This document shows, one piece after another, positions 1 through 37,926 of a stretch of 37,926 bases of DNA (position 1 is the stretch's first letter; each line of letters begins with the position of its first letter). The translations under genes and the position numbers were made by a program. The notes beneath the pieces were generated by a model. It saw nothing but the letters and a program-made list of their open reading frames with translations. It did not search any database and had not been told where the DNA came from. Origin of the DNA: a virus (Duplodnaviria > Caudoviricetes); IMG/VR virus record IMGVR_UViG_3300043442_000982, positions 1-37,926 of that record; one strand, given 5' to 3'.

Positions 1-1085
1 TGTGGGCCAACGCCAGCAACAACTCCGGCCTCTACATCGGCAGTAACTACTACTACGCCGCTGACGGGAACCGGAAGTATCTCGTCAACGGTGCCGCTAC
101 CGAGCTTGGGCTGTCGAGCAACGGTGGCATCTTTGTCGGCATTGCCGCCTCTGGCACGGCAGGAAACAACGTCACGTTCACGCAGGCGATGACGCTGGAT
201 GCGAGTGGGCGGTTAGGTATTGGCGCATCGGCTACCAGCCCCGGTCAGTTGCTTACGCTTCGTCCCGCGTCTGGCAACTTCTACACCAGCTTTGTTGGTG
301 ATGCGTCGGCGCTGATGGGCTTGTTGTTTGGTACGTCCGGCAATACGGTGGATGGGCAGCTTACCTATAGCAATTCAACGCAGGTGATGTCGTTTGTCAC
401 CGCCACCGCCGAACGCGCACGCATCACGAGCGGGGGGTATTTCAAGGCGTCGAACGATGGGACGTATCTTGATGCAACGGCGTCGTACCACGAAATCCGT
501 CAAACGACGAATAGCAACAGCGTCATCATTTCATCGTCAAATGCGTCATTTACTGCTGATGTTTTGCAGGCCAGAGCATCTCGCAATACAACTAATAACA
601 CGTTTTATGCCATCACCTATTTCAATGATGGCGCTGCGGCATATAAGTTCCGCGTGGCTGATTCCGGTGATGTCACCAACACGAACGGCACCTACGGCAC
701 CATTTCGGACGCCAAGCTGAAGCACAACATCACGGATGCGCCTTCGCAATGGGATGACCTGAAGGCGATTCGGTTCCGCAAGTATCAGATGATTGATGAC
801 CCGAGCCAGCGCACGATGTTGGGTGTCGTAGCGCAAGAGCTTGAACTGGTGTCACCCGGACTGGTTGAGGAACATGCTGACACCGAGCGGGTGGAAGTGC
901 CGGTGCTGGACGAGGATGGCAACGAGACGGGCGAGACCACGACCGAGACCCGCCCGACCGGAACCGTCACCAAGTCCGTCAAGACTTCGGTGTTGCTGAT
1001 GAAGGCGGCGGTGGCGCTTCAGGAAGCGATGGCCCGTATCGAGGCGCTGGAAGTCGAAGTCGCCGCGCTGAAGGCTGGCGCGTGA
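1..1085 (+). CDS. Tail fibre/spike protein, C-terminal part with peptidase S74-type intramolecular chaperone (5' partial)
   Basis: The frame is open from position 3 (WANASNNSGLYIG...) through the 189..1085 ORF. It has fibre-type repeats (MTLDASGRLGIG, ERARITSGG) and the S74 pattern ISDAKLKHNI...GVVAQELELVSPGLV...LQEAMARIEALE. Confidence 0.85.
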   Translation, partial: WANASNNSGLYIGSNYYYAADGNRKYLVNGAATELGLSSNGGIFVGIAASGTAGNNVTFTQAMTLDASGRLGIGASATSPGQLLTLRPASGNFYTSFVGDASALMGLLFGTSGNTVDGQLTYSNSTQVMSFVTATAERARITSGGYFKASNDGTYLDATASYHEIRQTTNSNSVIISSSNASFTADVLQARASRNTTNNTFYAITYFNDGAAAYKFRVADSGDVTNTNGTYGTISDAKLKHNITDAPSQWDDLKAIRFRKYQMIDDPSQRTMLGVVAQELELVSPGLVEEHADTERVEVPVLDEDGNETGETTTETRPTGTVTKSVKTSVLLMKAAVALQEAMARIEALEVEVAALKAGA

Positions 1086-1483
1086 TAGACTGGCTTCGCG
1101 GCATCGGGCGGCAACTGCTCCGAGCCTTCGGGCTGGGCAAGCCAAACCCGCCCCTCAACTGGGGACAGACCGTGTTCCCCGTTGAGGACCGCTCGAAGCT
1201 CGACGCCCTCTGGGTCGCCCAGCACGCCATCGTGGTGTCCAAAGGCGGCACCCCGAGGTACGCCAGCCCCGAAGGTCTGCGCTACGGGGTCTACCAGTAC
1301 GACCGCTTCCCCGACGGCTCGACGCATTGGGGCAAGTATTGGGGCCATAGCCGCGTGATTGTGGTCCTGAAGGGCCACGAACACAACGCCAAGCTCTGGT
1401 CGCACGAGTGCCGACATGATGTGCTGGGGACGGAAGCGCACCCGGCGGAATGGTTCAACGGATCGTCACTGGAGATGCCATAA
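1082..1483 (+). CDS. Hypothetical protein with HExxH motif (possible zinc metallopeptidase)
   Basis: GTGA overlap with the fibre stop; contains WSHECRHD. Confidence 0.6.
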   Translation: MIDWLRGIGRQLLRAFGLGKPNPPLNWGQTVFPVEDRSKLDALWVAQHAIVVSKGGTPRYASPEGLRYGVYQYDRFPDGSTHWGKYWGHSRVIVVLKGHEHNAKLWSHECRHDVLGTEAHPAEWFNGSSLEMP

Positions 1484-1654
1484 ATGCCGCGAAACATGAG
1501 CGAGTTCTGGGAGAAGCCGAACCCGAAGGAGAAGTCTGAGAAGCTGACGCCCGCCCAGAAGGCAAAGGCCAAGGCGCGGGCTGAGGCCGCGGGTCGGAAG
1601 TACCCGAATCTGGTCGATAATGCGTGGGCCGCCAACTCAAAGAAGGGGAAATAG
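1484..1654 (+). CDS. Small basic phage protein (56 aa, not in ORF track)
   Basis: ATG follows directly after the previous TAA. Translation: MPRNMSEFWEKPNPKEKSEKLTPAQKAKAKARAEAAGRKYPNLVDNAWAANSKKGK. Confidence 0.7.
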   Translation: MPRNMSEFWEKPNPKEKSEKLTPAQKAKAKARAEAAGRKYPNLVDNAWAANSKKGK

Positions 1655-1656
1655 CG

Positions 1657-1845
1657 ATGCCGATCAAGTCGATGGCGCAACTCCGGGCGATGTACGCCGC
1701 GGCCGAGGGCCGTGGGGAGTCAGAGATCCCCAAGAAGGTGGCCAAGAAGTTCATCAAGGAAACTCCCAAGAAGTCAATCAAGGACCTGCCGGAGCGGGTC
1801 CGGAATACGGGCAGTTACAGCGGGTCCGCGGCCCAGCAAGGCTGA
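1657..1845 (+). CDS. Small basic phage protein
   Basis: MPIKSMAQLRAMYAAAEGRG...; AAGGGG SD upstream; tight packing with neighbours. Confidence 0.7.
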   Translation: MPIKSMAQLRAMYAAAEGRGESEIPKKVAKKFIKETPKKSIKDLPERVRNTGSYSGSAAQQG

Positions 1846-1892
1846 CCCCGACACGTTATATTCACCCCCAGCAGACACCACGAGAGACTCCA

Positions 1893-2960
1893 ATGGCGAG
1901 CTTGACGAGCAGATTAGCAGGATGGGCGGCCGGACGGCTGAAGGGCGAGAAGGCCCGCAAGAAAACGATGGAGTTCATCGACGAGACGGGCGTCGGCAAG
2001 TTGCTCAGTCTGGCTGGGGACGCCGCGATCCTCGGGGGTGCTGGCAAGGTGGCAGGGGCCGGAGCTCGGGCGATTGGGGCGAAGCTCGGGATTGGGGGGG
2101 CAACCCCGATGGCATCCGGCGACATTGCGGCGAAAAAGGGATTTCTGGGTTTTGGCAAGCGGCCGCAGATGACACCGACCTTTGACCCCGCCGGGAACAT
2201 CACGGGATATACGCCTGTCGTTGACCCAGCCGCATCACTGGCAAGGGCGCGGAGTATGACGCCACCCGGAATGCCCATTAGCGACGCGGCGCGGAACGAC
2301 GCGCTGAGAGCGGCGTTGGACAAGGCCAACGTCGGCATTGAGCAAAACATTTCCCGCGCCGTTGGGCAGGGTCCGAACGTTATGGCTGGGAAGCTGGCTT
2401 ACACGCCAATTCCCGGGGCCAGCGCTACGTCACGCCTGACCGCGGACGCGATGACCCGTCTTGCCGGGATGGGACCACAGTCACCCATTAACACGGAAGC
2501 CATCGGACGCTTTGTATCCCGAGCGCCTGACATCGGAAATGTCGGGGCGATTCCTAATGTGCCGGGGATGGACCTTGGCCGTATGGCTCGCGATGTCAAT
2601 TTCCGTGGCATCGGCGATATGGTGCAGAGGGGTGCGGCAGACTACATCGGACAGCCTAGAACGATGGCCGAGCGGCTGGCCGGAGCGGCTGGCCGGGTTG
2701 GCGGCGCGGTGCGCGGGGTCGGATCCTACCTTGCTCGGAAGCCCGAGGTGGCGGGGCAGGCCCTGACCGCTTACACCACCGCCCGGCAGGGCGCGGCGAA
2801 CCGCCAGATCCAGCGCGAGCAACTCGCCCAGCGCGAGAGCGAGTTCGAGCGGGAGTACGGCCTGCGGAAGGGACAGGACGAGCGTGAGCTCGAGCGTCAG
2901 CGCCGGATCGCCCAGATGCTGGCCCCGCTGTTTCAGCGGATCTCCGGAGGGCAGGGCTAA
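1893..2960 (+). CDS. Putative internal virion/ejection protein
   Basis: Ala/Gly-rich ORF with a C-terminal coiled-coil, located in the podovirus ejection-protein block. Start chosen at MASLTS. Confidence 0.6.
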   Translation: MASLTSRLAGWAAGRLKGEKARKKTMEFIDETGVGKLLSLAGDAAILGGAGKVAGAGARAIGAKLGIGGATPMASGDIAAKKGFLGFGKRPQMTPTFDPAGNITGYTPVVDPAASLARARSMTPPGMPISDAARNDALRAALDKANVGIEQNISRAVGQGPNVMAGKLAYTPIPGASATSRLTADAMTRLAGMGPQSPINTEAIGRFVSRAPDIGNVGAIPNVPGMDLGRMARDVNFRGIGDMVQRGAADYIGQPRTMAERLAGAAGRVGGAVRGVGSYLARKPEVAGQALTAYTTARQGAANRQIQREQLAQRESEFEREYGLRKGQDERELERQRRIAQMLAPLFQRISGGQG

Positions 2961-5038
2961 TGGCAGACTATAGCTCCCTCTTTGGCGGGGCGTACAAGAA
3001 GCCCAGCGGAATGCAGGGCGACGAGGAGCAACAGCGTCGCCAAATGCAACAACCGCAACAGCCGATGCAACAAATGCAACAGGCTCCGCAACAGCGGACC
3101 TTTGCCCAGATGCAACAGCAGGGGCAAGCCCGTCCGGCTCCCCCGCCCCCAGCGGCTCCCCCGCCGTCGGCCCCGCAGACCCCGCAATACCAGCAGTCGC
3201 AGGTCGGCCAGCAGGCCGTGGGGATGTTGCAACAGCAGGCCCAGCAGTTGATGGCCCAGCCGACCCGCTTTGAGGCTCCGCAATTTCAGCAGATCCGGCA
3301 GGCGCAGGCGGCCAACCTACAGGCCGAGTACCAAGCCGAGCAACAGCGCCTGAACGAGGACTTGGCCCGTCGCGGGCTCTCGGCCTCCTCGATCGGCGGT
3401 GGGCGGATGGGCGATCTGGCGGGCCAGCAGGCCCGGGCGCTGGCGTCCTTGGATGCCCAGCTCCTCCAGCAGGCCGCGCAGACCCAGATGCAGGATCGCC
3501 TCGCCGCGGCCGGGCTGACCCAGCAACTGGCCCAGACGGCCGAGGGGCAGAACCTTGCGGCCTACCAAGCGAACCTCGCTGGACAGGGCCAAGGCTTTGG
3601 CCAGCAGATGCAGGCCGCCCAGATGGGCGAGCAACAGCGGCAGTTTGACATCCAGCAGGCCCTGCAGGAGCGGCTCGGGCTGGGTGGCCTTGGGGTCCAG
3701 CAACAAGAGCTGGCCCAACGCGCCCAGCAGTTCGGGCAGTCGCTGGCCGAGCAACAGGCGGCCCGTCTCCAGCAGGGGACGCAGGCCGAGCGCGAGCTGG
3801 CCCTCCGGCAGACCTTGGGGCTGGGTGAGCTCACCGGGCAGGTCGGCACCCAAGAGACGCTGGCCGCTCGGCAACTGGCCCAACAGGCCGCGCAGGCGGA
3901 GGCCCAGCGGAAGTTTGAGGCCGAGCAGGCGGGCCTCCAGCGTCAGTTCGCTGGCGGCGAGTCGCAAGCCGAGCGCGATCTCCGCGAGCGCTTGATGGCG
4001 CAGGGCCAGACCTTTGAGGCGGCGCAGGCGGAAGCCCAACGGCAGTTCGCGGGTGGGGAGTCTGCCCTCGAGCGCTCACTCCGTGAGCGCCTGCAGACCG
4101 GGCAGATTACGGCCCAAGAGGCTCAGCAAGAGCGGGACATCGCGGCCCGGCAGGCCCTCCAGACCGAACAGATCACCGCGCAGGCGGGTGAGAGTGCGCT
4201 TGAGCGGGCCTTGCGGGAGCGTCTCCAGACCGGAGCGCAGACGTTTGAGGCCGCCCAAGCCGAGGCCCAGCGTGGCTTCGCGGGCGCGGAATCCGCGCTC
4301 GAGCGGTCGCTTCGGGAACGGCTCCAAACGGGCCAGATCACCGCGCAGGAAGCCCAGCAGGAGCGGGATATTGCGGCACGGCAAGCCTTGCAGACGGCCC
4401 AGTTTGGGCAGGAGACGGAGCAGGCTCGCCTTCAGCGTGAGTTTGCCGGGGGTGAGTCCGCCCTTGAGCGGGCGCTTCGCCAGACCCTGCAAACCGGGGC
4501 GCAGACCTTCGAGACGGAACAGCAACGGCTCCAGCGCGAGTTCGCTGGCGGCCAGAGCGAGCTTGAGCGGGCGCTCCGCGAGCGCCTGCAGGGCCAGCAG
4601 ATCACCGAGTCGCAGGCGGACCGCGCCCTGCGCCAACGGCTGGCGGAGGCCGAGCTCTCGGGGACGTATGGCGGGCAACAGACGCTGGCGGCCCAGCAGT
4701 TCGCGGCCCAACAGCAGGCCCAGCAGAACCAGCTCTTGGTCCAGCTCGCTGGGCTAATGGCGGGTGGCGACCCGGCGCTCCTGCAGAGCGTCCTCGGTCG
4801 CTTCGGGATCGGCACGGGTACCCCAGTGACGAATGCCGCGGCTCCGGCGACGGCTCCGACCCCGGTGCAGGTACCTGCCCCGACGATCCCCCCGCAGACC
4901 CCGGCGTATGCCCCGAACGCGCCGACCATCGCGCCGACGGGCGAAACCGCACCGACGGGCTTGAGCCCGCAGGCGCTGGCCCAGCTTTCGATCCTCCAGC
5001 AGATGTCGTTTAATCCCTACAGCTTTTACGGGGCATAA
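2960..5038 (+). CDS. Gln-rich repetitive ejection/DNA-pilot-like protein
   Basis: 692 aa, very Q/A/E/R-rich, with ESALER repeats; contains LARRGLSASSIGG; TAATG coupling to the upstream gene. Confidence 0.7.
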   Translation: MADYSSLFGGAYKKPSGMQGDEEQQRRQMQQPQQPMQQMQQAPQQRTFAQMQQQGQARPAPPPPAAPPPSAPQTPQYQQSQVGQQAVGMLQQQAQQLMAQPTRFEAPQFQQIRQAQAANLQAEYQAEQQRLNEDLARRGLSASSIGGGRMGDLAGQQARALASLDAQLLQQAAQTQMQDRLAAAGLTQQLAQTAEGQNLAAYQANLAGQGQGFGQQMQAAQMGEQQRQFDIQQALQERLGLGGLGVQQQELAQRAQQFGQSLAEQQAARLQQGTQAERELALRQTLGLGELTGQVGTQETLAARQLAQQAAQAEAQRKFEAEQAGLQRQFAGGESQAERDLRERLMAQGQTFEAAQAEAQRQFAGGESALERSLRERLQTGQITAQEAQQERDIAARQALQTEQITAQAGESALERALRERLQTGAQTFEAAQAEAQRGFAGAESALERSLRERLQTGQITAQEAQQERDIAARQALQTAQFGQETEQARLQREFAGGESALERALRQTLQTGAQTFETEQQRLQREFAGGQSELERALRERLQGQQITESQADRALRQRLAEAELSGTYGGQQTLAAQQFAAQQQAQQNQLLVQLAGLMAGGDPALLQSVLGRFGIGTGTPVTNAAAPATAPTPVQVPAPTIPPQTPAYAPNAPTIAPTGETAPTGLSPQALAQLSILQQMSFNPYSFYGA
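3900..4650 (+). repeat. Intragenic coding repeats with 11-aa periodicity
   Basis: ES(A/Q)(L/A)ER units are spaced 33, 44, 33, 55 and 33 aa apart; QTFE units start at 4007, 4238 and 4502. Confidence 0.85.
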
Positions 5039-5040
5039 GT

Positions 5041-5886
5041 ATGGCGAATGGTGAATGGCTGACCCAACTGCTCTCCGGCCTCGGCGGCGCGTTTACGGGC
5101 GAGGTCGCGGCCCGCTCGCGGATCGCTGAGGAGCAGGAGGCCCAGCGGAAACGCGACGAAGCGGAGCGCCTGAAGGAGCAGGAGCGCTCGCTGAGTGAGC
5201 TCCGGAGAGGCCTGCTCCAGAGTTTCTCTCCAGAGAACGCTAGAGCCGCGGCCGCGAAGGGATTACCAACCGCAGAAGTGGCGGCCATCATGCGGATGAA
5301 CGAGCCGACCAAAACAGAGCCAAAGATCACTGAACGGCGCGAGAATGGCGGCATCGCCATCTACGAGGACGGCAACTTCAAGTCGTGGAAGATTCGTCCA
5401 CCTGCTGAACGTGAGGGGCCGTCTGCGCTCCAGCTTGCTAATGTGGCGCGAGGGGATGTTCGTGCGGCGCGAAGTGAACTTCGTGGGGCGGAGGCGCTAT
5501 ACGGAAGCACGATGGCGCGAGCTCCCAAGCAGAGCCAATTCCTTACACCGCTTGATGAGCCGGACACTCTGCAATATCGGCTGGCGCGTGAGTCGTGGCG
5601 CCCAGAGTCAATTTATGCCGCACAGCGACGGGCAGGGGCACAACAGGATGTCGAGGAGGCGGAGCAAGAGTTTCGTCGCGTGACGGGCCAAGCGGCTCCT
5701 GCGGGTGCGCCTGTGGTAGGCGCTGGCGCTCCCGTGCGGGCCTCGGCCGCGTTCCAGCAACAGATCGCGAATGACTTGCGCGACAAAATTGCGGAGATTG
5801 TTCGTGATCCAAGCATGAGCCCAGCACAGAAGCAGGCTATGATCCAACGTGCCAGTGAGCAGGCCGCCGCCTTCCTTCGCCAATAA
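5041..5886 (+). CDS. Putative ejection/internal virion protein
   Basis: N-terminal LLSGLGGAFTG followed by coiled-coil; lies between two other ejection-type genes. Confidence 0.6.
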   Translation: MANGEWLTQLLSGLGGAFTGEVAARSRIAEEQEAQRKRDEAERLKEQERSLSELRRGLLQSFSPENARAAAAKGLPTAEVAAIMRMNEPTKTEPKITERRENGGIAIYEDGNFKSWKIRPPAEREGPSALQLANVARGDVRAARSELRGAEALYGSTMARAPKQSQFLTPLDEPDTLQYRLARESWRPESIYAAQRRAGAQQDVEEAEQEFRRVTGQAAPAGAPVVGAGAPVRASAAFQQQIANDLRDKIAEIVRDPSMSPAQKQAMIQRASEQAAAFLRQ

Positions 5887-5891
5887 TCGCA

Positions 5892-8800
5892 ATGACCGCT
5901 CCCGGTAATTTGTTTGACAACATCTACAAGTCGCCGACGCAACGTTCGACGACGGGTAACCTGTTCGATAACATCTACATCTCGGAGGAGGAGCGGAAAC
6001 GCCGCGAGGCGGAAGAGGCGCGTCGGCAAGAGCTGTTCCGCGGGGCCGGGGCTTCTGGCACCTTTGAGGAGCCGACGCTTAGCGACCGAGCCAAGCGGAT
6101 AGGTGAGCAGGCCAAGCGGCTCGGCAGTATCCTCGAGACCCGCACGACCGCTGGCGCGACGGATCTTGCCGCGAATCTGGCAGGGTTAGCGCGTCGCGTT
6201 CGGGTGCCGGGCGCGGCAACTGCGGAGACAATGTTGCGTGGGACCGCCCTCCAACAACGCCAGCAGATTCAGCCAGAGACGGCCACTGAAGCGCTGGCCG
6301 CACTAGCTGGCGAGAGTGTTGCCCCAGTCGCTTCGGCGTATGCGACGGGTGGGTTTCTTACGTCGATCGGTCGTGGAGCTGGGCCACTGGCCTCTGCGGC
6401 CCGGGCGATCGCCGGACCAGAAAAGCTCACGGGCTCGATGCTCCAGCGAACGGGGCAGGTCCTTCGGCGTGGGGTGGGTGGCACTGCAGTAGCGGCCCCA
6501 CTGGTTACGGTACCGGGGGCGATTGCGGGTGGCCAGCAGTCCACGACGGCCAGCCTCTCGCAGATGCTGGATGCGCTGGCCCAGCGTCCCCGGACGGAGC
6601 TTGCGCCGGATGCGGGCATTCTTGAGCGGACAGGCCGAGCGGTTGGCGAGGCCGTCGAAGAGCCAGCACGAGAAGCCTTAGGCGCGTTGTCCAAGACGGC
6701 CGGGGGCCGTGTTGTGGGCGATCTGCTCACGGATTTCTTCTTTGGCACCGTGCCAGAGATCGGGTTCCGTGGCGGCCGGATGGCTGTTCGCGAAGGAACC
6801 GCCGCCACCCGCCGTGGCGCGACCAAGGTGTCGGATCTCATTGCGGATCGCCTGAAGCTACGGCAACCGCCGACCGAGGACGCCGCCGAAGCCGCGGCCC
6901 GGAAGCTGGCTGAGCAGGAGGCAGAGGCCGCGGCCGCCAAGGCGGCTGAGGAACAGGCCCGCCGTGAGGCCCAGCGGGCCGCTGAAGAGCGTCTGATGGC
7001 CGAGCCCCCATCCGCTATCAGTCAGGCAATGCGGGGCTTCCAGCGCGAAATGCAGGGCTACGGGCCACGGGCGCTCGAGATCCCGGCGCGTGAGGTGCCG
7101 CAGGCTCCCTCCGTCAGGCAGGCGATCGAGGAGATGCGGGCTCCATTTGTGGGGCAGGCCCGGGCTGAGCGGGAGATCGCGGAGAACGCGGCCCGGCTCG
7201 AGGCGGAGCGGGAAGCCTATCGGCAAACCGTGCGCGAGACCCGTGAGGGCCAGTTGGCGGGGCTCGGACGGCAGGCGATGGCGGCAGAGCAGGCGGCCGC
7301 GGATCAACTGGTGGCTCCGACCACCATCCAGCAACGGGCGCTCGAGGCGCTTCGCTCTCCGCGTGGGCGGGCGGCGCTGGCCGGGGTCGCGCAGGCAGGG
7401 ATCGGAGCGGGGGTTGGGATGGGCCTCGGCGAGACCCCGGAGGAGAAGGCGTTCCTCGCAATGACGCTGGCTGGGGTACCTGCCGCTGGTCGGGACCTTC
7501 CGCCGTCGGCGTTGCCGACGATCCCGCAAGAGGTCCGGTCGGTGGGTCGCTTTGGGTTCGTCCGAACGCCCGAGACCTATGTGCTCGATGAGGTGCTCGA
7601 GCGTGAGCACGTTAACAATGTCCTCCGGCTTACGGAGCCGCGGCTGGCCGGACGTGGCGCGAAGCCGACCGAAGTCGCTGGCGGGACGGGACTCTTTGGC
7701 GGGGAGGCGTCGCCGAATGCGCTGTACCGCTTCGATGAGGCGGTGGATGACGACGCGATTCGCCAGACGGCGGCGATCCGCGGCTTGGCGTATGGGCAAG
7801 ATCAACAGCTCTGGTATCGTCGTTCTGTCGATACCGATCTCCCGGAGAACAAAACGAAGTCAATCGTGGTCACGGGACCTGCTGGTGCGCCGCTCAGCGA
7901 GCAGGCGATCGCCGATGTAATCAGCAGAGTGCGTCAGGACGATGTGCTGGGGACCTATGGGGGCGCGACGCGAGACGGCGACCACCTAATGTTCCTCAAT
8001 CTCAAGCGTTATACCGGGATGGACGACGATGAGTTCCAGCGGCGGGTTATGCAGGGACTTGCGGATGTCGGGCAACAGCACGACATTAAGCCATTCAACT
8101 CCACCTTCTACGCGGAACACCTTGATGGCACTCCTGCCTATCTCAGAACTCTCGGACGATATCCCGACGCCCTTCGTGCGGCCCGGGATGCTATCGTGGA
8201 CGCGGCCCCAGAATACCGCCGCTACGCCGAGCGCATCGGAGCCGATGTCGCAGAAGTCGATGCCCGTGTCGCCGAGCGACTCGACGGCCTCGACCGACTC
8301 CTCCGACAGGTAGAGAGCCCGCCCCCACTGGGGCGGACGCAGGGCGCGATCCCACTCAAGGACGCGGCCCAGACGGTCTACACCAGATTCCCGCGGATTC
8401 TTGGCACGAAGCCAGAGCGCGTCGTGCCAGAGATGGTCTCGCGCCTAGACACGATGGTCAACGATCTCGTGGATCAAGGCGTGATTCCGCGGGAGATGGC
8501 GCAGGACTGGTATCGTGGGGCGACCCTTGACCAGCGGGCCATTGCGCGGCTGGCCCTGCCAGAGCTCCGCGAAGACCCGAAGTACACGCTCTACACCGTG
8601 GTCAACTCTATCCTGTCCTCTGGGCAGGAGGTGCCAGTCGAGACCCGGCAAGGGCTCAATGTCTTCAACCAGTACCTCAGGACTGGCCGCTTCTCGGTGC
8701 TTGATCCTGAGTCGGTGCAGTACAAGCAGGCGCTGACAGGCGGCAAGAAGGGACTTACTGGCGAGCGCGGGGAAGGAGTGCTGGGCGAGCGGATGGCCGC

Positions 8801-11800
8801 TTCGCCGCGGACTCTGAACCACGAGCAGGCGCTGGCCCGTCTCGATGCGATGGTGCAGTCGTTGGGCGAAGAGGGCACCATCGAGGCGTTGGTGGGTGGA
8901 GTTCCTATTCTGGGGCCGGGGCGCGTGGTCAAGGAAGAGCGGCCTGCGCTGGTCTATCTCTTTGGCCCCAAGATCGGCCAGTACGCGATGGACAAGCTCG
9001 GGATGCCGGGCGGCGGCAAGTCCACGATCGACCTCTGGATGGCGCGGCTGGACTATGCGCTTCGCGGCGACAAGGCTGGCGCGGCGGGCGGCAAGATGCA
9101 GGACGCGGTCTCGCCCGAGATGCGTCGCCGGATGCAACAGGTGCTGGCAGAGTTCGCGACCCGCAATAATATGCCAGAGTCAAGCGCTCAGGCGCTGGCG
9201 TGGTATGCCATCAAGAACGCCTTCCGTAATGCAGGGGCGAAGGAGAAACGGCTCGCCTACACGACCTTGGGCAGTGGCACGACCGAGGCGCTGATGAGTC
9301 CGGCCAAGGACTTCTCGACCCCGATCGCGCAGGGGTTGATGCGTGGCCAATCTTACGCTCGCGCCGCGGAAGGCTGGGATGATAAGACGCTCCGCGAGTT
9401 TGCTCGGCGCACTGGACGCGAAGGAGCGATTCAACCGATTGCCGGAGCCTTTGCCGGGAAAGTTTTCGATATTGGCGGAGCTACTGGCGAAGTGTTCCGC
9501 CGTCTGGCCAGCACGGAAGCTGGTAGGCGGGCGCTGGTGAAGACGGGTGTGATCGGCGCGGGTGAGCTCGTTGAGACGGCGGGTGAGGGCGAGGACGGGA
9601 GCCCGTTCCTCCGAGCGACTGGCAAGGGCATGAAGGCATTGGGCGCGGCCTCGCTGGTGTACCCAACGATGAAGCGCGGAGCCGTGGCTGGTGGGACGCG
9701 TGTTCGCGATGCACTGGCGCAGTCGCCGCAGGGTCGGTTCATCCTGAACTCGATTAGTCGCGACATCCTCGCCGATCCACGCGTCAAGGAGCTCGTCGAA
9801 GCCGCGGTCGATGAGCAGGCGCGGTATAACGCGATCTCCCGCCAGCTCTCGGCTGAGGCCCAACGCCTTGGCCCTGAGGGGAATCGACTGGTGTCGGATG
9901 TGGTCGAGCAAGAGGCATTTGAGAACGCCCAGATGTCGCCCGACGATATGGCCGCGGTCATTGCACTGGCCAATCGCATCGCGGATGCCGTCGAGGGGAT
10001 GGGGGCCGAGAAGGTCGGTCAGCGGCTGATCTCGCCTGCCACTTACGAGAAGGGACGCCGGACGTATCTGCGTCGTGACTATGCGCGGTATGCTGGCGAA
10101 GCGGCGATGGAGGAAACCCCGGCGGGTGCGCGGAAGGCCCCGTTCCGCCTCGAGACGATGAAGCAACGCCTTGACCTTACGCCGGAACAACGCAACGAGC
10201 TGGGTGAGATTCGCGAGGCCTCGTACAAGGTAGCCCAGACCATCGGTCGTGGCGGGAAGGACATCGCCACCGCCCGCCTCTTTAACGCGCTGGCCGATCT
10301 GCCCGGGATGGTCGAGCCGCGGTACAAGGCGGCCCTCGATGAGATGCTGATCGCAAAGGGGCTACGGGATGCCGCCCGTGAGACGGGTGACGATGTGGCC
10401 GCGAAGGATGCCGCTCGCGCCTACCTCGAGGCGAAAGGCCGACTCAAGCAGGTTAGCGATGAGTTTAAAAAGAACCCGTCCGAGTATGTCACGATGCCGG
10501 ATACGCCAAACCTTGGCGTGTTGCGCGGAGCGGTGGTGCGCCGAGATGTGGCGGATTATGTCAACGGCGTCGATGACTTCGGGGACACGACAAGCATTTT
10601 CAAACAGCTTAATCAGATCTGGAAAAAGGTTAAGACGGTTTACAATGCCAGCACCCATTTCGGCAATTTCATGTCGAATATCGGCGTGGCGCACGTCAAG
10701 GGGCTCCCGATTCAGCTTCAGCCGTATTATCTCAAGCTGGCCGCGGATGCGCTTGACCCGAACATTAAGTTCGCGGTGGGGCGAACGATCGCTGGCGGGG
10801 CTGTCGGTGGGATGCTTGGCGATACGCCAGCGGAACGGGCGCAGTACGCGCTCGCTGGGGCCGCGGCGGCTGGAGCTGGACCGGAGGTACTGCGTCGGAC
10901 CGGGGTGCTCAAGAGCCAGAAGCGCCCGATCAAATACGATCCCGACGTGCAGTTCCTGACGGAGAGCGGAATACTTGGGAGCAGTCTGCCATTCTACGGC
11001 AACCTGCCGATGCAGGGACTAACCGAGGATCGCACCGCCCTGCGGGCACTGGCTGGTACGACGCGGCCCGAGACCCGCACGGTCTTAGCTGAGCAGGGCA
11101 TTAAGCCAATGGGTCGGGCCGAGCAGGTCGCCCGTGAAGCTGACACGCGGATTACACGAGCCTACGCGCTCGAGGACGGCATCTTCCGCGTGGCGCTCTT
11201 TAAGCGATTCAAGGATCAAGGCCTCGACAACGCGCAAGCCTTGGCCAAGCTGAAGGAATCTTTCCCGAGCTATGATACCCGCTCGCCCATCTTGAAAGTT
11301 ACACGAAACTTTTACTCGCCGTTCGTGATGTTCTCGGCGAAGTATATCCCGATGATGCTGGACGGGATCATGCAACATCCGGAGCGGTGGGTCACACTGG
11401 CCGCGATCTGGGGCGGGGTGAACGAGCTCAGCCGGAGGCAGTACGGGGAGGTCAGGCCTGAGGACCTGCCAGCTAACCAGCGCGATTACAATTATCTCAT
11501 TCCCGGGCGCATTCAGGTTGATGCGATTACGCGCCCGGCATTTAAGGCGCTTGGAATCGACGTGCCTGAGGGTGACAAGTACACCTTCGACGTGGCTCGG
11601 TGGACGCCGTTCTCGGCGATTACAGGGTCGCCTGCGCCGGGTATGATTGCCTCACAACTAGACATTGGTGGGTTACCTATTCCGGCAATCGCGCAACCCG
11701 GCGGTCCCATCGTGGACGTGGCGGCGCTGGCGTTCGGGGTCGATCCATTCACTGGAGAAAAAATACTCCAACCGGGGATGTCAGGAACCGAACAACTTGA

Positions 11801-12143
11801 AGCAATAGCTGGGCAGGCCGCCAGTATTGCGACGCCATCAATGCTGTCTTTTCAGATTCCCCGCATTCTTAAGGATCTCGAACGGGGTGATGATGCCGCC
11901 GCCGCGGTCGATGCCTTGTCGTTAGTGGGTCTCAGGCCACAGGTCGTCAGGCGTGGGTTGCAGGGAATCCGCGAAAAGAAGAAATACGAGGACGCCGTGC
12001 GTGGCATTCGTATGCGGTACAAAGTCGAGATGCGAAAGAATCGCGACCCTGAACGCCGCAAGGAACTTCAGGAGGAGGCAATGCGCGGGCTCCTGCGCGA
12101 GGCGCAAAAGTACAAGGCCATCATGCAACCCGAGATGCCGTGA
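5892..12143 (+). CDS. Giant internal virion/ejection (polyvalent-type) protein with a central HhH-glycosylase-like domain
   Basis: 2083 aa. Duplicated GNLFDNIY at the N-terminus, glycine-zipper segments, and the central motif set DWY...SILSS...FGPKIGQY...TIDLWMAR...AQALAW. Confidence 0.7.
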   Translation: MTAPGNLFDNIYKSPTQRSTTGNLFDNIYISEEERKRREAEEARRQELFRGAGASGTFEEPTLSDRAKRIGEQAKRLGSILETRTTAGATDLAANLAGLARRVRVPGAATAETMLRGTALQQRQQIQPETATEALAALAGESVAPVASAYATGGFLTSIGRGAGPLASAARAIAGPEKLTGSMLQRTGQVLRRGVGGTAVAAPLVTVPGAIAGGQQSTTASLSQMLDALAQRPRTELAPDAGILERTGRAVGEAVEEPAREALGALSKTAGGRVVGDLLTDFFFGTVPEIGFRGGRMAVREGTAATRRGATKVSDLIADRLKLRQPPTEDAAEAAARKLAEQEAEAAAAKAAEEQARREAQRAAEERLMAEPPSAISQAMRGFQREMQGYGPRALEIPAREVPQAPSVRQAIEEMRAPFVGQARAEREIAENAARLEAEREAYRQTVRETREGQLAGLGRQAMAAEQAAADQLVAPTTIQQRALEALRSPRGRAALAGVAQAGIGAGVGMGLGETPEEKAFLAMTLAGVPAAGRDLPPSALPTIPQEVRSVGRFGFVRTPETYVLDEVLEREHVNNVLRLTEPRLAGRGAKPTEVAGGTGLFGGEASPNALYRFDEAVDDDAIRQTAAIRGLAYGQDQQLWYRRSVDTDLPENKTKSIVVTGPAGAPLSEQAIADVISRVRQDDVLGTYGGATRDGDHLMFLNLKRYTGMDDDEFQRRVMQGLADVGQQHDIKPFNSTFYAEHLDGTPAYLRTLGRYPDALRAARDAIVDAAPEYRRYAERIGADVAEVDARVAERLDGLDRLLRQVESPPPLGRTQGAIPLKDAAQTVYTRFPRILGTKPERVVPEMVSRLDTMVNDLVDQGVIPREMAQDWYRGATLDQRAIARLALPELREDPKYTLYTVVNSILSSGQEVPVETRQGLNVFNQYLRTGRFSVLDPESVQYKQALTGGKKGLTGERGEGVLGERMAASPRTLNHEQALARLDAMVQSLGEEGTIEALVGGVPILGPGRVVKEERPALVYLFGPKIGQYAMDKLGMPGGGKSTIDLWMARLDYALRGDKAGAAGGKMQDAVSPEMRRRMQQVLAEFATRNNMPESSAQALAWYAIKNAFRNAGAKEKRLAYTTLGSGTTEALMSPAKDFSTPIAQGLMRGQSYARAAEGWDDKTLREFARRTGREGAIQPIAGAFAGKVFDIGGATGEVFRRLASTEAGRRALVKTGVIGAGELVETAGEGEDGSPFLRATGKGMKALGAASLVYPTMKRGAVAGGTRVRDALAQSPQGRFILNSISRDILADPRVKELVEAAVDEQARYNAISRQLSAEAQRLGPEGNRLVSDVVEQEAFENAQMSPDDMAAVIALANRIADAVEGMGAEKVGQRLISPATYEKGRRTYLRRDYARYAGEAAMEETPAGARKAPFRLETMKQRLDLTPEQRNELGEIREASYKVAQTIGRGGKDIATARLFNALADLPGMVEPRYKAALDEMLIAKGLRDAARETGDDVAAKDAARAYLEAKGRLKQVSDEFKKNPSEYVTMPDTPNLGVLRGAVVRRDVADYVNGVDDFGDTTSIFKQLNQIWKKVKTVYNASTHFGNFMSNIGVAHVKGLPIQLQPYYLKLAADALDPNIKFAVGRTIAGGAVGGMLGDTPAERAQYALAGAAAAGAGPEVLRRTGVLKSQKRPIKYDPDVQFLTESGILGSSLPFYGNLPMQGLTEDRTALRALAGTTRPETRTVLAEQGIKPMGRAEQVAREADTRITRAYALEDGIFRVALFKRFKDQGLDNAQALAKLKESFPSYDTRSPILKVTRNFYSPFVMFSAKYIPMMLDGIMQHPERWVTLAAIWGGVNELSRRQYGEVRPEDLPANQRDYNYLIPGRIQVDAITRPAFKALGIDVPEGDKYTFDVARWTPFSAITGSPAPGMIASQLDIGGLPIPAIAQPGGPIVDVAALAFGVDPFTGEKILQPGMSGTEQLEAIAGQAASIATPSMLSFQIPRILKDLERGDDAAAAVDALSLVGLRPQVVRRGLQGIREKKKYEDAVRGIRMRYKVEMRKNRDPERRKELQEEAMRGLLREAQKYKAIMQPEMP

Positions 12144-12457
12144 TGAGTAAGACCAAGAAGCTCGTCGAAGAGGCGATGTCGAAGAAGTACAAGACCGCGG
12201 CGTGGCAACGCGCTGAGGGGCAGGACCCGGAGGGCGGCCTGAACGAGAAGGGCCGCGCCAGCTTGCGGGCGCAAGGGCAGGACATCAAGCGCCCCGTCAA
12301 GCGTGAGGAAGCCGAGCGCTCGGACGCGGCCGCGGGACGCCGCAAGTCTTTCTGCGCCCGGATGCAGGGGATGAAGGAGAAGTTGACCTCATCCAAGACC
12401 GCCAATGACCCTAATTCTCGGATTAACAAGTCCCTCCGTGCGTGGGACTGCAACTGA
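12143..12457 (+). CDS. Conserved phage protein (DUF6321-like)
   Basis: AWQRAEGQDPEGGLNEKGRAS...RRKSFCARM...DPNSRINKSLRAWDC matches a family I recall from phage genomes. Confidence 0.75.
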   Translation: MSKTKKLVEEAMSKKYKTAAWQRAEGQDPEGGLNEKGRASLRAQGQDIKRPVKREEAERSDAAAGRRKSFCARMQGMKEKLTSSKTANDPNSRINKSLRAWDCN

Positions 12458-12460
12458 CCT

Positions 12461-12748
12461 ATGACGCACTCACTCTCTGCCTCCCTCTTGGTCGGAGCCG
12501 TGACGGGCTCCGCGTCGGCCTTTATGCAACAGGCCCCCGCCTCGACCCCCACGATGTCGATGGCGGTCCCCCTCCTTTCCGCGTTGATCGGTGCGGTCTC
12601 GAGTTACGCGGTCCTCAAGACGACCGTGCAGACCATCGAGCGGGATGTTCAGCAAATGCGCCGGGACATTGGCCAAATCTACGACCTGACCCGCGACTTG
12701 GCGGTCAAGGTGGCCCGCATCGAGGGTGAGCTGGAGCGCGAGCGGTGA
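12461..12748 (+). CDS. Membrane protein, putative holin/lysis accessory
   Basis: Hydrophobic segment(s) plus a C-terminal coiled-coil; upstream of the endolysin. Confidence 0.55.
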   Translation: MTHSLSASLLVGAVTGSASAFMQQAPASTPTMSMAVPLLSALIGAVSSYAVLKTTVQTIERDVQQMRRDIGQIYDLTRDLAVKVARIEGELERER

Positions 12749-12930
12749 CCAAGCTGGGCGGCCGCAAGTTCGTGCTGTCGCTGATTGGCGTGGCCGCCAT
12801 CTGCTTCCTCGCGATGTACGGCAAGGATGTGGCCGCCTTCGGCTCGATTGCGCTTATCGTCACCGCCTACTCTGGCGCGAACAGCTACATCGAGGGGCGT
12901 CACGCGGGGCGTGATAAACCGACGGAATAA
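12745..12930 (+). CDS. Putative holin (2 TM)
   Basis: GGRKFVLSLIG... with two hydrophobic helices and a charged tail; its stop overlaps the endolysin ATG. Confidence 0.6.
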   Translation: MTKLGGRKFVLSLIGVAAICFLAMYGKDVAAFGSIALIVTAYSGANSYIEGRHAGRDKPTE

Positions 12931-13385
12931 TGGCCGACCTCACCCATCCCTCCCCGAACCACAACGACCGCAAGGGCAAGCCCGTGCAGGTCATCGTCCT
13001 CCACGCGGACGCCAGCCCCAACGAAAAGGGGTGCCTGTCGTGGATACAATCCTCGCAGAGCAAGGTCAGCTACCACGTTTTAGTGGGCCGACTGGGTGAG
13101 GTCTATCGGTGCGTCCCGTTCGACCGCCGGGCGTGGCACTCGGGCAAGAGCGACTGGCACGGGGAGAAGGATGTGAATAGCATCTCCGTGGGGTTGGCCT
13201 TCAGCAACCGGAACGACGGAAAGGAGCCGCTGACCAAGCCCCAAATTGCGGCAATGCGGGACGTGGTGCAGGAGGTCCGGGAGCGGTACGGGATGCTCCC
13301 GGTGACGACCCACGCCGCGGTAGCCCCGGGGCGGAAGACAGACCCGGACATCGTGCCCGGCTTCAAGCTCGAGGACTACCAGTGA
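12930..13385 (+). CDS. Endolysin, N-acetylmuramoyl-L-alanine amidase (Amidase_2 family)
   Basis: Motifs SPNH, IVLH, VSYH, RAWHSG, NSISVG, THAAVAPGRKTDP. Confidence 0.92.
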   Translation: MADLTHPSPNHNDRKGKPVQVIVLHADASPNEKGCLSWIQSSQSKVSYHVLVGRLGEVYRCVPFDRRAWHSGKSDWHGEKDVNSISVGLAFSNRNDGKEPLTKPQIAAMRDVVQEVRERYGMLPVTTHAAVAPGRKTDPDIVPGFKLEDYQ

Positions 13386-13939
13386 CCCGGAGGGCGGGGA
13401 TGGAATGGCTATTCACGGCGGCGTTAGTGGTGGCAGTGGCAGGCCTCTACGGCCACGTCATCCGGTCCGAGGAACGCCAGCGGCTCCGTTCGGAGGTCGC
13501 GAACGCCGAACGTAAGCGGCAGGCCTATGACAGTACCCGCACCGCGGCGATCCAGTCCCAGTATGCCGCCAAGGCCGCGACCAAGCGGACCCTCGAGCGG
13601 GGGGCCAAGCTGGATACTAGCGTGGCCGAAATGCAGAGGGCCGCTTTGGCCGTGGATACTATAACGCCCGCAATAACGGCGTTACTGGCGCAGGTCGATA
13701 GCGTCCGGATGGCGGCCCTGCTGTACCGGACGCAGGTGGACTCGCTGATCTACACCCACGAGCGGGATCGGAAGACGTGGCAGGAGGCGTTGGATGCCGC
13801 TGACCGGGCGCTAGTGGCGCACGACCGGGTTATTCAGCAGATGCGGGCATCGGAGTGCCGGGTCCTCGGCCTTCCCTGCCCGACCCGCACCCAGAGCTTT
13901 TTGGCGGGGACCATCGTCCTGTTGTGGTTGGCGCGATAA
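13382..13939 (+). CDS. Putative spanin-like protein
   Basis: N-terminal TM helix, long coiled-coil, C-terminal CRVLGLPCP plus a hydrophobic tail; follows the endolysin. Confidence 0.5.
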   Translation: MTRRAGMEWLFTAALVVAVAGLYGHVIRSEERQRLRSEVANAERKRQAYDSTRTAAIQSQYAAKAATKRTLERGAKLDTSVAEMQRAALAVDTITPAITALLAQVDSVRMAALLYRTQVDSLIYTHERDRKTWQEALDAADRALVAHDRVIQQMRASECRVLGLPCPTRTQSFLAGTIVLLWLAR

Positions 13940-13947
13940 GCTGGGGC

Positions 13948-13993
13948 TTGACACAGCACGGCGGTGATGTTACATAAGAGTAACCATCACCGG
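13948..13993 (+). promoter_or_regulatory. Sigma70-like promoter overlapped by an inverted repeat (operator or hairpin)
   Basis: TTGACA-17-TACATA (weak -10); near-perfect palindrome CGGTGATGTTAC-ataaga-GTAACCATCACCG. Confidence 0.5.
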
Positions 13994-14000
13994 GGGTGTT

Positions 14001-14225
14001 ATGGCACAGCTTGTCAATGTGGTCTGTCCGGCGTGTGAGGGCAGTGGGAGTTGTGGCAACTATGGTTGCACCTACTGCATGACGCAGGGACATATCGGGG
14101 TCAATCGCAGTGAGGACGGAACGGTTCCAGCGGGGTTCCAAGAATGGGTCGATGTGGAGTTCGCACCGATCCCGAACAATCCCCTGACCCTTCGCTCCGA
14201 GGCGGTTCGTGCCAGCACGACATGA
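14001..14225 (+). CDS. Small Cys-rich (zinc-binding) protein
   Basis: CPACEGSG...CTYCMTQG; GGGGG SD upstream. Confidence 0.6.
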   Translation: MAQLVNVVCPACEGSGSCGNYGCTYCMTQGHIGVNRSEDGTVPAGFQEWVDVEFAPIPNNPLTLRSEAVRASTT

Positions 14226-15552
14226 CCAAACCCCGTGGTCACCTGAAGAATACATTCGATTCACCATCCTAACCGCCTCCGGCGTCTCCGCCGCCGATAC
14301 CGCGACACAGCTCAATCGTGAGTTCCACGGCGGCGAGGCGGTACGAACGCAGTCGAGCATCGTCAATAAGCGAACCCGAGCGAAGCTCAAGGTCGGCCCG
14401 AAGCCCACGACCCCCCTCCCCCCGGCGGGCCTGCCGATCGCCCGCGAGCAGGAGGTCGAGCGCTCTGAGGGCGACGACGGCATCACGGCCCGGGCGGTGG
14501 GCACTCGCATCCGGACGGTCGAGGATCTGCTGGCCCACATCGAGGCGGATCTCACCCGGTTCGAGGTAGCCGAGAGTCAGGCGACCAAGTACGAGACCGC
14601 GGCCAAGGACCCCAACACGGGACAGGTGATCGTCACCGAGCTCCATCGGGTGTATGTCAAGCTCCGGCCCAAGGCGGGACCCTCGATCCTTGAGGCGGTC
14701 GAGGCGTTAATCGCGGGAGCCGTTAAGCCACGGCTGACGATTCGGCCCGTCGTTCCTAAGCCACGGATGAATACGTCGGTCCTGCAGGCGCTGGTGATTG
14801 CCGATCCGCACGTTGGCAAGTATGCGTGGGGGCAGGAGACGGGCGACAAGGACTACGACATCGGGATCGCGACCAAGCTGATCCGTGAGGCCAGTACCGA
14901 GCTCCTCGAGGACGGGGCGCACCGTGGCGTCGGGCACCGGGCGATCCTGCTCCTCGGCGACTACTTCCACTATGACACCCCCCACGGGCAGACCACCAAG
15001 GGCACCCCGCAGGATCGCGACGGGCGGGTCGATAAGATGCTCGAGGCCGGGTCCGAGGCGCTCTTCGATCTGATCGAGACCTCGGCGCAGATGGGACCGA
15101 CCGCGGTGGTGCTAGTCCCCGGCAACCACGATGCCGTGCTGACGGTGGCCCTGCGGCAGATGCTCTCGGCCTACTTCCGCGGCGATCGGCGGGTGAGCAT
15201 AGAGGCTGGGAAGACGACCCGTAAGTACCTGACCCACGGCAAGTGCTTGATCGGCCTGACCCACGGGGACAAGGCGAAGAAGCGGCTCGGCGAGCTGATG
15301 GCCGCGGAGGTCCCGCACCTCTGGGGGCAGTCTACCTACCGCGAGATCCACACGGGCCACCTGCACGGGGAGGCCGAGGTTCAGACGGTGGCCGGGGTGG
15401 TGATCCGGACGGCCCCGGCGCTCTGCCCGCCGGACGGCTGGCACTCCCTCGAGGGGTACGTTGCCAAGCCCCGCGGGATGCAGGCCTTCTACTACCATCC
15501 CGACGGCGCACTCCTCGGCATGACACTTAGCAATCCCGATCGCGGGCGTTAG
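14209..15552 (+). CDS. Calcineurin-like metallophosphoesterase with N-terminal HTH-like region
   Basis: Metallophosphoesterase motifs ADPHVG, LGDYFH, PGNHD, THGD, HTGHLH. Confidence 0.85.
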   Translation: MPARHDQTPWSPEEYIRFTILTASGVSAADTATQLNREFHGGEAVRTQSSIVNKRTRAKLKVGPKPTTPLPPAGLPIAREQEVERSEGDDGITARAVGTRIRTVEDLLAHIEADLTRFEVAESQATKYETAAKDPNTGQVIVTELHRVYVKLRPKAGPSILEAVEALIAGAVKPRLTIRPVVPKPRMNTSVLQALVIADPHVGKYAWGQETGDKDYDIGIATKLIREASTELLEDGAHRGVGHRAILLLGDYFHYDTPHGQTTKGTPQDRDGRVDKMLEAGSEALFDLIETSAQMGPTAVVLVPGNHDAVLTVALRQMLSAYFRGDRRVSIEAGKTTRKYLTHGKCLIGLTHGDKAKKRLGELMAAEVPHLWGQSTYREIHTGHLHGEAEVQTVAGVVIRTAPALCPPDGWHSLEGYVAKPRGMQAFYYHPDGALLGMTLSNPDRGR

Positions 15553-15561
15553 ATTGGCGGT

Positions 15562-15783
15562 ATGTCCACCTGCCTTCACGACCGCGCCGAAGCCTGCCCT
15601 GAGCGCTATAAGGCTATCAGAGACGGGAGGTGCTGGTATAGCTGGGAGGCCAAGGGCTGGTTCGTGATCCGCGGCGGGGTGCCGACAGGCTACACCCGGT
15701 GCCCGTGGTGCGGGGGAAAGCTCCCCACGCTGGTCGATGCGGTCTTGCGGGCGATCGCGGAGCGCGAGGACGATGGCCGCTAG
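15562..15783 (+). CDS. Hypothetical protein (CPWCGG)
   Basis: Tightly packed ORF with a CxxC motif. Confidence 0.55.
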   Translation: MSTCLHDRAEACPERYKAIRDGRCWYSWEAKGWFVIRGGVPTGYTRCPWCGGKLPTLVDAVLRAIAEREDDGR

Positions 15784-16063
15784 ACGCCGCAAGTCCTCGG
15801 TCTTTACCAACCGTAAAGCCTCGGTCTCGGTCCACCGGAATGGGCTGTCGATCGAGATCGGCGACGTGCCCGCCGTGGATGCGGGGGTGGTCGCGAAGGA
15901 GCTGTTGGATATTGTCCGCCAGCTATGGTCGGCAGGCTACGATGAGCTGACCCTCGACCGCGGGGCCTTGCACGGCGGAGTCATCGAGGTGCCGGAAGAA
16001 TACGATGGCGAGGACTACGTCATCCCGCCAGAGGCCAAGCGCCGGATCGGTTTCCACGCATGA
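15773..16063 (+). CDS. Hypothetical protein
   Basis: GAGG SD before the ATG at 15773; ends in RRIGFHA. Confidence 0.6.
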   Translation: MAARRRKSSVFTNRKASVSVHRNGLSIEIGDVPAVDAGVVAKELLDIVRQLWSAGYDELTLDRGALHGGVIEVPEEYDGEDYVIPPEAKRRIGFHA

Positions 16064-16302
16064 TGGTACTGGCCTCGCTCGGTGTCTTTTGTGTCGCCTT
16101 TGCGGTTGACGTAGCCTATGCCTATTACATCCGGCGCACGGCTGAAGGACGCGCTATCTCAGCGGCGCTCTGGTCTGGTGGCATCGCCTTGTCTGGGGCC
16201 GTAAACGTGCTGGCCTATACGCATGACCGACGGCTTATTGTCCCGATGGTTTTCGGGTATATCGCTGGCACATACTGGGCGGTCAAGCGCGACCACGCCT
16301 AA
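16060..16302 (+). CDS. Small 3-TM membrane protein
   Basis: Three hydrophobic segments; ATGA overlap with the upstream gene. Confidence 0.65.
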   Translation: MMVLASLGVFCVAFAVDVAYAYYIRRTAEGRAISAALWSGGIALSGAVNVLAYTHDRRLIVPMVFGYIAGTYWAVKRDHA

Positions 16303-16381
16303 CGAACATCCGGCTACCCCTTACGGGCTGATTTCCACCATAACGGGTAGAAGTCTACCCCTTACCGAGACCCCTGAAACG

Positions 16382-16412
16382 CACGAACCCCAGCACCGAG
16401 GCTGGGGTCGTG
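16382..16412. terminator. Stem-loop at convergent gene junction
   Basis: CACG-a-ACCCCAGC-accgag-GCTGGGGT-CGTG; a short U run (GTTTC) follows on the minus strand. Confidence 0.5.
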
Positions 16413-16468
16413 GGTCACACACAGGGGGAGCATGACGTGTCGCCCGTCTACACAGGCGTGAGGGTACG

Positions 16469-16690
16469 TTATGGCCGGAACCGCCCGGTGTCAAGGGGGG
16501 TGCCGTATTGCTGGGCCGTCGCCCGGGCGAGCTGGACTTGCGCCCAGTGCTCGGGGTAGAAGTGGCTGACGATCCGGTTCCCGCGGAACTGCGATAGCAT
16601 AAGCACCGCCTCCGGGCGGCGACGCGTCGCGACACGCTCGCTCAGGCTGGGGGTCGGCTCGACCAGCTCCTGCACGTCGTCAATTGTCAT
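16469..16690 (-). CDS. Hypothetical protein
   Basis: MTIDDVQELVEP...; AAGGAG SD; overlaps the upstream gene end. Confidence 0.55.
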   Translation of the reverse strand: MTIDDVQELVEPTPSLSERVATRRRPEAVLMLSQFRGNRIVSHFYPEHWAQVQLARATAQQYGTPLDTGRFRP

Positions 16691-16844
16691 CGCGCCGCTC
16701 CTTGAGGCACTCTTCGCAGAGCGCGGTCTCGCATAGATCGCCGTAGCGGTTCTCGCACGACTCATAGACCACGGCATCCTCGTCGCCGCACCAGTCACAA
16801 TCTACGGCGTTCCGCGGTTCAATCGGCAGGTAGTTAGTCAACAT
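16680..16844 (-). CDS. Small Cys-rich protein
   Basis: MLTNYLP...CDWC...CETALCEEC; GAGG SD. Confidence 0.55.
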   Translation of the reverse strand: MLTNYLPIEPRNAVDCDWCGDEDAVVYESCENRYGDLCETALCEECLKERRDDN

Positions 16845-17097
16845 CGCTAAACCTCGCTGGTTGGGGGTCGGTGTCCATCTCGTGGCAGTAGACGCGGAGC
16901 CGCTCACGGACAGCGAGCGGAATCGGGTAGGCCTTCCGGAGCCAGCGCCAGATGCTGACCCGTGAGCGGCCCAGCACCTGCTTGGCAAAGTCGTCAATGG
17001 TGCCGCCGTGGAGCTTCATCGCACGACGAAGGAGGCGAACGCCGGGGCGGGTGACGACCCGCTCTTCTCCGGAAGCGTTGGGAGGATAGTGTGGCAT
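16834..17097 (-). CDS. HTH DNA-binding protein (Cro/CI-like regulator)
   Basis: TIDDFAKQVLGRSRVSIWRWL helix-turn-helix pattern; transcribed divergently from the neighbouring operon. Confidence 0.65.
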   Translation of the reverse strand: MPHYPPNASGEERVVTRPGVRLLRRAMKLHGGTIDDFAKQVLGRSRVSIWRWLRKAYPIPLAVRERLRVYCHEMDTDPQPARFSDVD

Positions 17098-17104
17098 GAG
17101 CAGG

Positions 17105-17134
17105 ACGATAGTGCCGATTTCCCCTCGGCGCAAG
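17105..17134 (-). promoter_or_regulatory. Leftward promoter giving a probable leaderless mRNA
   Basis: Minus strand reads cTTGCGC-17-TATCGT, then 7 nt to the ATG. Confidence 0.6.
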
Positions 17135-17162
17135 TCCCCCCTGAAACACGTTGCAATTGGCA

Positions 17163-17192
17163 CTTGCGTAAGTACAGGCCCACGCATAGATT
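17163..17192 (+). promoter_or_regulatory. Rightward promoter
   Basis: cTTGCGT-17-TAGATT, followed by the CTCACACAGGGAGG leader. Confidence 0.65.
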
Positions 17193-17219
17193 GAGGGCAC
17201 ACTCACACAGGGAGGCGGT

Positions 17220-17396
17220 ATGCACGATGTAATTCCGCTCGAGCGGCAGGTGGAGGACCTGACCAAGTTGGTCGGGCTGTTGTTCCGGAAGGTGGCGCTC
17301 CTCCAGCAGGAGCTCACCGATCTCGATCGGGCTCGCATCCTCGACGCGCAGGTGGCGTGGGGCGAGGTGCAGAGCCTGAGCCGAGAGATTATGTAG
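17220..17396 (+). CDS. Small coiled-coil protein (58 aa, not in ORF track)
   Basis: Strong GGGAGG SD; MHDVIPLERQVEDLTKLVGLLFRKVALLQQELTDLDRARILDAQVAWGEVQSLSREIM. Confidence 0.65.
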   Translation: MHDVIPLERQVEDLTKLVGLLFRKVALLQQELTDLDRARILDAQVAWGEVQSLSREIM

Positions 17397-17468
17397 GACC
17401 GCTGGACCCGCCGTGGCACGTCGGCCGTGGCGGCACACTTACGGGGTCGCGACCCCAAGGAGATAGAG

Positions 17469-18116
17469 ATGGCTACCAAGTTGACGCTGGAGAACGCAGG
17501 TGACCGCGCCGTGATGACGGTGACGGAGTGCAAGTCGGTGACGACCAAGTTCGGCACCAAGCTGGTGTTCACGGGGACCACGGACGAGGGCGAGCTCGTC
17601 GAGACCCCGCTCATTCCGGATACGACCGGACTCAAGCAGTTGGATCGGCTCGGCCTCACCGCGGACACCGCGGTCGGCGAGCGGCTCGAGTTCTCCCGTG
17701 CCGCCAACCCGAGCGGCAAGCCCTACTGGAACATCGACCCCGCCCGTTCGGGTAGCCCGGCCCCATCCAAGCGGATGGCCGCTCCTAGTGCAATCACTGC
17801 ACCAGCGCCTACGCCAGTGGCGGATAAGAGCCCGGACCAGCGCCGGGATGCGATCGTGACGCAGTACCTCTTGCTCTGGCAGACGGTGGCCACCCAGCTC
17901 GCGCAGGTAAGCTCAGTCAAGGTGGACGCGCAGGCGGTGCAGGCGGCGACGGCCACGCTCTGGATCAGCCTCAAGGACCACGGCCTGCAGGTGACCCAGC
18001 CTGCGGCCAAGGCGGCTCCGGCGATCCCGACAACCCCGCCAGCCAGCGGAAAGCGGATTGCGCCGCCTGTCTCGCTTCCGCCCGAGGACCCGGCTGATGA
18101 CGACCTCCCTTTCTGA
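17469..18116 (+). CDS. Putative single-stranded DNA-binding protein
   Basis: AAGGAG SD; beta-rich N-terminal domain, Pro/Ala linkers, acidic C-terminal DDDLPF tail typical of SSBs. Confidence 0.6.
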   Translation: MATKLTLENAGDRAVMTVTECKSVTTKFGTKLVFTGTTDEGELVETPLIPDTTGLKQLDRLGLTADTAVGERLEFSRAANPSGKPYWNIDPARSGSPAPSKRMAAPSAITAPAPTPVADKSPDQRRDAIVTQYLLLWQTVATQLAQVSSVKVDAQAVQAATATLWISLKDHGLQVTQPAAKAAPAIPTTPPASGKRIAPPVSLPPEDPADDDLPF

Positions 18117-18276
18117 GTGGGACGACGAGGCCGAGGAGTTGGGGCACTGGACCTCGGCGTTAGTGGATGGCATCCGGACCCCCATCTGGGTGCCACACTG
18201 CCCCATTCACGTCGAGTGCGAGCAACCCTGCCGCGTCTGTGCGGCACCGCTCAGCCCGGCTGAAGGTGAGGAGTGA
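18097..18276 (+). CDS. Small Cys/His-rich protein
   Basis: HCPIH...CEQPCRVC. Confidence 0.4.
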   Translation: MTTSLSEWDDEAEELGHWTSALVDGIRTPIWVPHCPIHVECEQPCRVCAAPLSPAEGEE

Positions 18277-18731
18277 GGTGCCCGCTCGTGCGGTGCCGGG
18301 CGGTGATGGGAACGCGGATCGATCGGCTGGGGCGGGTGACGTATACCTGCCCCGGCTGTACCCGCCGCAAGCGGGGCCAATGCCAGCGGTGCCCGAAGGC
18401 GGTCGATGGGACCAAGGGCGTGGCCTATTACTGTACCGAGTGTCGGAAGCAGAAACAGCGGGAATCGGTGATGCGCTGGCAACGGAACCATCCTGACAAG
18501 GTCGCGAGGAACCAGCGGCGTAGGCGCTGGGCCGCGCAGGGGAAGAAGATGCCAACCGAGCCGATGAGTCCGAGTGAGGCTGGCAAGCTCGGCGGGAAGA
18601 AGGGATCGGCCGCCCGGATCGCCAGCTTAGGGCCAGAGCGGGTGAAGGAGATTGCGCTCAAGGCGGTCCGCATCCGGTGGGCCAAGCACTGGGAGCGCCA
18701 GCGGACTCTTGCGGAATCGCAGAACGTATAG
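18273..18731 (+). CDS. Zinc-finger protein with KGG-like basic C-terminus
   Basis: Four Cys pairs followed by SEAGKLGGKKGSAARIASLGPERVKEIA; GAGG SD. Confidence 0.65.
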   Translation: MRCPLVRCRAVMGTRIDRLGRVTYTCPGCTRRKRGQCQRCPKAVDGTKGVAYYCTECRKQKQRESVMRWQRNHPDKVARNQRRRRWAAQGKKMPTEPMSPSEAGKLGGKKGSAARIASLGPERVKEIALKAVRIRWAKHWERQRTLAESQNV

Positions 18732-18737
18732 TAAGTT
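18708..18737 (+). promoter_or_regulatory. Promoter for the structured RNA
   Basis: cTTGCGG-17-TAAGTT, placing the start just before the first hairpin. Confidence 0.5.
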
Positions 18738-18744
18738 GGCGGTG

Positions 18745-18860
18745 CGGTGACGTGAGAATCGCCGTGATGACGCAGGAACAGCCGATAGACCCCCGCAAGT
18801 AATCCGTCCAGACTTAAGTGTCTGGTTCTCACACGGAAGAACGCGGGGGTCGCTGTTTTA
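18745..18860 (+). ncRNA. C4-antisense-like structured RNA / attenuator
   Basis: Hairpin CGGTGA-[CGTGAGAA]-TCGCCG. A second long stem AACAGC..GACCCCCGC..TCCGT-CCAGAC/GTCTGG-[TTCTCAC]-ACGGA..GCGGGGGTC-GCTGTT ends in a T-run. The loop GTGAGAA is complementary to the bulge TTCTCAC. Confidence 0.6.
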
Positions 18861-19172
18861 CTGCGGGCCTTCTCTCGGTCTCCCGCAGGTGACCTGAACC
18901 GACAGGCCATACTCAATCCTGACCGTGCTGGCGACACCCGGTAACACAAATCCACGCTCTGCCTGCCTGCAACGTGGTCGGTCGTCTCGGGTCGTTCGCT
19001 GGGAGCAACACGGGGGCACAGCGGCCCCGCAGGTCACCCGTCGAGGGACTTCGCTCGAGCACCCCCGAGCAAGCGCAGACGGCCCCACCGCTGGCCTTCG
19101 GTCCCGCGTTCCACCGCACCCCCGCCGACGACCGGGAATGGCCGGGGTGTATCCTTCCACCACACACGCCCT

Positions 19173-19655
19173 ATGCCACTCGCCATTGCCACTGAGACCG
19201 GACAATTCCACGAGCATCGCGGCCGTCAGTTGCTCGAGGCCTTCGCTCGCCATACGCACAGCGAGCTGGTCGTCACCGATCCCACGTCCACCGCGGCGCT
19301 CGATGCGCTCTTCACCCGCGATGGGGTGGTGGTCGCGGTCGCCGAGGCCAAGACCCGCGTCAGCTACGACTACCCGGCGATCGAGCGGCTCGGCTCCTAC
19401 CTCGTCACCGCGGACAAGCTCGAGACCCTGACCCGCGTCGGCACCGCGCTGGCGGTGCCTGCCTTCCTCGTGACCGAGCTCAGCGACGGGGTCCGGCTCT
19501 ACTGGCACCTGACCAACAAGCACGGGCTCCGCCAGCTCCACTGGCTCGAGGCCCCGAGCCGCACCCTCTCGACCTCGATCGGAGCCGAGACCATCGTGCG
19601 GATGAACGCCTTCCTGCCGATCGAGGACGCCACGATCTGGGGCACGGGCGAATAA
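19173..19655 (+). CDS. PD-(D/E)xK-superfamily nuclease-like protein
   Basis: LDALF...VAVAEAKTR fits the D...ExK catalytic pattern. Confidence 0.6.
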   Translation: MPLAIATETGQFHEHRGRQLLEAFARHTHSELVVTDPTSTAALDALFTRDGVVVAVAEAKTRVSYDYPAIERLGSYLVTADKLETLTRVGTALAVPAFLVTELSDGVRLYWHLTNKHGLRQLHWLEAPSRTLSTSIGAETIVRMNAFLPIEDATIWGTGE

Positions 19656-19660
19656 TTTCT

Positions 19661-19690
19661 CTTGCGCGACCAGCGTGTCGGTGCTATACT
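19661..19690 (+). promoter_or_regulatory. Sigma70-like promoter with extended -10
   Basis: cTTGCGC-17-TATACT, with TG in the extended -10 position. Confidence 0.75.
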
Positions 19691-19739
19691 CAGCGTGTCG
19701 CGGCACAACAGCGACTCACACATAACCTCTGGGGGGAGT

Positions 19740-19967
19740 ATGCACGACCCGGCAACGGCCACGAAGGCCGTCCATCCTGTGGTGTCCGCGGTGCTCGAGC
19801 AGTTGCGGGGACCAGAGGAGCGGTCCAACGCCAAGGCTAAGATGCGGCTGGCGATGACGATCAACTACAACATCCACACGGTCCAGCACTGGGCGGCGGG
19901 TCGCCGTCAGCCTTGCGCGGATGCCATCGCCAAAATGGAGGAGGTGCTCAATGCCGCTCGTGCTTGA
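19740..19967 (+). CDS. HTH (Cro/XRE-like) protein
   Basis: RLAMTINYNIHTVQHWAAGRRQP; GGGGAG SD. Confidence 0.65.
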   Translation: MHDPATATKAVHPVVSAVLEQLRGPEERSNAKAKMRLAMTINYNIHTVQHWAAGRRQPCADAIAKMEEVLNAARA

Positions 19968-20682
19968 CATCGAAACCATCCCGCTCGAGGCCTCGCTCAC
20001 GCGCCCGTATCCCACGGACCGCCAGCCGCCTGCCAACTACAAGTCCGAGGAGACGATCGCCAAGTGGCGCGACGCCGATCGCGCTCGCTGGGAGGTGGAT
20101 CGCGCCAAGGAGTATAGCCTCAACCCGCGGCTCGGGCGCGTCCTCTGCCTCGGCTGGGCGACCACGGATGACGAGGGGAACCTCTTGACTCACGGCCTTG
20201 AGTATGCCGCGGAGGAGCCGAGCGAGGTCGATGTGCTGGAGCGCTTCTGGCAGATGGTGCTTGATGCCGACGGCCGCGTGGTGACGTGGAACGGGAGCTG
20301 GGATCTGCGTTTCCTCGTGATGCGCTCGCTCGCCTGCGGGGTCCAGCCCAGCATCGGGGCCTACTACATCCGCGAGTGGTTCCGTAAGTACGTCACGACC
20401 CCGCACTTCGACTGCAAGGCCGTGATCCTCAACTGGGACGTGCGCGTCTCAGGGGAAGGGCTCGATGAATGGTCCAAGTTCTTAGGCCTGCCCGGCAAGA
20501 CCGAAGGGATCAGCGGCAAGGACGTGTGGCCACTCTTCCAAGGCGGGATGCACGACGAGATCGCCGAGTACTGCGTCCGCGATGTGCTGGCCACCGCGGC
20601 GGTCTATCACCGCCTGCTTCCCTTCTTCGGCACCAAGCTCGCGCCCTCGCTCGAGATTGAGTTCGCCAGCGCGGAGGACTAA
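19951..20682 (+). CDS. 3'-5' exonuclease (DEDD / PolB proofreading-like, RNase H fold)
   Basis: ExoI LDIET, ExoII TWNGSWDLRFL, ExoIII EYCVRDV; GGAGG SD. Confidence 0.85.
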   Translation: MPLVLDIETIPLEASLTRPYPTDRQPPANYKSEETIAKWRDADRARWEVDRAKEYSLNPRLGRVLCLGWATTDDEGNLLTHGLEYAAEEPSEVDVLERFWQMVLDADGRVVTWNGSWDLRFLVMRSLACGVQPSIGAYYIREWFRKYVTTPHFDCKAVILNWDVRVSGEGLDEWSKFLGLPGKTEGISGKDVWPLFQGGMHDEIAEYCVRDVLATAAVYHRLLPFFGTKLAPSLEIEFASAED

Positions 20683-20686
20683 GCCA

Positions 20687-20911
20687 ATGGACTACCGTCA
20701 AGCACCGTGCGGCGACTCGGACTTCTCCGGCTACTCGGACAAGACCGCCTATGCCCCAGTCACGGGCGAGTACAGGGTGCCGTGGCCCCCAAAGACGACC
20801 CTGCATCGGCACCCGTCTGACTTCGCGATCTGGTTGGTGATTGCTCTCCTCGCGATGTGGGCCATCTGCGGCATCGTCGGACTTGTGATGGTGCTCCGAT
20901 GGCTGTTCTAA
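20687..20911 (+). CDS. Small membrane protein
   Basis: C-terminal TM segment; GGAGG SD. Confidence 0.55.
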   Translation: MDYRQAPCGDSDFSGYSDKTAYAPVTGEYRVPWPPKTTLHRHPSDFAIWLVIALLAMWAICGIVGLVMVLRWLF

Positions 20912-21288
20912 AGCCCCGCAAGCGGCCGCAGTATCTCGAGGCGATCGAGCAACGGCTGTTCATCAAGCGGCTCCGCACTGATCCGCGCACCAAGGATCTG
21001 CCGTGGTGCTCGGTGCCGAACGGCGGCAAGCGGAGCGCCCGAGAGGCCGCGTTGCTCAAGGCCGAAGGGGTGCAGGCTGGCGTCCCAGACTGGCTGTGCT
21101 TCGTCGCGACGAAACAAGCCAACGGGCTGGCGATCGAGTTCAAGTCGCCGACGGGCAAGGGGCGAGTCTCTCCGGATCAGAAGCACTGGCACGATCGCCT
21201 ACGTCACAACGAGTGGGCCGTGGACATTTGCACCACTGCCGAAGAAGCGTGGGGTACCCTTATGCACTATCTCGGATATGAGCTATAA
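20899..21288 (+). CDS. VRR-NUC domain nuclease
   Basis: VPNGGKR...LKAEGVQAGVPD...IEFKSPTGKGRVSPDQKHW. Confidence 0.88.
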   Translation: MAVLKPRKRPQYLEAIEQRLFIKRLRTDPRTKDLPWCSVPNGGKRSAREAALLKAEGVQAGVPDWLCFVATKQANGLAIEFKSPTGKGRVSPDQKHWHDRLRHNEWAVDICTTAEEAWGTLMHYLGYEL

Positions 21289-21502
21289 GCCCGTCGCTTG
21301 TCACTGCCACGATGTCTGCCAGCACTGCGCCGGGTGGAATCCGACCGCGCAGACCATCGCCCAGCACAACCTCCGCTGTGCCTGTCACGGCGAGCGGAGC
21401 TATCCCTCGACGCGGTATCACACCATCCCCACGGAGTCTCTATGTCCAACACCGCCTTCGTCCTTCTCGTTTTCATCATCGTCGCGCCGGGTCTCGTTCT
21501 AG
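21278..21502 (+). CDS. Cys/His-rich hypothetical protein
   Basis: CHCHDVCQHC...CACH; overlaps the next gene, so it is uncertain. Confidence 0.4.
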   Translation: MSYKPVACHCHDVCQHCAGWNPTAQTIAQHNLRCACHGERSYPSTRYHTIPTESLCPTPPSSFSFSSSSRRVSF

Positions 21503-21687
21503 CGGGCATCGTTATCACCGACCTTCAGCGGCAGGTCGCTCAGCTTACCGAGGCCCTGCGGGCACTGACACGGCCCACCATCACGGCGTCCACCAACCCG
21601 CCGGAGAGTGTCAACAAGGTGGACCTGACCGCGGCCAAGACCGCGACCAAGACGCGGAAGCCTCGCGCCATTCGGGGGGCACGATGA
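21442..21687 (+). CDS. Small membrane-anchored protein
   Basis: GGAG SD; N-terminal TM segment; basic tail. Confidence 0.6.
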   Translation: MSNTAFVLLVFIIVAPGLVLAGIVITDLQRQVAQLTEALRALTRPTITASTNPPESVNKVDLTAAKTATKTRKPRAIRGAR

Positions 21688-21863
21688 ATGGCAAGGGAGA
21701 CGCCGCCCGCCCGATGAGCGTGACGCAGGAAGAGTACGCCCGCCGCTGGGCGCTCGCCTTCGGATCGGCGGAAGAGTACGAGGCCGCGATCCGTGAGGCG
21801 GACGCGCACTGGGAGGTCATCAAGGAGCTCGAGCAGGCCACACGCCGCGGGATGTTGCCGTGA
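21684..21863 (+). CDS. Small phage protein
   Basis: MNGKGDAARPMSVTQEEYARRW; ATGA overlap. Confidence 0.6.
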   Translation: MNGKGDAARPMSVTQEEYARRWALAFGSAEEYEAAIREADAHWEVIKELEQATRRGMLP

Positions 21864-22009
21864 CGGATGACCCACGCTTTCGGGCAATCTGGACGCAGTT
21901 GGAGAAGCTGTGGAAGACGCAGGACACCGGGACGCCAGAAGACGTTGAGCGCGAGCACACCATCCTCACCACCCTTGTCGCCGAGTGGCAAAAACACAAT
22001 GAGCCATAA
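21860..22009 (+). CDS. Small hypothetical protein (49 aa, not in ORF track)
   Basis: GTGA overlap; MTDDPRFRAIWTQLEKLWKTQD...; fills the gap between neighbours. Confidence 0.5.
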   Translation: MTDDPRFRAIWTQLEKLWKTQDTGTPEDVEREHTILTTLVAEWQKHNEP

Positions 22010-22553
22010 CATCGACCTCCCCCACCATCGCTACGTCTGGGTGATCGAGAAGGCGGTCTATCGCAAGGGCTCGCAGGAGAAGGCAATCCCCGCGGTCTGG
22101 TGGGGGATCAGTGCCACGCCCGGCCGGATGTTCGGGTGTCACGTCCTCCTCGAGTCCGGCGCGATGGTCGTCGATCTCCCGCTCCACGCGCTCCGCCACG
22201 AGCCCGATGCGACGCACTACGTCCTGCCGGAGCTCGCGCAACGCTGGGACGCCTACGGCTGGGACATCGAGGCGCACCAGCCTGCCTATCTCTCGGGGCT
22301 CGACTGCCAAGTGCTGGACCCCACGCACAAGCACGTCGCAGGCACGGGCAATCTCTGGTTCTTCCTCGATCACGTCGGGGACGGCTACTCGTTCGAGCCC
22401 GGCCAGCACAAGCACCACTGGATCGTCGCGATGCACGAGGGCCACTTCGACTGCGTCCCGCAGGATATGCTCTTGATCAAGGAGGCCAGCTTCACCGTGC
22501 TGGATGGCATCCCGCCTGTCACGCGGCAAACGAAAATCTGGAGCTGTGAATGA
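21999..22553 (+). CDS. Conserved phage hypothetical protein (His-rich)
   Basis: HVLLESGAM...LPLHAL...QRWD...FLDH...QHKHH; resembles a widespread phage family of unknown function. Confidence 0.65.
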   Translation: MSHNIDLPHHRYVWVIEKAVYRKGSQEKAIPAVWWGISATPGRMFGCHVLLESGAMVVDLPLHALRHEPDATHYVLPELAQRWDAYGWDIEAHQPAYLSGLDCQVLDPTHKHVAGTGNLWFFLDHVGDGYSFEPGQHKHHWIVAMHEGHFDCVPQDMLLIKEASFTVLDGIPPVTRQTKIWSCE

Positions 22554-23854
22554 GCGAGCCTGCGATCGACGCCACCCTCTCCGATCACGAGCTCTTGACC
22601 GTGATCGCCGCGGCGTATGACAAGCACCAATGGGCGACCGTCGTCGAGCTCACCGATGCGTGGCTCGAGAGCCGCGGCACGATGCCGCCGGGGGCCTGCC
22701 ACTTCCGATCGGCTGGCCTGCAGGGGCTCGGGGAGTATGAGGCCGCGCTCGCGTGGGGTGGGCTGGCCTGCAAGGTCACGCCGCTATCGACCAAGCCGAA
22801 GGAGGCCGAGCGGACGATGTTCGTCTCCACGCGGATCGGGATGGGGATGTGCCTCGGTCGGCTCGGCCAGTGGGACGACGCGCTCCGGTTCTTCCGGGCC
22901 GCGCTCCGCGTCCCGACCAAGGACCCCTACGTCGCCGTCGCGCAGGCGCACTTGCGGCTCGCGATCACCGACTCGTGGAAGAAGGCGTGGCGCGAGCACG
23001 AGCAACGGATCGGCACCGATCGCTCGCCCGTCCTGCCCAACATCCCCGAGTGGGACGGCAAGCCGACCGACGGCCCGGTCGTGGTCCTGCACGAGCAGGG
23101 GATCGGCGACGCGGTGCTCTTCGCTCGCTGGTTGCCGTGGATCGCAGAGCGCTCGGGTCACCCCGTGATCTGGGCCGGCCCGAAGTTCCTGCACCGCTGG
23201 ATCGCGGCGATCCCCGGCGTTGGGTCCGTCGTGCCGCCAGAAGCCGCTCTGCTCGAGAAAGTCGGGGAGGGGGCGACCGATGTCCGCCTCGTCCTCGGAT
23301 CGTGCGTCACGCGGGCAATGACGGCCCCCTACCTGCACGGCACGACCCGGAAGACGATCCCCGCACCCGCCGCCCCGCCGCTCGAGAAGCCTGCCCGCCG
23401 TGGGCCGATGCGGATCGGGGTATGCTGGGCTGGGGCCGCGTCCGGGCATCACGACTTCGAGCGCTCGATCCCCACCGAGGACTTCGCCCTGCTGTGGGAG
23501 GGGGACCTGCCTGTCGAGTGGGTCAGCCTGCAGTATGCCACCGAGCCGCCGGAGGGTGCGCCCTTCCCCGCGATGCCGACGGGGGACGTGTACGCGACCG
23601 CGGAGATCGTCCGCTCCTGCGATCTCGTCGTGACGGTGGATACGAGCATCCTGCATATCGCGGGGAGCCTCGGGGTCCCGACGCTCTGCCTCACGCCAAC
23701 CACGCCTGACTGGCGCTACCCGCACTGGCCGGATGGGGACTCGACCCCGTGGTATCCCTCGGTCTCGTTGATTCGACGCGACAACGCCCGAGCGACCGCG
23801 GATCAAGTCCGCACCGCCCGGGCGTTGGTGGAGATGCTCCTGCAGTCCCGCTAA
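22550..23854 (+). CDS. TPR-repeat glycosyltransferase (GT9-like, GT-B fold)
   Basis: TPR-like N-terminus followed by HEQGIGD, RIGVCWAG, VSLQY, DLVVTVDTSILHIAGSLGVP, DWR, PWYPSV. Confidence 0.85.
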   Translation: MSEPAIDATLSDHELLTVIAAAYDKHQWATVVELTDAWLESRGTMPPGACHFRSAGLQGLGEYEAALAWGGLACKVTPLSTKPKEAERTMFVSTRIGMGMCLGRLGQWDDALRFFRAALRVPTKDPYVAVAQAHLRLAITDSWKKAWREHEQRIGTDRSPVLPNIPEWDGKPTDGPVVVLHEQGIGDAVLFARWLPWIAERSGHPVIWAGPKFLHRWIAAIPGVGSVVPPEAALLEKVGEGATDVRLVLGSCVTRAMTAPYLHGTTRKTIPAPAAPPLEKPARRGPMRIGVCWAGAASGHHDFERSIPTEDFALLWEGDLPVEWVSLQYATEPPEGAPFPAMPTGDVYATAEIVRSCDLVVTVDTSILHIAGSLGVPTLCLTPTTPDWRYPHWPDGDSTPWYPSVSLIRRDNARATADQVRTARALVEMLLQSR

Positions 23855-23858
23855 CCGC

Positions 23859-23929
23859 TCCCCTCTCGTCTAACGGCAGGACCCCGCACTTTGGATGCGG
23901 TAGTCGTGGTTCGAATCCACGGGGGGGAA
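23859..23929 (+). tRNA. tRNA-Gln (anticodon TTG), no encoded CCA
   Basis: Acceptor TCCCCTC/GGGGGGA; D arm GTC-TAACGGCAG-GAC; anticodon arm CCGCA-CT-TTG-GA-TGCGG; T arm CGTGG-TTCGAAT-CCACG. Confidence 0.93.
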
Positions 23930-23942
23930 GTACAACCCAGTC

Positions 23943-24164
23943 CTACTTCCGGCGTCGCGCCTGTCGTGCCGCCTGCTTCGCTCGCCGATCGGCCTCGACC
24001 GCCAGCTTGACCGCCTGCAGGAAGGCCGTGCCGTAGGGCAGGAGGAAGCCCGATCGGCGGCGGGGTTCCCGGAGGATGATCCCCTCCGGGGTCAGGGTGG
24101 CGACTAGGGTCTCGCCGCGGAGCGTGGTCACCTTGCGGGTGACGTTGCGGGTGAGCTCGGTCAC
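23943..24164 (-). CDS. Small basic hypothetical protein
   Basis: GGAGG SD; GTGA overlap; last gene of the leftward operon. Confidence 0.65.
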   Translation of the reverse strand: MTELTRNVTRKVTTLRGETLVATLTPEGIILREPRRRSGFLLPYGTAFLQAVKLAVEADRRAKQAARQARRRK

Positions 24165-24418
24165 TGGGCGATCCTCCGGCGGCGGGCCAGCTTCCGTTTC
24201 CAGCGCCGGACCATTGCCTCGTGGCCATCCTTCGCCTCGTCCTCGGTGTCGTACCCGGCGGCATCCAGCTCGCTGAAGTCCGTGATCCGGTAGCCATCGG
24301 CCGGGAAGACCTTGGTCTCGTAGCTTCGGTTCCAGTTGAGCGGGTACGGGATGCTGATCGTGCTGACGACGTGTCCCGGCACCGCGGTGTGAAGGCTCAG
24401 CTCGGTCGCGTTACGCAT
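24161..24418 (-). CDS. Small phage protein
   Basis: VVST...YETKVF...YDTEDEAKDGHEAMV pattern; GGAGG SD. Confidence 0.65.
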   Translation of the reverse strand: MRNATELSLHTAVPGHVVSTISIPYPLNWNRSYETKVFPADGYRITDFSELDAAGYDTEDEAKDGHEAMVRRWKRKLARRRRIAQ

Positions 24419-24421
24419 CGC

Positions 24422-24622
24422 TCAGGCCTCCTGCGGGATGGTGGTGATCGGCCGCTCGATGAGCCCGGCCTCGAGCAGTGCGCTGGCGGTGCGGCCGTAG
24501 TGCCCCTGCAGGCACCACGCGAGCCCGGAGTCCACCAGCCGCTGGAACACGTCCAGCACCTCGTCCTGCGTCAGCTCGCCCTGCTCGTAGGCGATCAGCT
24601 CGTCTAGTTCCACGTTCAACAT
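24422..24622 (-). CDS. Small phage protein (DUF7417-like)
   Basis: IAYEQGEL...[22 protein letters not shown]; family name recalled, not searched. Confidence 0.65.
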
Positions 24623-24648
24623 TCCAGCCCCCTGTGTGTCGGCATTCT

Positions 24649-24709
24649 GGCCTCGTCAGTCGCGGCACTCACCGCGAGACGCCCCCGTCGTGCTGGGGAC
24701 GTTTCGGCC
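24649..24709 (-). ncRNA. Hammerhead ribozyme type II (HH-A)
   Basis: Minus strand: GGCC GAAAC GUCCCC-agcacgac-GGGGGC GUC^ UCGCGG-ugagug-CCGCGA CUGACGA GGCC. Predicted cut between 24678 and 24677. Confidence 0.92.
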
Positions 24710-24712
24710 TGC

Positions 24713-25087
24713 TCAGGCGGCGATCATCGGCAGGGTCATCTTCCCCGTCGCGAGGAAGTCCAGCCGGACCTGCGTGTACTCGATCGAGTTGTCCCAGAGC
24801 AGGCGCAGGAACTGGGTCCGGGTCCGGCGCACGGCGTTGGTCTTGAGCCCGACGAACAGGTGCAGGCTCTTCCAGAGGTAGATCTCGGTGCGGCCATCCG
24901 CCGAGTAGCGGGTCGCGCCGTTGATCTCTTCCCAGAGCCGGGTGCGGTGGATCGCCTCGGCGAGGTTCTTCTCCGTGATCGCGGGGATCCCGATGACCAT
25001 CGAGTTCCAGATGGCCCGCTCCAGATCCTTGGCGTACTGCTCGCGGATTTTGGCGGGGACCTTCTCGGCGTTCCAGTTGAGCGACAT
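24713..25087 (-). CDS. Hypothetical protein (124 aa) flanked by two hammerheads
   Basis: CACACAGGGAGG leader; MSLNWN...VIGIPAITEKNLAEAIHR...LFVGLKTN. Confidence 0.75.
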   Translation of the reverse strand: MSLNWNAEKVPAKIREQYAKDLERAIWNSMVIGIPAITEKNLAEAIHRTRLWEEINGATRYSADGRTEIYLWKSLHLFVGLKTNAVRRTRTQFLRLLWDNSIEYTQVRLDFLATGKMTLPMIAA

Positions 25088-25117
25088 ACCTACCTCCCTG
25101 TGTGTGTGAGACGTGCT

Positions 25118-25169
25118 GGCCTCGTCAATCTGGGCCTAACCCAGAGACCGCCCGAAGGCGGTTTCGGCC
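25118..25169 (-). ncRNA. Hammerhead ribozyme type II, C3U core variant (HH-B)
   Basis: Minus strand: GGCC GAAAC CGCC-uucg-GGCG GUC^ UCUGGG-uuagg-CCCAGA UUGACGA GGCC. Predicted cut between 25146 and 25145. Confidence 0.85.
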
Positions 25170-25173
25170 TGTC

Positions 25174-25371
25174 TTACAATTCGGTCACCGCAACCCTGTA
25201 CCCAAAGGCATTGCGCCCGTACTCATCCACGCCATCCGACTCAATGTGTTCGACAAGGTGCTCTACAAACTCCTCCGGCGTCTCCCAGTTCCACTGAAAG
25301 TTGGGATACTTGTCGGCGATATCGGAGTCAACGGATATCGTGAGGCGAAAGGTCTTCGTCGTGCTGGCCAT
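25174..25371 (-). CDS. Small acidic protein (65 aa) flanked by two hammerheads
   Basis: CACACAGGGAG leader; MASTTKTFRL...YPNFQWNWETPEEF. Confidence 0.7.
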   Translation of the reverse strand: MASTTKTFRLTISVDSDIADKYPNFQWNWETPEEFVEHLVEHIESDGVDEYGRNAFGYRVAVTEL

Positions 25372-25408
25372 TGTCTGCTCCCTGTGTGTGGTGTGTGTGA
25401 GACGTGCT

Positions 25409-25460
25409 GGCCTCGTCAGTCACCGCGTTACGGTGAGACGCCCCGGAGGGCGTTTCGGCC
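25409..25460 (-). ncRNA. Hammerhead ribozyme type II (HH-C)
   Basis: Minus strand: GGCC GAAAC GCCC-uccg-GGGC GUC^ UCACCG-uaacg-CGGUGA CUGACGA GGCC. Predicted cut between 25437 and 25436. Confidence 0.92.
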
Positions 25461-25462
25461 TG

Positions 25463-25990
25463 TCAGTCGGTGACGCAGGGCACCACCACCACCTGCGTCC
25501 AGTACTTGGCGTCCTTGGCCTGCTCCTTCCGGGCCAGCGCCTCGCTGTGGTGGAAGCTCGCCCCCTCACGGGGCCGATCGATCACCTCGGCGCGGAGCTT
25601 GTTGGCCCGATCCTGCGAGTTGCTGGCCCAGCGACGGTAGTTCGCGGCCACCTGAGCGTGGGTCTCGTTGTCGCGGGTCGCGTGGTAGAGGATCGAGTCC
25701 CACTTGGTGCGGACCCCAGCCTCATACTCGGCCCACGAGAAGTGACTGCGCGGCTTCGGCTGGCGAAGGCGGTGCGTCGCGTCCGGGGTCGTCCCCGTCT
25801 CGAGGAAGGTGGCGATCTCGTGGTACTGCGCCGCCAGCTTCTCTTCATACTTGGCATCAGCCTCAGACCGCTGGCGCTGGGCCTCGATGCTCTCGGAGCA
25901 GATCACCGCGAAGGTGTACTGGCGCTCCGACTTGCGGGTGAACTTCTTGCCAGTGAGGGGCGAGACAGCGACGAAGGTGGTCTTAGACAT
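25463..25990 (-). CDS. Hypothetical protein (175 aa), first gene of the leftward operon
   Basis: CACACAGGGAG leader; MSKTTFVAVSPLTGKKFTRKSERQYTFAV. Confidence 0.75.
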   Translation of the reverse strand: MSKTTFVAVSPLTGKKFTRKSERQYTFAVICSESIEAQRQRSEADAKYEEKLAAQYHEIATFLETGTTPDATHRLRQPKPRSHFSWAEYEAGVRTKWDSILYHATRDNETHAQVAANYRRWASNSQDRANKLRAEVIDRPREGASFHHSEALARKEQAKDAKYWTQVVVVPCVTD

Positions 25991-26143
25991 CTTGAAGCTC
26001 CCTGTGTGTGAGTGTCGTACAGCGTCGTGCTGTACAGGTGAGACGTTAAGAAACCCCCCGTCGTGCCGCCAGACCTATAACGCAATCTTAATCAACTCTT
26101 AATCTTTCTTTCGGGATCTGTTCGGTATTGGCCCGATCGCTCG

Positions 26144-26176
26144 CTTGCGTCTCGCTCTAGTTCGGTATATGTTCGG
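26144..26176 (+). promoter_or_regulatory. Promoter of the terminase operon (probably leaderless)
   Basis: cTTGCGT-17-TATGTT, 8 nt before the ATG at 26182; no SD. Confidence 0.55.
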
Positions 26177-26181
26177 CCCAT

Positions 26182-26583
26182 ATGACCAAGCCGCGGAAAT
26201 CCACAGGCGGTCAGCCGATCCCGGAAGCGGAGAAGCTCCGCATCTTCACCGCCATCTGCGACGCCGTCGCTCACGGCGTTCTCGTGCGCGATGCCGCGAA
26301 AGAATACGGGATCAACCCGGCGACGATCTGGAAGTGGGCCGCGGAAGACGACGTGCTGGGCAAGCTCTACGCACACGCGAAACATCAAGCGGCCGACGCG
26401 CTCGCCGAGGAAGCGATCCGCATCGCGCTCGAGACGACCAACGAGACCTACTCCGCGGATCGGCTGAAGGTGGACACGCTGAAGTGGGCCGCGGCCAAGC
26501 GCAGGCCGAAGGAGTACGGCGAGCGGCAGGCGATCGAGAACAGCGGCGAGCAGACGCTGAACGTCGTGATCCGCTCGGAGTAA
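26182..26583 (+). CDS. terS: Terminase small subunit
   Basis: HTH (GINPATIWKW), ADALAEE, DRLKVDTLKW...PKEYGER; directly upstream of terL. Confidence 0.85.
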   Translation: MTKPRKSTGGQPIPEAEKLRIFTAICDAVAHGVLVRDAAKEYGINPATIWKWAAEDDVLGKLYAHAKHQAADALAEEAIRIALETTNETYSADRLKVDTLKWAAAKRRPKEYGERQAIENSGEQTLNVVIRSE

Positions 26584-26592
26584 GCCGCGGCG

Positions 26593-28032
26593 GTGTCCAC
26601 GCTCTTCCTGCCTGCGGCACTCCCCCACCAGCGCGAAGTCCTCGATGCGCCCGATCGGTTCAAGGTCTGGCGGGCCGGACGCCGAACGGGCAAGTCTCGA
26701 GCGGCTCTGATCGCCGCCCTGCTGGGCCACGGCAAGGGGAAGCACGTCGGCGCACTCCACGGCGGGAACATCGTCTGGCTCACCCCCGACTACCCGCAGT
26801 CTCGAGCGATCTGGCGCGAAGAGATCAAGCCGCGGCTGGCTGGCCTGCCGGGCGTCGCCCTGCACGAGACCGATCGCCGCGTCGCATTCGCGGGGCTGGG
26901 CTCCCTCGAGCTCCGCTCTGCCGAAAGCATCGACAACCTCCGCGGCCGATCGCTCGATGGCGTCGTGATTGACGAGGCCGCGTATCTCGATCTCGAGTAC
27001 GCGCTGTCTGCTGTCGTGCTCCCTGCCCTGCTCGACAAGGGCGGCTGGCTGATCGTCGTCTCCACGCCCTCCGCAGGCTGGGATGGCAACGCGGCACGAC
27101 AGACGCCCAGCTACTTCAACCGACTCTGCCTGCAGGTGGACGCTGGCCGCGACGGCTGGCGGCACTGGCACCACCCGACCGAGTCCAACCCGAAGCTCAG
27201 CCAGCACGACATCCAGCTTCTCCGCGCCGAGTACCCCGCTGGATCGGCCCACGCTCAGCAGGAGCTCGACGCCAGCCTCACCGCCAGCGGGGCCAGCTTC
27301 TACCCCGAGCTCGCCAGCCTCGAGGACTACGTCGTGCCGCGGGACCATCTGCCGACCTACCTGCCCGACTGGTGGCAGGCGTGGTCCGGCTACGACTGGG
27401 GCTATGCCCACCCCGCGGTCTGGGTGCCTGTCGTAGACGACGGCCGTCACGTCTACGTCTTGGACGCGCTCTACCTGCACCGCGAGCAGGACCACGAGCA
27501 GGCGGCCTCGATCCGCGCCCAGCTCGCCCTGCCCGGCAACGAGGGCCGCGTCCCATCGGCCTGCGCTAAGCGGGTCTATGCGGGGCACGACGCCTTCGCG
27601 ATGCGGCAGGCCCACACGGCCAGCCCCGAGTCCGTAGCCGACATCTTCGACGGCTACGGGCTGGCGCTCTCCAAGGCCAGCATCGACCGCGAGGCGGGGG
27701 CCAAGGTCTTGCGCCGCCTCATCACCAACGACCGCCTGCGGTTCGTGGATACCATCGGCACCCGTCGCCTGCTCCGCGAACTGCAGGGGCTGGTCCCCGA
27801 CCCTAAGCGACCCAACGTGCCGCTCAAGCGGGACGCCGACGAGCGGGGCGAGGGCGGGGACGACGGGGCCGACGCCCTGCGGTACGCGCTGGCCAGCCTG
27901 CCGTACTTGGTCAGCGAGCCTGCCCCGGACCGCGGGATCGGCGAGGAGGGCAAGGACCCCGGCGACTGGACGCTCTACGTCCCCGGCACCGCGGACGATT
28001 ACCGGGACGTGGCAGGTGGGATGGTGCTGTGA
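26593..28032 (+). CDS. terL: Terminase large subunit
   Basis: Walker A AGRRTGKS, Walker B VVIDEAA, coupling motif VSTP, nuclease motifs GYDWG and DDGADALRYA. Confidence 0.93.
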   Translation: MSTLFLPAALPHQREVLDAPDRFKVWRAGRRTGKSRAALIAALLGHGKGKHVGALHGGNIVWLTPDYPQSRAIWREEIKPRLAGLPGVALHETDRRVAFAGLGSLELRSAESIDNLRGRSLDGVVIDEAAYLDLEYALSAVVLPALLDKGGWLIVVSTPSAGWDGNAARQTPSYFNRLCLQVDAGRDGWRHWHHPTESNPKLSQHDIQLLRAEYPAGSAHAQQELDASLTASGASFYPELASLEDYVVPRDHLPTYLPDWWQAWSGYDWGYAHPAVWVPVVDDGRHVYVLDALYLHREQDHEQAASIRAQLALPGNEGRVPSACAKRVYAGHDAFAMRQAHTASPESVADIFDGYGLALSKASIDREAGAKVLRRLITNDRLRFVDTIGTRRLLRELQGLVPDPKRPNVPLKRDADERGEGGDDGADALRYALASLPYLVSEPAPDRGIGEEGKDPGDWTLYVPGTADDYRDVAGGMVL

Positions 28033-28040
28033 GCTCCGCT

Positions 28041-28072
28041 CTTGCGCTTCCCCTGCTTCGGTGTATATTCGG
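28041..28072 (+). promoter_or_regulatory. Putative late promoter for head genes
   Basis: cTTGCGC-16-TATATT; shares TTCGGTRTATRTTCGG with the terS promoter. Confidence 0.5.
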
Positions 28073-28157
28073 GATTGACTTGGAGGGTGTTATGCCATAC
28101 GCAATTGCCGCCGCTCGGCGGAAGAAGCTGTTGCTCCTACTCACAGAGGCCTAACCG

Positions 28158-28619
28158 ATGGCGAACGAGACCGCGGTCTTTTCGACCGAGAAGAAGTACC
28201 AGCAGGCGGCGTGGAACGGGCAGGGCTTGCTCGTGCTTACCAGCGTCCCTTCCGCCGCGGCCAACGGGCTGATCGGCACCAAGCTCGTCGATGCCGGGGC
28301 GCTGACCGTCGCGGGGGACTACATCTGCCTCGTCCCGCTGGCCGGGATGGTGAGCGAGGTCGAGGTGCATCTCAAGGCGACCTTCGCCGCTGGGACCGTG
28401 AGCTCGGCCAACGACACGCTCTACACGATCCGCGACTTCACCGCGCCCTCGACGTGGACCACGAAGACGGGCTTCACCAGCGACGGCTCGCTGACCACCG
28501 CGACCCTGCAGACCTCGACCTGCGCCACGCTCAAGGGCGAGCAGTACGCGCAGGTCAAGATCACGATCGGTGCGACCACCTCGGCGACCTTCACCGTCGC
28601 TGAGTACAACGGGCTCTAA
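28158..28619 (+). CDS. Putative virion structural protein (Thr/Ala-rich, beta-type)
   Basis: GAGG SD; composition and location between terL and portal. Confidence 0.6.
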   Translation: MANETAVFSTEKKYQQAAWNGQGLLVLTSVPSAAANGLIGTKLVDAGALTVAGDYICLVPLAGMVSEVEVHLKATFAAGTVSSANDTLYTIRDFTAPSTWTTKTGFTSDGSLTTATLQTSTCATLKGEQYAQVKITIGATTSATFTVAEYNGL

Positions 28620-28639
28620 GCCCACAACCTCACGGAGCT

Positions 28640-28783
28640 ATGCCGACCTTCGCGATTCCGCAGGACCTGCTCGAGAAGATTCTTGCTTACCTGTCCAGCC
28701 GCCCGTACCACGAGGTCGCTGGTGGCATCGAGGCGCTGAAGGCGCTTCAGCCGATCGAGACGAAGCCGCAGGCGGTGGAGTGA
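28640..28783 (+). CDS. Small phage protein (47 aa, not in ORF track)
   Basis: GGAG SD; MPTFAIPQDLLEKILAYLSSRPYHEVAGGIEALKALQPIETKPQAVE. Confidence 0.65.
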   Translation: MPTFAIPQDLLEKILAYLSSRPYHEVAGGIEALKALQPIETKPQAVE

Positions 28784-29070
28784 CCCATCTCGTCTGGGCT
28801 GGCGTGGTGGTCTTCGCGCTCGTCCGAGGTGAGCGGGTCCTGCGCGATTGGTGGACGCATCGCTATCCGCCAGTGGCGCTGACCGAGCAGGACGTGGTCG
28901 TGCCGGACGACATCGTCGCGCTGGCGATGCGGGAGTCGGAGGAGTGGGCGCAGGAGCAGGTGCTCCAGACGGCGAAGGAGCGGTACGTCAAGGTGCAGGA
29001 TGCGTCAATGCCTGACGCGCAGAAGTGGAACCTCGTGCGCCGTGCGCTCGGCATCGGAGAACTCGGATGA
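28780..29070 (+). CDS. Hypothetical protein
   Basis: GTGA and ATGA overlaps at the two ends. Confidence 0.6.
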   Translation: MTHLVWAGVVVFALVRGERVLRDWWTHRYPPVALTEQDVVVPDDIVALAMRESEEWAQEQVLQTAKERYVKVQDASMPDAQKWNLVRRALGIGELG

Positions 29071-31400
29071 CCATCCCGAACCTGAACCCTGACTACGAGT
29101 CCCTCCTCCGCGAGCTCGCCGCGCAAATGCCGGGCGACGAGGAGACCGAGGTCGAGATGGAGGACGTGGACTACGGCGAGGAGCCCGAGCAGGACGACGT
29201 GCCGGGTGCCGCGGAGCCGTATGTCGCCGCCTCGAGCGGGGTCAGCACGATCGTCATCGACGCCAACGGGCAACGCGCCAACGAGGAGGTCGCGACCAAC
29301 GACCTCGAGACCGCGGCCCGCATCACCCTGCCGCGGGATGCTGAGCTCCGGGCCTTAAGCCGAGCGCTCTATGGCGACGACTTCCCGCTGGCCGAGGACA
29401 ACGACGGCGACGATCCCCAGCAGTGGGTGGACTGGGTCCGCAACCGCTGGGGTGAGCGGCGGATGGCGATCGAGACGCATATGCACTTGGTCGAGCGGAA
29501 CCGCTTGTTCCGCGCAGGCCAGCAGTGGGTGAGCGCGACCGGACTCGGGCCGTGGCGTGAGCCTGTCCGCCCAACCGAGTCGAGCCGGATCGTTTACAAC
29601 TTGATCGACAAGGCGCTCGACCAGCGCCTGCACATCATCACCGAGCAACGCCCCGGCTTCAGCATCAACCCGATGACGCTGGACCCCGACGATCAGCGCA
29701 AGGCCGAAGCGCGGCAGGCGGCGCTCGAGTTTGCGTATGAGTCGCAGGCGATGGGCAAGGTGATCCACGAGGCCTGCTACTGGGCGCAGACCGATGGCAT
29801 CTCTGGCCTGCACGTCTTCTGGGACCCCGATGCGGGGCCGTGGGACGAGGCGATGGGCGAGGCTGGGATGCAGAAGCCGCTCGGCGATCTCCGCACCGAC
29901 GTGGTGCGGGTCGAGCAGTTTCGCGTCTCAGCGAACGCGACCGCCACTAAGCGGCCGTACTACGTCATCCTGCGTGAGGTGATCCCCGCGCAGGAAGCGG
30001 CCCAGCGCTACGGCTCGACGGGTGCGGTGGCCGCGGGCGGTGAATCGACCGTCGCGCTGAGCGATGGCGGCGACTCGCTCGGCGACAACGGCGCTCTGGC
30101 CAACTGGACGATGTCGCTCTCCAATCCCTACGAGGCGGATCGCCTCCGGAACGCGGATGTGGTGGAGCGCTACACGGTCTACGTCGATAAGCACCCCGAG
30201 CTCCTGCCCGAGGGGATGCAGTGCGTGATCGTGGGCAACGCGGTGGTGACGGGGCCGATGCCGCTCCTCTTCGGCACGATCCCATTCGTGCGGGTGAGCG
30301 ATGGCTCGACCGATCCGAGCTACTACCCGCGGCCGATTATGGAGCAGTGGATCGCCCACCAGCAACGCATCAACGCGCTGATGTCCAAGTGGGTGGACTC
30401 CATCCGCGTCAACTCGGGTGGCCGACTGCTTGCCAAGCCGGGCGTGATCCAGAAGGAGACGTTCATCGGCGGCCTGACTTCGATCGTCGAGGTGACAGGC
30501 GCGGGATCGATCGGCGACAGCGTCGTGCCGATGCCCGGCTTCTCGGTTGCCAACGACGTGAAGGAAGCGCTGGCCCTCGAGAAGAAGGCGTTCGAGGATG
30601 CCTCAGGCTACAACGACACCAGCCGCGGACAGTTCTCGAGCTCGGCGTCCGGTCGGGCGATCTTGGCGGCCCGTGAGCAACTCGACCGCGTGATCGCGCC
30701 GTCCGTGCTGGCGATCGCCAACGCGATGACCGACTGGGCCAAGGTGCAACTGGCCGGGATGGCGTGGGGCTATGACGTGCCGCGGGATCTTGGGGCCGTG
30801 GGCAAGAGCCGCCCCGATCTCGCTCGGGCGCTCAAGGCCGACGACTTTGACGGCACCGCGGATGTGAAGGTCGAGCCGGAGACGCTGATGCCGATGCCCA
30901 AGGCGATGCGGCTCTTCCTGCTGGACGAGATGTTTAACAAGCAGATCATCGATCCGATGCAGTACCGCAAGCTGATGCCGTTCGCAATGACCAAGGCGAT
31001 CCAGTCGCCGGATGCGGACCAAGAGGCGCGGGCCAACCGGATCGCGGACGCCATCCTGACGCGGCAGAACGTGCCGCCGATGCGGTGGCAGGATAACGAA
31101 TCGATTCACCAAGACGTGCTCGAGCGCAAGATTCTCTTGCAAGACGACATCGACGAGGATGTGATTCAAGTCGCCGACGCTCGCTGGCGTGAGCTGGCTA
31201 ACCAAGCGGCGACCAAGCAAGGCGGCGGGGCGCAAGCTCCGGCTCCGCAACCTGCAGGACCCCAAGCGATGGGTGGGGAAAGTCCCTTCGCTCCTTCACC
31301 GGGAATGGCCCCGACACAAGCGTTGCTCCCCGGCGTGGCGGTTGAACCCGCTCAGGCCCAAGGCGCGGCAAATATGTTCGAGGCCTTTGCCCCGCAGTAA
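29067..31400 (+). CDS. Portal protein (large, podovirus-type)
   Basis: About 777 aa; FRAGQQW, IVYNLID, IPFVRV, SGRAI, Pro/Gln-rich tail; lies between terL and scaffold. Confidence 0.85.
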   Translation: MTIPNLNPDYESLLRELAAQMPGDEETEVEMEDVDYGEEPEQDDVPGAAEPYVAASSGVSTIVIDANGQRANEEVATNDLETAARITLPRDAELRALSRALYGDDFPLAEDNDGDDPQQWVDWVRNRWGERRMAIETHMHLVERNRLFRAGQQWVSATGLGPWREPVRPTESSRIVYNLIDKALDQRLHIITEQRPGFSINPMTLDPDDQRKAEARQAALEFAYESQAMGKVIHEACYWAQTDGISGLHVFWDPDAGPWDEAMGEAGMQKPLGDLRTDVVRVEQFRVSANATATKRPYYVILREVIPAQEAAQRYGSTGAVAAGGESTVALSDGGDSLGDNGALANWTMSLSNPYEADRLRNADVVERYTVYVDKHPELLPEGMQCVIVGNAVVTGPMPLLFGTIPFVRVSDGSTDPSYYPRPIMEQWIAHQQRINALMSKWVDSIRVNSGGRLLAKPGVIQKETFIGGLTSIVEVTGAGSIGDSVVPMPGFSVANDVKEALALEKKAFEDASGYNDTSRGQFSSSASGRAILAAREQLDRVIAPSVLAIANAMTDWAKVQLAGMAWGYDVPRDLGAVGKSRPDLARALKADDFDGTADVKVEPETLMPMPKAMRLFLLDEMFNKQIIDPMQYRKLMPFAMTKAIQSPDADQEARANRIADAILTRQNVPPMRWQDNESIHQDVLERKILLQDDIDEDVIQVADARWRELANQAATKQGGGAQAPAPQPAGPQAMGGESPFAPSPGMAPTQALLPGVAVEPAQAQGAANMFEAFAPQ

Positions 31401-31424
31401 CGGACCCCTTTTCAGGAGTAGTGA

Positions 31425-32591
31425 ATGACCGCCCCAACGTTCCCCGGAGACGCCGGATCAGCCCCAGCCGAGGCCACGCCTGTCGATACAGGCGCGTACT
31501 TGGATCAGCTCGCGACGGAGGCGGCGCAGGCCGCACTCCCGACCGATGAGGCCTACGAGCAAGCCCGGGACGACAAAGGCCGCTTTACCAAGGTGAGCGA
31601 GGTTGAGACCGCGGAAGGCGAGGAGACGCCCGCACCCAGCGCCGAGGCCGAGGCGCAGGCAGAGGCTCCGAGCGAGACCGACGGCGATGCCGCCACCGAG
31701 ACCCCCGTTGTTCCGGACCTCCCGCTCGCGGATCGCGAGCCGATCGTCCCGCTGACCGTGCAGGTCGCGGGGGCGGAGATCAAGGGGTTGCCGGATATGA
31801 CCATCACCTACACCACGCCGGGTGGCAAGACCCGCACCGACCCGCTGGACAAGGTCGTGCGCCTCGCCGCGGACGGCATCTACTCGGAACAGCGCGAGCA
31901 ACGCTTCCGCTCGATTGAACAGCAGGCGCTTCAGGCCCAGCAAGAGCTCGAGGCCTACAAGCAAGAGCTGGCTCAGCAGAATGCCTACCTCGAGCAACTG
32001 ATGACCGATGAGAATCGGTATCTGAACGAGAAGGACGTGTGGGATCGGATGAACACGCCGGAGATGCGCCTCCAGCGCGAGCGCGAGCAGTTGGAAGCTC
32101 AGCGTCAGCAGATGGAGCTTCAGCGCATTGCCAGCACCGGGGAACAGTACTTCACCCAGACCTTGACGCCTGCGCTCGATATGATCGCCTCGGCCGTGCC
32201 TGCGGTTGAGCCGGAAGAGCTGGTGGCCAAGGTGACCTTGTATGTCAAGCAACTGGAAGGGCGAAAGGGCTACCTGACGCCGGACCAGTACAACTACGTC
32301 AATCAGTTCCTCATCGAAGAGGTCGCGCCGTGGGCGCAGAGCCTGAACGAGTCGCGGCAGGAGAAGTGGGGCAAGCGCTCCACCCCGGCGACTGCTCCGG
32401 CCGCCACGCCTGCGGAGACCAAGGCCGCTTCGGTGCAGACGCAGAAAGCCAAGGCCACGGTGGCCAAGGCGATGAAACCCGTGGGACGTGGGGCCGCTCC
32501 GGCTCCGAAGTCCCGACCCGCTCCCACCAACGTCGATGACATAATGGAAGACGCTGTGCAATCGGCGATCGACGCGGTGCTGGGAGCTTAA
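31425..32591 (+). CDS. Capsid scaffolding protein
   Basis: Acidic N-terminus with RDDKGRFTK, coiled-coil middle; lies between portal and capsid. Confidence 0.75.
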   Translation: MTAPTFPGDAGSAPAEATPVDTGAYLDQLATEAAQAALPTDEAYEQARDDKGRFTKVSEVETAEGEETPAPSAEAEAQAEAPSETDGDAATETPVVPDLPLADREPIVPLTVQVAGAEIKGLPDMTITYTTPGGKTRTDPLDKVVRLAADGIYSEQREQRFRSIEQQALQAQQELEAYKQELAQQNAYLEQLMTDENRYLNEKDVWDRMNTPEMRLQREREQLEAQRQQMELQRIASTGEQYFTQTLTPALDMIASAVPAVEPEELVAKVTLYVKQLEGRKGYLTPDQYNYVNQFLIEEVAPWAQSLNESRQEKWGKRSTPATAPAATPAETKAASVQTQKAKATVAKAMKPVGRGAAPAPKSRPAPTNVDDIMEDAVQSAIDAVLGA

Positions 32592-32610
32592 CCCTTAGGA
32601 ATATCAAGCA

Positions 32611-33933
32611 ATGCCGAATCCGACTGTTATCACCGATAGCGAACTGGCTGGGTTGCTCAAGAACGTGTATGCGAACTTCCGCGAGAAGGTCCAGAACACG
32701 GTCACCCCGCTCGTCGCGCAACTCTCCAAGGCTCGCGAGGGCGGGCCGAAGAACCTCCGCTGGGGCGGCAATGGCGTCTACTGGGACGTGGTCCTTGGGC
32801 GTCCGGCTGGCGGCAACTTCTCGAACGCGGGCTGGTTCGGGAAGGACACGACCGCGACGGAAAAGCAGGCGAACACGGGCGTCGTCCGTGGGTACGTCCG
32901 CCGTCAGGTCGATGGGCTCGCGCTCATCGGCACCAAGAGCAAGGAGGCCGCGTTCCAGACCCTCGCTCGCAAGACGATGGAAGAGCTCCGTGAGGCCTCC
33001 GCGCTGATGATGCAGGCGTCGTTCCACGGCGCTGGCAACGGCATCCTCGCCACCATCGGCACCGCGTCGTCCACCGTGTCCATCATCGTCTCCTCGCCCT
33101 ACGGCGTGAGCGGCGCTGGGCAGGGCTCGCTCCTCATCTCGGTCGGCGACTACATCGCCGTCCTTGACTCGACGGGCGCGACGGTCCGTGGGCGGGCGCA
33201 GGTCTCGGCCATCCCGACCGTCTCGGGTGCCAACTCGACCCTCACCCTCGACACCTCGATCGGGTCGATGGCGGCGGGCGACATCATCGTCAAGGCCTCG
33301 GCCTCTGACACCTCGTACAATGCGGCCACCAACGGCCTCATCAACATCACCAACCGTGGCGGGTCGTATGCCTCGCTCCACGGGCTCTCGGCCTCGACCT
33401 ACGGCATCTGGAACGCGATCCGGATGACCGCGGGCACCGATACGCCGGATGCCGCCCAGCCGACGGAGTCGGACATCTGGGATCTCATCCAGCGTGTCTC
33501 GGGCTTCTCGGGCAAGGACGCGATGCTCCGCCCGCAGGAGTTCCTGCTGATGACGACCCCGGGCGTGGGCAAGAAGCTGATGGAGAGCTTCATCGGCCAG
33601 CGCCGCTTCGACGCCAAGGACACCGCCAAGGTCATCAAGGGCGGGTACAAGGCGGTCGAGGTCTGCGGGCTTCCGCTCGTGATGGATTACTACGTCCCCG
33701 CTGGGACTCTGTACCTCATCCACATCCCGTCGCTCGCGCTCGTTGACGCGAAGGACTGGGGCTTCGTGGAGTACGAGGGCGCGGGCCCGGTCCGGTGGCT
33801 CGATGGGCGCGATGCCTTCGAGATGACCTACGGGTACTACGGGAACCTCGCGGCGCTCCAGCGCAATAGCCACGGCTCGATCACTGGCTACACCGACACC
33901 GTGTTCTACACGCACGTCACCGCGCAGGCCTAA
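32611..33933 (+). CDS. Major capsid protein
   Basis: 440 aa with strongly biased codons; LAGLLKNVY; follows the scaffold and precedes a strong hairpin. Confidence 0.85.
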   Translation: MPNPTVITDSELAGLLKNVYANFREKVQNTVTPLVAQLSKAREGGPKNLRWGGNGVYWDVVLGRPAGGNFSNAGWFGKDTTATEKQANTGVVRGYVRRQVDGLALIGTKSKEAAFQTLARKTMEELREASALMMQASFHGAGNGILATIGTASSTVSIIVSSPYGVSGAGQGSLLISVGDYIAVLDSTGATVRGRAQVSAIPTVSGANSTLTLDTSIGSMAAGDIIVKASASDTSYNAATNGLINITNRGGSYASLHGLSASTYGIWNAIRMTAGTDTPDAAQPTESDIWDLIQRVSGFSGKDAMLRPQEFLLMTTPGVGKKLMESFIGQRRFDAKDTAKVIKGGYKAVEVCGLPLVMDYYVPAGTLYLIHIPSLALVDAKDWGFVEYEGAGPVRWLDGRDAFEMTYGYYGNLAALQRNSHGSITGYTDTVFYTHVTAQA

Positions 33934-33934
33934 T

Positions 33935-33976
33935 CACTAGCGCGGGGGGTGGGAAGTCCCCACCCCTCGCCTAGTG
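33935..33976 (+). terminator. Strong stem-loop after the capsid gene (terminator/mRNA stabiliser)
   Basis: CACTAG-CGCGGGGGGTGGG-aagt-CCCCACCCCTCGC-CTAGTG; only a weak pyrimidine tail. Confidence 0.6.
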
Positions 33977-33998
33977 GGTCTCTCACTTCTTGACTGCT

Positions 33999-34469
33999 AT
34001 GCCTCTTAACTTCTTTGCTCCGAAGCCCGGTCGGTTTGGTGTCCAGACGGTGCAAGTCCGTTCGGGCCAGATCGGTGGGGCGAACTTTCTGGGTGGGGCG
34101 ACGCCGCTGACGGCGAACACCACCACCATCTTCCGGCTCGGCGGGACCGCGGGGCGGAAGTGCCGCGTCTCGCGGTTCGGGGCGACCACCGTGACCGTGC
34201 CCGCTGATGCGGATGGCGCGATCACGGCGACGCTTCGCAAGTATGACGCCTCGGCCAACGCCGCGGTGACGCTGACCGGGGACATCGACCTCGAGGCGCT
34301 GACCACCCGTGAGGAGTCGTCGGTGGCGGTGCTCGGGACCTTGACCGATGCCCAACTCACGCTCGAGGAGGGGGACGCGCTTGAGATCCACGTCGTCTCC
34401 GACTCGGCCGCGATCGACACTCAGCCCGCCGGGCTGGTGTTTGTCGCCGAAGTGCTTGTGCTCGAGTAA
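33999..34469 (+). CDS. Putative capsid decoration/minor structural protein
   Basis: Beta-rich ORF directly after the MCP. Confidence 0.55.
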   Translation: MPLNFFAPKPGRFGVQTVQVRSGQIGGANFLGGATPLTANTTTIFRLGGTAGRKCRVSRFGATTVTVPADADGAITATLRKYDASANAAVTLTGDIDLEALTTREESSVAVLGTLTDAQLTLEEGDALEIHVVSDSAAIDTQPAGLVFVAEVLVLE

Positions 34470-34918
34470 TGCCACTCACTGTTCTCGTGAATCTCCGCGG
34501 GAACCCCGAGCCGCCCACCGAAGTGGTGCGGCGGCTTCGGGCCGTGGACCCGAATCTTGGGCTCGAGTGGAGTTCGTTTGAGCAATGGCGGCTAGTCCGG
34601 AAGTGGCCGGAACACGACCGTCGCTGGCAGTGGGTGCAGGAGGGCAAGACACCGCCGTCCAGCGCTCACGACATCATCGGCTATATCCCAAACGACTGCG
34701 ATGTCGATCAAGTGCCCGCCTACGTCACGCACCTCCTGCGGGAGTGGCCTGTCGATGAGGCGCGGGATATGCTAAGTAAGATGAATCATTACCACACCGA
34801 AGAGGCCACGGCTCCCGTGGCGCAGGCAATGGAGGAGGCGGTCGAGCAGACGATGGCCGACGTGACCGCTCCCTTGAAGAAGACTGGCCGACGCAAGAAA
34901 GTCACTCTCGCGGAGTAA
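34469..34918 (+). CDS. Hypothetical protein
   Basis: TAATG coupling; within the head-completion block. Confidence 0.65.
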   Translation: MPLTVLVNLRGNPEPPTEVVRRLRAVDPNLGLEWSSFEQWRLVRKWPEHDRRWQWVQEGKTPPSSAHDIIGYIPNDCDVDQVPAYVTHLLREWPVDEARDMLSKMNHYHTEEATAPVAQAMEEAVEQTMADVTAPLKKTGRRKKVTLAE

Positions 34919-34921
34919 GCA

Positions 34922-35608
34922 ATGGCGTGGACTAAGGCGACGTATCTGGATCGAACGCGAGATTGGATTGACGCCACGAACTCCGATCGCTGGAGTGACA
35001 ACTTCCTGTATTCGCTGTTGGATATGGCGTTTCGGGATGAGTGGCAGGGGATGCTAAACACGAACCCCTATTATCGGTTCGCCAAGCGTTCGGTAACCAC
35101 CGATAGCAATGGGCAGTTCACGTTTGCTGATACGAACAGCGGCGGTGGCGACACTGCCCAGAACACTTACAAGATCATCACGCTGACCGATGGGGCGAAC
35201 ACGGTGTATCGGGAGACGGACTTCCGGAACGTGCCGCTCGCGCTGTCGGGGACCGAAGACTACCTGAGCTACGACCGCCAGTACTACCTGCTGGGGGAGT
35301 CGGTGCAGATCCTGCCGCAGACGGCGAGCCAGAGCCTGCAGGTTGGGGTCAACTGGATTCCGACCTCGTTTGACAACTTGGCTTCGTCGGCCTCGACGGT
35401 GGACTTTCCCACGGGCCACGAGAATCTGCTGGCCTTGTGTGCGGCCGCGATGGCGTTAGCTAAGGGCGGGGCGGAGTCGCAAGCGGCGGGCGATCTGTTT
35501 GCGCTGGCCCAGCAACGGCGTGAGGCGCTCCTTGGCGACATTGCGCGGTTGACGGGGAACCCGACCTTCCTGCAGTTCCCGGACTATGCGATGATGTGGG
35601 GCGGCTGA
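34922..35608 (+). CDS. Head-tail adaptor / tail tubular protein A-like
   Basis: About 228 aa; ILPQT, FPTGHENLLAL; lies before the nozzle gene. Confidence 0.7.
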   Translation: MAWTKATYLDRTRDWIDATNSDRWSDNFLYSLLDMAFRDEWQGMLNTNPYYRFAKRSVTTDSNGQFTFADTNSGGGDTAQNTYKIITLTDGANTVYRETDFRNVPLALSGTEDYLSYDRQYYLLGESVQILPQTASQSLQVGVNWIPTSFDNLASSASTVDFPTGHENLLALCAAAMALAKGGAESQAAGDLFALAQQRREALLGDIARLTGNPTFLQFPDYAMMWGG

Positions 35609-37149
35609 TGGTACGGCTCTCATCTGGGCGGCAACGCATTACGGATCAGCAACCCGCGATGAACGGGGGGCTGAACTCCATCTCGGATGATCTCTCGCTT
35701 GCGCCTCAGCAACTGCGGCAGACCGCCAACGGGCGGCTGACCGATTACGGAGCCATTACCAAGCGGGGCGGCACCCAGCGCATCTCGAGCGCGGTCCTAA
35801 CGGCGAATCCGGTGCTCAACGGCTTCAACTGGAGCAAGGACAACGGGACCGAGCAGATACTGGCGGTCGCCAACGGGACGCTCTACACGACCACCTACGG
35901 GGCCTTCCCGGTAACGTGGACCTCCCGGACCGGGACACTCTCGACCTCTGTGGCCCCGACGTTCGCCCAGTTCCGTGACGGCACGGGAACAGACGTGGTG
36001 TACATCGCGGACGGCGGACTGATCAATAAGTGGAACGGCACGACACTTTCGACCAACATTGCGAACTCGGTGGCGGTCGAGACCATTCAGGTCCACAACG
36101 AGCGGCTCTGGGGGTGCGGGAATAGCACCTACCCGGACAGCATCTTCTACTCGGCGCTCAACGATGGGGACACCATCGGCTACGGCGCTGGGGGTGGCGG
36201 GCAGATCATCGTCCGGACCTTCGGTGACGAGGTGGTGATCGGGCTGGCCTCCATCAACACCAGCCTTCTGATCTTCCACCGTCGCGGTATCTCGAGGCTC
36301 ACGGGCTACAGCCAAGACGACATTACGGTCCAGCCTGCAGGCCTGACCGCGGACGTGGGGACGATCGCGGCGAAGTCGATCGTGGCCAGCAATAACGTGG
36401 CCTATTTCATCTCGGAGCGTGGGCTGTACCGCTGTAACGAGATGGAGGTGGCTCCGGTCGGGACTCCGGCCCAGCCTGACCCCCTCCTCCCGCTCATCCG
36501 CTCCCTGTCCGCCGCGGAGTTTGACAATATCCGGTGCGTGGTCAATCGGGCGACCAAGGAGCTCTGGATCTCGATCCCCGGAATCGGGTGCTACCAGTAC
36601 CACTTGGTCCTCAATGCGTGGTCCGGGCCGTGGGATAACGCCTACATCTCCCCCGACACGACGGCTTTCTTCGAGGTCATCGACGACGACGGCCTGCCCG
36701 TGGTCATGCGCGGGGATGCCGATGGCTGGGTCTCGCTCTGCGACGCCCCGCTGATCTACACCGATAACGCCAACGCGGACGGGACGGGGGGCTCGACCTA
36801 TGCGCTGGTCGCCCAGATGCACCGGATGTACTGCGGGGACGATGCGCTGGCCAAGGCCCTCCGCTGGGGCTACCTCACCGCCCAGCTCAAGGGGTCCAAG
36901 AACTGCTCGGTCTCGTGGGCCACGGATGAGACGGCTGGGAGCTACCAGCTCCCCCCCAGTTCGGCAGGCATCTGGTCTATCCTCGAGAACTGGGATACCG
37001 GGATCTGGGGTGGATCTGGGAGCCGTAACTACCGCATCCCGATGGGCGGGAACGGATACTATGTCGATATGACAATCACCGACTCTGGGCAGGCGTTGCC
37101 TGTCTTTAGCCGGATGGAAATTGAAACCTTTGCCTTGGGACGCCGCTGA
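35608..37149 (+). CDS. Tail nozzle / stabilisation protein (tubular B / P22 gp10-like beta-propeller)
   Basis: GGLN...GAITKRGG, HNERLW, IFYSAL, LLIF, AYFISERGLY; TGATG coupling. Confidence 0.75.
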   Translation: MVRLSSGRQRITDQQPAMNGGLNSISDDLSLAPQQLRQTANGRLTDYGAITKRGGTQRISSAVLTANPVLNGFNWSKDNGTEQILAVANGTLYTTTYGAFPVTWTSRTGTLSTSVAPTFAQFRDGTGTDVVYIADGGLINKWNGTTLSTNIANSVAVETIQVHNERLWGCGNSTYPDSIFYSALNDGDTIGYGAGGGGQIIVRTFGDEVVIGLASINTSLLIFHRRGISRLTGYSQDDITVQPAGLTADVGTIAAKSIVASNNVAYFISERGLYRCNEMEVAPVGTPAQPDPLLPLIRSLSAAEFDNIRCVVNRATKELWISIPGIGCYQYHLVLNAWSGPWDNAYISPDTTAFFEVIDDDGLPVVMRGDADGWVSLCDAPLIYTDNANADGTGGSTYALVAQMHRMYCGDDALAKALRWGYLTAQLKGSKNCSVSWATDETAGSYQLPPSSAGIWSILENWDTGIWGGSGSRNYRIPMGGNGYYVDMTITDSGQALPVFSRMEIETFALGRR

Positions 37150-37926
37150 TGGCTACGACGGTCGGTTCACACTCAGTCTCCGCTTTTGCCACCCCAGTCA
37201 ATGGTGGCCCGCTGGACGCCAACGTCGTCCGCGGCAACGATAACACGATCCGCACCGCCTACGTCGCGCACGACGCCGACACAGGCATCCACGTCCAGTC
37301 GTCCAGCTTGGCCTCCCGCCCGAGCGCTGGAACCGCTGGGCGCAAGTGGATCACGGCCGATACGGGCGTCTACAAGCTCTGGTACGATGACGGCACGACG
37401 TGGCACGAGGTCGCGGCTGGGAACATCGACGTATTCGTCATTGCGGACGAAGCGTTGGTCAAGGGCGATGTGGTCAAGGTCACTGGGTACAACAACGGCA
37501 CGGGTGCGCCACGGGTCGCGAAGGTGTCCAGCGCCTCGGACGTGGCGTTCGGCATTGTCAACTCGACAAGCATTGCCAACGGGGCGACTGGGTACATCAC
37601 GAACACGGGGCTTATTCAGGATGTAGCGACCAATGCGTTTAGCGTTGGCGACATCCTCTACCCCAACACCTCGGGCGGGTTTACCGCTACGAAGCCGACC
37701 TCTGGCAACTACCAGCCCATTGCCTTCGTCCTCCGCTCCAACGCCAACAACGGCGTCCTGTACGTCGAGTTCTCGACGCCTCGGATCGTGGAGCGGTCGG
37801 ACAACACGGCCAGCACCATCGTCCTCCGCGACGCCTCGGGCAACTTCAGCGCCGGGACGATTACCGCCGGGGCGGTAACCTCGACTGGGCTGGTCACCTT
37901 CGCCAGCCTCAAGGGGACTGGGGCCA
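37149..37926 (+). CDS. Tail fibre protein, N-terminal part (3' partial, not in ORF track)
   Basis: TGATG start; MATTVGSHSVSAFATPVNGG...NTASTIVLRDASGNFSAGTITA; frame stays open to the window end. Confidence 0.8.
   Translation, partial: MATTVGSHSVSAFATPVNGGPLDANVVRGNDNTIRTAYVAHDADTGIHVQSSSLASRPSAGTAGRKWITADTGVYKLWYDDGTTWHEVAAGNIDVFVIADEALVKGDVVKVTGYNNGTGAPRVAKVSSASDVAFGIVNSTSIANGATGYITNTGLIQDVATNAFSVGDILYPNTSGGFTATKPTSGNYQPIAFVLRSNANNGVLYVEFSTPRIVERSDNTASTIVLRDASGNFSAGTITAGAVTSTGLVTFASLKGTGA

What the first reader, a model, noticed from the sequence alone, without database searches (positions are those of the whole stretch)
24628..25465. Three type II hammerhead ribozymes punctuating a phage operon, one per spacer
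Seen: each of three consecutive minus-strand spacers reads stop codon, CAGGCC-GAAAC, stem III, GUC, stem I, (C/U)UGACGA-GGCCAG, CA-rich leader, SD, ATG. Stems I and III differ in sequence between copies yet stay paired (UCGCGG/CCGCGA, UCUGGG/CCCAGA, UCACCG/CGGUGA; GUCCCC/GGGGGC, CGCC/GGCG, GCCC/GGGC), which is strong covariation. Established: CUGANGA, GAAA and GUC are the hammerhead catalytic core, and hammerheads occur in bacterial and phage DNA. Inference: the polycistronic mRNA cuts itself into gene-sized units without host RNases. Each downstream unit would start with a 5'-OH and a stem I hairpin, and each upstream unit would end with a stem III hairpin and a 2',3'-cyclic phosphate. This would act as a natural ribozyme insulator system.
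Basis: partly seen in the sequence, partly recalled or inferred. Interest (0 to 1): 0.95.

Follow-up and report, generated by a model that had tools for sequence, protein, structure and literature searches.

The report
Phage hammerheads in swappable gene slots
Three hammerhead RNA motifs, predicted to cut themselves, sit between small genes of an uncultured phage, a layout known since 2011; related phages fill the same gaps with promoter-like sequences, so the ribozymes likely give each gene its own message without a promoter of its own.

Summary
Confirmed. Three type II hammerheads lie on the minus strand, each just after a stop codon and 55-65 nt before an SD-led ATG (3 hits, 0 in 100 shuffles; Rfam RF02276 hits below gathering). 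The operon is divergent from the terminase genes of an uncultured phage. Clustered hammerheads flanking single prophage genes, including triples cut in vitro and in E. coli, were published by Perreault 2011, and this scan noted the layout before on other DNA.

Added here: (1) all three copies belong to a class without an enriched pseudoknot, marked by U1.7 and a flanking A; (2) copy 2 has a rare C3U core change (2 of 253) and may be slow; (3) in 22 related operons, 53 internal slots hold a hammerhead (21) or a PeSL-like sigma70 promoter hairpin (22), never both, and one gene occurs behind either; genes are swapped at these modules.

Most likely the ribozymes are promoter-free makers of gene-sized mRNAs and double as shuffling joints. 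Cleavage was not tested. New member of a known kind.

The parts
26043..26072 (-). Putative operon promoter: weak -35-like hexamer 26072-26067, 18-nt spacer, -10-like TAACGT 26048-26043
   Evidence: Inferred from position: relative L127 has TTGACG-17-TACTCT, and L128/L130/L132/L281 have TTGCGC-17/18-TAGACT, at the same place. The consensus scan found no promoter here.
26017..26035 (-). 5' hairpin of the first leader (7-bp stem, ACGAC loop)
   Evidence: Sequence and fold; relatives have a hairpin at this place.
25463..25990 (-). ORF, 175 aa, no family; first gene, behind a CA-rich leader and SD
   Evidence: homolog at the same slot in L284; replaced by an unrelated 71-aa ORF in L124.
25409..25461 (-). 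Hammerhead 1 (type II): flanking A 25461, stem II 25460-25457/25412-25409, GAAA, stem III 25452-25439, cut 25437/25436, stem I hairpin 25436-25420 with U1.7, core CUGACGA 25419-25413
   Evidence: Predicted fold depends on the flanks.
25372..25408 (-). CA-rich leader with SD (AGGGAG)
   Evidence: repeat families D1, D3, D5.
25174..25371 (-). ORF, 65 aa, weak match to phrog_18289 (unknown function)
   Evidence: E 1.8e-4. Absent from the other 21 operons compared; bounded by hammerheads 1 and 2, which are 81% identical over 74 nt.
25118..25170 (-). Hammerhead 2 (type II), cut 25146/25145; core variant UUGACGA (C3U)
25088..25117 (-). CA-rich leader with SD (AGGGAGG)
24713..25087 (-). ORF, 124 aa, no family; its homologs in relatives are all led by a hammerhead
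   Evidence: six-member cluster.
24649..24710 (-). Hammerhead 3 (type II), cut 24678/24677; stem III with 8-nt loop
24623..24648 (-). Leader with SD (AGGGGG)
24422..24622 (-). ORF, 66 aa, DUF7417 / phrog_3908 (unknown function)
   Evidence: E 4.8e-20; E 2.4e-22.
24161..24418 (-). ORF, 85 aa, no family; closely coupled to the 66-aa ORF
23943..24164 (-). ORF, 73 aa, no family; last gene of the operon
23859..23929 (+). tRNA-Gln(UUG), convergent with the end of the operon
26182..28032 (+). Terminase small and large subunit genes, divergent from the operon (context)
   Evidence: PHROGs.

Best explanation
These are three type II hammerhead motifs, predicted to self-cleave, in the hypervariable and likely early operon of a tailed phage, and they likely cut one long transcript into gene-sized mRNAs, doing the job that an internal promoter plus hairpin is predicted to do at the same slots in related phages. 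Steps. (1, shown) Each slot reads stop codon, ribozyme, CA-rich leader, SD, ATG. (2, inferred from consensus and from tested homologs) Once the last GGCC is transcribed the core folds, helped by the U1.7-A contact, and cuts after GUC. (3, established chemistry) The upstream piece ends about 25-35 nt after its stop codon in the stem III hairpin and a 2',3'-cyclic phosphate; the downstream piece starts with a 5'-OH directly on the stem I hairpin. (4, inferred) Such ends slow end-dependent decay, so each cargo gene gets its own mRNA while staying under one upstream promoter. (5, shown by comparison) The repeated modules are the places where relatives exchange cargo genes. Copy 2 probably cuts more slowly than copies 1 and 3.
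For: Consensus core and three stems in all copies, absent from shuffles. 107 of 123 viral loci found by sequence pattern alone also form the stems. Triple arrangements of this kind cleave in vitro and in E. coli (Perreault 2011, section 6). An upstream ORF stops within -12..+3 nt of stem II in 133 of 156 phage hammerheads with enough flank, against 17.0 +/- 4.2 with shuffled upstream DNA. In 22 related operons, 53 internal slots hold a hammerhead (21), a TTGACA-17/18-TAGTCT/TAGTAT promoter hairpin (22; 0.08 expected by chance), another module (2), a half ribozyme (1) or nothing (7); none holds both. The same 237-aa gene is led by the promoter module in L130, a hammerhead in L132 and L291, and the main promoter in L281. 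L124 (terL 99% identical) shares window 25996-26592 and 24530-25172 and replaces what lies between. 74 of 122 homology ends fall in spacers, which are 23.6% of the sequence. A 5'-OH from ribozyme cleavage slows end-dependent decay (passage in 10.1101/2020.07.22.216051).
Against: Cleavage was not measured. All copies score under Rfam's gathering score. Stem II is only 4 bp, and its predicted pairing falls from 0.99 to 0.00-0.02 in copies 1 and 3 with some flank lengths. Copy 2 has C3U, which breaks the C3-G8 pair described in Perreault section 8. The window's own promoter is a weak match and no terminator was found. The promoter modules are sequence matches, not tested. The 22 operons are related and not independent. 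Shared module sequence itself favours homology ends in spacers. In the one well-understood bacterial case, glmS, cleavage leads to decay, not stability. The host and its RNases are unknown.
Confidence: 0.7

Rival explanations
1. Cleavage lowers expression: the 5'-OH pieces are degraded faster, as after glmS cleavage, so the ribozymes act as a timer or polarity device that limits host-toxic early genes.
For: glmS cleavage is followed by degradation (PMC6765202 section 13). PeSL hairpins attenuate read-through (PMC2839356 section 14). RNase J acting on the glmS product is recalled, from no call.
Against: The same gene sits behind a consensus promoter in a sister phage, which points to wanted expression. 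Each cut leaves a hairpin at the very 5' end and an intact SD leader.
Confidence: 0.13
2. The modules are kept mainly as DNA recombination joints for shuffling cargo genes, and RNA cleavage is incidental.
For: Breakpoints sit at the modules. Copy 2 carries a core change. Half or chimeric ribozymes occur in L285 and L136.
Against: Compensatory stem changes reduce DNA identity while keeping the RNA fold. In the clade, 16 of 17 distinct copies keep a perfect core and 17 of 17 keep U1.7 and the flanking A.
Confidence: 0.08
3. Excised units are ligated into circular or reshuffled mRNAs, because the identical GGCC strands of neighbouring copies could rebuild a hammerhead around each gene.
For: Stem II is invariant in the three copies, so cross-pairing is formally possible.
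Against: Predicted cross-pairing is 0.000 and 0.025 for the two internal units. Other clusters mix different stem II sequences (L037, L065, L071). Perreault et al. looked for circles and spliced products and found none.
Confidence: 0.04
4. Cleavage is partial or gated by translation: a ribosome stopping 2-4 nt upstream of stem II, or competing folds, decides whether a copy cuts, giving a mix of long and short messages. This can hold together with the best explanation.
For: Stop codons abut or overlap the ribozyme family-wide. The last codons of the 175-aa ORF can pair with the stem I/core strand of copy 1, and flanks weaken stem II of copy 3.
Against: Family-wide, real upstream sequence disturbs the fold no more than shuffled sequence (73 of 135 against 77.2 expected). 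Tight packing alone explains the adjacency.
Confidence: 0.2

Closest known systems
Clustered hammerheads flanking single genes in prophages (Clostridium scindens, Azorhizobium caulinodans, Agrobacterium tumefaciens triples; Perreault et al. 2011, PMC3088659)
   Same: Three hammerheads around small variable phage genes; same proposed processing into single-gene mRNAs; an anti-restriction gene in the context (ardA there; ArdC in relative L127).
   Different: Here all three are type II of the U1.7/A class with no enriched pseudoknot. The sections read do not describe exchange with promoter modules or stop-codon adjacency; the supplements were not opened.
Type II hammerhead ribozyme, Rfam RF02276
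   Same: Full-length match to the model (1-66/66); core GAAA, GUC and CUGANGA; stems I and III closed, stem II open.
   Different: Below gathering score; 4-bp stem II and 17-18-nt stem I hairpin; no clear loop I-tail pseudoknot; copy 2 has C3U.
PeSL promoter-stem-loop cassettes of T4-type phages RB49/phi1 (Arbiol et al. 2010, PMC2839356)
   Same: Stop codon, repeated regulatory module, SD, start codon, in a hyperplastic early region; genes are exchanged at the modules. The promoter modules of the relatives fit the PeSL description (polyG/polyC hairpin overlapping the -35 box).
   Different: The window's modules have no promoter and would act on RNA. The clade uses both kinds in the same slots.
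U1.7-AL4 trans-Hoogsteen tertiary contact of sTRSV and Schistosoma hammerheads (O'Rourke et al., as described in PMC11875169)
   Same: U seven nt after the cut and an A directly 5' of a 4-bp stem II.
   Different: Here the A is a single-stranded flank of an open stem II, not the end of a GNRA loop. The contact is inferred from co-conservation only.
RNase III processing of the T7 early transcript; RiboJ-type ribozyme insulators (both recalled, from no call)
   Same: A polycistronic early RNA cut into gene-sized pieces; a 5'-OH plus hairpin ahead of an RBS.
   Different: No host nuclease is needed here, unlike T7; natural rather than engineered, unlike RiboJ.

Membership tests
Hammerhead ribozyme | Core C3-U-G-A-N-G-A9, G12-A-A-A15, U16.1-H17 | tested here: met
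   Copies 1 and 3 are perfect; copy 2 differs at one position, C3U.
Hammerhead ribozyme | Three stems around the core, kept by compensatory change | tested here: met
   48 of 48 cells paired; 5 of 16 pairs with changes on both sides.
Hammerhead ribozyme | Self-cleavage after H17 | not testable with these tools
   Needs transcription in vitro or end-mapped RNA.
Type II hammerhead (RF02276) | Stems I and III closed by loops, stem II open | tested here: met
Type II hammerhead (RF02276) | Score at or above the gathering threshold (37 bits) | tested here: not met
   29.8, 24.9 and 28.9 bits. Filed under the structural class, not as an Rfam-threshold member.
Type II hammerhead (RF02276) | Loop I - 3' tail pseudoknot (common, not universal, in Perreault 2011) | tested here: not met
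   Longest loop-tail helix is 3 bp in copies 1 and 2 (copy 3 was merged with an identical relative's stem I and not printed). In their class 28 of 135 reach 4 bp, against 18% +/- 3% shuffled; in the other class 73 of 84, against 53%.
Clustered phage hammerheads (Perreault 2011) | Several hammerheads flanking single genes or short blocks, with variable gene identity, in phage DNA | tested here: met
PeSL cassette | Sigma70 promoter within the module | tested here: not met
   None in the window's three spacers; present in 22 slots of relatives.
PeSL cassette | Gene exchange at the repeated modules | tested here: met
PeSL cassette | DNA mini-circles from recombination between modules | not testable with these tools
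   No reads were available to lay on the stretch.

The most novel reading that the evidence does not exclude
In this phage clade the hammerhead and the sigma70 promoter-stem-loop are two alleles of one mobile regulatory cassette. Both start at the upstream stop codon, often with the same ACAGGC, and end in the same CA-rich SD leader. A phage can switch any cargo gene between 'own promoter' and 'cut from the upstream message' by one crossover. The long-loop stem III may itself derive from the promoter hairpin: the -35 word GCTTGAC sits in its loop in L132 and L291, in register with the L130 promoter.
Probability: 0.45. Interest if true: 0.6.

Novelty: new member of a known kind. Interest (0 to 1): 0.35.

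Why it matters
The purpose of bacterial and phage self-cleaving ribozymes is still open (PMC6765202 section 13). The layout itself is known, but this clade offers a natural experiment: the same gene behind a hammerhead, an internal promoter or the main promoter in near-identical phages. That makes 'what does the cut buy' directly testable with natural pairs. The comparison also defines a compact type II class (U1.7 plus flanking A) that Rfam scores below threshold, so standard annotation likely misses many such copies.

Tried and rejected
No RNA holder listed for window 23900-26600, so read ends were not examined. Circular mRNA by cross-pairing of stem II: predicted pairing 0.000 and 0.025. 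A family-wide upstream folding switch: 73 of 135 against 77.2 expected. Internal promoters or terminators in the window's spacers: none. More hammerheads elsewhere in the contig: none by descriptor; the five other loose matches did not pass it. Function of the cargo proteins: nothing in PADLOC; nothing usable in the Atlas for the 124- and 175-aa proteins; only DUF7417 in Pfam. Host: one 7.7-kb contig in a Planctomycetota MAG is too weak; no cultured phage has a close terminase (listed best hits 26-36% identity) or a similar stretch. GCACGACG as an operator: 13 copies in the contig, 4 in this region, and own-genome identity between promoter spacer and stem III in only 3 of 17 rows; not claimed. 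Third module as a twister-sister ribozyme: only a 15-nt hairpin matches (13.6 bits, E 3.2); two pattern scans gave no independent homolog; unresolved. Published rate for the C3U variant: one search, nothing usable.

Full report
Observation. A descriptor that demands the core and three stems finds exactly 3 hits, with cuts at 25437/25436, 25146/25145 and 24678/24677, none on the plus strand, and none in 100 dinucleotide shuffles of the window. Rfam's Hammerhead_II model aligns over its full length at 29.8, 24.9 and 28.9 bits, all under the gathering score of 37. Across the three copies all 48 cells pair, and 5 of 16 pairs change on both sides; stem II never varies. Copy 2 reads UUGACGA. This C3U change occurs in 2 of 253 distinct hammerheads collected, and the matching copy in the closest relative has C3. 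C3 pairs with G8 (Perreault section 8), so copy 2 is probably slower; I found no rate for it.

Context. The window is one 37.9-kb phage contig with terminase, portal, capsid, tail fibre and endolysin genes. The ribozymes sit in a six-gene operon divergent from terS (175, 65, 124, 66, 85 and 73 aa) that ends at a convergent tRNA-Gln. Only the 66-aa protein has a Pfam family, DUF7417. Relative L127 carries an ArdC anti-restriction gene in this operon, which fits an early, host-facing region; 'early' is an inference. The host is unknown. Predicted pieces are about 600, 291 and 468 nt, plus a last piece with three ORFs.

What kind of hammerhead. 107 of the first 123 also form the stems. From 270 sources I kept 219 ribozymes with distinct stem I hairpins. 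They fall into two classes. In 135, position 1.7 is U, and all 135 have A five nt before GAAA, against 31 of the other 84; neither base was in the search patterns. This class has a 17-nt hairpin and a 4-bp stem II, and no excess of loop-tail pseudoknots (28 of 135, against 18% shuffled). The other class has a 22-24-nt hairpin, a 3-bp stem II and pseudoknots in 73 of 84, against 53% shuffled. The patterns fixed GGCC or GCC in stem II, so the class sizes are biased. The window's copies, and all 17 distinct copies matched in its clade, have U1.7 and the A. This matches the U1.7-AL4 Hoogsteen contact described in passages of PMC11875169, which also has a section headed that this U is not essential in its own construct. 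The contact here is inferred. Perreault's Figure S5 and Dataset S1, which I did not open, may already hold this class.

Placement. An upstream ORF of 45 codons or more stops within -12..+3 nt of stem II in 133 of the 156 ribozymes with 600 nt of flank, against 17.0 +/- 4.2 with shuffled upstream DNA; an earlier count gave 132 of 156, against 28 of 624 shifted positions. A downstream ATG was found in 188 of 208, a median of 58 nt after the cut. The window's layout is therefore the usual one.

Relatives. Terminase searches gave close phages at 75-99% terL identity. I examined 32 upstream regions, the window included, and kept 22: 6 were identical to another, 2 had under 1100 nt, one was near-identical to L277 and one had no leader found. 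The operon is hypervariable. L124 (terL 99%) shares window 25996-26592 and 24530-25172; between them, the 175-aa gene, hammerhead 1 and the 65-aa gene are replaced by one unrelated 71-aa ORF. The breakpoints are the first SD leader and the start of hammerhead 2. Over all pairs, 74 of 122 homology ends lie in spacers, which are 23.6% of the sequence; shared module sequence inflates this. Of 53 internal slots, 21 hold a hammerhead (17 distinct), 22 a G/C hairpin with TTGACA, 17-18 nt and TAGTCT or TAGTAT (18 distinct; 0.08 expected in shuffles), 2 a third module, 1 a half ribozyme and 7 none. No slot holds both; 10 operons use both kinds, 6 only hammerheads (the window among them) and 5 only promoters. 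One 237-aa gene is led by the promoter module in L130, by a hammerhead in L132 and L291, and by the main promoter in L281. All the ArdC-like genes with a detected leader have the promoter module, and all homologs of the 124-aa gene have a hammerhead, so most genes keep one type. ACAGGC begins 18 of 22 hammerhead modules and precedes 13 of 24 promoter modules. The promoter modules fit the PeSL description (PMC2839356, abstract and section 14). These operons are related and are not independent events.

Mechanism. Shown: anatomy, placement, interchange with promoter-like modules, gene exchange at the modules. Inferred: cleavage, from consensus and from the tested triples of Perreault et al.. Established chemistry: a cyclic phosphate after the stem III hairpin and a 5'-OH on the stem I hairpin. 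Inferred: these ends slow decay (passage in 10.1101/2020.07.22.216051), so each gene gets its own message under one promoter. Against this: stem II pairing in copies 1 and 3 drops to near zero with some flank lengths, copy 2 has a core change, the window's promoter is a weak match, and glmS shows that cleavage can lead to decay. Circles are unlikely.

Known and new. Perreault et al. 2011 (sections 6, 8 and the first part of 11 read, plus passages) describe hammerheads flanking single prophage genes, test three triples and propose single-gene mRNAs. Reviews repeat this and call the purpose open (PMC6155905 passages; PMC6765202 passages and section 13). PMC4122927 and PMC10939160 were seen as search listings only. 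I did not see the promoter-ribozyme interchange in the listings of searches or in the texts read; the library lacks most subscription papers. Earlier notes of this scan report stop-codon-flush hammerheads and swappable slots in other phages; I reached the PeSL reading before opening them. T7 RNase III processing, RiboJ, RNase J and the LexA box are recalled, from no call.

Verdict. A genuine new member of a known kind, with an informative clade around it. Interest 0.35. The boldest reading, that ribozyme and promoter are alleles of one cassette, has probability 0.45 and would merit 0.6.

Noticed in passing
L277:3047-3165 (-), L300 and L136 (same slot); loci L303-L306: A third spacer module, neither hammerhead nor promoter. 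It holds a hairpin matching positions 32-46 of Rfam twister-sister (13.6 bits, E 3.2). In L136 it is fused behind the 5' half of a hammerhead and leads a gene that is hammerhead-led in six relatives. Possibly a rearranged twister-like ribozyme; only two distinct sequences found.
   Followed up: partly
Loci (for example L004, L008, L192, L233); not in the window: The 3' tail covaries with core position 7: GTCA with C7 in 30 and ATCA with U7 in 8, crossed 0 and 1, among 131 (Fisher p 1.5e-7, not corrected for relatedness). The tail can fold back on the core as a 6-bp hairpin, which could release the product or block re-ligation.
   Followed up: partly
window 26066-26055 and 24693-24682; also 26030 and 25364: Twelve identical bases are shared by the promoter spacer and the stem III loop of hammerhead 3; L132 shares 13 different bases between the same two places. 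Not general in the clade; gene conversion or a protein site.
   Followed up: partly
window 26176-26160 and 26125-26109 (-): CCGAAC-N5-CCGAA direct repeats between the operon and terS, kept in relatives. Could be packaging or regulator sites; the first also reads GAAC-N7-GAAC, recalled as the alphaproteobacterial LexA box.
   Followed up: no
L149-L151 (one 67.6-kb contig) and L165-L167: Much longer arrays: 8 and 5 hammerhead matches within a few kb.
   Followed up: no
L285, about 1100-1177 nt upstream of terL: A decayed hammerhead (3' half only), with leader and SD, lies inside a longer ORF, suggesting gene fusion after loss of the ribozyme.
   Followed up: no
L130/L132/L135/L136 against window 26182-26583: terS is replaced by a different-looking protein in relatives whose terL is 76-77% identical (compared by eye).
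   Followed up: no
window 21867-23854 (+): An ORF matching a PHROG labelled ferredoxin (phrog_3704) next to a TPR / glycosyltransferase-9-like ORF, just before the tRNA-Gln; possibly a modification module.
   Followed up: no
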